Counted from the first letter of the stretch, positions 1 to 64,000 are shown. The stretch is 64,000 nucleotides of DNA from Bdellovibrionota bacterium (GCA_041739995.1 JBGSMV010000080.1:42845-106844), one strand, 5' to 3'. Notes: generated from the letters alone by a model not told the origin. Translations and numbers: made by a program.

Positions 1-1
1 C

Positions 2-250
2 ATTGGCCTTTCGCAACATCTTTCAACCTACTGGGGCCCACTTGGAATTCGAGTGAACACTCTCACCCCTGGCGGCGTGCAAAGCGGCCAAAATGGTGAA
101 TTTGTGCGCAAGTATAGCGAACGAGTCCCGCTCGGACGCATGGCAACACCCGATGACCTTAGTGGCGCACTGGTATACCTCGCATCCGACGCTTCTCGCT
201 ATGTAACGGGGCAGAATTTGGTGGTCGATGGAGGCTTCACCGTTTGGTGA
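2..250 (+). CDS. SDR-family oxidoreductase, C-terminal part (PtmA/ElaC-like); 5'-truncated by window edge
   Basis: Open frame from base 2: [25 protein letters not shown]...VPLGRMA...[20 protein letters not shown], a classic SDR C-terminus. Confidence 0.9.
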
Positions 251-265
251 CCAGCAGGAGTTAGT

Positions 266-1189
266 ATGGGGTGCTGCACCCGCGTAATCGCCCGCTTGGA
301 CATTAAAGGTCCAAATGTAATTAAGGGACTCCAGTTCGAGGGGCACCGCGTTTTGGGCACTGCGGATGCATTAGCAACTGCATACTACCGAGCCGGGATC
401 GACGAGATAATTTATCAGGACACTGTCGCCAGCCTCTATCAACGCTCCAACATTGCGGAACTCATCAAGCGCGCTGCTACCGGTATCTTTGTCCCCATAG
501 CGGTTGGAGGCGGGCTACGAAGCATAGAAGATATGCGAAACGTACTTCGCGCCGGGGCGGATAAAGTTATCTTGAATACCGGTGCAGTAAAATCTCCGTC
601 GCTAATAGACGCAGGTGCCCGCGAGTTCGGATCTCAGTGCATTGTTTGCTCAATCGAAACCGCTCGAATCAATGGTGAATATAAGGTTTGGGTTGACTAT
701 GGACGTGAGGTCTCCTCTCTAGACCCCGTCAGCTGGGCTCAAGAAGTAGTGAATCGTGGCGCTGGCGAGATTATCATCAACTCACTTATGCATGACGGCA
801 TGGGTGAAGGGTTCGATTTGGATATAATCAGCCAAATTGCAGAAAAAGTCTCGGTGCCGGTGGTAGCCTCGGGTGGTGCTGGCAAGAGGGAGCACTGTCT
901 CGACGTGCTGCGCTCAACCTCCGCGAATGCCGTAGTAGTAGGCTCGATGTTTCACTACCACTATCTGCAAAACTCCACTCAGGCATTACCACAGCAACCT
1001 TCTCACCTACTCGGCGGAGAAATCGATCAGGGAAACTTCGATTTTATAAAAGATGGTTATGGAGGTGATCGCGCCATTATGGTGCAGCCAACCTCGGTGC
1101 AAGAGGTCAAAACGTTCTTGAGTGAAAATGGGATTGTCGTTCGCACCGCAATTTCGTCACCTCTGCCTGACCATAGGGTGTCAGAATGA
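266..1189 (+). CDS. hisF: HisF-like cyclase paralog (WbuZ/AglZ type, ammonia channel for glycan amidotransferase)
   Basis: RVIARLDIKG, VGGGLRS, AGADKV, GAGEI, ASGGAG motifs; adjacent to hisH paralog and amidotransferase, not in a his operon. Confidence 0.9.
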   Translation: MGCCTRVIARLDIKGPNVIKGLQFEGHRVLGTADALATAYYRAGIDEIIYQDTVASLYQRSNIAELIKRAATGIFVPIAVGGGLRSIEDMRNVLRAGADKVILNTGAVKSPSLIDAGAREFGSQCIVCSIETARINGEYKVWVDYGREVSSLDPVSWAQEVVNRGAGEIIINSLMHDGMGEGFDLDIISQIAEKVSVPVVASGGAGKREHCLDVLRSTSANAVVVGSMFHYHYLQNSTQALPQQPSHLLGGEIDQGNFDFIKDGYGGDRAIMVQPTSVQEVKTFLSENGIVVRTAISSPLPDHRVSE

Positions 1190-1863
1190 AAACTCAATCA
1201 ATTGTAGTGATTGACTATGGTGTAGGAAACCTCTTCAACGTTGAGTCCGCTTGCAAAGCGCTCGATCTTGATTTTCTCACCACCACCGATCCTCAGGTAG
1301 TTAGTAATGCTGCTCGCATCCTATTGCCTGGAGTCGGCGCTTTTAGACCAGCGATGCAACGCCTCCATGACGGTGGACTGATAGAACCACTGCGTAACTT
1401 CGTTACATCTGGACGGCCACTTCTCGGTATATGCCTTGGCATGCAGTTACTTTTCTCTACCTCTGAGGAGCACGGCTCCTGGAACGGCCTTAATTTTATT
1501 CCTGGAAAGGTCGTACGTCTCCACGAGGGTGCAGCCGCTTCCAATTCACAGGTCAAAATCCCCCATATTGGGTGGAATATGGTCAACCGTAGCCCCGATC
1601 ACCCCTCTCAATCAGTTCTCGATGGTCTACCTGCTCCAATATCGGTGTACTTTAACCACTCTTTCATGGCGGTACCGGTCGACCCAAATGTCGTGCTCGG
1701 ACATTGTTCGTATGGCGAGAACTCTGTCGCATCTGTGATTCGACATAACAACATTCATGGATGCCAGTTTCATCCAGAACGAAGCGCGGATGCGGGACTA
1801 CGAATTTTGTATAATTTTGCTCACCTAGATGGTCTAGGATCAACCCACACGGGAGGATATTAA
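1186..1863 (+). CDS. hisH: HisH-like glutamine amidotransferase (WbuY type)
   Basis: IDYGVGN, LPGVGAF, GICLGMQ (catalytic Cys), QFHPE (His-Glu); ATGA overlap with upstream gene. Confidence 0.93.
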   Translation: MKTQSIVVIDYGVGNLFNVESACKALDLDFLTTTDPQVVSNAARILLPGVGAFRPAMQRLHDGGLIEPLRNFVTSGRPLLGICLGMQLLFSTSEEHGSWNGLNFIPGKVVRLHEGAAASNSQVKIPHIGWNMVNRSPDHPSQSVLDGLPAPISVYFNHSFMAVPVDPNVVLGHCSYGENSVASVIRHNNIHGCQFHPERSADAGLRILYNFAHLDGLGSTHTGGY

Positions 1864-1864
1864 G

Positions 1865-3064
1865 ATGAGCAACCATCACCACTCCCAGCTCGACCGCCAG
1901 TTTGATTCTCTTCCGAAGGAAGTAGCCTTCTGCAAAAACTGTGTGGTTTCCAATCAGCGTCCTCGCACAAGATTCAACGCAGAAGGGGTCTGCTCGGCCT
2001 GCCAGTGGGCTCACGAGAAGGACCATCTCGTTGACTGGATAGAAAGGGAGCGTGAGCTGAAGGATTTATGCGACCGCTTTCGAAGTCCCACTGGTGGCTT
2101 TGATGTGGTGGTTCCCGGTAGCGGCGGAAAGGACAGCGCATACGTTGCGCACCAACTAAAGCATCGATACGGCATGCACCCTCTGTGCGTAACCTGGGCA
2201 CCCTTCGAGTGGACCCCAATCGGCTTTGCTAACCTGCAAGCATTTAATCGCGCCGGATTTACAAATTTGATTACACAACCCGACGGGAAATTGCATCGAG
2301 CTCTCTCTCGTCTCGCATTCGAGCTCAAAGGCGATGCATGGGAACCATTTGCCTACGGCCAGAAATCGCTTGCGTTTCACCTTGCCTGTCGCTTCGGTAT
2401 TAAACTTATTTTTTATGGCGAGAATGGAGAGCTAGAGTACGGGGGTTCGGAACGGCACAAGAATCTCCCCAAGGAAGGGCCTGAGGAGTGGAAAGACGCA
2501 TATTTCAAAGGAGCGTCCCTCGATGAGGTTATTGAAACTGGGTTGTCTCGGGGAGTGATAGAGAAATTCGATCTCTGCAACGCTTCGCTTGAACTTTACA
2601 AAGCGCCACCTCTACAGGAAATCCAAGAGCATGGCGCTGAAATGCACTGGTTTTCTTATTATCGAAAGTGGACCCCTCAGGAGAATTTCTACTATGCCGC
2701 ACGCCATACTGGATTCTTAACCAACCCCGAGGGCCGCTCAGAAGGTACTTATACCAGGTACGCGAGCTTGGATGATAAGGCAGATGGATTCCATTGGTAC
2801 CTGAGCTACATGAAGTTTGGCATGGGTCGAGCCTCACGTGATGCGCAAGGCGACATTCGCAGACATCACCTCACAAGAGAAGAGGGCGTTGCGCTCGTAC
2901 GAAGATATGACGGAGAGTTCCCTGCTCGATATTTTGATTGGTTTTTGAAGTATCTCGAAATTACCCGAGAGCGTTTTTGGGAGGTAATGGACATGTACAG
3001 GTCTCTGTCTAACGTGTGGCGCAAAGACGGGAAGGAGTGGGTCATGACTCATCCAGTGAAATAA
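1865..3064 (+). CDS. N-acetyl sugar amidotransferase (WbuX/PseA/PtmG family)
   Basis: CKNC...CSAC zinc motif, PP-loop SGGKDS, YGENGELEYGG, KFGMGRA, IRRHHLTREEG. Confidence 0.92.
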   Translation: MSNHHHSQLDRQFDSLPKEVAFCKNCVVSNQRPRTRFNAEGVCSACQWAHEKDHLVDWIERERELKDLCDRFRSPTGGFDVVVPGSGGKDSAYVAHQLKHRYGMHPLCVTWAPFEWTPIGFANLQAFNRAGFTNLITQPDGKLHRALSRLAFELKGDAWEPFAYGQKSLAFHLACRFGIKLIFYGENGELEYGGSERHKNLPKEGPEEWKDAYFKGASLDEVIETGLSRGVIEKFDLCNASLELYKAPPLQEIQEHGAEMHWFSYYRKWTPQENFYYAARHTGFLTNPEGRSEGTYTRYASLDDKADGFHWYLSYMKFGMGRASRDAQGDIRRHHLTREEGVALVRRYDGEFPARYFDWFLKYLEITRERFWEVMDMYRSLSNVWRKDGKEWVMTHPVK

Positions 3065-4218
3065 TGACTATTCGAGTATGTGTGGTAACGGGAACAAGGG
3101 CAGATTACGGACATCTTGCAAGTCTGCTAAAGTTGCTACGCGACGATCAAGAGATCGAACTCCAACTGATTGTTGCAGCGATGCACCTCTCGGCAGAGCA
3201 TGGCAATACCATTATCGAGATTCAGCAGGACGGTTTTGAGATTGCCGCTAAAGTTGAATCTGTAGTCGAGGGGAATGATGGCTCAGCCGTTGCACGATCT
3301 ACCGCGCTCGCCCTAGTCGGCTTCTCGAATGCTTTTGCCAATCTTAGACCAGACGTGGTTCTCCTTCTCGGGGATCGCTATGAGATGGGGGCAGCAGCTC
3401 AGGCCGCACTTTTCTCGAAACACCCTATCGTGCACATCAATGGTGGCGATAACACCGCCGGAAGCTACGACGATGCGATTCGCCATTTCATCACCAAATG
3501 CGCTCAGCTTCACTTCGTAACCAGCACAACCGCTGCACGACGAGTTGCTCAGCTTGGGGAAGCTCCCGACAGCATATTCAACGTCGGAAGCCTCTCGCTC
3601 GACAACATTAAACAAACCGCCCTTCTCTCACGAGAAGAGCTAGAGAGCTCCCTGGACTTTCGCTTTAAGCAGAGAAACATTTTAGTCACTTACCACCCAG
3701 CCACTGCAGACGAAGTAGACGCTACAGAAGAACTTAACGAACTATTGGCCGCACTTGATTGTTTCGGCTCAGAAGTCGGCATAATTTTTACAAAACCTAA
3801 CCACGACACAGGCGGAGCTGCAATTATTGAAGTCTTGAAGCACTATGTTTCATCTCGACCACATACCGCGTTAAGAGCAAGCCTCGGTCGGCAACGCTAC
3901 TATAGCGCGGTGAACATAGTGGACGTGGTCTTGGGAAACTCTTCGAGTGGGATTCATGAAGCTCCCGTACTCAAAACACCCACCGTTAACGTGGGAAATC
4001 GCCAACGCGGACGCTTCATGCCTAGCTCGGTACTCTCAGTCGACGGGAAGAGAGATCAGATTCACCAAGCACTCCTTAAAGCTTTTGCTACCGCGGTTAC
4101 TGACACCTCCACTGAATACGGGGACGGAACTGCAGGTCCGAAGATATTGGCGACTCTTAAAGAGCAATGGAAACTGGGAAAAATGAGGAGTGTCTTAAAA
4201 GACTTTCATGACTTGTAG
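3064..4218 (+). CDS. neuC: Hydrolysing NDP-N-acyl-sugar 2-epimerase (NeuC/LegG)
   Basis: VTGTRADYG, LLGDRYE, DDAIRHFITK, GNSSSGIHEAP, VNVGNRQRGR; ATG at 3064 overlaps upstream TAA. Confidence 0.93.
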   Translation: MTIRVCVVTGTRADYGHLASLLKLLRDDQEIELQLIVAAMHLSAEHGNTIIEIQQDGFEIAAKVESVVEGNDGSAVARSTALALVGFSNAFANLRPDVVLLLGDRYEMGAAAQAALFSKHPIVHINGGDNTAGSYDDAIRHFITKCAQLHFVTSTTAARRVAQLGEAPDSIFNVGSLSLDNIKQTALLSREELESSLDFRFKQRNILVTYHPATADEVDATEELNELLAALDCFGSEVGIIFTKPNHDTGGAAIIEVLKHYVSSRPHTALRASLGRQRYYSAVNIVDVVLGNSSSGIHEAPVLKTPTVNVGNRQRGRFMPSSVLSVDGKRDQIHQALLKAFATAVTDTSTEYGDGTAGPKILATLKEQWKLGKMRSVLKDFHDL

Positions 4219-4918
4219 CACAGAGAAATCTGCCCTTTTAGTGGGGAAAGCCGGTCACCCCTTTCTTCCACAAGCGATAGCTCTTGCCAAAGAAGTCTTT
4301 GCATCCGTCGAAGTTGTGGAAGGAAAACGAGGTGACCCGCTACCTCAACAGTTTGCTACCTGGAGAGGCGACTATCTCATCTCTTATCTTTCTCAATGGG
4401 TGATTCCTGCCGAGACACTCCAACACGCTCGCGTAGAGGCGATCAATTTTCATCCTGGGCCACCAGCATATCCTGGCATCGGGTGCACCAACTTCGCGCT
4501 CTACAATCAAGAGCTGTCCTTTGGAGCAACGTGCCATCGAATGGTAGCTAAAGTTGATACAGGTGATATTCTTTTTGTTGCGCGATGCCCAGTGCTGGTC
4601 TCCGACAGTGTTCTTAGTCTAACCGAGCGCTGTTATGCCCTCATCTGGGAGCTCTACGCTGAGACTTTGGGGAAAATTCGTGATGGCGTTCCATTCATAC
4701 CTTGTGGTGAGACGTGGAGCAGACAGCCCTACACACGAAAGGAACTAGATGCCCTTTGCCAAATCACCCCAGACATGTCCGTTAACGAAGTAGCTCGGAG
4801 AGTGAGAGCTACAAACTACCCAAACATGCCAGGCCCCTTCGTCGAGATCGGGGGATTTAAATTCAACCTCGACCTGCACGCGATGTCTTTGCCTAAAGGT
4901 TCTTCCTGTAAGAAGTAA
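4208..4918 (+). CDS. Formyltransferase family protein (putative sugar N-formyltransferase)
   Basis: INFHPG-PPAYPG, GATCHRM, KVDTGDI motifs of N10-formyl-THF-dependent transferases. Confidence 0.85.
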   Translation: MTCSTEKSALLVGKAGHPFLPQAIALAKEVFASVEVVEGKRGDPLPQQFATWRGDYLISYLSQWVIPAETLQHARVEAINFHPGPPAYPGIGCTNFALYNQELSFGATCHRMVAKVDTGDILFVARCPVLVSDSVLSLTERCYALIWELYAETLGKIRDGVPFIPCGETWSRQPYTRKELDALCQITPDMSVNEVARRVRATNYPNMPGPFVEIGGFKFNLDLHAMSLPKGSSCKK

Positions 4919-5144
4919 TGCTGTCTTTGTCGCCGCACAAAACGCCCGCACTGCGCTGGCGCAAGACCAGCGTGATACTTGGCTCCGCTACGGCATCCGA
5001 CAAGGCTTGCTCCCACACTCAAAATATCTTTATATTTCAGCTCGTTACAGAGCGGCGCTGACCCAAATGGAGGGGAAAGGCCTGAATCCCTAGGGACCGC
5101 CAGCTCATCAAAATTTATTGGAACAGTTCCAAGCGCAGTGTCTT

Positions 5145-5495
5145 ATGTCTAATGCACCCGATCATTCATTCGAGCTACTTGGCCACCGATTCTTTTTCGG
5201 AGAGCCCCCGCCAACGCACGCCCAAGCTATTCAAGAGTGGCAAAAGCAGTACAGCGGCATGGCAGAGGCGGAAGCTGCAATAGCTCAGTACAACTCTGGG
5301 AACCTGGAAGAAGCACTGCATCAGTTAACTCGCCTTGTAGTCTTTCAGCCAGATTTTTTTTCCCTCTATATTCTTAAGGCAGTGGTAGAGGTGAATTTGG
5401 GGAAAATAGAGGATGCTCGCAAATCGCTAAATTGGGTGCTGGTTAAAGACCCCACCTCTACTCAAGCCCGTCAGTTATTGGAGCAACTGGGATAA
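5145..5495 (+). CDS. Small TPR-repeat protein
   Basis: AIAQYNSGNLEEALHQL...LGKIEDARKSLNWVLVKDPTSTQARQLL TPR pattern; ATG 5145 preferred over TTG 5118. Confidence 0.7.
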   Translation: MSNAPDHSFELLGHRFFFGEPPPTHAQAIQEWQKQYSGMAEAEAAIAQYNSGNLEEALHQLTRLVVFQPDFFSLYILKAVVEVNLGKIEDARKSLNWVLVKDPTSTQARQLLEQLG

Positions 5496-5524
5496 ACAGA
5501 AAACAGATCAGGGATTGATCCAAA

Positions 5525-6493
5525 ATGGAACCCTCAATAAGTCGAACAGAAGAACAGTCAGGCGTCTTTGCCGGTCAAGGCGGCGGGGATGCTATCGTTT
5601 GCTATTGTCACCGCCTCACCCACACCGACCTGGTGGAAGCTCATAAGAAGTGTGGAAGCCTTGCCCAACTAGAAGAGACCACGAGGGCAGGACGTGGCTG
5701 CGGCGGATGTAGAGTCGTACTGCAATCGCTCTTCGGTGGCAGACATAGCGATGTAGTGGACTTCGACAAGGTCGCTTCCCAAGGAACTCTGTGCGTAAAG
5801 CCAGGGCACAAAGTGATGAAGGGGTTCGTGGTCGCCAACGAGCACCTTGAGTCTTCTGTATTCTCATCCAACTGTGTGGCTCCTCAGCTAGGCACCTGCG
5901 ACACCACCACTCGCATCGAGTATGGACTCATCGACCACAAAGGCACTCCGGTTCTTCATCGCCATGAAGTCGTGCCGACGAATGCGACATTTCGTTTTGA
6001 TACTAAGAACGAAGATATTCCTCGACCATTCTACGGTATGTTCTTTCTCACACTCGATCGCGAAAATGTTGGTGCAGCTCGATTCAACATCTACTGGCGC
6101 GGACAGAATTCCATTTGCTCCACTCATGAAAATGCGAACACCGGTCGCCCTCGCGTCTCTGTTCCCATTATCGTAACCGAAGATTTTCTTCGAAGCTGCA
6201 ATTCCCTTTACGTTGCGCTTATAAATCCACATTCGCGCGCCAATCCCTTCGCGCTCACTGTTCATGAGGTAGATACTGGCGAGGTCCTCACCTGGAAAAC
6301 AGATCTTGGTCCGTTTGGTTCGACCTGGATTAACGCCAGTGAATATCTATTTGGCCCTGCGGTCTCCAAAAACAGAAAAGGGCGCTTTGCCCTCACTGTA
6401 GAAACCGCGACGCTGCACCCTCAAGGCGCTATCACCGTCTACTTTTTTGTACATAATCGGCGACACAACACATGGACGTCCAACCACCTCTAG
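5525..6493 (+). CDS. BFD-like [2Fe-2S] domain fused to an unknown beta-rich domain
   Basis: IVCYCH-x~30-AGRGCGGC matches the bacterioferritin-associated ferredoxin CxC...CxxC pattern; remainder unrecognised. Confidence 0.8.
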   Translation: MEPSISRTEEQSGVFAGQGGGDAIVCYCHRLTHTDLVEAHKKCGSLAQLEETTRAGRGCGGCRVVLQSLFGGRHSDVVDFDKVASQGTLCVKPGHKVMKGFVVANEHLESSVFSSNCVAPQLGTCDTTTRIEYGLIDHKGTPVLHRHEVVPTNATFRFDTKNEDIPRPFYGMFFLTLDRENVGAARFNIYWRGQNSICSTHENANTGRPRVSVPIIVTEDFLRSCNSLYVALINPHSRANPFALTVHEVDTGEVLTWKTDLGPFGSTWINASEYLFGPAVSKNRKGRFALTVETATLHPQGAITVYFFVHNRRHNTWTSNHL

Positions 6494-7251
6494 CATACGA
6501 CCCGGAAACGGTTCGGCAGGAATACTGTTGCGGAGTGCTTCTTCCGACCGACGAGTATACTACGTCGATCACCAATTTCCCTGGGGGAAATTGCTTTCCC
6601 TACTGGGACACAAAAGGCGATTTCTTTTTGTCCTGCTCTATTTTTTCTGACGGCAAGCGTCATGCAGTCGTACATTCAAAGCACTGCAACGAGAAGGGTT
6701 ATCTAGAGGTCCACATCGACCATGCCACACAGTTCTCCGAAAAGCCGTTGAGTGGATTGGTGCTTATTGAACTTACTCTCCCGAAGAAGGTTCCCGTCGA
6801 CCTCTACACCGCGCATGTACATAAAAAAACGGGCATCTACGTTTCGTACCCTTCTGGTCATTTCGTCGGAGATACGCTCTACACTGCCACACGCGCCCGC
6901 GAGCTATTCAATACCGGCTTTTGGCCTGGATTAGTGAGCAGCGATACCGCTGAGACTTCTGTTATCTTAATGAACCCCTACAAAATTCCGTTCTCGTATC
7001 AACTGTCGCTCTTTCTCCCTGATGGTCGAAAACTTCAAACGGACGTAATGAAAGTACTCCCCTTTCGCTTCCAGATACATGCGATTGAAGAAACATTCCC
7101 TGAAGTCAAAAACTTGAGTGTAGAAGATAGGGAATGCTGCTCTATATGCATTTCTTCACAGTATAATCTTGTCGGATACGTCATGATTAAAGACAGAGGC
7201 ACCGGCGCATTCACGTCGATTGACCACCTCCACCCTTATGTTTTGATCTAG
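6472..7251 (+). CDS. Hypothetical protein, apparent paralog of the C-terminal domain of 5525..6493
   Basis: 259-aa ORF overlapping upstream gene; VILMNPY...TGAFTSIDHL resembles VALINPH...HNTWTSNHL. Confidence 0.7.
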   Translation: MDVQPPLAYDPETVRQEYCCGVLLPTDEYTTSITNFPGGNCFPYWDTKGDFFLSCSIFSDGKRHAVVHSKHCNEKGYLEVHIDHATQFSEKPLSGLVLIELTLPKKVPVDLYTAHVHKKTGIYVSYPSGHFVGDTLYTATRARELFNTGFWPGLVSSDTAETSVILMNPYKIPFSYQLSLFLPDGRKLQTDVMKVLPFRFQIHAIEETFPEVKNLSVEDRECCSICISSQYNLVGYVMIKDRGTGAFTSIDHLHPYVLI

Positions 7252-7253
7252 CC

Positions 7254-7700
7254 ATGAGTAGCTTTAGGACAACCCAACATCAAACATCTCTCCCCAGCGG
7301 CGCCAGAATCGCCGTCGATGTAATCGAGGTGCTGAGCGATGAGAACTGCCGCACCCCCTCTTTTGGTCAGGTGCTCAACAGCGAATTAGCGCTTAATCAA
7401 GGTGAGGTGGTGATACTTACCACTTCTTGGGATTCGGTCAGGGCCGAGGCAGAGAAGTCCCTACCACTACTTACCACCTCACCGTCCGTGCGTGCTGTTC
7501 TTAAATATCAAGCGCCATGGTTTGCGACATTTACTCGCCAGGCCCTTCAAAGCTCAGGAAACTTTCCGAACGAGATAACTCTGGAAGATGCGCTGTCGCT
7601 TTTCGTACAGCGTGCAAAGTTACGTCGAGAATTCTCATTTATTGAGCTGACCGATCCCATCAAATTCTCAAAAAGCGAGATGAAGATGGGAGGACCCTGA
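7254..7700 (+). CDS. Hypothetical protein
   Basis: 148-aa ORF starting 2 nt after the upstream stop; no recognisable motif. Confidence 0.55.
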   Translation: MSSFRTTQHQTSLPSGARIAVDVIEVLSDENCRTPSFGQVLNSELALNQGEVVILTTSWDSVRAEAEKSLPLLTTSPSVRAVLKYQAPWFATFTRQALQSSGNFPNEITLEDALSLFVQRAKLRREFSFIELTDPIKFSKSEMKMGGP

Positions 7701-7801
7701 TAGAGAGGACAGGATGTCCGACCGCGGACTGGAGCAAAGCGTAAGTACGCGAAGTGACGTGGATTTCGCGCCGCTCGTCGCGCGAAAGGAGCTTGGAGCG
7801 A

Positions 7802-7833
7802 GTGAAAAAGTGCCAAGGAGGGCATTTTTTCAC
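7802..7833. terminator. Stem-loop between convergent genes (possible bidirectional terminator; part of a MITE-like remnant)
   Basis: GTGAAAAAGTGCC-AAGGAG-GGCATTTTTTCAC, 13-bp stem with one G:T. Confidence 0.55.
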
Positions 7834-7944
7834 CAGCCTGCTAGTGGGTTTCGCTGTCGCACTTCCTATTTAACAACTTGATTCTGAATCGCGGCACGAA
7901 ACTCGAGCAAACGTTGGGCCTTCAAGCCTTTCCCATGTTGACCA

Positions 7945-8676
7945 CTAGGACGAGCACTGCCTCTTGCTTTTATTTACCAAGAACTCCGCGAACTCAAAAT
8001 CAAGCGGAGAATCAATATCTAGTGCCCTTTCACGGGGAACCACTACGGCCTTCGTTTTCCCTGCGAACAGTCCAGCATTCTGCAACACAAATTCTGGCCT
8101 CGTCGCATAGGCCACCGTCGTTATATCAAATACTTCGGGAGCCTCCTGCCGCCTACTATGACGGCCTTCAGAGGGTATCACTACGCGCGCATATCCTTCG
8201 GAATCAAGTGCCACCATATTGTAGTACGGATTTCTCGCTGCGGGGGTAACCGTTAACACCAGGTCGGCATCGCTTGTGCTAAGAAGTCGAAGACATGCCT
8301 CGATATCCACAAGAGATCGTAGCGGCGAGGTAGTTGGAATGGTCAGCAGCGTATCGAATTGGTCACCACCACGGGTAAGCTCCTCAATTGCGTGCCGCCA
8401 CACCAACCACTCAGGAGAATCATCTTGAGCAAGACGTGAGGGGCGCATGAAAGGGACTTCGGCACCAAAGCTTTGAGCAATTTGTGCAATCTCTTGATCC
8501 TCCGTACTCACTACCACTCGCGAAACAAGATCACTTTTCAATGCAAGTTCTATGGCATAACCAATGAGCGGACGGCCTGCCAGGAGCTTTATATTCTTTC
8601 GCGGCACTCCCTTAGAACCACCACGCGCACAGATTAGAGCTATAGTTCGTGGCTTAGCGATATTTTGGTCGACCAT
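7945..8676 (-). CDS. neuA: Acylneuraminate cytidylyltransferase (NeuA/LegF/PtmB)
   Basis: ICARGGSKGVPRKNI, VVSTED, EVPFMRP, PTTSPLR, LDIDSPLDF. Confidence 0.93.
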   Translation of the reverse strand: MVDQNIAKPRTIALICARGGSKGVPRKNIKLLAGRPLIGYAIELALKSDLVSRVVVSTEDQEIAQIAQSFGAEVPFMRPSRLAQDDSPEWLVWRHAIEELTRGGDQFDTLLTIPTTSPLRSLVDIEACLRLLSTSDADLVLTVTPAARNPYYNMVALDSEGYARVVIPSEGRHSRRQEAPEVFDITTVAYATRPEFVLQNAGLFAGKTKAVVVPRERALDIDSPLDFEFAEFLVNKSKRQCSS

Positions 8677-8850
8677 AGCTGCACTACACAAACAGTTGGA
8701 ATCTCCGTGGCGGGGTCAGTTCCTCTACGATGGAACATGCGAGCCGCGAGACCCGCGTTTCGTCTCAACGGACCGACAACAATAAAATACTTGGTTGGCT
8801 CTGGCCCGGATCCTACAACAACACTCAATCTCTGCACCACAGGCAGTGTG

Positions 8851-9891
8851 TTAGGGTTCTTGAGCTCGGGCATAGTTTTCAGGGAGACCTACATCAAGCC
8901 ATCGTTCATGGATAGGAAAGGCACCCACCCGCTTATTCAAACTGACGAGGCAATCGATGAACTCAGTCATACCGCACGGTCGTGCCTTCGGAACCAAAGG
9001 AAGCATGTTCGGATCAACCACGTACAATCCCGCATTGATCGAATAGTAGAGGGTTGGCTTTTCCTGTACTCCGGTAACCTGATTCTCCGCATCGAGCGAC
9101 ACCACTCCGTAGGGAATCTTCACCTCATAGGAACTGACAGTAAGTGTGAGGTCTGCACGATTCGCATAATGGAAATCCACGCACGCACCAAAGTCAACCT
9201 CGGTTACCAAATCTCCATTCACTACCAGCAGCGGAGCACTAATTGATCCGTTAAGGAGGCGCAACGGGCCCGCCGTTCCAAGCTCTGCTTCCTCGCGAAT
9301 ATAGGAGATTGAACATCCAAATTGCTCACCACTTCCGAAATGCTCTTCAAACTTAGATCCAAGATAATTGATCGAAATCGCTATGTCGGTGAAGCCTTGC
9401 AGCACGAGACGTCGAACCAAATGCTCGATCATAGGTCGCCCACGTACAGGCAGAAGGGGTTTCGGCGTAAGATCGGTGAGGGGTCGCAACCGCTGCCCTC
9501 TCCCACCTGCGAGGATAAGTACTGGATTCTTTCGTGGCTCTTTGCGCGGAACAAGTTCAGGAGAGGTTATGATATCAACCAGCATCCTTTTGTCGTCCAC
9601 CACTGGAATTTGTCTGATCTGATTCGCACGCATCAGGCTGTAGATCTGCGGAAGGCGGAACGATCTATCTACCACCACAAAGCTCTTGTTCATTATCTCT
9701 GCGGCGGTGATGGTGAGATTCTTGCGATTGATCAGCGCACGACGGCAGTCACCGTCCGTTACGGTACCCAGCACCTGCTTATCATTCCCAACGACGATAC
9801 AGATCCCAAAGGGACTCTCTTGCAGAGTCTCCAAAACCGTCTCGAGATCGGCGTCGGTGCCCACACATATTTTGTCGATTGCATTCGACAT
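8851..9891 (-). CDS. CBS-domain sugar-1-phosphate nucleotidyltransferase (PtmE-like)
   Basis: CBS pair (GTVTDGDCRR, QIPVVD) followed by LAGGRGQRLRPLT..PKPLL, LGTAG, NGDLVT. Confidence 0.9.
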   Translation of the reverse strand: MSNAIDKICVGTDADLETVLETLQESPFGICIVVGNDKQVLGTVTDGDCRRALINRKNLTITAAEIMNKSFVVVDRSFRLPQIYSLMRANQIRQIPVVDDKRMLVDIITSPELVPRKEPRKNPVLILAGGRGQRLRPLTDLTPKPLLPVRGRPMIEHLVRRLVLQGFTDIAISINYLGSKFEEHFGSGEQFGCSISYIREEAELGTAGPLRLLNGSISAPLLVVNGDLVTEVDFGACVDFHYANRADLTLTVSSYEVKIPYGVVSLDAENQVTGVQEKPTLYYSINAGLYVVDPNMLPLVPKARPCGMTEFIDCLVSLNKRVGAFPIHERWLDVGLPENYARAQEP

Positions 9892-9983
9892 AGAAACACT
9901 ACTCCTCGCCACTTTTAGATGCGGCGCGAGGCAGTATCGCCGCAAGGCGTTGTTGGCCCTAACTAGCTATAATATCTATATGT

Positions 9984-10916
9984 TTAGGTGAACGCGCAGC
10001 CTATTCCTGCTCCTGGATACCAGTGAGATTCTGGGCGCTCAGGAAAGAAGAGGAACTTCCTGCCCGTGCGGGAGGCGAACTGATAGAGACTCTCTGATGA
10101 GTGGGCGTTGTCACCAAGGACAATGGCGTGGTCAGTGAGCATAGATCTGATGGTGTCATATTCTCGTGCCTCGTACTCGGCCGAGTGATCGCTATCATTG
10201 ATAAACAGGTCGATTCGCTGATTTAGAGACTTGAGCGATTCGATAGAATCCCCGTACACGATCTTCCCTACCTCACTGTATTTGCCCTGAAGGAGGTATC
10301 CTGCCTGAGGATTGATATCGGTCCCAATGTAGACTCCCGGCGCACCTTCAGCCGCGTTTCGAAGCAGGGCAGAAGCCAAGACGACGGATCCTAATCCTTG
10401 CTCGACTCCTGTTTCGACGATTACTCTGGGCTTCATGGCGCGCGCAATCGCGTACCATCCCAGGCGACGTCCAAAATCGAACTGTGGATCAATCCCCATG
10501 TACACACCGGGTTGATTGACGAGCGTTGAGATATGCTTTCGAATCTCAGAATCTTGATCGAGCTCGGCAATGTACTGATGGACTCTCTCTGGGGAGGTCC
10601 GCGCAATAACTGCCACAAAGGCAGCTAAATAGTTCTTGTTTGTCTGATTAATCGCGTAGGTAAAGTTTGAGCCTTCTTGCGAACGAAACAGCCAAGAAAA
10701 GATATCTTTCAGCGAAGGCTCGAAATAGGTCATGGCGACATGGAGGCGCGCTTCGAACTCTTGTGCCTGGCGGTCGGAGCACGTCAGCCCTTTATTGGTG
10801 GCCTCCGAAGCACAATGCACCAGGATCTTCTCGAACGCCTTTTGAAAAAGGCCTAAAGCGTGCCCAGCCGTCGGTGAGACTGAGAACTCTGTAGATTGAG
10901 CGGCTTGATTGGTCAT
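9984..10916 (-). CDS. Class I SAM-dependent methyltransferase (Methyltransf_24-like)
   Basis: KPRVIVETGVEQGLGS, GDSIESL, IDLFINDSDH, LGDN. Confidence 0.8.
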   Translation of the reverse strand: MTNQAAQSTEFSVSPTAGHALGLFQKAFEKILVHCASEATNKGLTCSDRQAQEFEARLHVAMTYFEPSLKDIFSWLFRSQEGSNFTYAINQTNKNYLAAFVAVIARTSPERVHQYIAELDQDSEIRKHISTLVNQPGVYMGIDPQFDFGRRLGWYAIARAMKPRVIVETGVEQGLGSVVLASALLRNAAEGAPGVYIGTDINPQAGYLLQGKYSEVGKIVYGDSIESLKSLNQRIDLFINDSDHSAEYEAREYDTIRSMLTDHAIVLGDNAHSSESLYQFASRTGRKFLFFPERPESHWYPGAGIGCAFT

Positions 10917-10965
10917 AGCAATTTCCTAGGGGTCCTCGATAGGGTCAAAAGGTTTAGATGACTCA

Positions 10966-12135
10966 TCAAGATGAGAGTTTCACCGAACTAGGAAGGTTAA
11001 TAATTCTGCCCACCGCCTGCTCAGTGGTAGAGAGGTCCATTCGAGGGCAGGCCGCGTACATGGGTAGCGTATGCAGAGGCTCCCACGCAGGTCGAACAAA
11101 GATATTCTGGGCAACAGCCTCGTTTATAAGGGAATCACGGAGACCTATATTTGGCTCATCAAGAAGCGCCGTATTCAACCAGTAGTTGCTTTTGGCGTAC
11201 GAGGGCTCTTGAAAAATTGTGAGGCCCGAGACACCCCGAAACAACTCCAGGTAGCGTTGAGCGAGCGTCCGCTTACGACCGAGAAAGCCAGGAAGCTGCT
11301 CCAATTGAGCCACTCCTAGCGCGGCGTTGATGTTGGGCAAGCGGTAATTGTATCCAACTTCATCATGGGCATACCGCCAGGCATGCGGAACTCGAGCCGT
11401 TGTCGTGATATGCTTAAGGCGTGTGGCCAGCCGCTCGTCATTTGTCAGTATTGCTCCGCCGCCACCCGTCGTAATGGTTTTATTCCCATTGAAGCTCAAT
11501 GCCGTCATTACTCCGTGGCTTCCGCTATGCCGCCCTCTATAGAGTGAACCAAGAGACTCAGCAGCATCCTCTATCAACGGAATTCTATATTTTTCGCTCA
11601 CGGCTTTTAGGGCGTCCAGATCGACGGGGTGGCCGAAGCAGTGCATCACTATCAACGCTGCAATTCGTCGCCCAGACTGGCGATTACGAAATCCTTCCTT
11701 CTCGAGCGTCCCAACGCGATCGAGGTATGCGTCAAGTTTCTGTGCATCGATACCCAAGGATCCCATTTCAATATCTGCGAAATGACACTGAGCGCCGCAG
11801 TACGCAACGCTGTTAGCTGTCGCGATAAAGGTCAACGAGGGAAGCAGTACTTCGTCGAGGGAGGTAACCCCAAGCACTCTTAGGATCGCGTGCAGTGCCG
11901 ACGTCCCGTTTGCCACTGCAACTCCAAACTTGGTTCCCGCATATGAGGCGAGCTCCCTCTCATAACGGTCAACGAACGGCCCCACCGAGGAAACCCACCC
12001 AGTATCTAGACACTCTTTCACGTAGCGCCATTCATTTCCCTCAAAACACGGCTCGTGAAGCGCATATAAAGTTTGTGGATCGGGACAAACCTCACGCAAG
12101 GCTTCGACAAATCTTTGAGGCAGGCTGTCACTCAT
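10966..12135 (-). CDS. legC: LegC-family PLP aminotransferase (DegT/DnrJ/EryC1/StrS)
   Basis: LHEPCFEGNE, GWVSSVG, EDAAESLGS, SFNGNKTITTGGGG, GYNYRLPNINAALG. Confidence 0.93.
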   Translation of the reverse strand: MSDSLPQRFVEALREVCPDPQTLYALHEPCFEGNEWRYVKECLDTGWVSSVGPFVDRYERELASYAGTKFGVAVANGTSALHAILRVLGVTSLDEVLLPSLTFIATANSVAYCGAQCHFADIEMGSLGIDAQKLDAYLDRVGTLEKEGFRNRQSGRRIAALIVMHCFGHPVDLDALKAVSEKYRIPLIEDAAESLGSLYRGRHSGSHGVMTALSFNGNKTITTGGGGAILTNDERLATRLKHITTTARVPHAWRYAHDEVGYNYRLPNINAALGVAQLEQLPGFLGRKRTLAQRYLELFRGVSGLTIFQEPSYAKSNYWLNTALLDEPNIGLRDSLINEAVAQNIFVRPAWEPLHTLPMYAACPRMDLSTTEQAVGRIINLPSSVKLSS

Positions 12136-12233
12136 GTGCTAAGTTTATATTGTGTCCCATCAATCCCGAAAGTAATCTTTGCAGGCTTTGGTTCCGAAGC
12201 GCCCCTATCAGCCGTTAGAAAAGATTGGTTTCT

Positions 12234-13244
12234 ATGAGTTTGAAAAATAAAAAGGTCCTTGTCACCGGTGCAGGCGGCTTCATTGGTAGCCACTTAACTG
12301 AGGCCTTAGTCGCTCAAGGAGCCTCAGTGAAAGCCTTTGTTCACTATAACGCTCTTGATTCAAGAGGATGGCTCGACTCCATCGACTCCAAGATTGCGCC
12401 ACACATCGAGGTAATCTCAAGTGACATTCGTGACCCTACGGCTGTACGCAACGCCGCAAAAGGCATGAATGTGGTGTTTCACCTCGCGGCACTAATCGGC
12501 ATTCCCTTTTCATACGAGGCGCCGGATCTCTACGTGGATACAAATGTGCGCGGAACGCTCAATGTGCTGCAAGCAGGTCGAGAACTGGGTACCGAGCGCC
12601 TAGTGGTCACCTCAACAAGCGAGGTATACGGCTCAGCTCAATCGGTGCCTATGACCGAAGCGCACCCGCTGCACCCACAATCGCCCTACGCGGCAAGCAA
12701 GGTCGGCGCGGATCAACTAGCGCTTTCATTCCATCGCTCCTTCGCTACACCAGTGACTGTCGTTCGCCCATTCAACACTTACGGGCCACGCCAATCTTCG
12801 AGAGCCGTTCTGCCCACCGTCATTAGCCAAATCGTAAAGGGAGCAAAGACGCTAAAACTTGGCGCCCTTGCTCCCACGAGGGATTTCTCCTTTGTAAGTG
12901 ACACCACCAGCGCCTTTATCACCGCAGCCACCAACGAACGCGCCATCGGAGAGGTGATTCATTTTGGGAGCGGATTTGAAATTTCCGTGGGCGATGCGGC
13001 GCGTCTTATCGCTCGCCTCATGGACTGTGAAGTTCAGATTGAGGAAGAAAATGTCAGAGTGCGCCCTTCTACCAGTGAAGTTGACAGACTTTTCGCCGAT
13101 ATCGGTAAGGCTCGCGAACTTTTGGGATGGCAACCAGCTTTTTCTGGGCTCGAAGGCTTCGGACGTGGCCTTAAAGAGACCATCACTTGGTTTAGCAATC
13201 CAGCGAACACTCAACGATACAGAGCTAATCACTACGCGATATAG
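12234..13244 (+). CDS. legB: NAD-dependent 4,6-dehydratase LegB
   Basis: VTGAGGFIGSHL, HLAALIGIPFSY, TSTSEVYG, SPYAASK, RPFNTYGPRQS. Confidence 0.92.
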   Translation: MSLKNKKVLVTGAGGFIGSHLTEALVAQGASVKAFVHYNALDSRGWLDSIDSKIAPHIEVISSDIRDPTAVRNAAKGMNVVFHLAALIGIPFSYEAPDLYVDTNVRGTLNVLQAGRELGTERLVVTSTSEVYGSAQSVPMTEAHPLHPQSPYAASKVGADQLALSFHRSFATPVTVVRPFNTYGPRQSSRAVLPTVISQIVKGAKTLKLGALAPTRDFSFVSDTTSAFITAATNERAIGEVIHFGSGFEISVGDAARLIARLMDCEVQIEEENVRVRPSTSEVDRLFADIGKARELLGWQPAFSGLEGFGRGLKETITWFSNPANTQRYRANHYAI

Positions 13245-13255
13245 AAAAACGCTCA

Positions 13256-14236
13256 CTAGGAGAAATGGGGGTGCCCCTGCCTCGCTTTTGCCTCGTAGGC
13301 TTGAGACATTTCGTCAAGAACGTTCAATGTTTTCTTACTCAATCCCTTCGCAAGCGCTTCTCGTCGATCGGTACGGCCCGAGGAAGGCTCTTTGCCCGGT
13401 AATTTTTCCCTCTTCTTAATCATCTCCATCGAAGGGAGGACAGGCTGCTGTAAGAACTTGGCCAAACGATCAACCTCAGCATCAGGAGAAACAACCAAAT
13501 CTTCGTATCGCAATTGAAAGACTTTCTCCTTCTCTGATGCCGCAAGCCGGGTCCATCGATCTTCCGAACGCTGAGCAATGGTGGCGATCGACCGAACAAC
13601 TCGCTCCTCGGCCGAAACATCTGCATAGTCCTCAGCCCAATCTAAGGCGAACCAAGGCACCAACCCCTTCCCCTTTTTGAACGGAATGACGAAGCCCTTA
13701 GGGTCCGTTCCCCAGCGCCCACCCCAACCACGCTGCAACCAAGAAAAACAAAGATCCAAGGGGTGCCGATCTAAACGCACGACTCGAAGCTCCGGAAGGA
13801 AAGAGAAGAACAGATCGATGAAGGGGAGAACTTCGTGCATCACATAGGGGAGATAAGGAGGGTCCGATTGAAGCTTTGCCATGACCTCGGTGTCGTCCGA
13901 GCTTAAGCAGCGCTGGAGGTAGTCAGCAAAACGAGGCGACTGAACAACCGAAGATTTGTCCGATAGTCTGAAGTTCAGACCTCGACCAACCATTAAATCA
14001 TACGCGGTGTTGTCGAACTGAACTTGCAACAGAGAAGTCGCCGTTTCCCTTGAAATTTTTCCGAACGACTCAAGGAACGGGACATGCTCAAAAATACTGT
14101 GGTATTGAAAGTGCTCAACATTCGAGATACCTGACAGCACGTTGGACACGAGAAACTTTCCGGAGCGAGTAACTCCTTCTACGAATAATATGCGCTCCAC
14201 CAACCGAGCGCGATCTCCTAGCGGATAAGATTTCAT
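13256..14236 (-). CDS. Sulfotransferase family protein
   Basis: 5'-PSB-like GVTRSGK, 3'-PB-like RHPLDLCFSW, LRYEDLV. Confidence 0.78.
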   Translation of the reverse strand: MKSYPLGDRARLVERILFVEGVTRSGKFLVSNVLSGISNVEHFQYHSIFEHVPFLESFGKISRETATSLLQVQFDNTAYDLMVGRGLNFRLSDKSSVVQSPRFADYLQRCLSSDDTEVMAKLQSDPPYLPYVMHEVLPFIDLFFSFLPELRVVRLDRHPLDLCFSWLQRGWGGRWGTDPKGFVIPFKKGKGLVPWFALDWAEDYADVSAEERVVRSIATIAQRSEDRWTRLAASEKEKVFQLRYEDLVVSPDAEVDRLAKFLQQPVLPSMEMIKKREKLPGKEPSSGRTDRREALAKGLSKKTLNVLDEMSQAYEAKARQGHPHFS

Positions 14237-14245
14237 AGATTCTAA

Positions 14246-16513
14246 CTATTCAGTAAAGACTTTGCGGCCAATAGCTATTTCGGAAAGCAAATAATTGGAA
14301 ATTTCAGGCCTCACCAACCATTCAGGCGGTCGCTCTCCTTTCAAGAGACTGGAACGCAGCTCGGTGCCACTAAGCGCCATAAACGATTCCTCGGCAGAGG
14401 TTCGTTCGCCATAAGCACCTTTCGCTGCCAAATACCCCACTTCGTCAAAAAATATTGGCTTAATGTCAAGATCAGGAAACTCTTCGAATATGCGCCGTGC
14501 TGCGTCCTTTGCGTAGAACGACCCCACTCCCGCATGGTCCCTTCCCACAATGAAGTGAGAACACCCAAAATTCTGCCGACAGAGCGCCGTGAATACTGCC
14601 TCTCTTGGTCCTGCAAATCGCGAATATGAAGCAAAAGTGGAGAATAAGACCTTGTTCTCTGGGTAGTGCGCCCGCAAAAGAATCGAGTACGCACGAATAA
14701 TTGCCTCTGCTTCAAAGTCGCCCGCCTTTCGTTGGCCCACCACTGGATGGATAAATAGGCCATCACACTCCCCACGTATCATCGCCTCGTGATGAAGATA
14801 CTCATGGGAGCGATGAGGTACGTTGCGCGAATGAAATCCTACTACTCGAGTCCAACCGCGACTCTCGAAAATCTTGCGGACTTGAAGCGGTGTAAGTTCG
14901 AAATTCTTTTGCTTCGCAGGAGGTCTACTAAAAAGTGATACTCTGCCGGCCACCGAAAAGCTTCCCCCGCCGAGTATTCGAGCAACCCCCGGGTGTTTAG
15001 AATCAACGGTGCCAAACCAATCACGACAGAGGTCCTCTACCTTAAGTGGGAAGACCTCTGAAACATGCAACAGCCCAAACGGGACTTGATCTCCCTCCGA
15101 TACCAACTTAATCACTGGGGCGCTGCCAAAACTCCGTGCCCGCGCTTCCTCTACCTGAAGAAGGATCGGCATCGGCCAAATCTTCCCACCCGGAAGACGC
15201 TTATTTGCCAGAACCGAAGCGAGCTCTTCGGGCCCCATGAACCCTTGAAGTGGACTATAGGTGCCGATAGCGAGCTGCTCAGCGTCCATCGCTTGCTCGA
15301 TACGAAGCTCCAACGCCGGAAGTGACGCCAAATAATCCTGGGGAGGAGGTCTCTGTAAAAGTCTATCGACGAGCTGTCCTCCGTGTGGACGAATAAGGCT
15401 GGCACCTACCGTGGGGCTAGTTAAAAATTTCGAGCGCTCGAGAACTTGTATCAGTTCTTGAGTGCCTCCTCTCATTTCATCAGTCGAACCAAGGAAGAAC
15501 AGAGTCTGCTTCCCTACGGTTTGAATTAAATTGATAGCCTCAATCGGGTGCTTCCCGACCGCTGTCTCAGCTGCCAAGACCAAGCCATCTGCGCCGTCGA
15601 CAAGCGTATTAACGATATCATTGATCTCGGCCCGACTGGGCTTGAGACTGGCCATCATAGTGTCTAAGAAATTGGTGGCAACAAATACGGGTATGCGCTT
15701 ACCGTTTGCTCGATGGATGATAATCTTTTGCGCAAACGCTACCCTTTCAAGAGGGACTTCTCGGCTAAGATCTCCTCGATCAATCAGGATGCCATCGGAG
15801 CAATCAAGTATTGAATCTAGGTTCTCTACCGCTCGCTTGGTCTCAATTTTACTGATTACAGTTGCCTCAGGGTAGAGCTCTCGCACTTCCTGAACGTCTT
15901 CACGAGAGTTGACAAAGGAAAGGTTGAGAAGCGTAATTCCGTGTCTACGAGAAATTTCTATCGCTGCTCTATCCTTCTCACTCAGCGCCGGCAGTTGAAA
16001 CTGCTGGTTCTCTACAGAGACCGCTTTATTGTTACCAACGTCTCCTCCCGTAATTACAGTGCACTCCACGTAACCAGCACCACTCAGGTCCGTGAGGCTG
16101 TCGACTCGTAGAATAGCAGTGTCAAAGTCAACGAATATAAGGTCACCAACTCTCAGACTTGCGACCGCTTCCGCCGGCCTCAGAAACAACTGACTTGAGC
16201 TGCACTTGACGGCCTTACGGTATAGGCGCAGCGAATCTCCAGTGCGAAGAGCTACCTTGGCGACCCCTAGGTCCCCGGTACGAATCTGGCACCCTTCGGT
16301 GTCAACAATGATAGGTGTAGAGATCTCGTTTCTTATCGCGCGGATCGTTGTTTCGAGATCTTCGATCTTGGTATGTGACAAATTGATACGCACATAATCC
16401 ACATCCCTAGCCGCGATTTTGCGAAGCATTTCCGCTGAAGACGTAGAGGGTCCCAAAGTGACGATGAGCTGCATTGCTCCGCCCTTCTCGCTCCGAACCG
16501 GTAACTTCGCCAT
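14246..16513 (-). CDS. sat: Pyruvate-kinase-like domain fused to sulfate adenylyltransferase (ATP sulfurylase)
   Basis: N-half: VTLGPS, RINLSH, SKIE, DRGDL, PSRAE, AETAVG; C-half: PHGGQL, SPLQGFM, HSRNVPHRSHE, GPREA, HFIVGRDHAG; AAGGAG RBS before ATG 16513 (alternative start 16474). Confidence 0.92.
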   Translation of the reverse strand: MAKLPVRSEKGGAMQLIVTLGPSTSSAEMLRKIAARDVDYVRINLSHTKIEDLETTIRAIRNEISTPIIVDTEGCQIRTGDLGVAKVALRTGDSLRLYRKAVKCSSSQLFLRPAEAVASLRVGDLIFVDFDTAILRVDSLTDLSGAGYVECTVITGGDVGNNKAVSVENQQFQLPALSEKDRAAIEISRRHGITLLNLSFVNSREDVQEVRELYPEATVISKIETKRAVENLDSILDCSDGILIDRGDLSREVPLERVAFAQKIIIHRANGKRIPVFVATNFLDTMMASLKPSRAEINDIVNTLVDGADGLVLAAETAVGKHPIEAINLIQTVGKQTLFFLGSTDEMRGGTQELIQVLERSKFLTSPTVGASLIRPHGGQLVDRLLQRPPPQDYLASLPALELRIEQAMDAEQLAIGTYSPLQGFMGPEELASVLANKRLPGGKIWPMPILLQVEEARARSFGSAPVIKLVSEGDQVPFGLLHVSEVFPLKVEDLCRDWFGTVDSKHPGVARILGGGSFSVAGRVSLFSRPPAKQKNFELTPLQVRKIFESRGWTRVVGFHSRNVPHRSHEYLHHEAMIRGECDGLFIHPVVGQRKAGDFEAEAIIRAYSILLRAHYPENKVLFSTFASYSRFAGPREAVFTALCRQNFGCSHFIVGRDHAGVGSFYAKDAARRIFEEFPDLDIKPIFFDEVGYLAAKGAYGERTSAEESFMALSGTELRSSLLKGERPPEWLVRPEISNYLLSEIAIGRKVFTE

Positions 16514-16609
16514 ATCTCTCCTTCTCTCGCCTACCGCATGGAAACATGCCACGCCCGAACAAGAGAGCGCCTTAACATGATGCCTCAATGAAAGTGTGTT
16601 TGAAAGTGG

Positions 16610-17887
16610 CTATGGAGCAGGTGTTAGTGTCAGCAAGGGCTCCCGCTGACGAGCGACTCCAAGCCAAAGCGCGGCAAGCACCGAAGTAACCACAGCGCTC
16701 AGAATCAAAGTGCAGGCGAACTCAGATGAAATAGCCCCTGCGGCAAGCGCCGTGGTCGCAAGCACAATCCCGGGCCCCCCACGTGCATTCATGCACACTC
16801 CGAAAGTAATGGCAGTAGAGGTACTCAACCCGTTAAAACGGGCACTCACAAATGCACCAATTATCTTTAGGGCGCTGGTCGCAAAGAGGAACAGAACAAA
16901 CTGTGACAGTATGAAGTTCTCGCCAAGATGAAGGTTGAGCCCAACAAGAAAGAAGTAGACTGGCGCAAAATAAGCCATCACTATTTCTCGAAAGTGCTCG
17001 TGGGCCCGTTGCACACTTGCTTGGTCACAGGCTCGCGCTCCGATGCCGCCAAAAAATGCTCCGATGGATGGGTCAATACCTCCAAGGCGGGCGGCGGCTG
17101 CACACACCAGGCAAGCGATAATCAGAATGCTTAGAGGCGCAGGCTCAGGGGCATCTTGTTGAGTTGCCGATGAAATAGCACGATGAATACGGGAGCGCAG
17201 TTTGAGCACTTGGGCCAACAGCCTGGGCACCAAAAAAGGAAAGAGAAATACGAACACCAAGAAGGGCGCTCGAAATAGCATATCCATCCAGGTTGTCTCT
17301 GCTGCACCTGCTTGAATGGAGAAAGCCACGGCCAGCACTGCCTAAAGTAGGAGATCCTCTAACGTCGCGGTCGCAAGCACAATTCGTGCAAACCGCGTCT
17401 GAAGGATTCCAAGATCCATAAAGATTCTGGTGATGACAGGGATTGATGTCACGGAGGCGGCTATAGCAATCATCAATAGCAACGAGACAGGGTCGCACTT
17501 CACTCCGCATAGAGTCTGATAATCAAGCGCGGGGACGATGAGCAATGCGGCCATAAAGGGAAGCACCGCGCTTCCGATCGCGAGTCCAAAGATCGTCTTA
17601 CCCTCCTTTCCAATCGATTTTCGACCTATTTCAAATCCGGCAACAAACATCAAAAGCACTGTACCGAGAGCACTCAGCAGAATAAAAACTGGGTTGGACT
17701 GAGCATTCTCCCCCCACAATATGCGGTGAGCTCCTGGAATCAATCGACCTAAGATATCTGTCCCAAGCAAAACGCCGGCGAAGATCTCACCAACCACTCT
17801 TGGAATGCGCACCAGCTGGCACAACTGCCCAAGCCCTAACGCCACCGCAATCGCCACAGCCAGGGTGATGAACACGTCACCTACCAT
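16610..17887 (-). pseudogene. CPA2/Kef-type cation:proton antiporter interrupted by one in-frame TAG (17342-17344)
   Basis: PRVVGEIFAGVLLG, LLMFVAGFE, TSIPVITRI, EDLLL*AVLAV, GAFFGG, PVYFFLVG, MNARG all in one frame. Confidence 0.8.
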
Positions 17888-18884
17888 CCGCCCCCCTGAG
17901 TGAAGACAGAATAACTTTTTCTCCGCTCTCACTTGCTTGCCTGCACGCAGCGATAAGGCGCAGTGTTTGAACTCCTTCGGCAAACGTGACCAGCGGATTC
18001 TCAGCGCCCTGAGCGCATTGAAGAAAGTGTCTCATTTCTTCTAGATACATCTGATTTTTATCAAGTAACGCGGGCGAATAGACTTGTTTTGTTGCTCCGT
18101 TAGCGAGCACCGTTACTATGTGCGAGATCCCATCCCACACAAGCGTCCCTTCCGACCCCACCACTCGACAGACTCGCGTTGGGTGACGCTGAATCATATC
18201 AAGGTGGACTTGCACTCGCAGGCCACTTCCAAACTCGGCAATCAAGTTGACACAGTCCTCTACATCAATATCGAAGGTGCCTGATTTCCACGCGATCCCT
18301 TGAACCGCATGGACGTCTCCGAATAACCATTGAATATAGTCAAGCTCGTGACTGAGCTCCAGTAGTGCCCCTCCCCCAAGCTTGGCTATGGCACTTGCTG
18401 ATTTTGTATAGTCCTTACCGGGCCTCCAATCGGGAAGATATTGGCCAACTTCGGCCGAAGCGCAGACAAGCTTTCCAACAATGCCCTGCTCAAGAGATCG
18501 CTTGAATGCTCGCAATGAACTTGAGAATCGAAGGTGATACCCAACTAAGCAGATAGCCTCGCAACGCTCCAGGATTTTCGAAACTTCTGATATCCCTTCA
18601 TCGGAATGCGAAAGCGGTTTCTCCACTAAGGTGTGAATGCCGGCAGACAGTAATTCCTTTAAATAGGCAAGATGGGTACTGGAAGGCGAAGCGATGATTG
18701 CGCCATGCAAGGGGGCGGTCAGCGCTTCAGCGATTGAGCTAACTGACTGGTCAGCAAACTCGATACTACCAACACTTCGCACCGAGGGCAGTACAAGTAT
18801 ATGAGCCGCTGGAACCAAGGCCCTAAGATTATTCGCGTGACGTCGCGCGATGTTTCCGGCGCCCACTATCAGAAACCGAGACAA
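17877..18884 (-). CDS. Gfo/Idh/MocA oxidoreductase (PtmF/ElaA-like)
   Basis: IVGAGNIARRH, LVEKPL, VGYHLRF, GQYLPDWRP, GGGALLELSHELD. Confidence 0.9.
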   Translation of the reverse strand: MSRFLIVGAGNIARRHANNLRALVPAAHILVLPSVRSVGSIEFADQSVSSIAEALTAPLHGAIIASPSSTHLAYLKELLSAGIHTLVEKPLSHSDEGISEVSKILERCEAICLVGYHLRFSSSLRAFKRSLEQGIVGKLVCASAEVGQYLPDWRPGKDYTKSASAIAKLGGGALLELSHELDYIQWLFGDVHAVQGIAWKSGTFDIDVEDCVNLIAEFGSGLRVQVHLDMIQRHPTRVCRVVGSEGTLVWDGISHIVTVLANGATKQVYSPALLDKNQMYLEEMRHFLQCAQGAENPLVTFAEGVQTLRLIAACRQASESGEKVILSSLRGADGR

Positions 18885-18902
18885 ACGAACCTCTCTGTAA
18901 CT

Positions 18903-19814
18903 TCATGAGTTAAACGACATCGCACAGTGCATCTGCGGCTCTTGGGCTGTGACCACAGCCCCGCGAGCGAGCATTGAGTAGAACTCCCTTATGGTTTCCT
19001 CGATCGAACAAAAGAAGTGGTTCTTCTTTGGTGAACGAACTGCCGTGACACAAAGCTCCCAGTCCCCGCCACGACCATAATGTTGATACAGGTAAGATGT
19101 CATGAACAACCCGTACTTGTTTAGCCAGGAAGCCATTGCGATATGGTCCCACACCGACATGTCATCGGCTCCAAATGCGCCTAGCGAATGCGGTCGACTG
19201 CCGTAGCGCCATGCGGGGACAGCCACTATCAGCGAGCCAGAGCTCTTTAATGATCGACCTGCGAACGAGAAGAAATCATTTGGGTCATAAATATGCTCAA
19301 TCGCGTGGTTGGCGAAAATGAGATCATACTGAACATCTCGCGGCAAATCTTCAACCGTCGGCACAATGCGCGTATGAAAATGTTCGTTTCCAAACGCAGC
19401 TCGACTTCGATCGATTTCGACGCCCCAGAGCGAGTTATGCTGGTTGGCAAGAAATTCAAATGAGCCTCCGATTCCGCATCCGAAATCCAGACAAGTTCCA
19501 TTCGTGATGAGACGCGGATCATGCGCATTCATGACCAACCAGGGGAGGAATCGAATAAGTTGATGCGGCGCAAAGTCGATGTAGCCCGGTGAAATCGAAG
19601 CACCCGAGTTCGCTGCAGAATCTGCGTATGCGCTCTCGAGCTCCGCTCTAGTTGGTCGAGGGCTTTGAAATACATATCCGCAAGATCCGCATAGCTTCCA
19701 TGAAGGGCTATTAGAAATGGCCTTTCCCGCTTCTGAATGAGACCCCGAGGGAAGTTGAAGTCCTATGAGAGAAGCTGAGGCACAGCACGGGCACTCTTGC
19801 AGAGTCAGCGTCAT
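18903..19814 (-). CDS. Class I SAM-dependent methyltransferase with N-terminal Zn-ribbon
   Basis: CPCC...CGSCG, LDFGCGIG, GVEID, HAIEHIYDP. Confidence 0.85.
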   Translation of the reverse strand: MTLTLQECPCCASASLIGLQLPSGSHSEAGKAISNSPSWKLCGSCGYVFQSPRPTRAELESAYADSAANSGASISPGYIDFAPHQLIRFLPWLVMNAHDPRLITNGTCLDFGCGIGGSFEFLANQHNSLWGVEIDRSRAAFGNEHFHTRIVPTVEDLPRDVQYDLIFANHAIEHIYDPNDFFSFAGRSLKSSGSLIVAVPAWRYGSRPHSLGAFGADDMSVWDHIAMASWLNKYGLFMTSYLYQHYGRGGDWELCVTAVRSPKKNHFFCSIEETIREFYSMLARGAVVTAQEPQMHCAMSFNS

Positions 19815-20264
19815 AAAGTCCCTAGAAAATGTTCCGTTCAGAATAAGGCTAAGCTACTAAGATGAGGAAAAACGAGCAACAGATTCAACCGGTTGAGAGT
19901 ACATGCGCGGCCTAGAGGAACCTCACGACGCACCCTAGAGCCACCTGCCCACTCAAAGCTATCCTGGCAATCGACGGCGCGCTTAAAGGTTCTGAGTGGA
20001 ACTACAGTTTTTACCCTTCCTATTCACTAGACGAACGCTCAGGTCCCGACGGCGCAATACGCAAAGCGCACTCGATGAGCCTGAGAAGTGTGGAGCGCAT
20101 CGAAAGGCACTTTGGTCAGCAGTAGCATTCCCGTAGGATTGCCCTCTCCAATAGCATCGAGGCCCTACACCCGGAGAACTCTATGTTACAAGGTGAGTAA
20201 GGCGACTACCCCCTATGAAGTTGACCCCTCAAATGAACTTCGTTTTTTGGGACAAGCGAGAGTT

Positions 20265-21389
20265 ATGAATATTCCTACTGGCCTTACCGCGATTCCTTTC
20301 GGTTCGAAGCTCATTTCTGAAGCAACCCCAACCTTCATTATTGCCGAGATAGGCGTAAACCATAACGGAGATGTTGATCTTGCCCATAGGATGATCGACG
20401 AAGCGGCGGCTACTGGAGTTGATGCCGTCAAGTTTCAAACTTTCCGTGCTGAGACACTAGTGTCTCGTGATGCCGCAATGGCTGAGTATCAGAAGAAGAA
20501 TCTAGGGCACACGGGTACCCAGTTCGAGATGTTGAAAGGACTTGAGCTGCCGCTTGAATCGTATAGCGCGCTCAAGGAGCACGCTGAACGACTAGGGGTA
20601 GTCTTTCTTTCAACTCCATTCGACAAGGGCACTGCTGATTTTTTGAATACACTGGGTGTAGTTGCATTTAAAATCGGCTCCTCGGATACGGACAACATCC
20701 CTCTACTTAGGCACATTGCTCGGTTCCATAAGCCCATGATTTTATCATCTGGCATGTCCGACATCGAGGAGCTTAGCGCAGCAGTTTCGGAGGTTTTAGC
20801 GTTGAATCAAGCTGTCGTCACACTTCAATGCACCACTGATTATCCTTGCGCTGCTAAGTATGCGCATCTCTCAGCACTTTCAACGATTCGAGATCGCTGC
20901 AGAACTTTGGTTGGATTTTCCGACCATACTGAGGGCCTCTCTGCTGGGATTGCCGCGGTGGCTCTCGGAGCGGTGGTGATCGAGAAACATTTCACCACCG
21001 ATCGTTCATTGCCTGGGCCAGATCAAGTCGCCTCAAGCGAACCAGCAGAGTTCTCAGCGCTCGTTCAGGGCATCCGCAAGCTAGAAATCGAGGCTCCTAA
21101 GAGACGCCTCGCGCGAGTGAAGGCCTTTCCCGAGTTCGCCGAGTTGCTCGGAGATTCGAGCAAACAAATTGCAAAGAACGTTATTTCTTCGGGCGTTATG
21201 AAAGTTGCGAAGAAAAGTATCGTCGCTGCCTGCCGTATTAGTGTGGGAACTGCTCTCACAGAAGAAATGTTGTGTGTAAAAAGACCGAGCGGTGGCGTCC
21301 GACCGCTTGACTTCAGTCGTCTTCTCGGACGCTGCACCAATCGAGTTATTCAAGTCGACGAGCCCTTGAACTGGGAGGATCTTGTGTAA
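20265..21389 (+). CDS. neuB: Nonulosonic acid synthase (NeuB/LegI) with C-terminal SAF domain
   Basis: IAEIGVNHNG, DAVKFQTF, STPFD, KIGS, CTTDYP, GFSDHT, IEKHFT, GPD, KRPSGG. Confidence 0.95.
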   Translation: MNIPTGLTAIPFGSKLISEATPTFIIAEIGVNHNGDVDLAHRMIDEAAATGVDAVKFQTFRAETLVSRDAAMAEYQKKNLGHTGTQFEMLKGLELPLESYSALKEHAERLGVVFLSTPFDKGTADFLNTLGVVAFKIGSSDTDNIPLLRHIARFHKPMILSSGMSDIEELSAAVSEVLALNQAVVTLQCTTDYPCAAKYAHLSALSTIRDRCRTLVGFSDHTEGLSAGIAAVALGAVVIEKHFTTDRSLPGPDQVASSEPAEFSALVQGIRKLEIEAPKRRLARVKAFPEFAELLGDSSKQIAKNVISSGVMKVAKKSIVAACRISVGTALTEEMLCVKRPSGGVRPLDFSRLLGRCTNRVIQVDEPLNWEDLV

Positions 21390-21434
21390 GAGTGAATCGA
21401 AACTCTACTACAAGATTATAGGCCACTAATTACT

Positions 21435-21946
21435 TCATGAGAGGCTCCCATCTAAACGCTGGGAATGTGCTAAGAGAATCTCTCCCGTAGAAAGGGTGAC
21501 TTCTGCCTGGCAGCGCGTCTTTAACTCCCCCCCTGACTCAATTTTAATCTCAAGGTTCGACTTTCCTGCATCAACCCGAGTCTCGATAGCGAGGTAAATG
21601 GGTTGATCAATTCTCCCATTCACATCTCCGTACTCACGCTGCTCTTGGATATTACCATTTACAGAAACGGTGCCGGTATGTTGCAGAGGCGTGCGCGTAC
21701 AGATTTCCTTTGGACGCATATGCAAAGGAAGCCCCCTATCTCATCTTCGGCGCGAGGATGACATTGCTCTGAGTTCGAACTTGCGAGAGCCCCCGCTACT
21801 CTGACGAGCGCGAAAGGTAGAATCGTACCGTTGGGAACTTGAGCTACAAACGCGCACAATCCCAATAACATGATTGACATAACGGAAGCTCGAAGGCGCT
21901 TGTTCCAGATGGAACATGTCGCGGACGGGGCTACCCCACTGCGCAA
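21435..21946 (-). other. Possible frameshifted or degenerate secreted-protein gene (two overlapping ORFs)
   Basis: ORF 21659..21946 has a hydrophobic signal-like stretch; ORF 21435..21725 is beta-rich and opens at a G-run (~21732-21736). Confidence 0.3.
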
Positions 21947-22351
21947 TTGAGCACGGAATCCTTCAAGCGCATCGAAAACTCTGCGGCTCTCAGATTCGGG
22001 AAGGGCAGCCTACTGTGGTCAATGGCTCGATCAAGAAAGGGAGCTCGCTTTTCAAAAATTCGCTCTGCCAAAATCAGATGCTCACACTAACTACTATACG
22101 AACATCAACCGACTTCGCGAACTAACGCTGTCAATAAAGGATTTCTATGTCTATTATAAGATGCGAGGCTTGTGCTTACGTCTGAAACGCTGAGATCGAC
22201 TGAGTAGTTACGACACTAAAAATAGCCCTTTTTGAAGGTAATTAGCTGACTCTGTGATTTCCCAGCCTAGGAGCCTGTGTCTGCGTCAGATAACTCCTAG
22301 GATACTCTTATTTTAAACTACGTATTAGAATCATAGCGCTGAAGGGAAATA

Positions 22352-22735
22352 ATGCTTTCTGTCTCCTCAAAATACGCGATTCAAGCTCTGCTCACGCTCG
22401 CCAAGCACGAGGACGGTGAGTTTGTGCGCGTGGAGGAGCTCTCCCGAAAATCTAAGATACCTGGCCCCTACCTGTCGAAGATAATGAAGAGCCTTGCCCA
22501 AAAGAAAATCATTGAAAGCAGACGTGGCATTTCTGGAGGAGTTCGACTTCCGCCTACCAAGAGTAATCTAAGTTTCTACGATGTCTGTCTGGCACTGAAC
22601 GAGCCGACACTTAATTCGCAGTGCTTGCTCTCAAAGAGAGGCTGCAACTTACAAAGCCCCTGCGAAATGCATCAACGATGGAGCACGATGCGAGAGTCCT
22701 TTTGTAAATTCCTCAAAGATGCGCGCATCCGTTAG
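22352..22735 (+). CDS. Rrf2-family transcriptional regulator, probably Fe-S binding
   Basis: YAIQAL, IPGPYLSKIM, SRRGISGG; C-x6-C-x5-C-x2-H motif. Confidence 0.92.
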   Translation: MLSVSSKYAIQALLTLAKHEDGEFVRVEELSRKSKIPGPYLSKIMKSLAQKKIIESRRGISGGVRLPPTKSNLSFYDVCLALNEPTLNSQCLLSKRGCNLQSPCEMHQRWSTMRESFCKFLKDARIR

Positions 22736-22864
22736 CTACTTGTAGCCAAACAAAGCGCCTGCTGCATATTCCAAACCGCCAGAAGTTGAGTGGTAAGCTC
22801 ATGTATAATTTTCTGAGCAATACTTTAATGATCACTTCTCATTGAAAGCGCGCACTTGGCAAAC

Positions 22865-22886
22865 AAAAGAGATATGTATATCTTTT
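22865..22886. promoter_or_regulatory. Palindromic candidate operator (possibly Rrf2 site)
   Basis: AAAAGAGATATGTATATCTTTT: AGATAT-GT-ATATCT dyad, ~70 bp upstream of porin gene. Confidence 0.45.
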
Positions 22887-22956
22887 ATTTGTTGCCGACC
22901 CAGCTTCCTTCTTTACGAGCCAAGCCTTGAATCCGATAAGCACAGTGAGTATTGAT

Positions 22957-24285
22957 ATGAACTTGTCTTCCATTTCCAGCGCTCTCGCCAGAACCCTGTG
23001 GGTGCTGGCATTTTCTATAGTTTTCGATACCTCGCAGCTTCACGCTCAAGAAAGACATGAACTCGCACCGGGCGTAACAATCGGAGGCAGTCTCCGAACC
23101 CGTCTTGAGTACAAGTATGACTTTAAGTTTGATGAATCCGCCCCCGGCAACACTGACAACTATTTCCTCTCTCAAGTTCGAGTCAATTTAAAGTGGGACA
23201 TCTCGGATGCGTTCTCGGCTTATCTGGAAGGTCAGGACGCAGCAATTCAAGGGTCAAAGTCGATTGATGATGAAGCAACTCCAAATATTTATAGCGACAG
23301 CTTCGACCTCCATCAGGCCTACTTAGATTTTACGCAACCTTCCACCTCCCTGCCTACCGCTGTGCGCGTCGGACGGCAGAAACTAAAGTATGGTGCAGAG
23401 CGGCTATTAGGACCTCTGGAATGGGTAAACACAGCTCGTGTGTTTGACGCCGCGAAGTTCACGTTGGGCGATGTAAGCGCACGCTCTGCTGACGTGTTCG
23501 CCTCGCGAGTAGTTCCAGTCGACCCAGAGGATTTCAACGATTGGGGACCAACGGTGAACAGATACGCCAACAGCTCCTTGTACGGCGTCTATTATACTGA
23601 CTATGCACTGATCGAATCGTCAGTTCTTGAGGGTTACTATCTTCTACGATACGAGAGCGATATCGATGATGAAGTTCACACCATCGGCAGCAGGTATGCG
23701 GGAACATGGGAGCAATGGGATCTGGACGGTGACATCTCATACCAATCCGGTCGATTTGGAGGTCTAGACCACAGCGCCTTTGCGACTCATGTCGGAGCAG
23801 GATTTACCTTCTGCCCCTGCAACAAGTCACGTCTCGGGGTCACCTATAACTACGCCAGTGGTGATGACGATCCGACTGACTCCGACCATGGAACTTTCGA
23901 CAACCTCTTTCCGACCAATCATGCGTTCTACGGCTATATGGACTTCTTTTCTCTCCAGAATATGCACAACGTGGAGTTAACCTATTCGGTAAGTCCCGTT
24001 GAAGATTTGAACTTGAGAGCGGCATGGCAGAATTTCTGGCTAGCCGAGGCTGATAGCGATTCCTGGTACAATGCAAGTCTTGGTACCGTACGCACACCGG
24101 ATGGCAGCGATAATGATTCCTATGTTGGTAGTGAAATCGATTTAACTGCCGCTTATCCCATTTGGAAAAAGCGTCTTAACTTCCTGGTCGGGTACAGTCA
24201 CTTCTTCACTGGTGCCTACGTGAGCGATACCGGTAGTAGCCAAGATGCTGACTTCGTATACTTTCAGGCCAAGCTGGCCCTTTAG
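22957..24285 (+). CDS. Alginate-export-family outer membrane beta-barrel
   Basis: Signal peptide, LHQAYL, VRVGRQKLKYG.ERL, YASGDDDP, TFDNLFPTNH, VGSEIDL. Confidence 0.85.
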   Translation: MNLSSISSALARTLWVLAFSIVFDTSQLHAQERHELAPGVTIGGSLRTRLEYKYDFKFDESAPGNTDNYFLSQVRVNLKWDISDAFSAYLEGQDAAIQGSKSIDDEATPNIYSDSFDLHQAYLDFTQPSTSLPTAVRVGRQKLKYGAERLLGPLEWVNTARVFDAAKFTLGDVSARSADVFASRVVPVDPEDFNDWGPTVNRYANSSLYGVYYTDYALIESSVLEGYYLLRYESDIDDEVHTIGSRYAGTWEQWDLDGDISYQSGRFGGLDHSAFATHVGAGFTFCPCNKSRLGVTYNYASGDDDPTDSDHGTFDNLFPTNHAFYGYMDFFSLQNMHNVELTYSVSPVEDLNLRAAWQNFWLAEADSDSWYNASLGTVRTPDGSDNDSYVGSEIDLTAAYPIWKKRLNFLVGYSHFFTGAYVSDTGSSQDADFVYFQAKLAL

Positions 24286-24357
24286 TCGGAATTTTTCCGC
24301 ACCCTAAGGCCTAACTCCTTGCATACTGCTGTGCCCTCTCAGTAGTCTCGCTGGCCT

Positions 24358-25641
24358 ATGAGAATCCTTTGGATCTGCTTTGTCTGGCCAGAACCCACGT
24401 CCTCAGCTGCTGGATTTCGCACCTTACAGCTCATGCAGGCATGCAAGTATGCGGGCTACGAGGTGCGTGCACTTTCCTCATGCAAAGACAATTCGCATCG
24501 AGAGGCTCTGGAGCAGTTCGGCGTTCCTACTTTTCAGTGCGATCCAAATGACTCACGCTTTGATGCAGAATTGCTGGAATATCGTCCCGACATCGTCATT
24601 TTCGACCGCTTCATGCTAGAAGAACAGTTCGGCTGGCGCGTCCGACAGCATTGCCCTGATGCTGTGCGGGTGCTCGACACTGTAGATCTGCATGCGCTAC
24701 GAAGATCGCGACAGAAGAAAATCGAGAATGGCGAAAGCTCTTGCACGCTATCTTCCGAGGATTTTCAGTCCGAAGATGCGCTCCGTGAAGTTTCTGCTAT
24801 TTTTCGAAGTGACCTTTCTTTGCTCGTTTCGAACTTTGAGCGATCGCTTCTTTCTTCGCGCTATCAAGTGCCAGAGGAAATGCTTTCGCTAACCCGCATG
24901 CACTACCGTACTCCAGAGAACCAACATGATTTCGAACAGCGTAACAATTTCGTAACGATCGGCAATTTTCGTCATGCACCCAATGCGGACAGCTACCGGG
25001 TGTTGCACCAAAAGATTTGGAAGCCGCTTCGTCGTGCTCTATCAGATCTTGGGCTGCCAGGCGTTGAACTGCATATATATGGTGCGTATCCCACTAGAGA
25101 ATTTCTTGATCTTGATGACCCTTCCACCGGATTTCGCGTATTGGGCTGGGTCCCCAACGCGCAAGAAACACTTTCGCGTTACAGAGTTAATTTGGCTCCG
25201 CTGCGCTTTGGAGCAGGAATCAAGGGCAAGATTTCTGACGGCTGGGCGGTCGGAACGCCGTGCGTTGGCACCTCCATAGCGGCAGAAGGAATGTGCGAAA
25301 ATCTTGAATTTGGTGGGTTGATTTCTGACGAGTGGGATAATTTCATCACCTCAGCAGCTCTACTTTATGCAGAGCGCGCTGAGTGGGTTCAAGCCCAGGC
25401 CCGCGGAAACACCATCATTGAGTCGCTCTATAGTGAAGGGACAACTATCCCAGCTATGTTAAACGCCTTAACCGGCGCACTCGCGGCACGAGAGCAACGA
25501 AGAAGTCGCAACATGATTGGTGCCATGCTCTGGCAGAATCAATTAAGAAGCACCGAATATTTCTCACGCTGGATTGAAGTTAAAAAACTCCTCGCAACTC
25601 CGCCGTCTCAAGCACCAAAGACAGAATCTCTCCGCGATTAG
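24358..25641 (+). CDS. Glycosyltransferase (GT4-like)
   Basis: VWPEPTSSAAG, FDRFMLEEQFGW, IGNFRHAPN, APLRFGAGIKGKI. Confidence 0.85.
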   Translation: MRILWICFVWPEPTSSAAGFRTLQLMQACKYAGYEVRALSSCKDNSHREALEQFGVPTFQCDPNDSRFDAELLEYRPDIVIFDRFMLEEQFGWRVRQHCPDAVRVLDTVDLHALRRSRQKKIENGESSCTLSSEDFQSEDALREVSAIFRSDLSLLVSNFERSLLSSRYQVPEEMLSLTRMHYRTPENQHDFEQRNNFVTIGNFRHAPNADSYRVLHQKIWKPLRRALSDLGLPGVELHIYGAYPTREFLDLDDPSTGFRVLGWVPNAQETLSRYRVNLAPLRFGAGIKGKISDGWAVGTPCVGTSIAAEGMCENLEFGGLISDEWDNFITSAALLYAERAEWVQAQARGNTIIESLYSEGTTIPAMLNALTGALAAREQRRSRNMIGAMLWQNQLRSTEYFSRWIEVKKLLATPPSQAPKTESLRD

Positions 25642-25687
25642 GAGACCCTTATCCACAAGGCACTTTCCCCAAGTACTGAGACTCAAG

Positions 25688-27061
25688 TCATGTACGCTTC
25701 GTCCCCAAAAGGTTCACAGCGAACACCAGCATAGCACTTAGACCTAGCGTTCCTGACATAGCGAAAATTTCCCGGGGCAACCTTATCTCATACTCGCCAA
25801 GCGTCAAAGGTACGGTACGAGTCAGCGCAGAAGCGAACAGCAAGCAGAATGCTACAAGCGTAAGCCGAGGATTTATAAGTTTGCGGTGCAAGAGGTTGGG
25901 GAGCAGACGATGCCCTACCCCAAACACTAAATGCGCCGCAAATCCAAGCAGAAGGATGTGTCGAATGACTTGCGGCGAAACGACTTCCCGTGATCCGACA
26001 AGGAACGCCAAGGAATTCGCTATTTCCAGACAAGCCACTAAGGCCAGCCACATGAATCCAGCGATGGCAAAAAGCTCGAATCTTCCGTACTCACCTCGGT
26101 CACCAAATCGCCCGCGGTGAGTTGCCGCATCGCTTCTAAAGACCTTAAGAGAAATGCGTTCAGGGCGCACGCGAAAAAGTAGTGCGTCTAGCTCCCAGAT
26201 GTACCAGAGCATTGTGACGGAAAGGAACATGGAAGCCCATGCCGCAACAGTTTCGGGCCAGAACAGATCGGGTTGAAGAAGCCCTATGAATCGGCAAAAT
26301 AGGAGTCCAAGCGTACTCGCCGCCAACATCCACCCTATGTCGCGCACGGGCCAAAGTGGTGCGCGAAGTCCAAGGAACACCGGCAGCATCTTCACTCCAA
26401 AACCCAGAATGCCCATCACAAGCACAAGGCGAAGAAAGGCTTCTATCTGAAATGCGGTCCACAGAGGTGAAATTAACCCGGCACTCACAAGGGCTGCGGC
26501 AGTGATAATCAAATCGCTCCCGACGAACACCAACCAACCGATCGCCATTGAGAGTAGAAATGGCAAGAGCCTAAGCACATCACTTCTATCGATTTTCGCG
26601 AGGCGCACACCGGATACGACAAAGTGTAAATATGCTCCCACCGCGAGCGCCTGAAACACCGCACCCGTAAAGGTCAGCGCACCACAGAAAAGGCGCTGCT
26701 CAAGCGGCAAATATCCTTCCGCTACTGGAGCAAGAGTACGAAGCAGCACTCCCACTACCGCAAATCGAAATATCCAAACAATTTGATTTCTGGAGCCGGA
26801 AGGATTGCTCGTCATGCGCGGTAGAACATATAAGCTCACGCCTATCAGCAGCATTCCCATCCACCCAAAAATCTGCAGATGTCCGTGGGCTTGAATCAGT
26901 GCGAGAAGACTTGGACCTGAAGAAACCCCATACGCGAACACGTACGAAAGATGCCCCGCAAGTCCAAAGCCTCCCAGAATCGCAATGAGAAACGAGGCCC
27001 ATATAAATGGTGGATATAGATCAGGGTAGCGCGCAGCCGCGCCTGGAGAAGAGTGAGGCAT
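25688..27061 (-). CDS. nnrS: NnrS-like multi-pass membrane protein
   Basis: QAHGHLQIFGW...LPRM, RHILLLGF...GHRLLP; many hydrophobic segments. Confidence 0.7.
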   Translation of the reverse strand: MPHSSPGAAARYPDLYPPFIWASFLIAILGGFGLAGHLSYVFAYGVSSGPSLLALIQAHGHLQIFGWMGMLLIGVSLYVLPRMTSNPSGSRNQIVWIFRFAVVGVLLRTLAPVAEGYLPLEQRLFCGALTFTGAVFQALAVGAYLHFVVSGVRLAKIDRSDVLRLLPFLLSMAIGWLVFVGSDLIITAAALVSAGLISPLWTAFQIEAFLRLVLVMGILGFGVKMLPVFLGLRAPLWPVRDIGWMLAASTLGLLFCRFIGLLQPDLFWPETVAAWASMFLSVTMLWYIWELDALLFRVRPERISLKVFRSDAATHRGRFGDRGEYGRFELFAIAGFMWLALVACLEIANSLAFLVGSREVVSPQVIRHILLLGFAAHLVFGVGHRLLPNLLHRKLINPRLTLVAFCLLFASALTRTVPLTLGEYEIRLPREIFAMSGTLGLSAMLVFAVNLLGTKRT

Positions 27062-27167
27062 AGGTCCCAGTATTTAATGGATACTAGACGTTCCGTCTAT
27101 GTTTTCGCCACCTCAGCTCGACCCAAAGGCTCAGACTCCGCAAATCAACCTCCCACACTTCCTAAAA

Positions 27168-27668
27168 CTAATTCTTTAGTTCTGGATGATCATTCTCTGC
27201 ACGTGAGAGTGAGCTACGGAACATCCAAAGCGCTTTTTCTAGAATCGCGAGGTGAGTAGTCAACATGTCCGAGGTCACTGGATCTACCAATAGCTCTGCA
27301 CTCTCTCGTGTCTTGGCGGCATGCTCGCGTACCACCACACAACAAGTAATCAGATCATCAAGCATCGCGTCCGCATCCAATGGCATTCCTCTACCGGCAA
27401 TCGTTGAAAGCTCGTTAAGCGTTTCTAGGCCCACGGGCGCATAAGCGCCAAGGGCTCGAATTCGCTCCCCCACCACATCAACCTCTTCCCACAACTCTTT
27501 GTAAAAGTTCTCGAACATCGCATGTGCTGCGTGAAACTGCGGACCCTCTACGTTCCAGTGAAATCCCTGGAGTCGAATAACCAGGTTGTACAAATGCGCG
27601 AGGTGTACGCCGAGCGAATCTGCTAGCTCGCTATGAATCTCTTTCCTGCCTGCAACAATCTTCTGCAT
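27168..27668 (-). CDS. dps: Dps-family ferritin-like DNA protection protein
   Basis: FHWNVEGPQF...HAMFE, DVVGERIRALG, EKALWM; AAGGAGG RBS. Confidence 0.92.
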   Translation of the reverse strand: MQKIVAGRKEIHSELADSLGVHLAHLYNLVIRLQGFHWNVEGPQFHAAHAMFENFYKELWEEVDVVGERIRALGAYAPVGLETLNELSTIAGRGMPLDADAMLDDLITCCVVVREHAAKTRESAELLVDPVTSDMLTTHLAILEKALWMFRSSLSRAENDHPELKN

Positions 27669-27991
27669 GCTTCCTCCTTACCCGCTTTCCACGAGTCTTA
27701 ATAATATCTATTCGTGCCAAACCAAGCTTTGAGCTTAGTGGCCAAGAATTAAAATCTTTTCGTCAGGCAACAGACATAAGTAGCCGTACAGTCGAGGGAG
27801 CATTCCTGACCGCAATGCGCTTGGCGAATCTCGTTGAGCCTTCTTCCAATCTCTAATATATCACACTTTTGGCCGAAAATCTCGAGATTTTGTGATCCGC
27901 TCTCAAGGGTCAAGAATGTGCTTTGTTAGTTTGTAATTCTTCTTTACATTGAATTTATCAAAGGTCACACAGCTTAAAGCGAGAAATTTGA

Positions 27992-29326
27992 ATGCACTCG
28001 AATCTTGGCACGAACGGCTCTCCAAAGTCCCCCGCTCAGAAACTTCCGCCCTGGTCTCAAAATATCTCTGCCGCTCTTCCCTCAATTCCCAATGATTCAC
28101 CACGGTCAGACGAAACTCCTCTCGAATCCGAGAAAAGTCTTGGCTTCGCTGAACATGTGGTCGCAAAGAGCTCAATACCCTCACAGACCGAAATTGCTGA
28201 TTATTTGGCAATTTCTAAAAAGATTGCGACCTCTACAAAGGTGTCTTCTCAAGAACTTGTTGATTCAACTCGTGCTGCCTTCGAAATGCGGTCGCGCCTC
28301 AGTGGTGATTCTGGTTCCGGCGGAATCGCACTATTGGAACTAAGACAAGGATGGGCGAAACAAGTGGCTGAAGCTCTCCCTCAGATCACCACCTCCATCG
28401 AAATGATGTATCAAGAAGCGCCTTCAAAGGTGATTGAGGCCATAGCTAACGATTTTCTTTCCAGGATCAATGAACGCGCTCCCAATCTCGCAGAACCGCA
28501 CTCCGCAAGTGCGATCAGCTCTTGTCTTGAACAGACCAGACTCATGGTCATTTTCGCAGGCAGAGCACTGAAGAGTGAAGACCATGTTCAGAGCGCTCTC
28601 TCAGGCCTTCAGGAACGCTCCTTTGTCAGTGATGGCTCCCAAACTCCCGCCGCGAATGCAAAGGAAAAAAGTGCCGAAGATCGGCGCTCTTCTTTCGAAT
28701 CACGACAAGCTCAGAAAGCCGCGCAGAGTGCTGCTAAAAAGGCAGCGCTTCAAGCAGGTCAAGCGCTTCCCGTAAAAGATGCTCCTCCGCCAATAGTAAA
28801 AGACGATGAGAAATCCGAACTGCTTGCCTCCACCGCCGCCCAACACCGAGGGAACTTTGACGATGCTCGTCCCAGCGACCAACAAAAACACTTGCTTCGA
28901 CAGCGCGGACAAAAGGAGCTCGAGCGCACACTCGCCGACCGCCTTCGTAGCCCTAAAGGAGCGGAGCGAGAGAAGGAACTGGAAACTACCAGAATTGAAC
29001 TGACTAATGTGTTGGCAACCAGACTCAAAGACTGGTTCTCGACTGAGATTCAGCTGGGAAAGCATCTTGGGAAGTCGGCGATCGGCCCAGCTGATATTTC
29101 AAAGGATGTGCACTCAGCAAATGCTCGGCGTGCGGAGATCGAGACTCACCTGTCTGCCATCAAGGCTCTTCATCAGCAGATAGAAGCTGATCTTCGACGC
29201 TCTGCGCGTGTTGCTGAGACTCATAAAGACAAGCTTGTAGGCGCATTCAGCCTCCAAGAATTTAAGCTCTTAGACGAGATCTTGAACCCGCCTAAGCCAA
29301 AAGAGACCTTCGAACTGGCGGATTGA
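27992..29326 (+). CDS. Hypothetical helical/coiled-coil protein
   Basis: 444-aa ORF, Ala/Glu/Lys/Ser-rich, no recognised motif. Confidence 0.65.
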   Translation: MHSNLGTNGSPKSPAQKLPPWSQNISAALPSIPNDSPRSDETPLESEKSLGFAEHVVAKSSIPSQTEIADYLAISKKIATSTKVSSQELVDSTRAAFEMRSRLSGDSGSGGIALLELRQGWAKQVAEALPQITTSIEMMYQEAPSKVIEAIANDFLSRINERAPNLAEPHSASAISSCLEQTRLMVIFAGRALKSEDHVQSALSGLQERSFVSDGSQTPAANAKEKSAEDRRSSFESRQAQKAAQSAAKKAALQAGQALPVKDAPPPIVKDDEKSELLASTAAQHRGNFDDARPSDQQKHLLRQRGQKELERTLADRLRSPKGAEREKELETTRIELTNVLATRLKDWFSTEIQLGKHLGKSAIGPADISKDVHSANARRAEIETHLSAIKALHQQIEADLRRSARVAETHKDKLVGAFSLQEFKLLDEILNPPKPKETFELAD

Positions 29327-29364
29327 AGATGAGGCTTTTGCGAGTTAACTGACGTCGCGACAGT

Positions 29365-30273
29365 TCAGACTGCCACCGGGTGCCAGGTCGTCTTTATCTC
29401 AAGCATGCTTTCGAGCTCAGTAAGGGAGTCTGCCTGAGCCGACTGGGCAACTACCCGCTTAAGATTCTCACCGCCAAGAGCTCGTACCAAGGCAATATCA
29501 TCCCTCTCTTCGCGGGGAAGACAAACCGCACCGATATCCATGTGAGAACCAAGTGGAGTTAATAGCTCATCTTTGAGACCAGAGAGCAGATTAACCACTC
29601 CCGCAGGAACATCTGAGGAAGCGAGCACTTCAGCGAAGCTAAGTCCCACGGTAGCGCTGCGCTCAGAGAGCAGCACTATCACTGCGTTTCCCGCGCACAC
29701 TGCCGGTGCAAGTGCACGTACAAGCCCAAGAAGTGCGGATGATTCAGGGGCTACGACCCCCACCACTCCAATCGGTTCAGCGCAAGAGAAGTTGAAGAAA
29801 TTTCCCGCTACAGGATTGATGCTCCCAAGCACTTGCTGGAACTTGTCGGCCCATCCTGCATAGTGGACAATACAATCAATCGCCGCACCTGTCTCAGCAA
29901 TCGCCTGCTTCTTCGTCGCCCCGAGCAAGATTAACTCTTTCTCGAACTGGTCTCGACGGCTCTCAAGCATCTCAGCCATTCGATAAATTATCTGCGCTCG
30001 ATTGTAGGCCGTGCGGCTCTTCCACACAGCGAACCCTTTATGCGCAGCAACCACCGCGTTCCGAATATCCTTACGGGTTCCTCTACACACATGCGCGACT
30101 AATTTCTGCTTAGATCCGACAACTGGGTACTCGCGTTCTGATTCGGAGCGCACGAATGCCCCGCCAATGTACATCTTGTAAGTCTTTAGGACCGGGACAC
30201 GCCCGTTCGCTTCAGCCATAGAGGACTTGTGCTGCACCTTCCCGTTACTCGAAGTATCGCGCTTTGTGCTCAT
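29365..30273 (-). CDS. Short aldehyde dehydrogenase-like subunit (NAD-binding fold only)
   Basis: KTYKMYIGGAFVRSES, YAGWADK, GVVNLLSG, IKTTWHP; lacks the ELGGK and catalytic Cys segment. Confidence 0.85.
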   Translation of the reverse strand: MSTKRDTSSNGKVQHKSSMAEANGRVPVLKTYKMYIGGAFVRSESEREYPVVGSKQKLVAHVCRGTRKDIRNAVVAAHKGFAVWKSRTAYNRAQIIYRMAEMLESRRDQFEKELILLGATKKQAIAETGAAIDCIVHYAGWADKFQQVLGSINPVAGNFFNFSCAEPIGVVGVVAPESSALLGLVRALAPAVCAGNAVIVLLSERSATVGLSFAEVLASSDVPAGVVNLLSGLKDELLTPLGSHMDIGAVCLPREERDDIALVRALGGENLKRVVAQSAQADSLTELESMLEIKTTWHPVAV

Positions 30274-31772
30274 GAACTTGCTCCAATCGACAGGTAAGGC
30301 AACAGCCCGTGCAGTCCGCCCTCTCTACCAAACCCGCTCTCCTTTACTCCTCCAAACGGAGAAGAAGGGTCAAACTTATTGTAGGTGTTAGCCCACATCA
30401 CACCCGCATCAATCTGAGAGGTAACCTTAAAAATCTTCGAGCCCTTGTCGGTCCAAACGCCGCCAGAAAGTCCGTAGCGGGTGTTGTTTGCTTTCTCAAT
30501 TCCTTCTTCCGGAGTGCGAAAGGTTTGAACCGTCAATACGGGTCCAAAAATCTCTTCCTGCACAATTCGAAAGGATTGTGAGACCTCGGTGAAAACTGCA
30601 GGCGCGCACCAATATCCTTTACCTGGCAGGACAGCGGAGCTCTGAAAAAGTTCTGCGCCTTCGCTTTTTCCAATCTGAAGATACTCTTGGATTCGTTCCA
30701 GCTGAGATTTCGAATTAATGGCCCCTATGTCCGTGTTTTTGTCGAGCGGATCACCCACTCGCAGCGTGGCGATACGGTCTTTAAGTTTTCGAATTACTTG
30801 TTTGGCAACTGATTCCTGAACCAGCAAACGGGAACCCGCACAGCAAACGTGTCCTTGGTTAAAGAAAATGCCGTTCACAATTCCTTCAACCGCCTGGTCG
30901 ATGGCCGCATCCTCAAATATTAGATGCGCAGCTTTGCCACCCAGCTCAAGCGTTATCTTGGCCGAACGCTGCGCATTCGCGGCCAAAATCAACTTCCCGA
31001 CTTCGGTTGACCCGGTAAACGCAATTTTATCTACGCCCTTAGCTTTCACCAAAGACGCTCCAGTATCACCGCCACCAGTTATAATATTCACCACTCCGGG
31101 CGGCAGATCAGCTTCTTGAATAATTTGGGCCAGCAGTAAAGCGGTGAGAGGTGTGGTCTCCGCGGGCTTTAGTACTACCGTGTTACCCGTAGCGAGAGCG
31201 GGCGCGATTTTCCAAGCAGCCATCAACAGCGGAAAGTTCCAAGGAATAATTTGAGCAGCCACTCCAAGCGGCTTGGCGTCTCTTCCCTTTAGCGCGTAGC
31301 GCAACTTGTCAGCCCAGCCTGCATAGTAGAAAAAATGTGCGGCGCTTAGTGGAATATCAACACTTTTTGATTCGCGTATCGGCTTGCCGCCGTTCATGGA
31401 TTCGACAATCGATAATGTGCGCGCCTGTTCTTGAATGAGTCTGGCAATACGAAACAGGTACTTGCCACGTTCGAGGCCCGATAACTTTGACCAGTACTTA
31501 GTATGTGCGCGTCGCGCGGTGTCGACTGCATGAGCGACATCTTTCTCGCCCGCATCCGGAACGCGCGAAAGAAGTTGCTCATTGGCAGGATTGATGACTT
31601 GCCGATACTTGCGCGAGATGGGTTTTGTAAATTTTCCACCAATAAACAGATCGTAGGATTTTTCTATTGAAACATGCTCATGCGCTTCAGGTGCGGGCGC
31701 ATACTCGAAAGGCAAGTCTTTCCCGGTACGAAAGTCCAAGGGAGCTGGTGAAGTCATGGGGGTCTGCCGCAT
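30270..31772 (-). CDS. Aldehyde dehydrogenase
   Basis: IPWNFPL, KPAETT, FTGSTEVG, LELGGK, FNQGHVCCAG, EEIFGPV. Confidence 0.95.
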   Translation of the reverse strand: MRQTPMTSPAPLDFRTGKDLPFEYAPAPEAHEHVSIEKSYDLFIGGKFTKPISRKYRQVINPANEQLLSRVPDAGEKDVAHAVDTARRAHTKYWSKLSGLERGKYLFRIARLIQEQARTLSIVESMNGGKPIRESKSVDIPLSAAHFFYYAGWADKLRYALKGRDAKPLGVAAQIIPWNFPLLMAAWKIAPALATGNTVVLKPAETTPLTALLLAQIIQEADLPPGVVNIITGGGDTGASLVKAKGVDKIAFTGSTEVGKLILAANAQRSAKITLELGGKAAHLIFEDAAIDQAVEGIVNGIFFNQGHVCCAGSRLLVQESVAKQVIRKLKDRIATLRVGDPLDKNTDIGAINSKSQLERIQEYLQIGKSEGAELFQSSAVLPGKGYWCAPAVFTEVSQSFRIVQEEIFGPVLTVQTFRTPEEGIEKANNTRYGLSGGVWTDKGSKIFKVTSQIDAGVMWANTYNKFDPSSPFGGVKESGFGREGGLHGLLPYLSIGASS

Positions 31773-31799
31773 ATTATTCAGTCAGTTTAACAAGCGTAT

Positions 31800-32789
31800 C
31801 TAATCTTTACTGAAATACTCCGGATTTTGATATCTTCCGGTTTTTTCTTTCAGCAGTTGCATTTGAATATCATTGGCGAGTCGACTGGCACCAAAACGGA
31901 AGAGATCGGGCGTAAACCAGTCGTTTCCCAAAGTCTCATGCAGCAATACAAGATACTGACTCGCATCCTTTGAGGTCGCTATGCCACCTGCGGGCTTCAT
32001 GCCTATGCGTTTTCCGGTTCTATAGTAAAAGTCACGGACAGCTTCCAGCATGACTGCCGTAACCGGGAGAGTTGCCGCGGGCTGTACTTTCCCGGTGGAA
32101 GTCTTAATGAAGTCAGCTCCTGCATACATGGCAATATCGCTGGCGCGCCGCACGGCATCGAGTGAACCGAGTTCTCCTGTTTCCAGAATTACTTTTAGGT
32201 GGGCGCTGCCGCAGGCTTCTTTAATTGTAGCAACTTCATCAGAGATAAACTGGTAGTCACCTTCTAAGAAGCGCCCCCGAGAAATGACCATGTCTATCTC
32301 GTCTGCCCCCTGCTCGACGGCACGGCGCGTCTCCTCTACTCGTTCGCTTAAGGCCGCAAGTCCACTAGGAAACGCAGTGGAGACCGAAGCTACTTTTATG
32401 TTTGTTCCTCGAAGTGCTGCTTTCGCGATTGCTACAAAAGTCGGATACACACAAACCGCGGCAACATGCGGCAGTTCAGGAAGCTCCTCGATGTGCTGGC
32501 GCGCCTTAGCGCAGAGTTGCCGGACCTTTCCTTCGGTGTCCTTACCCTCCAAAGTGGTAAGGTCCATCATGCCGTAGGCGGTCAGTAAAAGTTTTACTTT
32601 GGCAGTTTTTTTGAGGCTGCGGGAATTTAGGCGCGCGATGCGCTCGTGTAGTGCTACGGTGTCAATGCACGCAGCGGAGGCGCGCTCGTGCGGCAAGGCC
32701 TCAGCGAGACCGAGGCTTCCCACCCCGCTCTGTTTTACGCTGTGCTTTCCGTTAGAAGCGGCTGCGATGCTTGGCGACCCGTCGTTCAT
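31800..32789 (-). CDS. deoC: Deoxyribose-phosphate aldolase (long type)
   Basis: DLTTLEG, AVCVYP, GADEIDMV, LKVILETGEL, DFIKTSTGK, KPAGGI, RFGAS. Confidence 0.95.
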   Translation of the reverse strand: MNDGSPSIAAASNGKHSVKQSGVGSLGLAEALPHERASAACIDTVALHERIARLNSRSLKKTAKVKLLLTAYGMMDLTTLEGKDTEGKVRQLCAKARQHIEELPELPHVAAVCVYPTFVAIAKAALRGTNIKVASVSTAFPSGLAALSERVEETRRAVEQGADEIDMVISRGRFLEGDYQFISDEVATIKEACGSAHLKVILETGELGSLDAVRRASDIAMYAGADFIKTSTGKVQPAATLPVTAVMLEAVRDFYYRTGKRIGMKPAGGIATSKDASQYLVLLHETLGNDWFTPDLFRFGASRLANDIQMQLLKEKTGRYQNPEYFSKD

Positions 32790-33040
32790 GCCTTGGAGGC
32801 TACCCTTTTCCGTAAGGGGTCTAAAGGAATTGCATGCGGCGCTCGGCTATAATTTGAACACATCGATGCTTCTCCACGTCGGAAGCCAGCTATGCTTAAC
32901 TCCATGAAAACACTTACAGGTTGCCATATGCTATCGCGGTGGCACGGGGTCACGAGTGGTGACCTAGTGAGCATCGAAGCCAAGGGATGATTTTATTAGC
33001 ACTTAAATTGTAATAAAATCAGTGTAATAGGCGGATATAG

Positions 33041-33069
33041 TTGAGTTTATGTATAGTTTTCTATATAAT
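33041..33069 (+). promoter_or_regulatory. Sigma70-type promoter, probably giving a leaderless mRNA
   Basis: TTGAGT (33041-33046), 17-bp spacer, TATAAT (33064-33069); ATG at 33077 lies 7 nt downstream. Confidence 0.65.
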
Positions 33070-33076
33070 CTGCTTC

Positions 33077-33448
33077 ATGAATGCTGAAGATTTAATTTAT
33101 CCCAGATCGAGATTTCAAGTTTTACGTACGTTGAATTATTCCGAGACGCCAATATCACTGCATGAGATCGTCGATCGCTCTGGGTTAGTAGTCGGCTCAG
33201 TGCAATCTGCATTGAGTTGGTTACTTGAAGCTAAGGTTATTTCAACACAGAAACTCAATAATCGACGATGCTTTCGAATCAAGAATAAATCTGTGATTGA
33301 AATTGTTTCAAAACTACAAAACGTTCTTGCGCCGATGGAACTCCAAGAGCGCGCCAAACAATATCAGAATAGGGCACGGAACTTATTGGAAGACATTGAA
33401 GATCGAGTAAGGATAATTCACAAAGCTCGCAGTTCAATGAAGTTATGA
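33077..33448 (+). CDS. Winged-helix protein, putative antitoxin or regulator
   Basis: SRFQVLRTL...ISLHEIVDRSGLVVGSVQSALSWLLEAKVI...NRRCFRI wHTH pattern; ATGA overlap with next gene. Confidence 0.75.
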   Translation: MNAEDLIYPRSRFQVLRTLNYSETPISLHEIVDRSGLVVGSVQSALSWLLEAKVISTQKLNNRRCFRIKNKSVIEIVSKLQNVLAPMELQERAKQYQNRARNLLEDIEDRVRIIHKARSSMKL

Positions 33449-34071
33449 AATTGAGTGAACTGTTTGAAGCAGCAATCAAAGAATTAGTGAAGCTCAATTG
33501 CGCCTTTGCAGTTGGCGGCGGGCTCGCCGCTGACCTGTATAGAACTCAGAGCCGAGTAACAAATGATGCGGATTTCTTATTCCTTACGGAGGGCCTGGAA
33601 GTAGAGACTGGAAGGGGACTACTGGAGAACCTCGACTTGAGCGTTGGAGAAGTGAAATTGCACCAGCTTGTGCGCTCTCCCCAGATGAATAAGAAATCAT
33701 CCGAAACCTACATTCTTGTAGGGCGCAAAACTCGAGATGAACCAGGAGTCGATCTTTTACTTCCACCATTCCCGTGGTTTTCTAATGCACTAGAAAGGGC
33801 GAAATCAAACTTAATCGATTTTGGATTCGGAGCTGTGCCTACACTTACCCCCGAAGATGTTATTCTCGCCAAGCTATTTGCCAACCGTCCGAAAGATGTC
33901 GATGACATAATTTCGATATTTGAATCGGGTAAAAGTTTAGATATCGCCTATCTGGCCGCAGAAATGGATCGACTGAAATTTACGTTGCCAAAAGAAGCTG
34001 TAAAGAACGCTCCAATGAGTTTGCAGAGGTTTGTTAAAAGAGCTGTACAAAAGAGAAAATCTTTTCCTTAA
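33445..34071 (+). CDS. MenT/AbiEii-like nucleotidyltransferase, putative toxin
   Basis: AVGGGLA...RVTNDADF (GG + DxD), VDLL, EDVILAKL..RPKDVDD. Confidence 0.8.
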   Translation: MKLSELFEAAIKELVKLNCAFAVGGGLAADLYRTQSRVTNDADFLFLTEGLEVETGRGLLENLDLSVGEVKLHQLVRSPQMNKKSSETYILVGRKTRDEPGVDLLLPPFPWFSNALERAKSNLIDFGFGAVPTLTPEDVILAKLFANRPKDVDDIISIFESGKSLDIAYLAAEMDRLKFTLPKEAVKNAPMSLQRFVKRAVQKRKSFP

Positions 34072-34085
34072 CTGAGTCTGCCTCT

Positions 34086-34109
34086 GGATTCGCCTCAGAG
34101 ATGCTGGGG
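34086..34109 (+). repeat. Dispersed intergenic repeat, copy 1
   Basis: GGATTCGCCTCAGAGATGCTGGGG; similar copies at 36196, 36291 (inverted), 41485. Confidence 0.7.
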
Positions 34110-34147
34110 AAGGGATGCTGGGCAAAGTACTCGCTCCTAGCTACTAA

Positions 34148-36046
34148 TTAAGATGGACGAGCCTTCCCCCGCTTCTCTAGTGCTCGGGCTTTAAACCCCG
34201 CCAGGTCTCTTGGCGAAAGCCCAAGTTCGCTCATTACCCTTCGTGCGCCGAGTTCAGGAGGAATTTTCTCAGATGGAAATCCTGGCAGAATGCGGTGCGT
34301 AGAATCTGCCTCTTGAGAACCATCTGGATACCCCACTAGAAGAACCTCAGGATGCAACGGGTTCACCATGATGCCTGCAGAAGCGAGTGCGTCTTTAAGT
34401 GGATAGTTATGAGTAGCGACGAGCACTCGACACTCATGTGCAGCAAGTACTTCAAGAATGTCCACGCCAATCGGCGCGGAGGCACCTTCCGAGGTTCCAC
34501 TACCGATCTCATCGAATGCCACGACACTACAAGAATTGAGTCCCCGATCTAGTTCAGGCCTCAACCACTGAATCTCTTCGCCAAATCTCCCCTGTGTGGA
34601 CTCGTGGTTGTTCTGCTTTGGCACCGAAAGAATAAAGCGAGTGGCTGGCGAGAAACTACCTTCGCGCACGAAGCTTCGTCCCCCAACTTGTGCCAGCAGC
34701 CAATTGGAGAATACGTCCTTAAGCCAGCTCGTCTTTCCTCCACTGTTGGGACCCATAATAATTGTTGGCGCGGCATCTACGACTGACGCAGCATTGTATA
34801 CCCACGTCTCCTGCTCAGCATGTAGCGGACTGCCCATATCCTGTGCTGAAAAATATGCGCCGTCAGACGGGACCAATCGCATGAACGAAGAAGGATGAGT
34901 CGATGACTCGGCGAATCGATTGAGCGCGAGAAACTCTCGAATAAGTGCTGTGGCACCCAACAGGGGCGGAACTTGCGTTTGTGCCTTAGCTACAAATTCA
35001 TCCACAAATGCGTACTTGAGCGCCACTCCACCCGCTGCCGTGTAGGCCAGAGCTCCGACTGATGCGATGCCCGCTGCCGTCAACACCCGCAAACTTGCGG
35101 CAGACATCTCGGTGCTACCAAGAAGCATCACCACCCCCGTCGCCGCCAGAGCGGCTGGAATGTACAGAGGAAAGGAGCGAACCGGATGCAAGGCGAGTGG
35201 ATGAAAGTTCATCGAAAGCAGCCCACCCTTGGTATCCGCCGGTTCAAGGCCGCGCGGCGTGAATCGAGCTCCATTGGTGTGAAGACGGGATAGTTCCGAG
35301 TCGGCAAAAGTCCTCAACTGGGTCACAGCCGAACGTAACAGAGGTGACTGCGGCTCAGAAATTTTTTCGAGATCGGATTTAAACCTATCTAACGCTCTGC
35401 GATTCCGATTGTACCAGGCTCTAATGGTGAGCGGGACGAATCGATCTTGAAGTCTGTTTGATGGTCCTGCAAGAAGGGAAACGGCAGACTCAACAATAGA
35501 ATCGCTGAGCATCGACTCGAATTGAGCTGCGAGCTTCGGATTCTCGCTCAACTCTTTTACTGCCTGCTGTCGCGCGCTGATCTCGCCCGGAGAGGTGGGA
35601 AGTTTAGAGAACGATTGAGTTAGAGCAAGAATATCTAGACCGCTCGCAGGCGAATCTCTGAAGATGCTGGCCACCTCGAAATTCTCAGCAAAATGCGTTC
35701 GTATATAGGCCTTGTCCTCTGAACAAAGGGCGATGTGACCAATAAGGGACGGCATGCCAAGCGCCTCCCAGGTTTCGGAGGGAATTGAACTATGGCCATA
35801 GTGGAGCGCCAAAGACGAAATTGAAATCGAGCGCCTCCAGTCTATCAACCGGTCTAAACCGCTTTGGATTTGTCTCGCGTGCTCTGCGACTAACTCGTCG
35901 CACACCGCCGCGGTGACCAGGACACCCGATTGAAAATTGCTTTCATTCAGTGCGAGTTCCGTCGACGGGGCAGCTCCAGTCGGGACCGCCAGAAGAGCGG
36001 GGGGCGGAACAGGCCGTGGGACTGGTATTTGCGATGGTTCAGGCAT
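34148..36046 (-). CDS. MutS-related ATPase (domain V) with central hydrophobic helices
   Basis: Walker A GPNSGGKT, LAQVG, Walker B FDEIGSGT, ATHN; no mismatch-binding domain seen. Confidence 0.8.
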   Translation of the reverse strand: MPEPSQIPVPRPVPPPALLAVPTGAAPSTELALNESNFQSGVLVTAAVCDELVAEHARQIQSGLDRLIDWRRSISISSLALHYGHSSIPSETWEALGMPSLIGHIALCSEDKAYIRTHFAENFEVASIFRDSPASGLDILALTQSFSKLPTSPGEISARQQAVKELSENPKLAAQFESMLSDSIVESAVSLLAGPSNRLQDRFVPLTIRAWYNRNRRALDRFKSDLEKISEPQSPLLRSAVTQLRTFADSELSRLHTNGARFTPRGLEPADTKGGLLSMNFHPLALHPVRSFPLYIPAALAATGVVMLLGSTEMSAASLRVLTAAGIASVGALAYTAAGGVALKYAFVDEFVAKAQTQVPPLLGATALIREFLALNRFAESSTHPSSFMRLVPSDGAYFSAQDMGSPLHAEQETWVYNAASVVDAAPTIIMGPNSGGKTSWLKDVFSNWLLAQVGGRSFVREGSFSPATRFILSVPKQNNHESTQGRFGEEIQWLRPELDRGLNSCSVVAFDEIGSGTSEGASAPIGVDILEVLAAHECRVLVATHNYPLKDALASAGIMVNPLHPEVLLVGYPDGSQEADSTHRILPGFPSEKIPPELGARRVMSELGLSPRDLAGFKARALEKRGKARPS

Positions 36047-36168
36047 GCGCCTCCTCTCTCCTCAGAAGTCGCGGCAGCTTATAGAGCGATATTCAGACAG
36101 TCAAACGATGTTATTTCAGCGCCTTATCCCACTACTGTGCAAGTAAGAGCGCCGGAAATGTCCCGCTT

Positions 36169-36220
36169 CAGGACTTCGTCTCAGGACTTCGTCCAGGACT
36201 TCGTCTCAGAGAGGTTGGGG
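36169..36220 (+). repeat. Tandem 12-13-bp repeat (x3) running into dispersed repeat copy 2
   Basis: CAGGACTTCGTCT/CAGGACTTCGTC/CAGGACTTCGTCT then CAGAGAGGTTGGGG. Confidence 0.8.
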
Positions 36221-36290
36221 TGCATCTCTGAAGAAATGGAGCGAGCCTCCTTGTAGAGGCTTTTAGGTTGGTAAGGGTCGACAGGCCCCT

Positions 36291-36311
36291 CCCCAAGGTC
36301 TCTGAGGGAAT
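36291..36311 (-). repeat. Dispersed repeat, inverted degenerate copy
   Basis: Reverse complement ATTCCCTCAGAGACCTTGGGG shares the CTCAGAGA-NN-TTGGGG core. Confidence 0.55.
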
Positions 36312-36579
36312 GGGAAGGATTGATTACGGCATTAAAGAGCATAAACCGCCACTTCAAATAGACATTTTCATCTACACTCTGGTCTATTTAAGTGCCCGAC
36401 TTCGCTGTGGCACTAGAAACATCATTAACATATTGTATATAATAAGATTAATTTGGATTTGATTTAATGAGGAATCTCACTTTATATCTCCATTTTTGGC
36501 TGAATAGCCTCAAATCTAACAAAAAAAGCATTTTACGTACCTAAGAAATTGCTCAGTCGTATAACTATGCCTACGAAGC

Positions 36580-36657
36580 AAGTGAGGGCGGCTCTTTCGG
36601 CTATTACTTAAACAACTCCGGGCATCAGTGATGGCTGGGCCTTCTCCGCCTCTACTT
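36580..36657 (+). promoter_or_regulatory. Structured 5' leader, candidate cis-regulatory RNA
   Basis: AAGTGAGGGCGG pairs with CCGCCTCTACTT; inner hairpin 36618-36638; TATAAC -10-like box at 36560. Confidence 0.4.
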
Positions 36658-36692
36658 AAAACTTAGGAATCTTCAAACTTAGGGATCCGAGC

Positions 36693-38156
36693 ATGACAAC
36701 TACAATAGCAACCGTCGCTGACATTCATCACGGACCAAAAGCCTCCGGGCATGGGTCCAGTTTCAAAGCAACCGACGAAGCCCTCCCACGAACACGAGCT
36801 CTCGTAGCCCATGTAAATGACCTAAAGGCCGTCGATCACACTCTCAATCTCGGAGATCTCATTGAGCACGCTGGTACAGACGCGGCCGCCGATCGTAATG
36901 CGATGATTGCCGGTCTTAACGTATTGGGCTCTCTAAAAACCCCTTGTCACCACGTAGCGGGCAACCATGATTTGATGAATTTGTCCGAAGCGGTCGTTGC
37001 TGAACTCTTTAAACGCGAAGCTCTTCACTTCTCGACAGACCTCGGGGATCACCATCTGATAGTGCTCCACTCAAGAGCCGGTCAACGCGATGGCAGTCAG
37101 ATTTCTGTCGACTCGGCCCAACTCAAGTGGCTTGAACAAGAGCTCATTCGGACTGAGAAACCAACAATCGTCGCAGTTCATCATCCACTCTCCGATCAAG
37201 ATCTTTCAAACAATAGATGGTTTGCGGAGCACCCTCAGTGCGCTCTTATTCAGAACCGGGATGAAATAAGAAGTCTCCTTCAGAGACATGGGAATGTGAT
37301 AGCGGTCCTTAACGGACATACCCATTGTAACAGTCTCGAACTCCACGATGGAATTCCTTATGTGACGCAGAACTCCCTGGTTGAAAGAATTGGTACCCAA
37401 GGGTTAGTAGCAAACACCCATGGATTGGTAACTCTGAAAGATGCCCAGTTTGGAATGGAGATCTTTGGAAACGATTCCACCATTTCGAGCCATGAAGAGA
37501 TCGCTAGGCGCCTGGGCGACACCTATGACTCAATCGCCCAAAGCTATAGAGAAAATACTGCTGCGTACGGGCAGGCCGAGTGCAATGAATTTGACCGCTT
37601 GGCGGCGATGCGTGGAAAGCGGTCCAATTTATGCGTCGTGGATTATGGGTGTGGGCCAGCTCGAGATGCCAATCACTTTATGGGCTGGGGGTACAACTAT
37701 GTGGGAGTAGACGCCTCACGTGAATTTATTCGGCACGGACGCGCAGCATATCCGACAGCACAATTTCATCACGGAGACTTCGCTACACTGCGCCTAACCC
37801 CAAATTCAGCAGATATCGCGTGGCATTCATCAAGCCTACAGCACGTACGGCGCGATACGCTTCCGCAGGTTCTCGAACAAGCATACAACACCCTTAAGCC
37901 GGGAGGTCTTTTCTATGCCCACTACCGCTCAGGGGAGGGAGATAGCATTCAAATATCCGGCGAATATGGTCGCCCGATTGCTCGGCCTATTTCACTGTAC
38001 GGTGAAGCCGAGATGCAGGCAGCGCTCAGACAAGCTGGCTTTGAGATAGTTCGATCGTGGACGTTCGATCATCAATATCCCGGGCTCAAGGGAACAACCG
38101 TAAAGTACAAATCAAAGGTCATCGCTCGGAAGCCAGAGTCGGGAGCGGCGCTATAG
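36693..38156 (+). CDS. Calcineurin-like metallophosphoesterase fused to class I SAM methyltransferase
   Basis: ADIH, LGDL, AGNHD, VHHP, NGHTH; then VDYGCGPARD, GVDAS, LKPGG. Confidence 0.88.
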   Translation: MTTTIATVADIHHGPKASGHGSSFKATDEALPRTRALVAHVNDLKAVDHTLNLGDLIEHAGTDAAADRNAMIAGLNVLGSLKTPCHHVAGNHDLMNLSEAVVAELFKREALHFSTDLGDHHLIVLHSRAGQRDGSQISVDSAQLKWLEQELIRTEKPTIVAVHHPLSDQDLSNNRWFAEHPQCALIQNRDEIRSLLQRHGNVIAVLNGHTHCNSLELHDGIPYVTQNSLVERIGTQGLVANTHGLVTLKDAQFGMEIFGNDSTISSHEEIARRLGDTYDSIAQSYRENTAAYGQAECNEFDRLAAMRGKRSNLCVVDYGCGPARDANHFMGWGYNYVGVDASREFIRHGRAAYPTAQFHHGDFATLRLTPNSADIAWHSSSLQHVRRDTLPQVLEQAYNTLKPGGLFYAHYRSGEGDSIQISGEYGRPIARPISLYGEAEMQAALRQAGFEIVRSWTFDHQYPGLKGTTVKYKSKVIARKPESGAAL

Positions 38157-38346
38157 GTAGGCTACTAATATTGCTCCATAGCGTTTGGGAGCAAGATTAC
38201 TCCAACGCGGTAACGCCTTCAAGAAGCACGAATTGAGCCGCCTATTAGGAGGCGCGTATCTGGGTGTTCGCAAGCATTTGTAAGAAAGTTTTCGCCAGTA
38301 CTTTAAGGGGGCAATTCTCCCTGACCCAGTACCAGTGCAGCCGAAA

Positions 38347-40638
38347 TCACTCGCTCCCTAGATCCGCTGATTGCGGCCGCTTGTCGTCAATGCGGGCCTG
38401 ATAGATATCAAGCGAAGTCTTCGGCCCTTCATTCGAAATGTGTTTACTCGGCGCTGCCTTAGTGCTGGATGAGCGTGAGCTTCCAACCCCCTTGCTGGTA
38501 GAAGATTCCGCAGCAGGCCCCTGAGACACCGAAGCTTCACCACTTTGAATTGCTCGCACCTTGCGCAGCAAACGTTGCACTCTTGGATCGAAGTTGCTTA
38601 CTCCACGACGCTTCTGCAGCACCACCAGCAGATCCGAAAGCTCATTAAGTCGTTCAGCGCTTGATAACGATCTTTCTTCATCAAATTGTTCAAGTAAAGA
38701 CTTCATAAGTTTTGCCTTAATTTGCAGATCCGCCACACCGGATATCTCGCGCAGGATATGGCGCGTCACTTCACTCAATAGCTTAAGGCGCATAAGGTGC
38801 TGCTGACGCTGAGTACTCAAGCGTCGACTTTCCACAGTTCGTACCTCACGCGACACTGGTCTACGATCGCGTTCTACTTTGCGTAACTCCTGTGGGCGCT
38901 CCCCAGCTCTCCGCAGGTGTCGCTCTGCTCGTTCCTTTGAGCGTTCAGTGCGAGGGACCTTGTCGCGAGCGTCTTTCTTATCAAGCTTTTGAACGGACGG
39001 TTCTCTCTTGGTGGTGACCTTCTGCCTCGCGAGATCACGCTCTTTGAGTGTCGTAGGTGACTGGATGCGCTGCAGTCGCTGTATGGCAGAATACTTACGA
39101 GCGAAAGTGGTTAGTCCATCGACCTTTCCACGTAGCTCCTGCATCGAAGGAAGTCTCGATACCAGACGTTTACGCTGTGCTGCAATCTGGTCGGGATTAG
39201 CACGAACACCAACTGCCGTGCTCCTTTTGCTTATTAGTTGGGCAGTCGTCGGTTGGTTCCTCCGAAGCTGCAACGATTGGATGGCCGCCATCCTTGCTTG
39301 TGCCTGTTGAGCGCGCAGAGATGCATTTTCAGCTACTATACGAACGCTTGGCACTTCAACCTTTTTATTGCGACTGCGAACGGCCGATGCCAGCACCTGC
39401 TCCGGTCGTTTGTGACTGCTGTGTCTACCTTTGACTTCCTGTCGAGCAATTGTTCGGGAAGCAATTGGACCTCTGCCCTGACTCGTCCTAGATAAAGTTG
39501 CGGCTACCGAACTACGAAATCTTGGAGCGGCAAGTCTTGGCGCTGAAGTGGGAGGTTCTCGACGTAACGGATTAGAGCGCGTCTCTCGATCACGACGGAC
39601 TTCGGGAGAGTGCTCGCGTTTGGTTGCCTCTTTGGAAATATTTGACCCCTCGCGATCTCTCTGCGCCCTAGCTTCACTACGACCCCTGGTATCGGCTTGA
39701 GCCCTGGATTCGAGCGGTTTAAGTCGCTCATTCTGTTTTGCCAAAATAGCTAGAGAAGTCGCCTTTTCCTTTTCTAGTTGGGGTTCCTTAGGCGTATCGA
39801 TCTTTTTGGCTCCCTCTTTGCCTTCACGAGAAATCGCTTTCTCCACCTTCTCCTGGGTGGCCTTCGTAACTACCTGGGCCTCTTTGTAGTGCTCGTCCTG
39901 TCGTCGAGCAGCAATGCGCGCGGATTCTGCTTGCTCAGCTTCACGAACGGTAGTGATGGTTCTTGGCTGCGCTGCCGTTTCAGTCGAGGGACTCTCTCTT
40001 ATTGCTTCAGCTAGTTTTTGAAGGGGAGCCTCTCTCACGATCGTAGGCTCGGTGGGCGCTTTGATCAGGCGTGGTTCGGCGGTAACCGTCGTCTCAACGG
40101 TAGTCGCAGGTGCCGCGGGAGTGGTCGGCGGAGTATTTACCCGCTCATCAGCTCTTAATGTAGGGCGAAGATTGTTGGGATCATTCACCGGGGGAAGTCC
40201 AGTGACATCCACGGCAGGAAGTACCGACTGCATCGGGACAATATCGAGAGGGACCGGAGAGTTTTCCTTGAGGACTAAAGCATTTTCCGGAGAATTTAAC
40301 TTTTCAAAGTCTTTCTGTGTAGCCAACGCATCTTTGGACAGTTCGGCGTGCTCTGCGATCTTCTGTTCTAGGCCTTGGGGAGTATCAGCAATCAGAATAT
40401 TGTCGAAATTTAAATCCTCTTCCGGGGGAATCTGCGCTGCAATCTTTGCGGCTAGTTCTGGATCTTTCGCCGCATTCTCAGCGAGTTCCCCTAATTTGCA
40501 CCCCGGGCAAGCTCCAGTGCACCCCTCGCATTTATGAACGGGAACATTTGTGGAAGTGTCTGTTGAAGTATGTGTGTGATCGGCACTGGCAACAGCATCC
40601 GCAACCAGCCTTTCAACATCTACGTTAAATATAGACAC
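38347..40638 (-). CDS. Hypothetical low-complexity protein with N-terminal CxxCxxxCxxC motif and Arg-rich C-half
   Basis: 763-aa ORF; CEGCTGACPGC; acidic Pro/Thr N-half, basic C-half. Confidence 0.7.
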   Translation of the reverse strand: MSIFNVDVERLVADAVASADHTHTSTDTSTNVPVHKCEGCTGACPGCKLGELAENAAKDPELAAKIAAQIPPEEDLNFDNILIADTPQGLEQKIAEHAELSKDALATQKDFEKLNSPENALVLKENSPVPLDIVPMQSVLPAVDVTGLPPVNDPNNLRPTLRADERVNTPPTTPAAPATTVETTVTAEPRLIKAPTEPTIVREAPLQKLAEAIRESPSTETAAQPRTITTVREAEQAESARIAARRQDEHYKEAQVVTKATQEKVEKAISREGKEGAKKIDTPKEPQLEKEKATSLAILAKQNERLKPLESRAQADTRGRSEARAQRDREGSNISKEATKREHSPEVRRDRETRSNPLRREPPTSAPRLAAPRFRSSVAATLSRTSQGRGPIASRTIARQEVKGRHSSHKRPEQVLASAVRSRNKKVEVPSVRIVAENASLRAQQAQARMAAIQSLQLRRNQPTTAQLISKRSTAVGVRANPDQIAAQRKRLVSRLPSMQELRGKVDGLTTFARKYSAIQRLQRIQSPTTLKERDLARQKVTTKREPSVQKLDKKDARDKVPRTERSKERAERHLRRAGERPQELRKVERDRRPVSREVRTVESRRLSTQRQQHLMRLKLLSEVTRHILREISGVADLQIKAKLMKSLLEQFDEERSLSSAERLNELSDLLVVLQKRRGVSNFDPRVQRLLRKVRAIQSGEASVSQGPAAESSTSKGVGSSRSSSTKAAPSKHISNEGPKTSLDIYQARIDDKRPQSADLGSE

Positions 40639-40646
40639 AAGCTAAA

Positions 40647-41255
40647 CTATGCTGTGCTGCCTGATACGGCACTGCCTGAAACAGCGCCGCCTGAGCCTGT
40701 CAGGATCTGCAGCATTTGTTGAACCCGTGGACTGGCATCGCCTTGCTCCCACTTCCTTCCACCATGATGAACGGTCGCGCTGTTTACTCTGACTGCTCCC
40801 GGCGTAGCGCCTGCTTCGACTGCTTTCGCCTCCGACTTAGCGGCCAATCTTTTGCCTGCAGGACACTCGTCAATGGTGAAGCGCATAAACAAATGCGTAT
40901 TAACTGAACCGTCCTCCAAACCTTCAAATCCGATAATTTTAATAAAGCCACATTCGACCACGCTCGTGGTAGGCATGTGCTCGTCTTTAACCTCGGTCAG
41001 CCCCTTTAAGGTCGCGGCTAGAAGCGCCTGGGTCGCCGGAGTAACTTCTAAATCCCTCACCCAAAGTCCACCTTTCACATAACGCTCGAGCCCTGGGGAG
41101 CTGGGCACTTGTCGAAACCCGCTGGCTTGAAGCCACTCTTTTGCTGCTGGTTCACTCATAGGGGCGTCAAGTTTTTCCACTGGTGCTCCCGCTAAACTCT
41201 GAAGAACATTAAGTGAGATTCGGCCTGTAGTCGGCTGAGATGGAGATATGCTCAT
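40647..41255 (-). CDS. Hypothetical protein
   Basis: 202-aa ORF ending 8 bp before the next gene; no motif. Confidence 0.6.
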   Translation of the reverse strand: MSISPSQPTTGRISLNVLQSLAGAPVEKLDAPMSEPAAKEWLQASGFRQVPSSPGLERYVKGGLWVRDLEVTPATQALLAATLKGLTEVKDEHMPTTSVVECGFIKIIGFEGLEDGSVNTHLFMRFTIDECPAGKRLAAKSEAKAVEAGATPGAVRVNSATVHHGGRKWEQGDASPRVQQMLQILTGSGGAVSGSAVSGSTA

Positions 41256-41484
41256 AAATTCAACATCTTAACAGTTGGCATTACCATTTGCCGAAGCTAT
41301 GTATCATTGAACTACATGCTATGGCAAGCAACAACATGAAGGCTAGAAGCTTCTCATGGCACCCCGGCCGAGGCCTCGCGACCCCATGTATTAGGTCCAC
41401 GAAATGGCAAGTAAGTCTCGGTGGGCCAAGCCGCCGTACGGGCACTCAGCGCATGGCAGAAGTTGCGGCGACCCCAGCCCTTCC

Positions 41485-41523
41485 GGATTCGTCTCAGAGA
41501 TGTTGGGGTATGATGTTGGGGTA
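41485..41523 (+). repeat. Dispersed repeat copy with tandem duplication
   Basis: GGATTCGTCTCAGAGATGTTGGGG followed by TATGATGTTGGGGTA. Confidence 0.7.
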
Positions 41524-41593
41524 TGCAGGAAACTTCTCGGCGATCGATCGCTGACCCTCCAGTGCTAGCGACTCTCACCACTACTGGGACCGA

Positions 41594-41887
41594 CTAAGGC
41601 AGAAACAGCACATTCGAAACGCTGACACCCAGCTGAGTCGGGTTCCCCATGGTTTCAAATACAGTCACGGTTAACGTAACGGTTCGGGCATCGGCGCGCG
41701 GAGAGACATTAGCCGTTGCCTGTCCGAAGGCATTCTCGGTTTCCGCAAATACGTTCAGCAGCAGATTATTCGGACGCAAAAGCACGGAAAAGGTAATGCT
41801 GTTGCCCTCTGAAAATATCACTTCGCCACTTATCGGCCCGGAGAATGCCAGAGAGAGTCCCTCCCGCAGGGAAGATTCGGCATCCAT
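41594..41887 (-). CDS. Small hypothetical beta-rich protein
   Basis: Short ORF downstream of GH57 with alternating hydrophobic pattern. Confidence 0.3.
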   Translation of the reverse strand: MDAESSLREGLSLAFSGPISGEVIFSEGNSITFSVLLRPNNLLLNVFAETENAFGQATANVSPRADARTVTLTVTVFETMGNPTQLGVSVSNVLFLP

Positions 41888-41955
41888 AAGGCGCTCCAAG
41901 GTTCCTTCCGCTCCAGAGTTCCTTCAAACCTTTGGTAACGACCCGACACTGGTGA

Positions 41956-43194
41956 TTAGCCAGCCACCTCCGGCACTTCAAGCTTCCACTCCGGTAACCA
42001 ACGCTCGCGAAAATCTCGGATGACGTTCATGAAGTTAATGAAGGCCTCATACGGGCTCTCGTATGGACTAAAGTAGGCGTGCACGTCTCCGTCAGCAAAC
42101 CACTTAGTGCACATGTAATAGAAGTGATCCGACGTAAGAAGCTTGCGCCATGTATCGAGCACCAAAGGATCAACCGCGTCGCCAAACTTATCTTTGAGCC
42201 TCTGCCCAATCTCATATACAAGATTCAGCGCACTGTTTTGCATGCGGTTTCCACGCCACGCCGTAAGATCGCGTTCAACATCAGCCCACGAAGTGAGTCG
42301 ATGAAATGGCAGCTCCGCTCTGGAAGGATAACGATCAATAACCTGTGATGGCGTGGCAAAATTCCAGTCGGGTTTACGAAGAATCATCTCAGGAAGATGT
42401 TTTAAGAACTCGAAAATCCCAGTGTCAGCCCACTGATGCTCTCCAAAGGTTTCATAATCCATGAAGAGGTTCACCACATCGCCGCCGCCACTTACCTCAT
42501 GCACCCAGCCCGCAAACTTTTCTGCAGTGAGCGGCCATTCGGGCCAGCCGCGATTCGAGAAACGAAAGGCGATGTCGTCAGAAAGGCGGTAATTCTTCAG
42601 CAGAAGTTTAACCTCTCGGCCTGAAGTAAGCTGCCTTGGCACCGAATACACGAAGTTCGGAGTGCGCCACCCAAGAACGTCGTCCGCACCTTCTGCAATC
42701 ACTGCATCAAACCCAAGCTCACTGACCAACTGGCCAACTTCATCTGAATAGATAAGTTCAGTATTTCTAAAAACTCTCGGCGTTTGTCCAAATAGCTCTT
42801 TTACCAACTCGCGGTGCTTTGCCACCTGCTCGCGAAACTCATCAGCGTGATAGACCGCAGCGAGTGAGTGGTAATAGGTCTCGTTGACGAATTCCACCGC
42901 ACCGGTTTCGGCAAGTTTCTCAAAACTTCGCAAAGTCTCCGGTGAATACAGCTTCATCTGCTCGATTGCGGTGCCAGTGATCGAGTAAGCAATTCGAAAC
43001 GCTCCTTGGTGGCGCTTCACCAGCTCAAGCATAGTGGCATTAGTGGGAAGATAGCACTTCTCGGCTACCTTCTTCAGCACAGTGCCGTTCTTCTCATCAT
43101 CAAAGTAAATGTGATCGTGGTTCACCTGGAAGAACGAGTAGCGCTTTATGCGAAACGGTTGGTGTACCTGAAAATAGAAGCATACTGATGGCAT
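41956..43194 (-). CDS. Glycoside hydrolase family 57 (alpha-amylase-like)
   Basis: FQVHQP, ETYYHSL, FRNTEL, MDYETFGEH, SWAD, TSDHFYY. Confidence 0.93.
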   Translation of the reverse strand: MPSVCFYFQVHQPFRIKRYSFFQVNHDHIYFDDEKNGTVLKKVAEKCYLPTNATMLELVKRHQGAFRIAYSITGTAIEQMKLYSPETLRSFEKLAETGAVEFVNETYYHSLAAVYHADEFREQVAKHRELVKELFGQTPRVFRNTELIYSDEVGQLVSELGFDAVIAEGADDVLGWRTPNFVYSVPRQLTSGREVKLLLKNYRLSDDIAFRFSNRGWPEWPLTAEKFAGWVHEVSGGGDVVNLFMDYETFGEHQWADTGIFEFLKHLPEMILRKPDWNFATPSQVIDRYPSRAELPFHRLTSWADVERDLTAWRGNRMQNSALNLVYEIGQRLKDKFGDAVDPLVLDTWRKLLTSDHFYYMCTKWFADGDVHAYFSPYESPYEAFINFMNVIRDFRERWLPEWKLEVPEVAG

Positions 43195-43246
43195 AAGTCT
43201 TTACTGCGATAGCTTGGGACCAAGTTCAAAGTTAAATTGCCCCCGA

Positions 43247-44620
43247 CTAACACACCCTCCTGTACACCTCGACCGTTTTTATCGCCGAGGCCTCCCAATG
43301 CAATCGCCGCACCTCGTTTCGCGCCATCGAGATCATGTCCTCGCGCAACTCAGGGTGAAGCAGCGCGTTAATCATAAGATCGGCCAAACGCTCGATGTCC
43401 CAAAAATCGACTTTGAGCGCATGCGAGAGCACTTCCGACACCCCTGACTGACGCGAGATTATGACCGGAGTCTCAAACTTAATCGCTTCAAGCGCAGAAA
43501 TGCCAAACGGCTCAGACACCGATGGCATTACGTACACGTCGGCGAGCGAAAACATCTCTTCGACTTCCTGTCCTCTTAAGAAGCCTGGAAAGTAGAAATT
43601 ATCCTGAAGCCCCAACTCATGCACTCGGTCGATCATGCGTTGGCGCATGTCCCCAGTGCCCGCCATCACGAACAATACATCCGGCACAATCGGCACGACC
43701 TTTGCCGCTGCTTCCACAAAATAGTCAGGACCTTTCTGGAAGGTGATTCTTCCCAGAAAAAGAACTATGCGCGATGGCCAGCGCCGATCACTGCGATAGC
43801 GCTCACGCACCGTGTCGGAATAAACCCCATTATGTACCACCGCAATTTTTTCAAGCGGGATACCGTATTGTTCATTCAGAATGCGCCGCGTGTAATAACT
43901 CACGGCGATGATGACGTCTGCGTTCTCAAGACCCCAGCGCTCGACGCCAAAAATCTGGTCATTTACATGTGCGCCGCTACGATCAAATTCGGCGCTATGC
44001 ACATGCAACACAAGCGGACGCCCCGTCATTTTTTTTAAAGTGACTCCGGCAGGAAAAGTCATCCAATCGTGGCAATGAATCACGTCGAATGAATAGCCGG
44101 AGAAAAGTTCACTAATGCGTGCGGCGTAACGGCTCACCTCACCAAACATGTCCCAAGAGTAGTGCACTGACGGATTACGCGCAGAGGTTGGAGAAAGGGC
44201 TCCTGATTCAATGCCTACCGAGTCTAATTCTGCTCGAAGACTGGCGCCGCGCGTTGAGAGCTCGCCTGCGAGCGCCTTCAGTTTCGAAACGTAGTCGTCG
44301 AAGGTTTCCGGAGTAAGGTAGGGCATGAGCATGGCGGGAACTCGCTTGGTGCGAACTCTGCCCTTGGCAGGAAACTGTAGCCCGTCGTCCGCTTCCTCAG
44401 TTTCGTCTGAGATATGGAGCGTCCCGCGCTCGTCCGTGATACGCCCGTGCGAATCGACAAGGTGGACATGATCTGATTTTTCACCACCGAACAGTTCTGG
44501 AACGACGAAAGTGACGTCTACTCCGTGGCGAGCAAGTCCAGTGGTAAGCCCCTCGCATGCGGTACCGAGGCCTCCACTGATGTGAGGGGGGAACTCCCAA
44601 CCCAACATTAAGACGCGCAT
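43247..44620 (-). CDS. GT4 glycosyltransferase (glycogen/alpha-glucan synthase-like)
   Basis: MLGWEFPPHISGGLG, HCHDWMT, GRITFQKG, PSVSEPFGISALEA. Confidence 0.9.
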   Translation of the reverse strand: MRVLMLGWEFPPHISGGLGTACEGLTTGLARHGVDVTFVVPELFGGEKSDHVHLVDSHGRITDERGTLHISDETEEADDGLQFPAKGRVRTKRVPAMLMPYLTPETFDDYVSKLKALAGELSTRGASLRAELDSVGIESGALSPTSARNPSVHYSWDMFGEVSRYAARISELFSGYSFDVIHCHDWMTFPAGVTLKKMTGRPLVLHVHSAEFDRSGAHVNDQIFGVERWGLENADVIIAVSYYTRRILNEQYGIPLEKIAVVHNGVYSDTVRERYRSDRRWPSRIVLFLGRITFQKGPDYFVEAAAKVVPIVPDVLFVMAGTGDMRQRMIDRVHELGLQDNFYFPGFLRGQEVEEMFSLADVYVMPSVSEPFGISALEAIKFETPVIISRQSGVSEVLSHALKVDFWDIERLADLMINALLHPELREDMISMARNEVRRLHWEASAIKTVEVYRRVC

Positions 44621-44946
44621 GACTACTCCGTGCTTCCCGCTATGACCACACACCGCCAGCGAAAATTCTCACTGACAATTCCAATTCGCCCGCCCAGTAG
44701 TAACCCGCGCAATAAGACAGCGCTTTCCACACCCTCCCAAAAGTTCAATCTTCTGAGAGTGCGGAGAAATGAGAAAAATGCAATGACTTCAGACGGCTAA
44801 GCGTCGAAACTATAACCACACAATAGTGCAAAGTCCAACTTCTCTGCTCCACCACTCGGGGCGAGTGTGTTAAGACCAACCCGTATGGGCAGCGAACCAG
44901 GCAGCCCGCGAGCATACCCACAGGACTACTGAAACGGAGAGATTCC

Positions 44947-45996
44947 ATGACAGACGACTCAAAGACCTCTGACATCAAGGTGGCTCTTCAAGACGGAGCA
45001 CCATCAGGAAGAATCCTGGTGGGAGATGTCGGAGGAACTAAGACGCAGTTTGGGCTCTACGAGACCAGCGGGGGCCAGCTGGTGCGTACTCACGTGCAGC
45101 GCTACCAGAGCGACTCGGCGCCAACGTTCCAGGAACTGGCGAAACAATTTCTCAAAGAGGCCGGGGCTAACGGGGCGGAAGCGGCCTGTTTTGGAGTTCC
45201 GGGTCCAGTCAACAAGGGTGTCGTCAAGGCCACCAATCTTCCTTGGCTCTTGTCTGAACAAGAACTCAAACGCGACTTGAACATTTCAAAGGTTCGCCTA
45301 GTTAATGATCTGGTTGCCTACACCGCTGCCATTCCGTTTTTTAGCCGTGCTGATTTGATGGTGCTGCATGAGGGTTCTGCTGAACGCAACAAGAGTCTCG
45401 CCTGCGTACTGGCACCAGGAACGGGTTTGGGCATGGCATTTCTCCATATCTTTAATGGCGTTCCTCATCCGCTACCCTCCGAAGGAGGACATGCCAACTT
45501 TGCACCGAACTCGGATCTGGAAATTGAGTTACTCAAGTATCTAAAACGCGAGTTTCCCACTTCGGTAAGTTGTGAGCGCTTGCTGTGTGGCCCAGGTCTC
45601 TACAACATTTACCGCTTTCTAACCGAGACCGGTGTCGAGAAGGAATCGCCGACAGTACATGAGCAGTTATCGAACGGAAATCGCGCTCGAGTCATTTCGC
45701 AGATGGCCCAAGAACAAGCAGATCCTGCCTGCGAGAGAGCGCTAGACTTGTTCGTTTCTATTCTAGGTGGTCACGCCAGCAATCTAGTTCTGACTTTTCT
45801 TGCCACCGGTGGCGTGTATCTTGGAGGTGGAATTCCGCCAAAGATAGCCAAGAAACTTTCAGACGGATCTTTTATGCGTGCGTTTTTAGAGAAGCAACGC
45901 TTGAAAGAAGTAGTGGAACAGACTCCGGTGTATGTCATCAAGGATGATAAGGCAGCATTGTTGGGGGCGGCGGTGCTGGCGCAAAGAATGCGATAG
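44947..45996 (+). CDS. glk: Glucokinase
   Basis: GDVGGTK, GVPGPV, TNLPW, VNDL, PGTGLG, SEGGH, GGVYLGGGI. Confidence 0.93.
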   Translation: MTDDSKTSDIKVALQDGAPSGRILVGDVGGTKTQFGLYETSGGQLVRTHVQRYQSDSAPTFQELAKQFLKEAGANGAEAACFGVPGPVNKGVVKATNLPWLLSEQELKRDLNISKVRLVNDLVAYTAAIPFFSRADLMVLHEGSAERNKSLACVLAPGTGLGMAFLHIFNGVPHPLPSEGGHANFAPNSDLEIELLKYLKREFPTSVSCERLLCGPGLYNIYRFLTETGVEKESPTVHEQLSNGNRARVISQMAQEQADPACERALDLFVSILGGHASNLVLTFLATGGVYLGGGIPPKIAKKLSDGSFMRAFLEKQRLKEVVEQTPVYVIKDDKAALLGAAVLAQRMR

Positions 45997-46095
45997 AACA
46001 ATGCTTGACTGTGAGCGGATCAACTGTCGCAAAGTGGGGAGAGAGACGAAACGTCCGAGCCCGAAGCTTTATTCACTATGGCAAACGCGAGTTCT

Positions 46096-47319
46096 TTATT
46101 TGAACGGCCCAATTCGCGTTAATGCCTGATCGAAGAACGTCACTTGGTCGGGGGTCGGACTCTCTATCGACAGCTGTTCAGCCCCTACGCACAACCGATC
46201 GAGCGGGAGTTCCCGCACTAGCAGCCATCGCTTGAGTGCACCCACGGATTGCTCCTCTCGGCTAAATGCTAAAAATGTTACGAATCCAGTAGTATCGAAC
46301 GCGCCTGAACCGACGATGGCCGCTCCACTTTCAGGACTGACCTCTCGCAACTGTGCGATTATTGGGTCGGCTCCAAGTACTATGATCTGCGAAAGCCTTG
46401 ACGCCGCTTCCCCCAACTGCTGATCAGCGTCAACTATCGCACCTCTAGGGGTCTGCCCACGCTCTGCCGCTTGAAGATCTGAGTCGAGCATCTTGATCAA
46501 AAGACTCGTGCTGCGAAAACGATTGGAGGCGATCTCTTCCCCCCATAATTTCGTTCCGTAAATTGAAACTGCTTCCCTTAAGAGAATTAGCTGTCCCACG
46601 CTCTCGCGTATCGCTGAGCTCCCATCTCCGACAGAGTTCGATTCATGCCCATCCGCAAGCACCGCAAGCCTATCCCGCCCCGTTACAGAGTAGACGTCCC
46701 GGCTTGAATTCCCTAACCGCTCATCTCGGCGAAACCACTCGCTCAGTTCGCGCGCTGCAGACAGTTTTAACTCCGATGCGACTTCAGGATTTAAACTTGC
46801 TTCCTCGAGACTAACTCTACCGGCAACCCGGAGGGCGAAGTCAGACATGGCGCGGATGGATATTCTCTCGTTCGCAGGTGCTCGCGTTCCTAGATCATTC
46901 AAGTAGGCACCCAGAGTGGCAAACTCGCCAACTACGGGATCGTTGACCACAGCCGTAAGGGCAATATCTCGCCGCTGATCATTGTTGGCATCTATGGCCG
47001 CTCTCTCGTGGATAACCACCGATACGTTTTCAGGAGGTAACCCGCGCAACAGTTGCGTAAATTGATCTTCTGAGAGTACTCCAGGGTCGGAGGGTTGCTG
47101 TGTTGAGGTCACGGCGCTCTCCGTCTCAGTAGCAGAATCGTCCACTGGCGCCGAAGTGTTATCCGAAATACGCACTTCTCGACTGTCTGCAGAATCAGAA
47201 ATACCAGGCGTACTCGAACGCGAACTTGCACAACCAGCAAGCGCAAGCATGGTCGCTCCGGAGATGGCGCCGATTGAAGCACTTCGTGTAAGTGACGGCG
47301 GTATGAGTTTATGAAACAT
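46096..47319 (-). CDS. Hypothetical lipoprotein
   Basis: Lipobox LAGC followed by Ser/Thr linker; GGAGG RBS. Confidence 0.7.
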   Translation of the reverse strand: MFHKLIPPSLTRSASIGAISGATMLALAGCASSRSSTPGISDSADSREVRISDNTSAPVDDSATETESAVTSTQQPSDPGVLSEDQFTQLLRGLPPENVSVVIHERAAIDANNDQRRDIALTAVVNDPVVGEFATLGAYLNDLGTRAPANERISIRAMSDFALRVAGRVSLEEASLNPEVASELKLSAARELSEWFRRDERLGNSSRDVYSVTGRDRLAVLADGHESNSVGDGSSAIRESVGQLILLREAVSIYGTKLWGEEIASNRFRSTSLLIKMLDSDLQAAERGQTPRGAIVDADQQLGEAASRLSQIIVLGADPIIAQLREVSPESGAAIVGSGAFDTTGFVTFLAFSREEQSVGALKRWLLVRELPLDRLCVGAEQLSIESPTPDQVTFFDQALTRIGPFK

Positions 47320-47577
47320 GAGAGCAGCACCTCCAGCAAGAATTGAAGGGACACTATAAGTAGATCTGAATTCCTAATCAAAACGCCGTATTATAAATTT
47401 GACTACCGGGGCCTAACCTCGCATTGTTTGGGGTCTTCGGGGACTTAGGCCTCCTGGAAATAACCTTCGTGGCGTCCAGGGCGGCGTAGAGAGAACCTTC
47501 GACACTGACGACGCGCTTCTAAAACGGCGCTTTTCGCTGAAGCGGCGTCTTCAGATTTACTTTAGAGGAACAATAAA

Positions 47578-49356
47578 GTGTTCGAGCTCGTATCGACATC
47601 GCCAGCAAGGAGAAGTATCGCGGAGCGTTCGCGCGATATGTCTGGCGCATTCTCAGGCGCAAAGCATCCGTTACTTGGCGCTGAGAGATGGTGCGCCCTG
47701 CCCGGTCATCTCGCACTCCTTTCTGAACATTCAAATGATTCTGCGCCAGTAATTTTTAAGCAAAGTTCTCCCAACAAATCTTCGGCTACCGAACAGCCGT
47801 CTGCTGCAATTAACCCCGACCAACTAAGTCAGCTGGGTCTCAAGGCGGAACGCCTACTCACTTTTCATCATGCAGAACATGGAAGCGTTTTAGTAGACCT
47901 CGACAGCTCTCGGGTCTTTTCACTTGAAGATTCCGGCATCTTGCGCTGCCGATTTCAGCCTGGCGCTAAGGTTCCCTTCGTACTTCCTGAGATTAGAAAT
48001 CTCAGGGTAACCGAGCTTCCTCACGCTTCGAATGGAAGTGATGACGCTAAGCATCAGTTCTCTACGATAGGCACTACAGCGGCAGTCGCAGCCACCGTCG
48101 TTCTACTGGCTGGCGCATTTTACGGCCTCTCCCTTCTAAACCGTCCGTCAACGGCACCACAGTCCGACGCACCACAGTCCGGCGCACCACAGTCCGACAC
48201 ACCACAGTCCGGCGAGGGAGAGACCTCTCGCCCAGAACCCGACGCTTCCGGTCCCGATGTTGCACCACCAGCCATTACTGACCCAGTTGCTGTCTCGCCT
48301 GCAGAGACCGAGACTCCTCTCGTATCACCGAACAGCGGAGAGGCAACTGTTTCTGAGCCCAGCGCACCTCCAGTCTTGACGCCACAAGAAACCACACCCG
48401 TCCTGACTCTGCCTGAGCCGGTTTTGGTTCCTCAGCAACCGCCCGCACCTGCAGCAACTACAGAAGTAGCGCCAACAGAATCGCCAGCAATTAAGCCTGA
48501 AGTAGTGCCTGCGCCGCCAACGGTTCCCGAGTCTGTGCCGCCGAGCGCCCCCTGGAGCACTGAACTGGTTACGCCACCTACCACCGAAACAAGCGGCATT
48601 GAGGGGCGGGATGCGAGTTGTCCAGAGGTACCGCAGCAGACAACTGCGCCAGCACCACTTCCGGGACCCCTTACGGAACCGCCTACGGTACTTTGTCCGA
48701 CTCCACCCCCGCCATTTTCTCCCACACGTCAGTCAGATGTTTCTCCTGGAAGGCCTCATGAAAGTGGTCCTGCATTCTCAGGACTTGGTGTTCCGCTTGA
48801 CGACGATCTGCAAGCGTTGCTTGTACCTCAGATTTCATCCGAGGTTCGCCCCCAATCAGGACCAAACTTAGTGATGCCAGACGGCTTCCCGTCTTTCTTC
48901 TTTCGTTCGCATCTTGGATTTCCTCTGCACACCATACCAAACGCCCTACCCAACAACCTCCCCAACATCGGCCCCAACCACGGCCCAGCCGGCATTCCTG
49001 CCGGGATCTCAGTGCCACTACCTCCGTGGGTTGACGAGCTCTTCCCTTCGCAGCCTGGTCCGATTTCAGAGAATGGCGCCGCACCAGAAAATCGACTTTT
49101 CCAAAGTTGGGTCAGCAAGCAAGAACTAAGCGCCACGAACTTAGGCGTTCAGCTTCCTGACTGGGCTAATTCGCTTTTGGGTGAGCGGTCAGAAAACCTG
49201 CGTGGACCGGCTTTGGCCGCTGGCCCCAAAACCGCTAAGGTTAGACCTCCGAAACACGAAGCGTCTGAGCCAACGTCCTCTCACCCAGAGCAATATGACG
49301 CAGAAAGAACTCTGCATTCGCCTGTTTCCAGTGCTGAGTTAGTAGGAAGCAAGTAG
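47578..49356 (+). CDS. Hypothetical single-pass membrane protein with long Pro/Thr-rich region (start uncertain)
   Basis: TM segment AAVAATVVLLAGAFYGLSLL followed by Pro-rich tail. Confidence 0.65.
   Translation: MFELVSTSPARRSIAERSRDMSGAFSGAKHPLLGAERWCALPGHLALLSEHSNDSAPVIFKQSSPNKSSATEQPSAAINPDQLSQLGLKAERLLTFHHAEHGSVLVDLDSSRVFSLEDSGILRCRFQPGAKVPFVLPEIRNLRVTELPHASNGSDDAKHQFSTIGTTAAVAATVVLLAGAFYGLSLLNRPSTAPQSDAPQSGAPQSDTPQSGEGETSRPEPDASGPDVAPPAITDPVAVSPAETETPLVSPNSGEATVSEPSAPPVLTPQETTPVLTLPEPVLVPQQPPAPAATTEVAPTESPAIKPEVVPAPPTVPESVPPSAPWSTELVTPPTTETSGIEGRDASCPEVPQQTTAPAPLPGPLTEPPTVLCPTPPPPFSPTRQSDVSPGRPHESGPAFSGLGVPLDDDLQALLVPQISSEVRPQSGPNLVMPDGFPSFFFRSHLGFPLHTIPNALPNNLPNIGPNHGPAGIPAGISVPLPPWVDELFPSQPGPISENGAAPENRLFQSWVSKQELSATNLGVQLPDWANSLLGERSENLRGPALAAGPKTAKVRPPKHEASEPTSSHPEQYDAERTLHSPVSSAELVGSK
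48154..48213 (+). repeat. 15-bp coding tandem repeat x4 (APQSD/APQSG/APQSD/TPQSG)
   Basis: (G/A)CACCACAGTCCG(A/G)C units. Confidence 0.85.
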
Positions 49357-49603
49357 CCTTTCGTTATCGCTTCGGTCGAAGACTGCGTGCCTGCACTTGG
49401 CGACGGCTGATTAGCAGAACCGGCACCACCGAAAGCCTACCAAGAAAAACCCGCTACAAGCGCATTTGTACGCACTCGTTAATCTTGCACGTGTTTCTGG
49501 ATAATTATCTAAAAAGGGGAAATGAAAGGAGAAATGGCGCAGAAGAGCAGCATGAATTTTCCTCTTCTTGGGAGAACGCCATTATTCACTAGTACTCGAA
49601 GAA

Positions 49604-49650
49604 ATGAGCGGGCACCCGATCGCCAAAGTGGTCGATCGGGTGCCGCTCAT
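49604..49650 (-). terminator. Long hairpin downstream of 49785..50282 (likely terminator)
   Basis: ATGAGCGGGCACCCGATCG...CGATCGGGTGCCGCTCAT inverted repeat, followed by TTCTTC on the minus strand. Confidence 0.6.
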
Positions 49651-49784
49651 CGAAACACCTCGCTGAGTAGGGAACCCAGCGAGGCGGACCTGACCGTGAG
49701 AGAACTCAGTTTTTCGCAAGCTAATACCCGAACGGGCTTGAGCTCACTATAACCAAATTCCTGGGGAGGGTGTCAGGCCTCTGA

Positions 49785-50282
49785 TCAGGTGGGGTCCGGA
49801 AGTTCCGAGTCCTTGCGGTGGTTGATGTCGATGTTCCCATCGAGCGTCCCGCGCCAGTCCTCGTCCCAGCGACCCTTGACATCGAGGTCATGGGCCGTCT
49901 TCGGGGTGGTAAGCCCGAAGTAGTACGAGCCTGCCCCGGCCGCCATCCAGGTGTACCCGACATTCGCCAGGTCGCGGAAAAACTGGCCGCGGGTGACCGC
50001 GTCCATGTTGTCCACGATGTACTGCGGGACTCTGTAGAAGTCCGCACTCTGCATGATGTAGACGATTTTCCCGTCAGGGAGACACGTCCGCACCATACTC
50101 CACCTCGCACCCGTCTCACGGGTGATGAGGAAGTCGAGCCCGATGCCGGTTTCGTTGCCGGTCATCTCGGCGGCAGTCAGCGGACCGCCGTCCCTGCCTA
50201 CCGGTTGCGTGATTCCGCAACCGCCTGCGATCAGGGTCAGAGCCCCGATGCCAATGAGTCGAACGAGAGTTGTTGTGGCCAC
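49785..50282 (-). CDS. Hypothetical lipoprotein
   Basis: AAAGGAG RBS before GTG 50282, hydrophobic signal ending IAGGC; strongly C/G-ending codons. Confidence 0.7.
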   Translation of the reverse strand: MATTTLVRLIGIGALTLIAGGCGITQPVGRDGGPLTAAEMTGNETGIGLDFLITRETGARWSMVRTCLPDGKIVYIMQSADFYRVPQYIVDNMDAVTRGQFFRDLANVGYTWMAAGAGSYYFGLTTPKTAHDLDVKGRWDEDWRGTLDGNIDINHRKDSELPDPT

Positions 50283-50840
50283 AACAAACTCCTTTCTGCG
50301 CCCGAGGCGCAAGAGTCTTCATGCCCAGAGTGAAGACCATACTAGTAAAGCGCACGCGCGCTGGGCTTTCTTCTTCCAAGCTACTGTCAAAGGGCACAGA
50401 TCGCTTGGAAGGAGAAAGCCCAGCTCAACGCACAAAAAAACCTCATCGTTTTGCCCCGGTATCCAGACCTTCGCGTGAACGCTCGTCTGGAGATCAGGGA
50501 AACGAGAGAAAGAACCTTAATATGCTGCTCTTCTGCAAATGATTTGGTTGTCTGAAAGATCGACTAAGACGACGAAATTAGGTTTCATACCATTGTTAGT
50601 CAAACTTTGTTTCAAAAACTCTTGCTTACATTCTGCCCAAGGTATAGACCGAACTGCCCACCTGAACGTTTTTGCCCCCTGGCTTCTAAGTTCTTTAAAT
50701 ACAGGTGCTTGAGTGTCTATACCGACCCTCAAATCAGAGTAGAGGAGGAGAGTAGCGGCGTGTCGGTCAACCTGAATGAGTAAGGTTGATTCTTCTGACA
50801 CGACGTCTGACAGGGGGTCTTTGACCCCAAGGAGGATACC

Positions 50841-51359
50841 GTGAAACGGTTTCCCATTCTGAAGGCTGGAGGATTCATTCCTCTGGTAGTTCTGGCCATG
50901 GCACTCGCAAGCGCCGGTGGCTGTGCAAGCTCGAAGCACTGCAGCAACAACGAGGACTGGCATGCTCGAAACCAGGCCGACCGCGAAGCTGGCTGGGCTT
51001 TGGCACGGCAGGCGCCGTGCAAGGGTGACTGCGGGGGCTGCAATCAGCATCCTCAGCCGCAGCCACAGCCGCCGGTGGTGATCACCAAGCCGTGCGCCGA
51101 GACTGGCTCGGTTCTCGTCGAGGGTGGTGAGTGGACCAAGATCGTCGGTGCCGATATCACCGGCACGATCATGGTCCAGGACTGGACACAGAACTGCGAC
51201 GGCTCGAACCGTTGTCCGGGTGAGCTGAGGTCGTTCCCCGTCAACGGGACGGTCTCAATGCCGGTCACCACTCGAGTCGGTCCGTTCGCGGTTCCGGTCT
51301 CGCTCACCGCGCGGCCTGGCGAGAAGTGTCCGGACTGCGGCACTGTGCACAAGCCGTGA
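50841..51359 (+). CDS. Hypothetical Cys-rich lipoprotein
   Basis: AGGAGG RBS, signal ending SAGGC, 10 Cys including CxxxCxxC and C-terminal CPDC. Confidence 0.75.
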   Translation: MKRFPILKAGGFIPLVVLAMALASAGGCASSKHCSNNEDWHARNQADREAGWALARQAPCKGDCGGCNQHPQPQPQPPVVITKPCAETGSVLVEGGEWTKIVGADITGTIMVQDWTQNCDGSNRCPGELRSFPVNGTVSMPVTTRVGPFAVPVSLTARPGEKCPDCGTVHKP

Positions 51360-51706
51360 CGGAAACGGTCAGCGCACTCCGTTAGACTTCGGTCTTTCGG
51401 AACTGTTCAGGACCCCACCGTCACGACCCTGGCCAGGATCGTGATGTAACTCTGGCTGCCGGTTTTTCTCTGGGTTTTTAGACTCAGGGGCCGGCACGCC
51501 GCTGCTCTTCTCCTCTCGCTTTCCTCTACACTTTCGCCGATACGAAAACATCGCAGTTCCTGCGACCGAGCTAACTCACGCAAGCGATTCGCTATTTCAT
51601 CAAGAATCCTCAGTCGTTTTCCTATCTCCCTTCCGTCTTTCTCACGGCATGCCGGTTGCATTAGAAATGTGGAGTGTAGCGGAAAATCGCTCTTTCTAAA
51701 TTTTTT

Positions 51707-52516
51707 ATGTGGCCATTCGTATCAAATACTGCTCGCTTTTTTCGGGCACTTGAGAATTCAAATCTCGAGCTATTACAGCGGGCACTTTCGCGTGGTGCTT
51801 CTGCCAATGCACGAAAGCATGGCAAGTCCGCGCTTGCCTATGCGCTGGAACACCGCAGCAATACTGAACTGGTGAAAACATTGCTTGATGCAAAAGCTGA
51901 TCCCAATGTCCCACTTCAAGAGGGCCAGACACCGCGCGCATTGCACTATGTATGCAGAAACTTCCCGGAGCGAGATCTACTTGATGCTTTGTTGATTGCG
52001 GGCGCAAACCCAAACGTCGCAATTACAAGTAGCGATCAAGAACTAAATGGCATGACTCCTCTACTGCTTGCCGCCACAAGTTCACTCCCCAACATCGCCG
52101 AAAGACTGCGCGTACTTTTAGAAGGCGGAGCAGATGCGCAAGCACGCGACGCTCACGGAAGGACCGCCTTGATGCACCTTGCCTCAGCGCAAAGAGAACC
52201 ACGCACTCAAGAGTTGCGCGGTAGATTGAACGAGATTAATGGCGAGCGAGCATCACCAGGCGTTCACTCGTTAGGAAAACGACCTGTCTCAGACGAGACT
52301 GAAGCGCTCGACGCTCTGCGTCTGTTGCTTGCTGCACGCACTGACATCAGTGCAACAGATAGCCTCGGGCTCTCCGCTCTTGATCATGCGCTGCTGTCTA
52401 AGAACGACGAGTTCGCGATCGCTCTACGCCTGGCTGGAGCACCGCTTTGCCACGACATTGGTCAAGTCGCCCTACCTCTGGATTACGCTCGCACCGCACT
52501 AAAGAGAGCGATTTAG
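51707..52516 (+). CDS. Ankyrin-repeat protein
   Basis: GKSALAYA, GMTPLLLAA, GRTALMHLA, GLSALDHA repeats. Confidence 0.9.
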   Translation: MWPFVSNTARFFRALENSNLELLQRALSRGASANARKHGKSALAYALEHRSNTELVKTLLDAKADPNVPLQEGQTPRALHYVCRNFPERDLLDALLIAGANPNVAITSSDQELNGMTPLLLAATSSLPNIAERLRVLLEGGADAQARDAHGRTALMHLASAQREPRTQELRGRLNEINGERASPGVHSLGKRPVSDETEALDALRLLLAARTDISATDSLGLSALDHALLSKNDEFAIALRLAGAPLCHDIGQVALPLDYARTALKRAI

Positions 52517-52680
52517 TCCTCTCGAACCAACATTTCTCACTCTCTGACCATTTGATTTTTCGATCGAAAACCTAACTCCCCTATACCCTTACAGATTTGC
52601 TCGGCGCCGCACTTGACTAGGATCTCAAGGAGCGTTAACTCAATGATTCTATTTTAAAATTGAGTTTGATTGGCGCTGTT

Positions 52681-54408
52681 ATGAAAACCAACTGTCCGGT
52701 ACTCCTCACCCCATGCCCATCGCGCGGCTTTTTTCGTTCGCAATTGAAGGCCGTCCGTTTCCGGATGGCACTTTTCGCTTTGTTGTTTATCGGCTCGGTC
52801 GCAATCAGCTGGACGTCTATTGCTCACGCCACTCCGCAGTGTGGATTTTCAGCTCCACGTGATGTGGTTTTCATGATGGATCTGTCGGGGAGCCAAACCG
52901 CTGACTCCATTCAAGCTCAAAAGGCAGGCATACGCGCTTTTCTTGATCAGTTTCAAACTGCTCCTGTTAAGCCTCACGTCGCTATTGGAACTTTCAATAG
53001 CCACTGCAACTGTACGAATCAACCAGGTTCCTATGACACTTGTTCAAGCGGCGAAATTGAATGCTACGATCCTCCTGTTAACGCGGCACGAATTATAGTG
53101 CCGCTGTCGACCAACTACACGGCTGCTTACGCCCAGCTCGCAACGGGTTCTGGGATTCTCGGACAAGGTACAGGCGGAAACGGTCGTGGCGGTTCAGATT
53201 TGAAGCGTGCACTCGAAGTGGGAAACGCCCATCTCAGCTCAAATGGTAGCCCAAGCCGAGCTAACTACTTTGTAATGCTTTCAGACGGAAAACCTAACTT
53301 CCCAGGCTATTATTTGCACCCGCTTTACGGATGCAGCAACTGCAACTGCCCACCCGCAGCTTCTGCCGCTTCAACCGCTGCACAAACAGTGCGCAACTCC
53401 GGTACCGCGATTTTTACCAACTTTGTCGCCACTCCATGCGACGAACAACAGTGTGGTCCATGCAGCAATGGCCAGACCTACCTGAGTTCCCAGATCTCTA
53501 GTGGCTCAGGATATGCGTTGGTTGGGGCGAGCAATCTCTATCTGATTGCACAAGTAATTTCTGATGTGATCGGATGCAATGACGACTTGTCTTGCACGGT
53601 TGATTCCTGCAACACATCGTCCGGCTACTGCTCGTTTGTAGAAACGCCTCCCGGTGCATGTACTCCTCCAACGGCAACACCGACTCGAACGCCTACTCGC
53701 ACGCCGACAAGAACTCCCACGGTCACTCCTACAAGAACTCCTACTAGAACTCCGACTAGGACGGCGACCCATACCGCAACGCACACTCCGATTCACACCC
53801 CCACTCACACCGCTACTCCAACGGTGACACCGACGGGGACGTTCATTCCTCCGCCAACGGCTACTCCAACCGCTGTGGCGACGATCGAAGGCGGCCAGTG
53901 CTCCACTGTAGACGTGCAGGGCTATATACAAGCGCTCACCTACACTACTGGTCAGCAACGTGGGCAAGTGAAGCGTATCGATCGACGTATTAAGCTTATT
54001 CGGGAAAAGTGTTCGAGCATTGAGGCTGCCAATAACTTCGTCGCTCGCACCAATCGTACTGCGAGAAAGCTTGCGTCGGCGAACCTCTCAGAAGTGGCGC
54101 TGCTGCCGCTCTTCACACTTTCTTGTGTTGGCGTTGAGGGCTGCACAAGCTCTATTATTCCATTCAACTCCACCTTGTATTCGAAGAACTCTTCAACATT
54201 CATCCGACTGGTGAAGCAAGCACTGAATTTCGAGAAGGCCTGTAATAGTGGGCCTGGCACCTGTAATGGTTCAGCTAGTGAATGTCTCGAGCGCTCAAAG
54301 CAGAGAGAACGCAACCGTCGCGCAGAAATCAGACAGGCCAAGCGACTCAAGGTCAACAACAGCGTAACCGTATCTTCTCTGCCGACGACTACTGCTACCT
54401 GTCGATAG
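52681..54408 (+). CDS. Secreted vWA-domain protein with Pro/Thr linker and Cys-containing C-terminal domain
   Basis: [33 protein letters not shown]; long PT tract. Confidence 0.85.
53661..53872 (+). repeat. 12-bp-period coding repeat (TPTR/TPTA/TATH linker)
   Basis: [58 protein letters not shown]. Confidence 0.85.
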
Positions 54409-54818
54409 AGATCTCGCGCTCCAAGACATAAGGCCGCGGAGAGGACAGATACTTTTCCTCTCCGCGACTTCCATGCCCCCCGTGTTACAAAAGGATCTCC
54501 AACGGTGACCAAGCACCGCCCACGATACACATCCATTTGTACGGCTGAACGCTTGCGACGCCTAAACAAGAAATGCCGGTCAAGAAAATCCGTTTCTCCC
54601 CTTCGCTCTCTCTGCGGTCTCCTCGCAAACAAAAATTAACCAGAAGGCCTGAAGGACCTAAGAACTCAATTGATGGTTGCGCAAAGCCTTAGTGGATGAG
54701 CCTGCATTCTGGTTAGGATTTTTATCGCGCGGAGATAGGGAAAGAGCGGAGTGTAGGCCAAAACTGTAGCAGGACTCACGTGTATATAGACGGATCGCTC
54801 GAGTTGCCCAGTCTGGGC

Positions 54819-56765
54819 CTAGAATCCTCGGTATTCGTATCCTACCCGTATAAAATAGCTGCCAAGTTTGCGCCCGTTAATCTGCGGAACAAATTCTTCG
54901 ATCGGTCCAAGTGACTCGAAAAATTCCTCAGTGGCCTGATCGTCTACGTCCGATTTCGTGCGACTGACCATTACCACCGGGTGACCTTGTGTGTGGTCGA
55001 CATGAGACCAAAATTGATACATCAAGCTGTACGCGCCTCCAAGCAAGTAGCGCCCTTGGGTCGGCAATGGTACCGCCGCACCAGTGTCGGCTGCCTGCTT
55101 CGCGCGATAAAATCCTACGAGCGATCCGACATAATGCGAGTCAGCTCCCATCACCACCGGCACAATGCCGGTGAGCTGAAACGTCTCCTGCTCGACTCGC
55201 CGCACTTCCGCCGCAAGCGCCTCTCGGCCTAAAAACTTCTTAAAGGATGACGGGTAGTGCAGGGTGCTCCACCCCACTCCAAGTATAAATAGAAACAAAT
55301 GCAGGCCACCGACTATCAAAATCACGGTCGCTAACCAACCACGTTGCACCCACGCAAGTGAGCGATCTGCTGACCTCACTCCACTAGATTTTCTCTGGAA
55401 GGCCAGCGCCAGGACCGGCACACACACAAGTAGTGCTGGCCCAAGCCAATTTACCTTGAGCTCTTGAGTGAAACTTGCGTACAGAAACATCAGTAACGGA
55501 GCTCCCGCGAGCGCGAGAACAAAGAGTCGCACTCGTCGATTAAGATTGAAATTCTCAGCGAGGGCAAAGCGTGAGCGAAACTTGGCGGGCAGTGCAAACA
55601 CAAACATCCAATACGCACCAATTGGAGTAAGAAGCAGAAGAAAGAAGGCGAGAAACATATGCACACTAAATTCTGAAGCTGCTTCAAAACGCCTGGCACC
55701 TTGAAAGGTGAATGACGCCCACTCATGTTGTTGATTCCAGAACAACACGGGAGAAAATATCAGAAACGCCAAAATTGCGGCACTATAGGGCTGTGGGCTC
55801 CAGAACCACTTACGAGAATCACGATCGAGCAACAAAAACGCGAAGATCCCGGGTCCTAGCAACACCATCGGATACTTCGCGAGCATCCCAAAACCAATAG
55901 AAAGGCCAACTAAGTACCAAGCCCAAGATTGCTGCCGAAGCACGGCCCTATGCAGAAAAAATAGGGCCGCGGACCAGCACACCACCAGTGGTGTGTCTGG
56001 CGTCATGTAAAATCCAACGCCGGTAAAAAACGGCAAGATGGCGAGCAGTACCAGAGTTCCACGCGCCACACCTCTTCCAAACCACTCAGTCGCCAGTAGC
56101 ACCACAAACAACGCCATCACACACCAGCAAACCAAGGCGAGTACCCGCACCCCAAGTTCATTCACTCCAAAGAGCGCTTGTCCGATTGTTATTAGCAGCG
56201 CGACGGCGGGCGGGTGATCAAGGTAGCCATAGCTAAGGTTCTCGGCGTACTTCCAATAGTAGGCCTCTTGGGATAACAGCTCGAGCTGTCCTGAATAAAG
56301 CAGCCTTGTCGCGCAAAGTGCGAAAACCAAAAAAGCGGCGCTTTGTTCAAGAATCTCCCGGGCCCCCGGAAAGGCAACCTTTGGAAAAGCGCTTACTCCA
56401 CACGCAAGAACCGCTGCCGTGGTCGCCACGCTTGCCGCCACGACGCTCCACTGTGGGTAATCACCTAGATAGAGCTGTCCGACCACCCCACGCAAACTAA
56501 GGGCCATGCAAGCAATCAACGCTAGCCACCACCACGGCGGGCTACCGTTTAAAAGCGCACGCCCGCGGTCACTGAGTCGAAATACGAAGTGTCGAAGTAC
56601 AAGGTAGGAAACAAGCAGAGTCCCCGCACCAACCAACTGAGCGTCTCGCCATTCGAAACCACGAGAGAGCAGCACGAACTGAATACTCGCGTCAAAAGCC
56701 AGCACACACAGCGCGAAGAATGCATGAAGGGAGAATGGCCGAACGCGACTAGTGTTCCGATTCAT
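54819..56765 (-). CDS. ArnT/PMT-like (GT83/GT39) glycosyltransferase with N-terminal GtrA-like domain
   Basis: QEAYYW, YLDHPP, TPDTPL, LAKY, PVLFWN; N-terminal hydrophobic segment ending RHFVF. Confidence 0.85.
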   Translation of the reverse strand: MNRNTSRVRPFSLHAFFALCVLAFDASIQFVLLSRGFEWRDAQLVGAGTLLVSYLVLRHFVFRLSDRGRALLNGSPPWWWLALIACMALSLRGVVGQLYLGDYPQWSVVAASVATTAAVLACGVSAFPKVAFPGAREILEQSAAFLVFALCATRLLYSGQLELLSQEAYYWKYAENLSYGYLDHPPAVALLITIGQALFGVNELGVRVLALVCWCVMALFVVLLATEWFGRGVARGTLVLLAILPFFTGVGFYMTPDTPLVVCWSAALFFLHRAVLRQQSWAWYLVGLSIGFGMLAKYPMVLLGPGIFAFLLLDRDSRKWFWSPQPYSAAILAFLIFSPVLFWNQQHEWASFTFQGARRFEAASEFSVHMFLAFFLLLLTPIGAYWMFVFALPAKFRSRFALAENFNLNRRVRLFVLALAGAPLLMFLYASFTQELKVNWLGPALLVCVPVLALAFQRKSSGVRSADRSLAWVQRGWLATVILIVGGLHLFLFILGVGWSTLHYPSSFKKFLGREALAAEVRRVEQETFQLTGIVPVVMGADSHYVGSLVGFYRAKQAADTGAAVPLPTQGRYLLGGAYSLMYQFWSHVDHTQGHPVVMVSRTKSDVDDQATEEFFESLGPIEEFVPQINGRKLGSYFIRVGYEYRGF

Positions 56766-57019
56766 AAATACCTAGGCAATGAGGAGCGGGATGCGACGGA
56801 ACTCTAGCCGTGCTGGTCAGTTCAGACCCTCCATGGCCTGAACTGACGGGCTCCAAGCTCAGCTTGGGGCCCTGCAACCCCTCGCTTCGCGTCGCTCCAG
56901 TTGCTACGCAGCTGTCCGCCCATCCTGTCCGCCCATCCTTGGGGGCGGGCTAGTGTAGCGATGCTATCACACTGTAAGGAGGCGTTAGAATCACTACACT
57001 GCGGGGACCATGCCAAGCT

Positions 57020-58282
57020 CTATACCGCTTGCGCGAGCCGATGACGAGAGTCGACTGATTGATCTCTAAGGAAATCCTGAGCGGCAGAAATCACCTGCGC
57101 CACATCAATCGCCTGTAGGCACTTATTGTCCTTGCACAAGGTGTGACGGTGGTTGTGCGCGGAGAGGCAAGGGCTACATGAATAGTTCGCCCAAATATTA
57201 AGCTTTCCTTCTCCTAAAGCGCCGTACAACGCCGGAGTTTCGGGGCCAAAGAGCGCAATCGATTTAATATCAGTCAGGCCCGCGAAATGCGCCGGACCAC
57301 TGTCATTGGTAATAAGAAGCGCCGACTGCGAGAACAAGGTCACCACTTCCCTCAAGGTTCTGGTCCGTCCGGTAAGATCCACTAATCTGCCGGGCGGAAC
57401 CACCTCAGCAATCGCTTGGGCGTAAGGTGTAGAGCGTTTAAGCCCAATGACTACACAGTAGAGTTCGGGATTAAAGCTAAGCAATTGCTTCACCGTGGCA
57501 GAAAAGCGATCAAGCGGCCATCCTCGAATCGGCAAGGCATCACCAGGGTCCGGGTTTACCACCAGCAATCGCGCACCGGCTGGCACTTTTGGGTTAGCCT
57601 TCGCAATCAAGCTCCATATCTGCTGAACCTCTTGAGCACTAGCAGAATGTTTTGGAAGCGGAAGGCAGAATGGGCGAACATCCATCTTTAGCTCAGGAAC
57701 ATCGGCCGCATCAGATCCAAGGGCAAAAACAAGCGCAAGAAAATTTAGCTCCATGTGCTGGTGCGGGTTGTAGAAGACGCGATGCGTCAGAAAATTTCCA
57801 CGAAAAAGCCCCTCAGCGGTGTAGTTATGAAATCCTACTCGCTGCGAAGCTCCCGAGAGATAAGAGATAATCGCGGTGAACCTTGAAAAGAGTTCTAAAT
57901 CAACGACCGTATCGATACGAAGGGACCGAACACGCCAAAGTGCTCCGAGAGTACTCCCGATAAACTTTAAGAAGGAGGACTCATCAATCAACACCAGATT
58001 TTTCTCGGGAATGATGCCGAGCAAAGACACGCTCTCTCTGTTCTTAGAAAAGACCATGAAAAACAGCTCGGCTTGGGGAAAGCGCTTGGTCGCTTGAGCA
58101 AGCGCTGAGTGTGCGATGATGGCACTGCCCATTTCACTGAGCTCAAGGAACAATATCTTCCTGGGCGCCTCCGGGTTCGTCCGAGGCAGAATGAACCCAA
58201 GCACCCAGCTACACACACTCAAGAGCGCACACAGAGGCACGCCAATCCAATAGTCTACTATCTGTGTGGTACGAACTTTCAT
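57020..58282 (-). CDS. Glycosyltransferase family 9 (heptosyltransferase-like)
   Basis: LSEMGS, RGWP, DLTGRT, ITNDSGPAHFA, LFGPETP, CSPC. Confidence 0.9.
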   Translation of the reverse strand: MKVRTTQIVDYWIGVPLCALLSVCSWVLGFILPRTNPEAPRKILFLELSEMGSAIIAHSALAQATKRFPQAELFFMVFSKNRESVSLLGIIPEKNLVLIDESSFLKFIGSTLGALWRVRSLRIDTVVDLELFSRFTAIISYLSGASQRVGFHNYTAEGLFRGNFLTHRVFYNPHQHMELNFLALVFALGSDAADVPELKMDVRPFCLPLPKHSASAQEVQQIWSLIAKANPKVPAGARLLVVNPDPGDALPIRGWPLDRFSATVKQLLSFNPELYCVVIGLKRSTPYAQAIAEVVPPGRLVDLTGRTRTLREVVTLFSQSALLITNDSGPAHFAGLTDIKSIALFGPETPALYGALGEGKLNIWANYSCSPCLSAHNHRHTLCKDNKCLQAIDVAQVISAAQDFLRDQSVDSRHRLAQAV

Positions 58283-58432
58283 GCCGGGGTCCTTTCTCGA
58301 ACGGCGATGATACCCTATCGGAGGTTCTTAGACACCTCTTTGGTCAGGCGAAAAAGAGCCTAGCCACTTGAAATCTAATGAGATTTATCCTAATCACGAA
58401 GCCTCCTAAATGTCTCGTATGGAATTACCCTG

Positions 58433-59383
58433 GTGAGCGCGCAGTTGAACGAATCTATTCTTGAGTGTGAGAACCTGCTCAGCAGCTCAGTTTGGAGACC
58501 GGTTTCCCTTCAGGTGCAAGGTACCGAAGCACTGATTCCCTTGGCGTGGAGACTCACTGCTCCCGCTGCCGGTCCGCACACGGTGATCTTGGGCGGCATC
58601 CACGGCAATGAACTTTGTGGAGTACATGCACTAAGAGATCTACTGCAACAGTTTTCAACCGGAACCTACACGTTGCAGTCCGGCAGCCTGACGCTTGCGA
58701 TTGGAAGCGCCGAGGCCATCCGAGCAGGTCGTCGCTACATCGAAGCGAATCTCAACCGTCAATTTAGGTTCGATGTCGCCCCGCGTGGTAGCCAATATGA
58801 ACGTCGCCGAGCAGAAGAACTAAAATGTCTCCTTAAAGATAATGTAGATTTCCTGCTCGACTTACACGCTACTTCAGCACCGTCGAAACCCTACGCCATG
58901 ATTGAAACGCCTTCGCTTTTGGCCACCAGGGTGTTCGGTTTTGAACGCATTGTTTCAGGCTGGGCTGAGCTTGGAGACTCTTCCCTCGCAGGTGACACCC
59001 AGTCATTTGTGGAAGCCCTGGGCGGTTGCGCGATTACAATGGAGAATGGCCAGATGAGCGACCCCAGCTCAACTGCATCCGCAATTGAGACCTGTAGGCG
59101 AGTCCTCGCTCAAAGAAATGTGCAGGGTATTGAGCCTGCCATTGTTCATAAGTCTCAGATTTTTCATATGACTTTTGTGCAGCCGCTTGAGCAGCCAGAC
59201 TTCACGTATGTAAAGAAGTTCGAGAATCTCGAGGCGCTCGATCGCGGCATGTTGATTGGAAGAGATTCTGTGAAAGAGCACTTTGCGCCCACTGACTACG
59301 ACCCGTTTATGATTCTCCCGGCAAACCCCGCAAACCTTCAGCTTGGGGAGAATCTGTTTCACTATGGGCGTAAGCTGCTATAG
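58433..59383 (+). CDS. Succinylglutamate desuccinylase/aspartoacylase family (M14-like)
   Basis: GGIHGNELCG, NLNRQF, LDLHAT, ENGQ. Confidence 0.88.
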   Translation: MSAQLNESILECENLLSSSVWRPVSLQVQGTEALIPLAWRLTAPAAGPHTVILGGIHGNELCGVHALRDLLQQFSTGTYTLQSGSLTLAIGSAEAIRAGRRYIEANLNRQFRFDVAPRGSQYERRRAEELKCLLKDNVDFLLDLHATSAPSKPYAMIETPSLLATRVFGFERIVSGWAELGDSSLAGDTQSFVEALGGCAITMENGQMSDPSSTASAIETCRRVLAQRNVQGIEPAIVHKSQIFHMTFVQPLEQPDFTYVKKFENLEALDRGMLIGRDSVKEHFAPTDYDPFMILPANPANLQLGENLFHYGRKLL

Positions 59384-59443
59384 CTTGCGTCAGCCACCGC
59401 CTGAGATTGAAATCACTTAGGCGTGGAAGGAGACTACGGCCTT

Positions 59444-60946
59444 ATGACCCATGATATGTCACCCGCGAGAAGGACCGTTCAGCGCACTCTTGAAGAGGCC
59501 GCTCATTTTGAAGATATCGGCGCTCTGCTTGGTTGGGATCAGGAAGTAAATCTTCCCACTCGCGCCGCCGAGATGCGCGCAGCACGGACCGCCTTCGTCG
59601 CCGCAGAATCTCACCGTCGTACTACTAGTCCTGAGTTTCTAGACGCTCTGCGTGAACTCACCGCTCCTGGCTCAACTCTCAGCGAACCTGAAGAGATCAA
59701 CTTAAAAATTCTACTAAAAGACGCTGAACGTGACGCTAAGCTACCGACTGATTTTGTAGCCGCTCAATCAGCCCTGCATTCCAAGGGATACGATACCTGG
59801 GAGCGAGCCAAGCCAAACGACGACTTTGAGACCATCGCACCACTGCTTGAGCAGATTATAGAGGGGGCGCGAAAGGAGGCCGAGTACGTAGGCTTTGAGG
59901 GCTCGCCCTATAATGCACTACTTGATACCTACGAACCCTTTGCGCGCATTGCTGAGGTGCGTCCGGTACTACTGGAACTTGCAGAACAACTCGCTCCGCG
60001 TGTGCGAGATTTTTCCTCTCGACATCACCATGCATCAGGTTTGGGCTTTACCCTCACCAATCAGCAACAACTCACGCTCTGCAATGACATTGTCGCGGCT
60101 CTTGGTTTCGATTTCTCCGCCGGGCATTTAGGTGAATCCATGCATCCGTTCCAGAGTTCGTGCGGACCATACGATCAACGCATGACCGTGGCATTTCGTG
60201 CCGAAGATCCGCTCGATGGTCTCTACTCTGCGCTTCACGAAGCAGGACACGGCCTCTACGAGCAAGGACTTCCTAAAGAGTATTATGGTCAGCCCTTGGG
60301 TTCAGCCGCCTCATTGGGCTGGCATGAGTCACAGTCCCGCTTTTGGGAAAACATCATCGGACGGAGTCCTGTGTTTGCTAAGTTTCTTGGGCAGCGATTG
60401 CAGACTCTTTTTCCTGAAATTGACTTTACTGCGTCTGACCCAAAACAACTCTGGAAGTCACGCAATCAGGTCAGCCCTGGTCTAGTAAGAATCACCGCCG
60501 ACGAGGTGACATACAACTTACATATCGTGATTCGAACACTACTTGAAGTTGATCTGGTTGAGGGAACCCTCCCAGTTAAAGATCTCCCCGAACGTTGGAG
60601 CGATCTGTACGAGCAGTACCTCGGAATTCGCCCCACGCGCCCAAGCGAAGGGGCTCTACAAGACCCACATTGGTACTGTGGGCTCGTCGGTTACTTCCCT
60701 ACCTATTCACTGGGGAATCTTTATTCAGCGGCTTTGTGGGATAAGCTACGAGCAGACCTAGGTTCGGTGGATGCTGATATTGAATCAGGTTCTTTTGGTC
60801 GAGTACTTGGTTGGCAAAAGAGCCATGTTCATCAGCACGGTCGTCGATATTCTCCCGAAGATTTGTGTGTGGTGGCCACAGGGCAAGGCCTTTCAGCTAA
60901 GCCATTTCTCGATTATCTCGATGTGAAGTTTGGTCTGAAAAAATAG
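59444..60946 (+). CDS. Carboxypeptidase M32 (Taq-type)
   Basis: WDQE, HPF, HEAGHGLYEQG, HESQSRFWEN, IT.DEVTYNLH, QDPHW, GYFPTYSLG. Confidence 0.95.
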   Translation: MTHDMSPARRTVQRTLEEAAHFEDIGALLGWDQEVNLPTRAAEMRAARTAFVAAESHRRTTSPEFLDALRELTAPGSTLSEPEEINLKILLKDAERDAKLPTDFVAAQSALHSKGYDTWERAKPNDDFETIAPLLEQIIEGARKEAEYVGFEGSPYNALLDTYEPFARIAEVRPVLLELAEQLAPRVRDFSSRHHHASGLGFTLTNQQQLTLCNDIVAALGFDFSAGHLGESMHPFQSSCGPYDQRMTVAFRAEDPLDGLYSALHEAGHGLYEQGLPKEYYGQPLGSAASLGWHESQSRFWENIIGRSPVFAKFLGQRLQTLFPEIDFTASDPKQLWKSRNQVSPGLVRITADEVTYNLHIVIRTLLEVDLVEGTLPVKDLPERWSDLYEQYLGIRPTRPSEGALQDPHWYCGLVGYFPTYSLGNLYSAALWDKLRADLGSVDADIESGSFGRVLGWQKSHVHQHGRRYSPEDLCVVATGQGLSAKPFLDYLDVKFGLKK

Positions 60947-61011
60947 TTCTGTGAGAACTCGATTTCATTGAGGGCCCAATTATCCAGAAAAAGTGTCTAG
61001 AAAAAGGGAAT

Positions 61012-61074
61012 GGTTGGGGATGTCTCCAACCTAAGGTGAGTAATGGTGAGCTCCGCCTTTCGAAGAAGCTCACC
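61012..61074 (-). terminator. Tandem hairpins between convergent genes
   Basis: GGTTGGGGA-TG-TCTCCAACC and GGTGAGCT...AGCTCACC; minus strand then reads ATTCCCTTTTT. Confidence 0.55.
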
Positions 61075-61108
61075 AGGAATTCACAGAACCGAATTGTTCA
61101 AGGCTTAG

Positions 61109-61888
61109 TTAGGAGAAGAGTTCCTCTCCAACCAGCTCCAGGGATTCGTGCGCGGGGAAGAAGTACCAGCGACACACGGGGTTCCAGGGCGTCGGGCCGC
61201 TTGGGCAAAACGTCCAGAAGATGCAGTCAACAGTCCGCGCGCACAGGGTGTTCGGAATGATGACCCCATTGCAGCCGCAGTGGAAAAGCCTCACCCCGAA
61301 AGCGTTAGACGCGCTATTTGCGTCGAGCGCCGGCATCAGAACCTGGAAGCGAGGAACGTGTGCCTGCCATGGCTCTGCGCTGAGCTCAGCACCTTTCACC
61401 CCATACAGGTGAGAGGCGCTGAAGGTGAGGAGACGCCCTTCCCCGGTGACTTCACCGATGGCAGCCTGTTTGTCGACCACGACCACGCCGTTCTGGACGA
61501 TGGTCACCGTCCCCATCCATCCCAAGTGACGAGCGTCCTCCTCGCCAGGGGCGTTGAGCCGAACGTCCTCGAAATGAAGCGTCTGCCACAGGTTTCCGTC
61601 GACATACTTGTCGACAAGAATGCTGTAGGAGGTAACGGACGTGTCCCCACCAAGCAGCTCATGCGTGGCAGTAATCGTCACCTGCTGGTTGGGAGAGTCG
61701 ATGACGCGCAGGCGGACCTGCGGATCCTCGGTGTGCATGAAGGGTGTGACGGTCGCCTCGATGGTCGATTTCTCGACCAGGAGGTTGGTGATACCCACCA
61801 TGTCGTTCTGGGCATGGGCAGCCGAGAGCCCGGACATCATGAAGATGACGGCAAAGAAGGCCCGAGTTTTCTGAAGTAACAATTTCAT
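61109..61888 (-). CDS. Hypothetical secreted protein with six-Cys C-terminal module
   Basis: Signal peptide ending AHA; strongly biased codons; CGC...C...C...C...C tail. Confidence 0.75.
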   Translation of the reverse strand: MKLLLQKTRAFFAVIFMMSGLSAAHAQNDMVGITNLLVEKSTIEATVTPFMHTEDPQVRLRVIDSPNQQVTITATHELLGGDTSVTSYSILVDKYVDGNLWQTLHFEDVRLNAPGEEDARHLGWMGTVTIVQNGVVVVDKQAAIGEVTGEGRLLTFSASHLYGVKGAELSAEPWQAHVPRFQVLMPALDANSASNAFGVRLFHCGCNGVIIPNTLCARTVDCIFWTFCPSGPTPWNPVCRWYFFPAHESLELVGEELFS

Positions 61889-62020
61889 TGCGAAAACCTC
61901 ATTTACGAATCCAGGTGTGTGGACTTGAGAGACAAACTACTGGAAACATATTCAAGATGTATCCTTGGAGTTCAGCCTCCTTTCGTGGCTTACCGAGAAA
62001 GGACTTACCTTGCGTCAGAC

Positions 62021-62887
62021 TCAGCTGTCAGACTCAGCGAACGTGAACACCTCCTCCTCTGCCGCATCTTTGAGTGCCCGCGGCGAATGGAAGTGGTGTT
62101 CAAGTTTTAGGTACCCACTGGTCAACTTAGGGCCGGCCATCGTCGGTATCACAGAAGTCCAGGTCTGCAGTGCGACCTGCTGGTCGCTAATGGCAAACTC
62201 GAAGCTCATGCGATAGAAAACGCTGCCTCCTTGCGAGATGTCAGCGGTCATGCTCGCCTCCGTTGGCGAGGTAGCGAGCGAAACCTGAGTGCCCATCGCT
62301 CCAGCTCGGGTCGGTGTGTTCACGATCCAACCAGCCGCCTGATCAGCGATGCTACTTGCGGTGCTGGCATCCAACGGAAGAAGCAACGGACCTACCTTCT
62401 GACAACCGTCCATTCCTACGACCGCAGCGACTCCCTGCATGGGTACTTGGTTGATGTCAAAGAGCGGTCTGACCGCACTTACTCTTCCTTTGTAGCGTTC
62501 CTGCCACTTCCCATCGGACAGAAGGCGCGAGTAAAGAGGTTGCCCTGCAGGGCCCTCCTCTCCTTCTGGGCCGAAGATTTCGAGAAGCTGCTTTTCGGTG
62601 CCGTGTGTGGTGACTCGGATCCAGAACTGCCGCGTGTCAGCTCCCCACGCTGCCTCTGTAAGCGAGGGGGGAGTCTCCGTCGGGCCGCCGTCGAACTCAA
62701 ATACCTGAGAGCGAACTTCGGCAAGCCTGACCTCTGGCTCGTCAGAAACGTCGGCGAAAAACTCCCGAATGGGAGCCATGAACCACGGCTCTTGGGCATT
62801 AGCCGCAGAGCCACTTTGCGCCGTCCCTGCCGCTTGCACAGAAACTGTGCAGGCGAAGAAAAGGGCAAGAAGAAGGAATCGCTTCAC
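62021..62887 (-). CDS. Hypothetical secreted protein, possible distant paralog of 61109..61888
   Basis: TAGGAG RBS before GTG 62887; signal KRFLLLALFFACTVSVQA. Confidence 0.7.
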   Translation of the reverse strand: MKRFLLLALFFACTVSVQAAGTAQSGSAANAQEPWFMAPIREFFADVSDEPEVRLAEVRSQVFEFDGGPTETPPSLTEAAWGADTRQFWIRVTTHGTEKQLLEIFGPEGEEGPAGQPLYSRLLSDGKWQERYKGRVSAVRPLFDINQVPMQGVAAVVGMDGCQKVGPLLLPLDASTASSIADQAAGWIVNTPTRAGAMGTQVSLATSPTEASMTADISQGGSVFYRMSFEFAISDQQVALQTWTSVIPTMAGPKLTSGYLKLEHHFHSPRALKDAAEEEVFTFAESDS

Positions 62888-63686
62888 TGGAATTCTCCTA
62901 AGTGAACGGGAACCATGCCTTGCAGCAACGTGCCACAAGGAATTTTCAACATTTACCTGAGTGCGTAATTGAAAAACATTTTAGACATCCCCATCCGAGA
63001 GCAGGAAAACTCCTCTCGGATGAGAAATGTAAAATTCTACCCAGGTAGGAAAGAAATGAGCGTTAGGCGAAAAGGTGAGATAATGCCTAATAACTACTAA
63101 TCTATCTATCTTATGATTCTAAGGAAAGTCTACATTTATAGAGGTAATACTGGTAAATACCCTAATAATATTGGGTTTTTAAGCTTGGCTAAAAACTGCC
63201 CAGACCACTATCTACGCTGCTTGGTCTTGGCCTCCATTTGATAATCATATTTAATGCTGAAATTAAACATGCGTTGATTTTGAGCAAAGCTAGGCTGTGT
63301 AAGTACATGGACGTGCCGGGCTTCAAGAGGAGTTGTCCCCAAAGGTAACTCCCGACGATACGCATCATGCATACTTTCTGCGGAAGGAACTCAGCGTGGA
63401 GGCGCTGCCCGCTTCTTCATCACCGAGTGTTCTGAGTCAGAAGTTCATTTAAGTATTTTTCTCGCTGAACTCATTGTGTAATTCGTTGAATATATTCTCA
63501 AAGCAAGCGGCGAGTTCGGCGAGAATTATTCATCGAACTCTTAACTCAGGACACCAAGTGGCATACCGACTTCAAGAACGTGGGAACTTACTGATACGTA
63601 ACAGCCGATGAGGGATATCCATCTCGGGCTTCTCGCTTCGGGGTATGCATCTGAAAAGGAGGTTTCGAGCTTTCCCCGTAGCCCCT

Positions 63687-64000
63687 GAGGCTGTCCGAAA
63701 AGTCTGCAGACGAGGGGGATCGAAGGATATCCTGAGAAGGTGTAGACATGTGGGATGGGAAATCAGAAGTTCCGTGAGCCTGAGTCTAGAAGTCAACTGA
63801 CGCTATTGCCGCGAAGTATTGAGGATTTTGTGGCTGTAGATGACCGCGTGCGGTTAGTGGATGAGATAATAGCTGAGCTAGATCTATCAGGGATTGAGTC
63901 GAAGTACTCTGAGCAAGGACGACCTGGATACTCACCTCGAATTTTAACGAAGATTCTAGCGTACGGTACGATGCGTGGGATTCGTTCGAGTCGCGAGCTA
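63687..64000 (+). mobile_element. IS1182-family insertion sequence, left end (runs off window)
   Basis: IR-like GAGGCTGTCCGAAAAGTC at ~63687 upstream of transposase. Confidence 0.75.
63755..64000 (+). CDS. IS1182-family transposase, N-terminal DUF772-type region (partial; absent from ORF track)
   Basis: MGNQKFREPESRSQLTLLPRSIEDFV..DDRVRLVDEII..LDLS...YSEQGRPGYSPRILTKILAYGTMRGIRSSREL. Confidence 0.9.
   Translation, partial: MGNQKFREPESRSQLTLLPRSIEDFVAVDDRVRLVDEIIAELDLSGIESKYSEQGRPGYSPRILTKILAYGTMRGIRSSREL

Follow-up and report, generated by a model that had tools for sequence, protein, structure and literature searches.

A pyruvate kinase fused to ATP sulfurylase as a candidate PAPS-supply module beside a nonulosonic acid synthase gene

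The Locus and Its Genes

The window analysed here is a stretch of 64,000 nucleotides from a Bdellovibrionota bacterium (GCA_041739995.1, JBGSMV010000080.1:42845-106844), a hot-spring organism. It carries a gene in which a pyruvate kinase (PK) is joined to an ATP sulfurylase of the Sat type. The fusion gene, its parts and its neighbours are listed below, with positions counted from the first letter of the window.

13256..14236, minus strand: sulfotransferase, 326 amino acids (weak Pfam matches, Sulfotransfer_3 6.9e-9 and Sulfotransfer_1 1.8e-6)
14246..16513, minus strand: PK-Sat fusion gene, 755 amino acids (open reading frame, Pfam domains and AF2 model)
14285..14905, minus strand: ATP-sulfurylase catalytic domain of the fusion (residues 537-743, PF01747 2.5e-71)
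14927..15394, minus strand: PUA_2 domain of ATP sulfurylase (residues 374-529, PF14306 7.3e-36)
15395..15532, minus strand: helical linker between the PK and Sat modules (residues 328-373, AF2 and bridging contigs)
15533..16471, minus strand: PK barrel and lid (B) domain of the short type called mini-PK below (residues 15-327, PF00224 2.7e-68)
16610..17983, minus strand: CPA2-type cation/proton antiporter gene, upstream of the fusion (Na_H_Exchanger in two pieces, TIGR00932)
17877..18884, minus strand: Gfo/Idh/MocA oxidoreductase, upstream of the fusion (Pfam)
18903..19814, minus strand: SAM-dependent methyltransferase, first gene of the same-strand run (Pfam)
20088..21389, plus strand: NeuB-type nonulosonic acid synthase, divergent from the run (PF03102 8.6e-82)

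The open frame of the fusion extends on the minus strand over 14246..16588. An AGGAGA Shine-Dalgarno sequence precedes the ATG at 16513, and the ATG at 16474, which encodes Met14, is a possible alternative start; residues 1-11 are disordered in the AF2 model. The first-pass annotation of this DNA had described a single uninterrupted frame with a PK barrel and B-domain, in which Sat takes the place of the usual C-terminal domain of PK, and both the open reading frame and the Pfam matches agree with this description. Its placing of the beginning of the Sat part at LIRPHGG near base 15400 matches the domain boundaries found. The AF2 model, calculated from a 30-row alignment, reached a mean pLDDT of 88.1 and a pTM of 0.85, and shows the linker as two helices (323-342 and 351-360) with dips in pLDDT at 344-347. 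A complex prediction of the PK half versus the Sat half gave scores of 0.72, 0.26, and 0.32, with a control at 0.41. In a structure-sequence search each matching solved structure covered the PK part alone or the Sat part alone, and none extended over both. None of the NCBIfam matches of the fusion reaches its curated cut-off, so that the protein as a whole is not described by any curated family.

The sulfotransferase gene begins 9 bases past the stop codon of the fusion. Its motifs TRSGKF and RHPLDLCFS are presumably the 5'-phosphosulfate loop and the PAPS 3'-phosphate motif. The antiporter gene on the other side is interrupted by an in-frame TAG at 17342-17344, at a position where homologues have a tryptophan; the same antiporter neighbour was found in 6 of 80 loci of relatives, and a gene like the Gfo/Idh/MocA oxidoreductase also lies near the fusion in loci L020 and L022. 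Near the run are a DegT aminotransferase, a CBS-nucleotidyltransferase, and a CTP_transf_3 cytidylyltransferase, and these together with NeuB bear out the nonulosonic acid setting assigned earlier. Judged by this gene content, the surroundings of the fusion are a nonulosonic acid glycan cluster.

A whole-genome search found the fusion to be the only Sat-type sulfurylase of its genome. An ordinary PK of 498 amino acids is encoded on another contig and is 30% identical to the PK part of the fusion, and the genome contains a bifunctional CysN/CysC (853 bits). At the fusion locus itself no APS kinase was found, the nearest APS-kinase-like gene being located 22 kb upstream on the same contig. This gene was considered as the missing kinase and rejected: it is of the PRK05541 type, lies beside a PRK05849 protein and scores below the apsK cut-off, a pattern which fits the Cj1415 type of a phosphoramidate set.

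The Fusion as a Genuine Architecture

The source of the window is a low-coverage metagenome-assembled genome (depth 2-8), which would leave room for an assembly chimera or a frameshift artefact. The first-pass annotation had itself named a misassembly at the junction as a danger to its reading. Contigs from four public runs, all belonging to one study, span the junction (approximately 15397-15526) with no difference in sequence (15099-15512 in part in run X1, 15386-15648 in X3, 15244-15531 in X4, and two overlapping pieces in X2), and the contigs of these runs which cover the fusion gene do so with at least 99% identity. These runs are hot-spring and biofilm metagenomes and may include the source sample. 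Independent of them is the outcome of the domain-architecture search that had been proposed, where PK, PUA_2, and ATP-sulfurylase domains were present together in 120 of the 120 best protein clusters, which are 43-54% identical to the fusion and come from several sources. In addition, cultured strains carry the fusion, for example Lacipirellula limnantheis I41 and Mesorhizobium amorphae. An artefact thus has a negligible probability, and this reading may be regarded as already refuted as far as sequence data can refute it.

The Pyruvate Kinase Module

The PK profile PF00224 is matched over positions 5-328 of its 328, and the AF2 model of the barrel contains a beta-rich insert at about residues 77-167 which corresponds to the lid domain. 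Pfam gave no match to a PK_C domain in the fusion. An alignment with E. coli PykF covers residues 15-354 of the fusion and stops at residue 347-352 of the 470 of the PykF chain. Within it R42, N44, S46, D71, T72, R78, K163, K222, E224, D248, T280, and E316 are kept, which we take to be the residues for PEP binding, metal binding, and phosphoryl transfer. Each catalytic or ligand residue is conserved in 111 to 120 of the 120 fused members. From these observations the N-terminal half of the fusion appears to be a working pyruvate kinase belonging to a short clade.

In canonical PK the C domain is needed for tetramer contacts and allostery. Its replacement in the fusion, together with the one member out of 120 which is without the catalytic lysine, would be compatible with a noncatalytic module serving as a sensor of PEP or energy, or as an oligomerisation scaffold, which gates Sat. 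A sensor would not require all of the catalytic residues, yet these are invariant or nearly so (119 to 120 of 120), and the module also occurs in stand-alone forms on long contigs, which makes a noncatalytic role quite improbable.

Six positions of the PK module depart from canonical PK in nearly all of the 120 fused members. The canonical DTKGPEIR is DTEG(S/A)Q(I/V)R in the mini-PKs, with glutamate for lysine and glutamine for glutamate, and ARGDLG, ATQ, and LSGET are changed to DRGDLS, ATN, and LAAET. With 280.4 bits the fusion remains below the cut-off of 306.4 of the pyruvate kinase equivalog TIGR01064. As these changes flank the active site throughout the clade and go along with a score under the cut-off, a changed acceptor or a changed cation need is possible. 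A module with a different phosphoryl acceptor or donor, such as PAP, AMP-containing compounds or APS, and with chemistry beyond ATP recycling, would account for the conservation of these substitutions in fused and stand-alone forms alike and for the loss of the C domain. It has against it that all known residues for PEP, metal and transfer are kept and that two of the changed positions, 114 and 117 in rabbit numbering, are presumably sites which vary with the requirement for a monovalent cation. We regard such changed chemistry as unlikely, also in view of the partner genes described below.

PK-barrel-only proteins similar to the PK module occur without Sat. Among the matches listed in a search for shorter proteins there were 120 of them with 270-410 residues, many on long contigs, and the signature of the fused forms recurs in them, with DRGDLS in 118 and ATN in 113 of the 120. 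A quick tree search with only two canonical PKs as outgroup separated 96 fused and stand-alone mini-PKs from these two with 98% SH-aLRT, the stand-alone forms falling into two large groups. The divergent sequence G013 has a very long branch in this tree. A metagenome scan seeded with stand-alone mini-PKs yielded 80 loci, about 30 of which are fused to Sat (29 by open reading frame, 31 by motif). At about 15 of the approximately 50 stand-alone loci an APS kinase directly adjoins the mini-PK without any Sat, often accompanied by a sulfotransferase, and the adjacency of mini-PK and APS kinase was confirmed by Pfam at L101, L131, L132, L135, and L146. Since stand-alone copies adjoin APS kinase, the mini-PK seems to travel with the ADP-producing step of PAPS synthesis. 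We know of no studies on pyruvate kinases which have no C domain, and the stand-alone clade is for this reason a separate lead.

The ATP Sulfurylase Module

The Sat module contains HRSH, an HxxH motif, at residues 567-570 and GRDHAG at 657-662, both of which align with the solved structures 8a8d, 1v47, and 1j70 and are invariant in the 120 members of the fused family. The motifs HPxxG and GPREA are kept as well. The QxRN motif, which binds sulfate and APS in Sat, is replaced by HSRN at 561-564, with arginine and asparagine retained. Histidine in the place of the glutamine was found in 119 of 120, 75 of 75, and 26 of 26 fused copies in three sets, and unfused Sats located beside stand-alone mini-PKs keep the glutamine (L152, L098, and G013). 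This conserved histidine in the sulfate pocket of fused Sats is a further feature that would agree with a changed acceptor or donor. The scores of the fusion stay under the cut-offs of TIGR00339 (298.3 versus 322.95) and NF003166 (362.5 versus 387). An APS kinase domain (PF01583) was not detected in the fusion by Pfam.

Distribution and Genomic Partners

In a collection with one genome per species there were at least 599 pattern matches, at least 581 of which encode a relative of the fusion. The carriers comprise CPR bacteria, DPANN archaea, Planctomycetota, Mesorhizobium amorphae, Chloroflexota, Gemmatimonadota, and others. By sequence, the copy in the window is an ordinary member of this widespread PK-Sat family. 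An extra C-terminal kinase domain is found in nine of the 120 best clusters, with a length of 904-943 residues, and PF01583 was matched in eight of the 120.

The examination of neighbourhoods for sulfotransferase and cysC suggested in the first-pass annotation was carried out on 80 loci of relatives with local HMMs, and both partners were recovered. An APS kinase is present at 38 of the 80 loci: in 12 it is part of the fusion, in 11 it overlaps or abuts it, and in 15 it lies nearby. Among the neighbours of the fused relatives sulfotransferases are the most frequent, and they occur at no fewer than 35 of the 80 loci; Pfam adds three (L057, L076, and L079), so that the HMM count, having missed these copies, is a lower bound. 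A CysQ-like phosphatase was seen at six of the 80 loci by local HMM. Glycosyltransferases, methyltransferases, flippases, and enzymes of sugar-nucleotide metabolism are encoded nearby as well, and TauE/SafE transporters also occur as neighbours. An AAA_33/KTI12 gene, whose product could be a P-loop kinase analogous to APS kinase, lies beside L013. Pfam scans of the neighbours at 18 and 13 of the 36 loci with full flanks confirm the HMM assignments.

Among the 42 genomes remaining, 37 encode an APS kinase elsewhere, which brings the total to 75 of 80 carriers. The most faithful partner of the fusion is thus the kinase which makes ADP, the ordinary substrate of PK, and this argues against a changed acceptor. 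An APS kinase was not found in the other five of the 80 carrier genomes, assemblies which may be incomplete; four of them are CPR or DPANN assemblies of 0.8-1.2 Mb and one has 4.5 Mb. In three of the four small assemblies a sulfotransferase lies beside the fusion, and within 5 kb of the fusion these three contain no kinase. These tiny genomes, with sulfotransferase adjoining the fusion and no APS kinase found, hint at chemistry beyond ATP recycling. A specific form of it, in which mini-PK and a Sat of the histidine type perform a PEP-driven activation with another adenylyl acceptor, or with a donor made without canonical APS kinase, is a doubtful candidate to which we give little weight.

No copy of the fusion was detected among 30 relatives of the organism, the closest of which share its genus and the most distant its order; these have ordinary PKs only, and three of them have separate Sats. 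As none of the 30 carries it, the cassette looks acquired. This pattern, which is that of an accessory island, also bears on the idea of a role in assimilatory or dissimilatory sulfur metabolism instead of glycan sulfation. Such a role would be in line with the fusion being the genome's only Sat-type sulfurylase. For assimilation, however, CysN/CysC is available, the fusion gene is part of a glycan cluster and has a sulfotransferase gene translationally coupled to it, and its relatives have glycosyltransferases, sulfotransferases, and CysQ at their flanks, so that a part in general sulfur metabolism is very improbable.

A Possible Role in PAPS Supply

The findings on domains, residues, and partner genes point to PK-Sat as a PAPS-supply module, in which the PK turns the ADP left by APS kinase back to ATP at the expense of PEP, and we consider this role rather probable. 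The Sat half would make APS and PPi from ATP and sulfate. APS kinase, in this genome the CysC domain of CysN/CysC and in many relatives a fused or adjacent APS kinase, would turn the APS into PAPS and ADP. The PK half would then convert ADP and PEP to ATP and pyruvate, giving as net reaction sulfate + ATP + PEP -> PAPS + PPi + pyruvate. Finally the sulfotransferase encoded downstream would use the PAPS to sulfate a surface sugar belonging to the nonulosonic acid cluster. Removal of ADP would pull a thermodynamically uphill pathway forward, would keep APS kinase out of the E-ADP-APS dead-end complex, and would clear an APS look-alike which also binds to Sat.

The properties of the enzymes involved are in agreement with such a need. 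In PMC3734648, Sat is described as having an extremely small equilibrium constant and as being inhibited by APS, APS kinase as being trapped as an enzyme-ADP-APS dead-end complex, and ADP as occupying Sat almost like APS. According to PMC9885120, PAPS synthesis in vitro nearly fails without a PK/PEP system to remove ADP, and a built-in PK would therefore be a sensible natural device. As Sat releases PPi and no ADP, the reason for fusing the PK to Sat and not to the kinase would be an indirect one and accounts for the architecture only in part.

For the same reason the proposal of the first-pass annotation that the PK module regenerates ATP from PEP for Sat holds in part. Regeneration of ATP from PEP is the best-supported function, but the ADP used looks derived from APS kinase. 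Its alternative suggestion, that the PK acts on APS in a sulfate route which bypasses PAPS, is made unlikely by the APS kinases, which are fused or adjacent at 38 of 80 loci and encoded elsewhere in the genome for 37 of the remaining 42, by the CysN/CysC encoded here, and by the presumed PAPS 3'-phosphate motif of the neighbouring sulfotransferase. The earlier statement that no characterised enzyme has this architecture agrees with our searches, as a full-text literature search for a PK-ATP sulfurylase fusion found nothing and the search of solved structures gave the same answer, yet sequence databases contain this architecture in many copies. We conclude that PK-Sat is a genuine and widely distributed variation on the machinery of PAPS synthesis which has so far escaped experimental study.

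Relation to Known Systems and Significance

The nearest solved relatives of the two halves are separate proteins. E. coli PykF (1pky, 4yng) shares with the fusion the barrel and lid and the aligned catalytic arginine, lysine, glutamate, aspartate, and threonine; the fusion differs in having no C-terminal allosteric and tetramer domain and in the motifs DTEGxQIR, DRGDLS, ATN, and LAAET. The best solved matches of residues 374-740 are the stand-alone Sats of Methanothermococcus thermolithotrophicus (8a8d, 1.4e-84) and Thermus thermophilus (1v47, 1.2e-83), which have the PUA_2 and catalytic domains, the HxxH motif and the GRDHAG loop in common with the fusion, but lack a PK module and have glutamine in QTRN. 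In PAPS synthases, for example the Sat-CysC of Aquifex aeolicus (2gks) and human PAPSS1, Sat is likewise combined in one polypeptide with a helper which pulls the pathway. The Sat fold and motifs of 2gks are the same as in the fusion (aligned, 3.7e-60). In contrast to these enzymes the helper in the fusion is an N-terminal pyruvate kinase, an APS kinase domain is missing, and histidine replaces the glutamine of QxRN.

The rhizobial NodPQ-NodH system is a sulfate-activation set adjoining a sulfotransferase that acts on a surface or secreted glycan, where NodPQ is of the GTP-driven CysDN/CysC type. The fusion resembles it in being part of a dedicated sulfate-activation set beside a sulfotransferase, and differs in that PEP and not GTP would be the driving force. 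The closest parallel in logic is an engineered one. In the PAPS cascades described in PMC9885120, PK clears ADP and restores ATP for APS kinase; these cascades are in vitro mixtures of separate commercial enzymes, whereas the fusion is one natural gene.

If the proposed role is true, the PK fusion would provide a fourth solution to uphill sulfate activation, with glycolytic PEP used directly. The answers known so far are GTP hydrolysis by CysDN, pyrophosphatase, and fusion to APS kinase. PAPS supply limits the enzymatic production of sulfated sugars, heparin-like compounds among them, and PK-Sat could give a compact biocatalyst for this supply. CPR bacteria and DPANN archaea with tiny genomes, planctomycetes and many soil and marine lineages frequently carry the family, which may therefore mark a large and as yet unexplored microbial potential for sulfated surface glycans.

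Genes accompanying the fusion and the mini-PK

Two kinds of transporter recur beside the sulfation genes. A CPA2/Na_H_Exchanger gene directly adjoins the fusion of pyruvate kinase (PK) and ATP sulfurylase (Sat) in 6 of the 80 genome loci (L072, L075, L076, L079, L080 and L084), which represent five distinct lineages, and also in the window. A TauE/SafE permease adjoins the stand-alone mini-PK and APS kinase in the metagenome loci L131, L135 and L146. These proteins may carry sulfate or a counter-ion for the cassette. The antiporter gene of the window lies just upstream of the fusion:

16610-17983, minus strand, CPA2 antiporter gene, in-frame TAG at 17342-17344

This single stop codon interrupts the gene where homologues show a conserved tryptophan (..DI.LW..LA..). 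It stems from a nonsense mutation, from variation between strains or from an error in sequencing.

In four fusion-carrying CPR/DPANN assemblies of 0.8-1.2 Mb each, namely G033, G034, G035 and G031 (fusion loci L022, L029, L033 and L013, respectively), no PF01583 APS kinase was found genome-wide. A sulfotransferase adjoins the fusion in three of these four assemblies, and in L013 an AAA_33/KTI12 P-loop kinase is encoded directly downstream.

Other contexts of the PK barrel

Another, different PEP-using setting for the mini-PK is the metagenome locus L101 (7145-9539), where an AMP-binding enzyme and a GNAT gene are followed by a PEP-mutase/isocitrate-lyase-family gene, which immediately precedes the stand-alone mini-PK and APS kinase. 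A counterpart of the fusion, split and in reversed order, is found in G013, a relative from the same taxonomic order:

G013:C3:1687-3686 (locus L168), separate Sat which keeps the glutamine of the QxRN motif, then a PK-barrel-only gene of 342 aa

The PK-barrel-only protein is very divergent (MLDLPGNKVR, IDRGDLS, LATQFL) and has a very long branch in the tree.

Further genes in and near the window

Two adjoining genes in the window match aldehyde dehydrogenase, the shorter one over the first half of the profile only; this shorter ORF may be a truncated duplicate:

29365-30273, minus strand, 302-aa ORF, partial aldehyde dehydrogenase profile match
30270-31772, minus strand, full 500-aa aldehyde dehydrogenase

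Two gene groups may bear on the glycan itself:

266-1863, start of the glycan cluster, paired genes for HisF-like and HisH-like proteins
G000:C60:33792-37226 (locus L002), preceding the window by about 5.5-9 kb, PRK05849-type protein, PRK05541-type APS-kinase-like gene, methyltransferase and nucleotidyltransferase

As the HisF-like/HisH-like pair recurs near sulfation genes in L027, L039 and L135, it may be part of an acetamidino-sugar pathway which travels with the sulfation cassette. The second group looks like the O-methyl-phosphoramidate donor set of Campylobacter, and therefore one and the same glycan island may encode both phosphoramidate and sulfate decorations.
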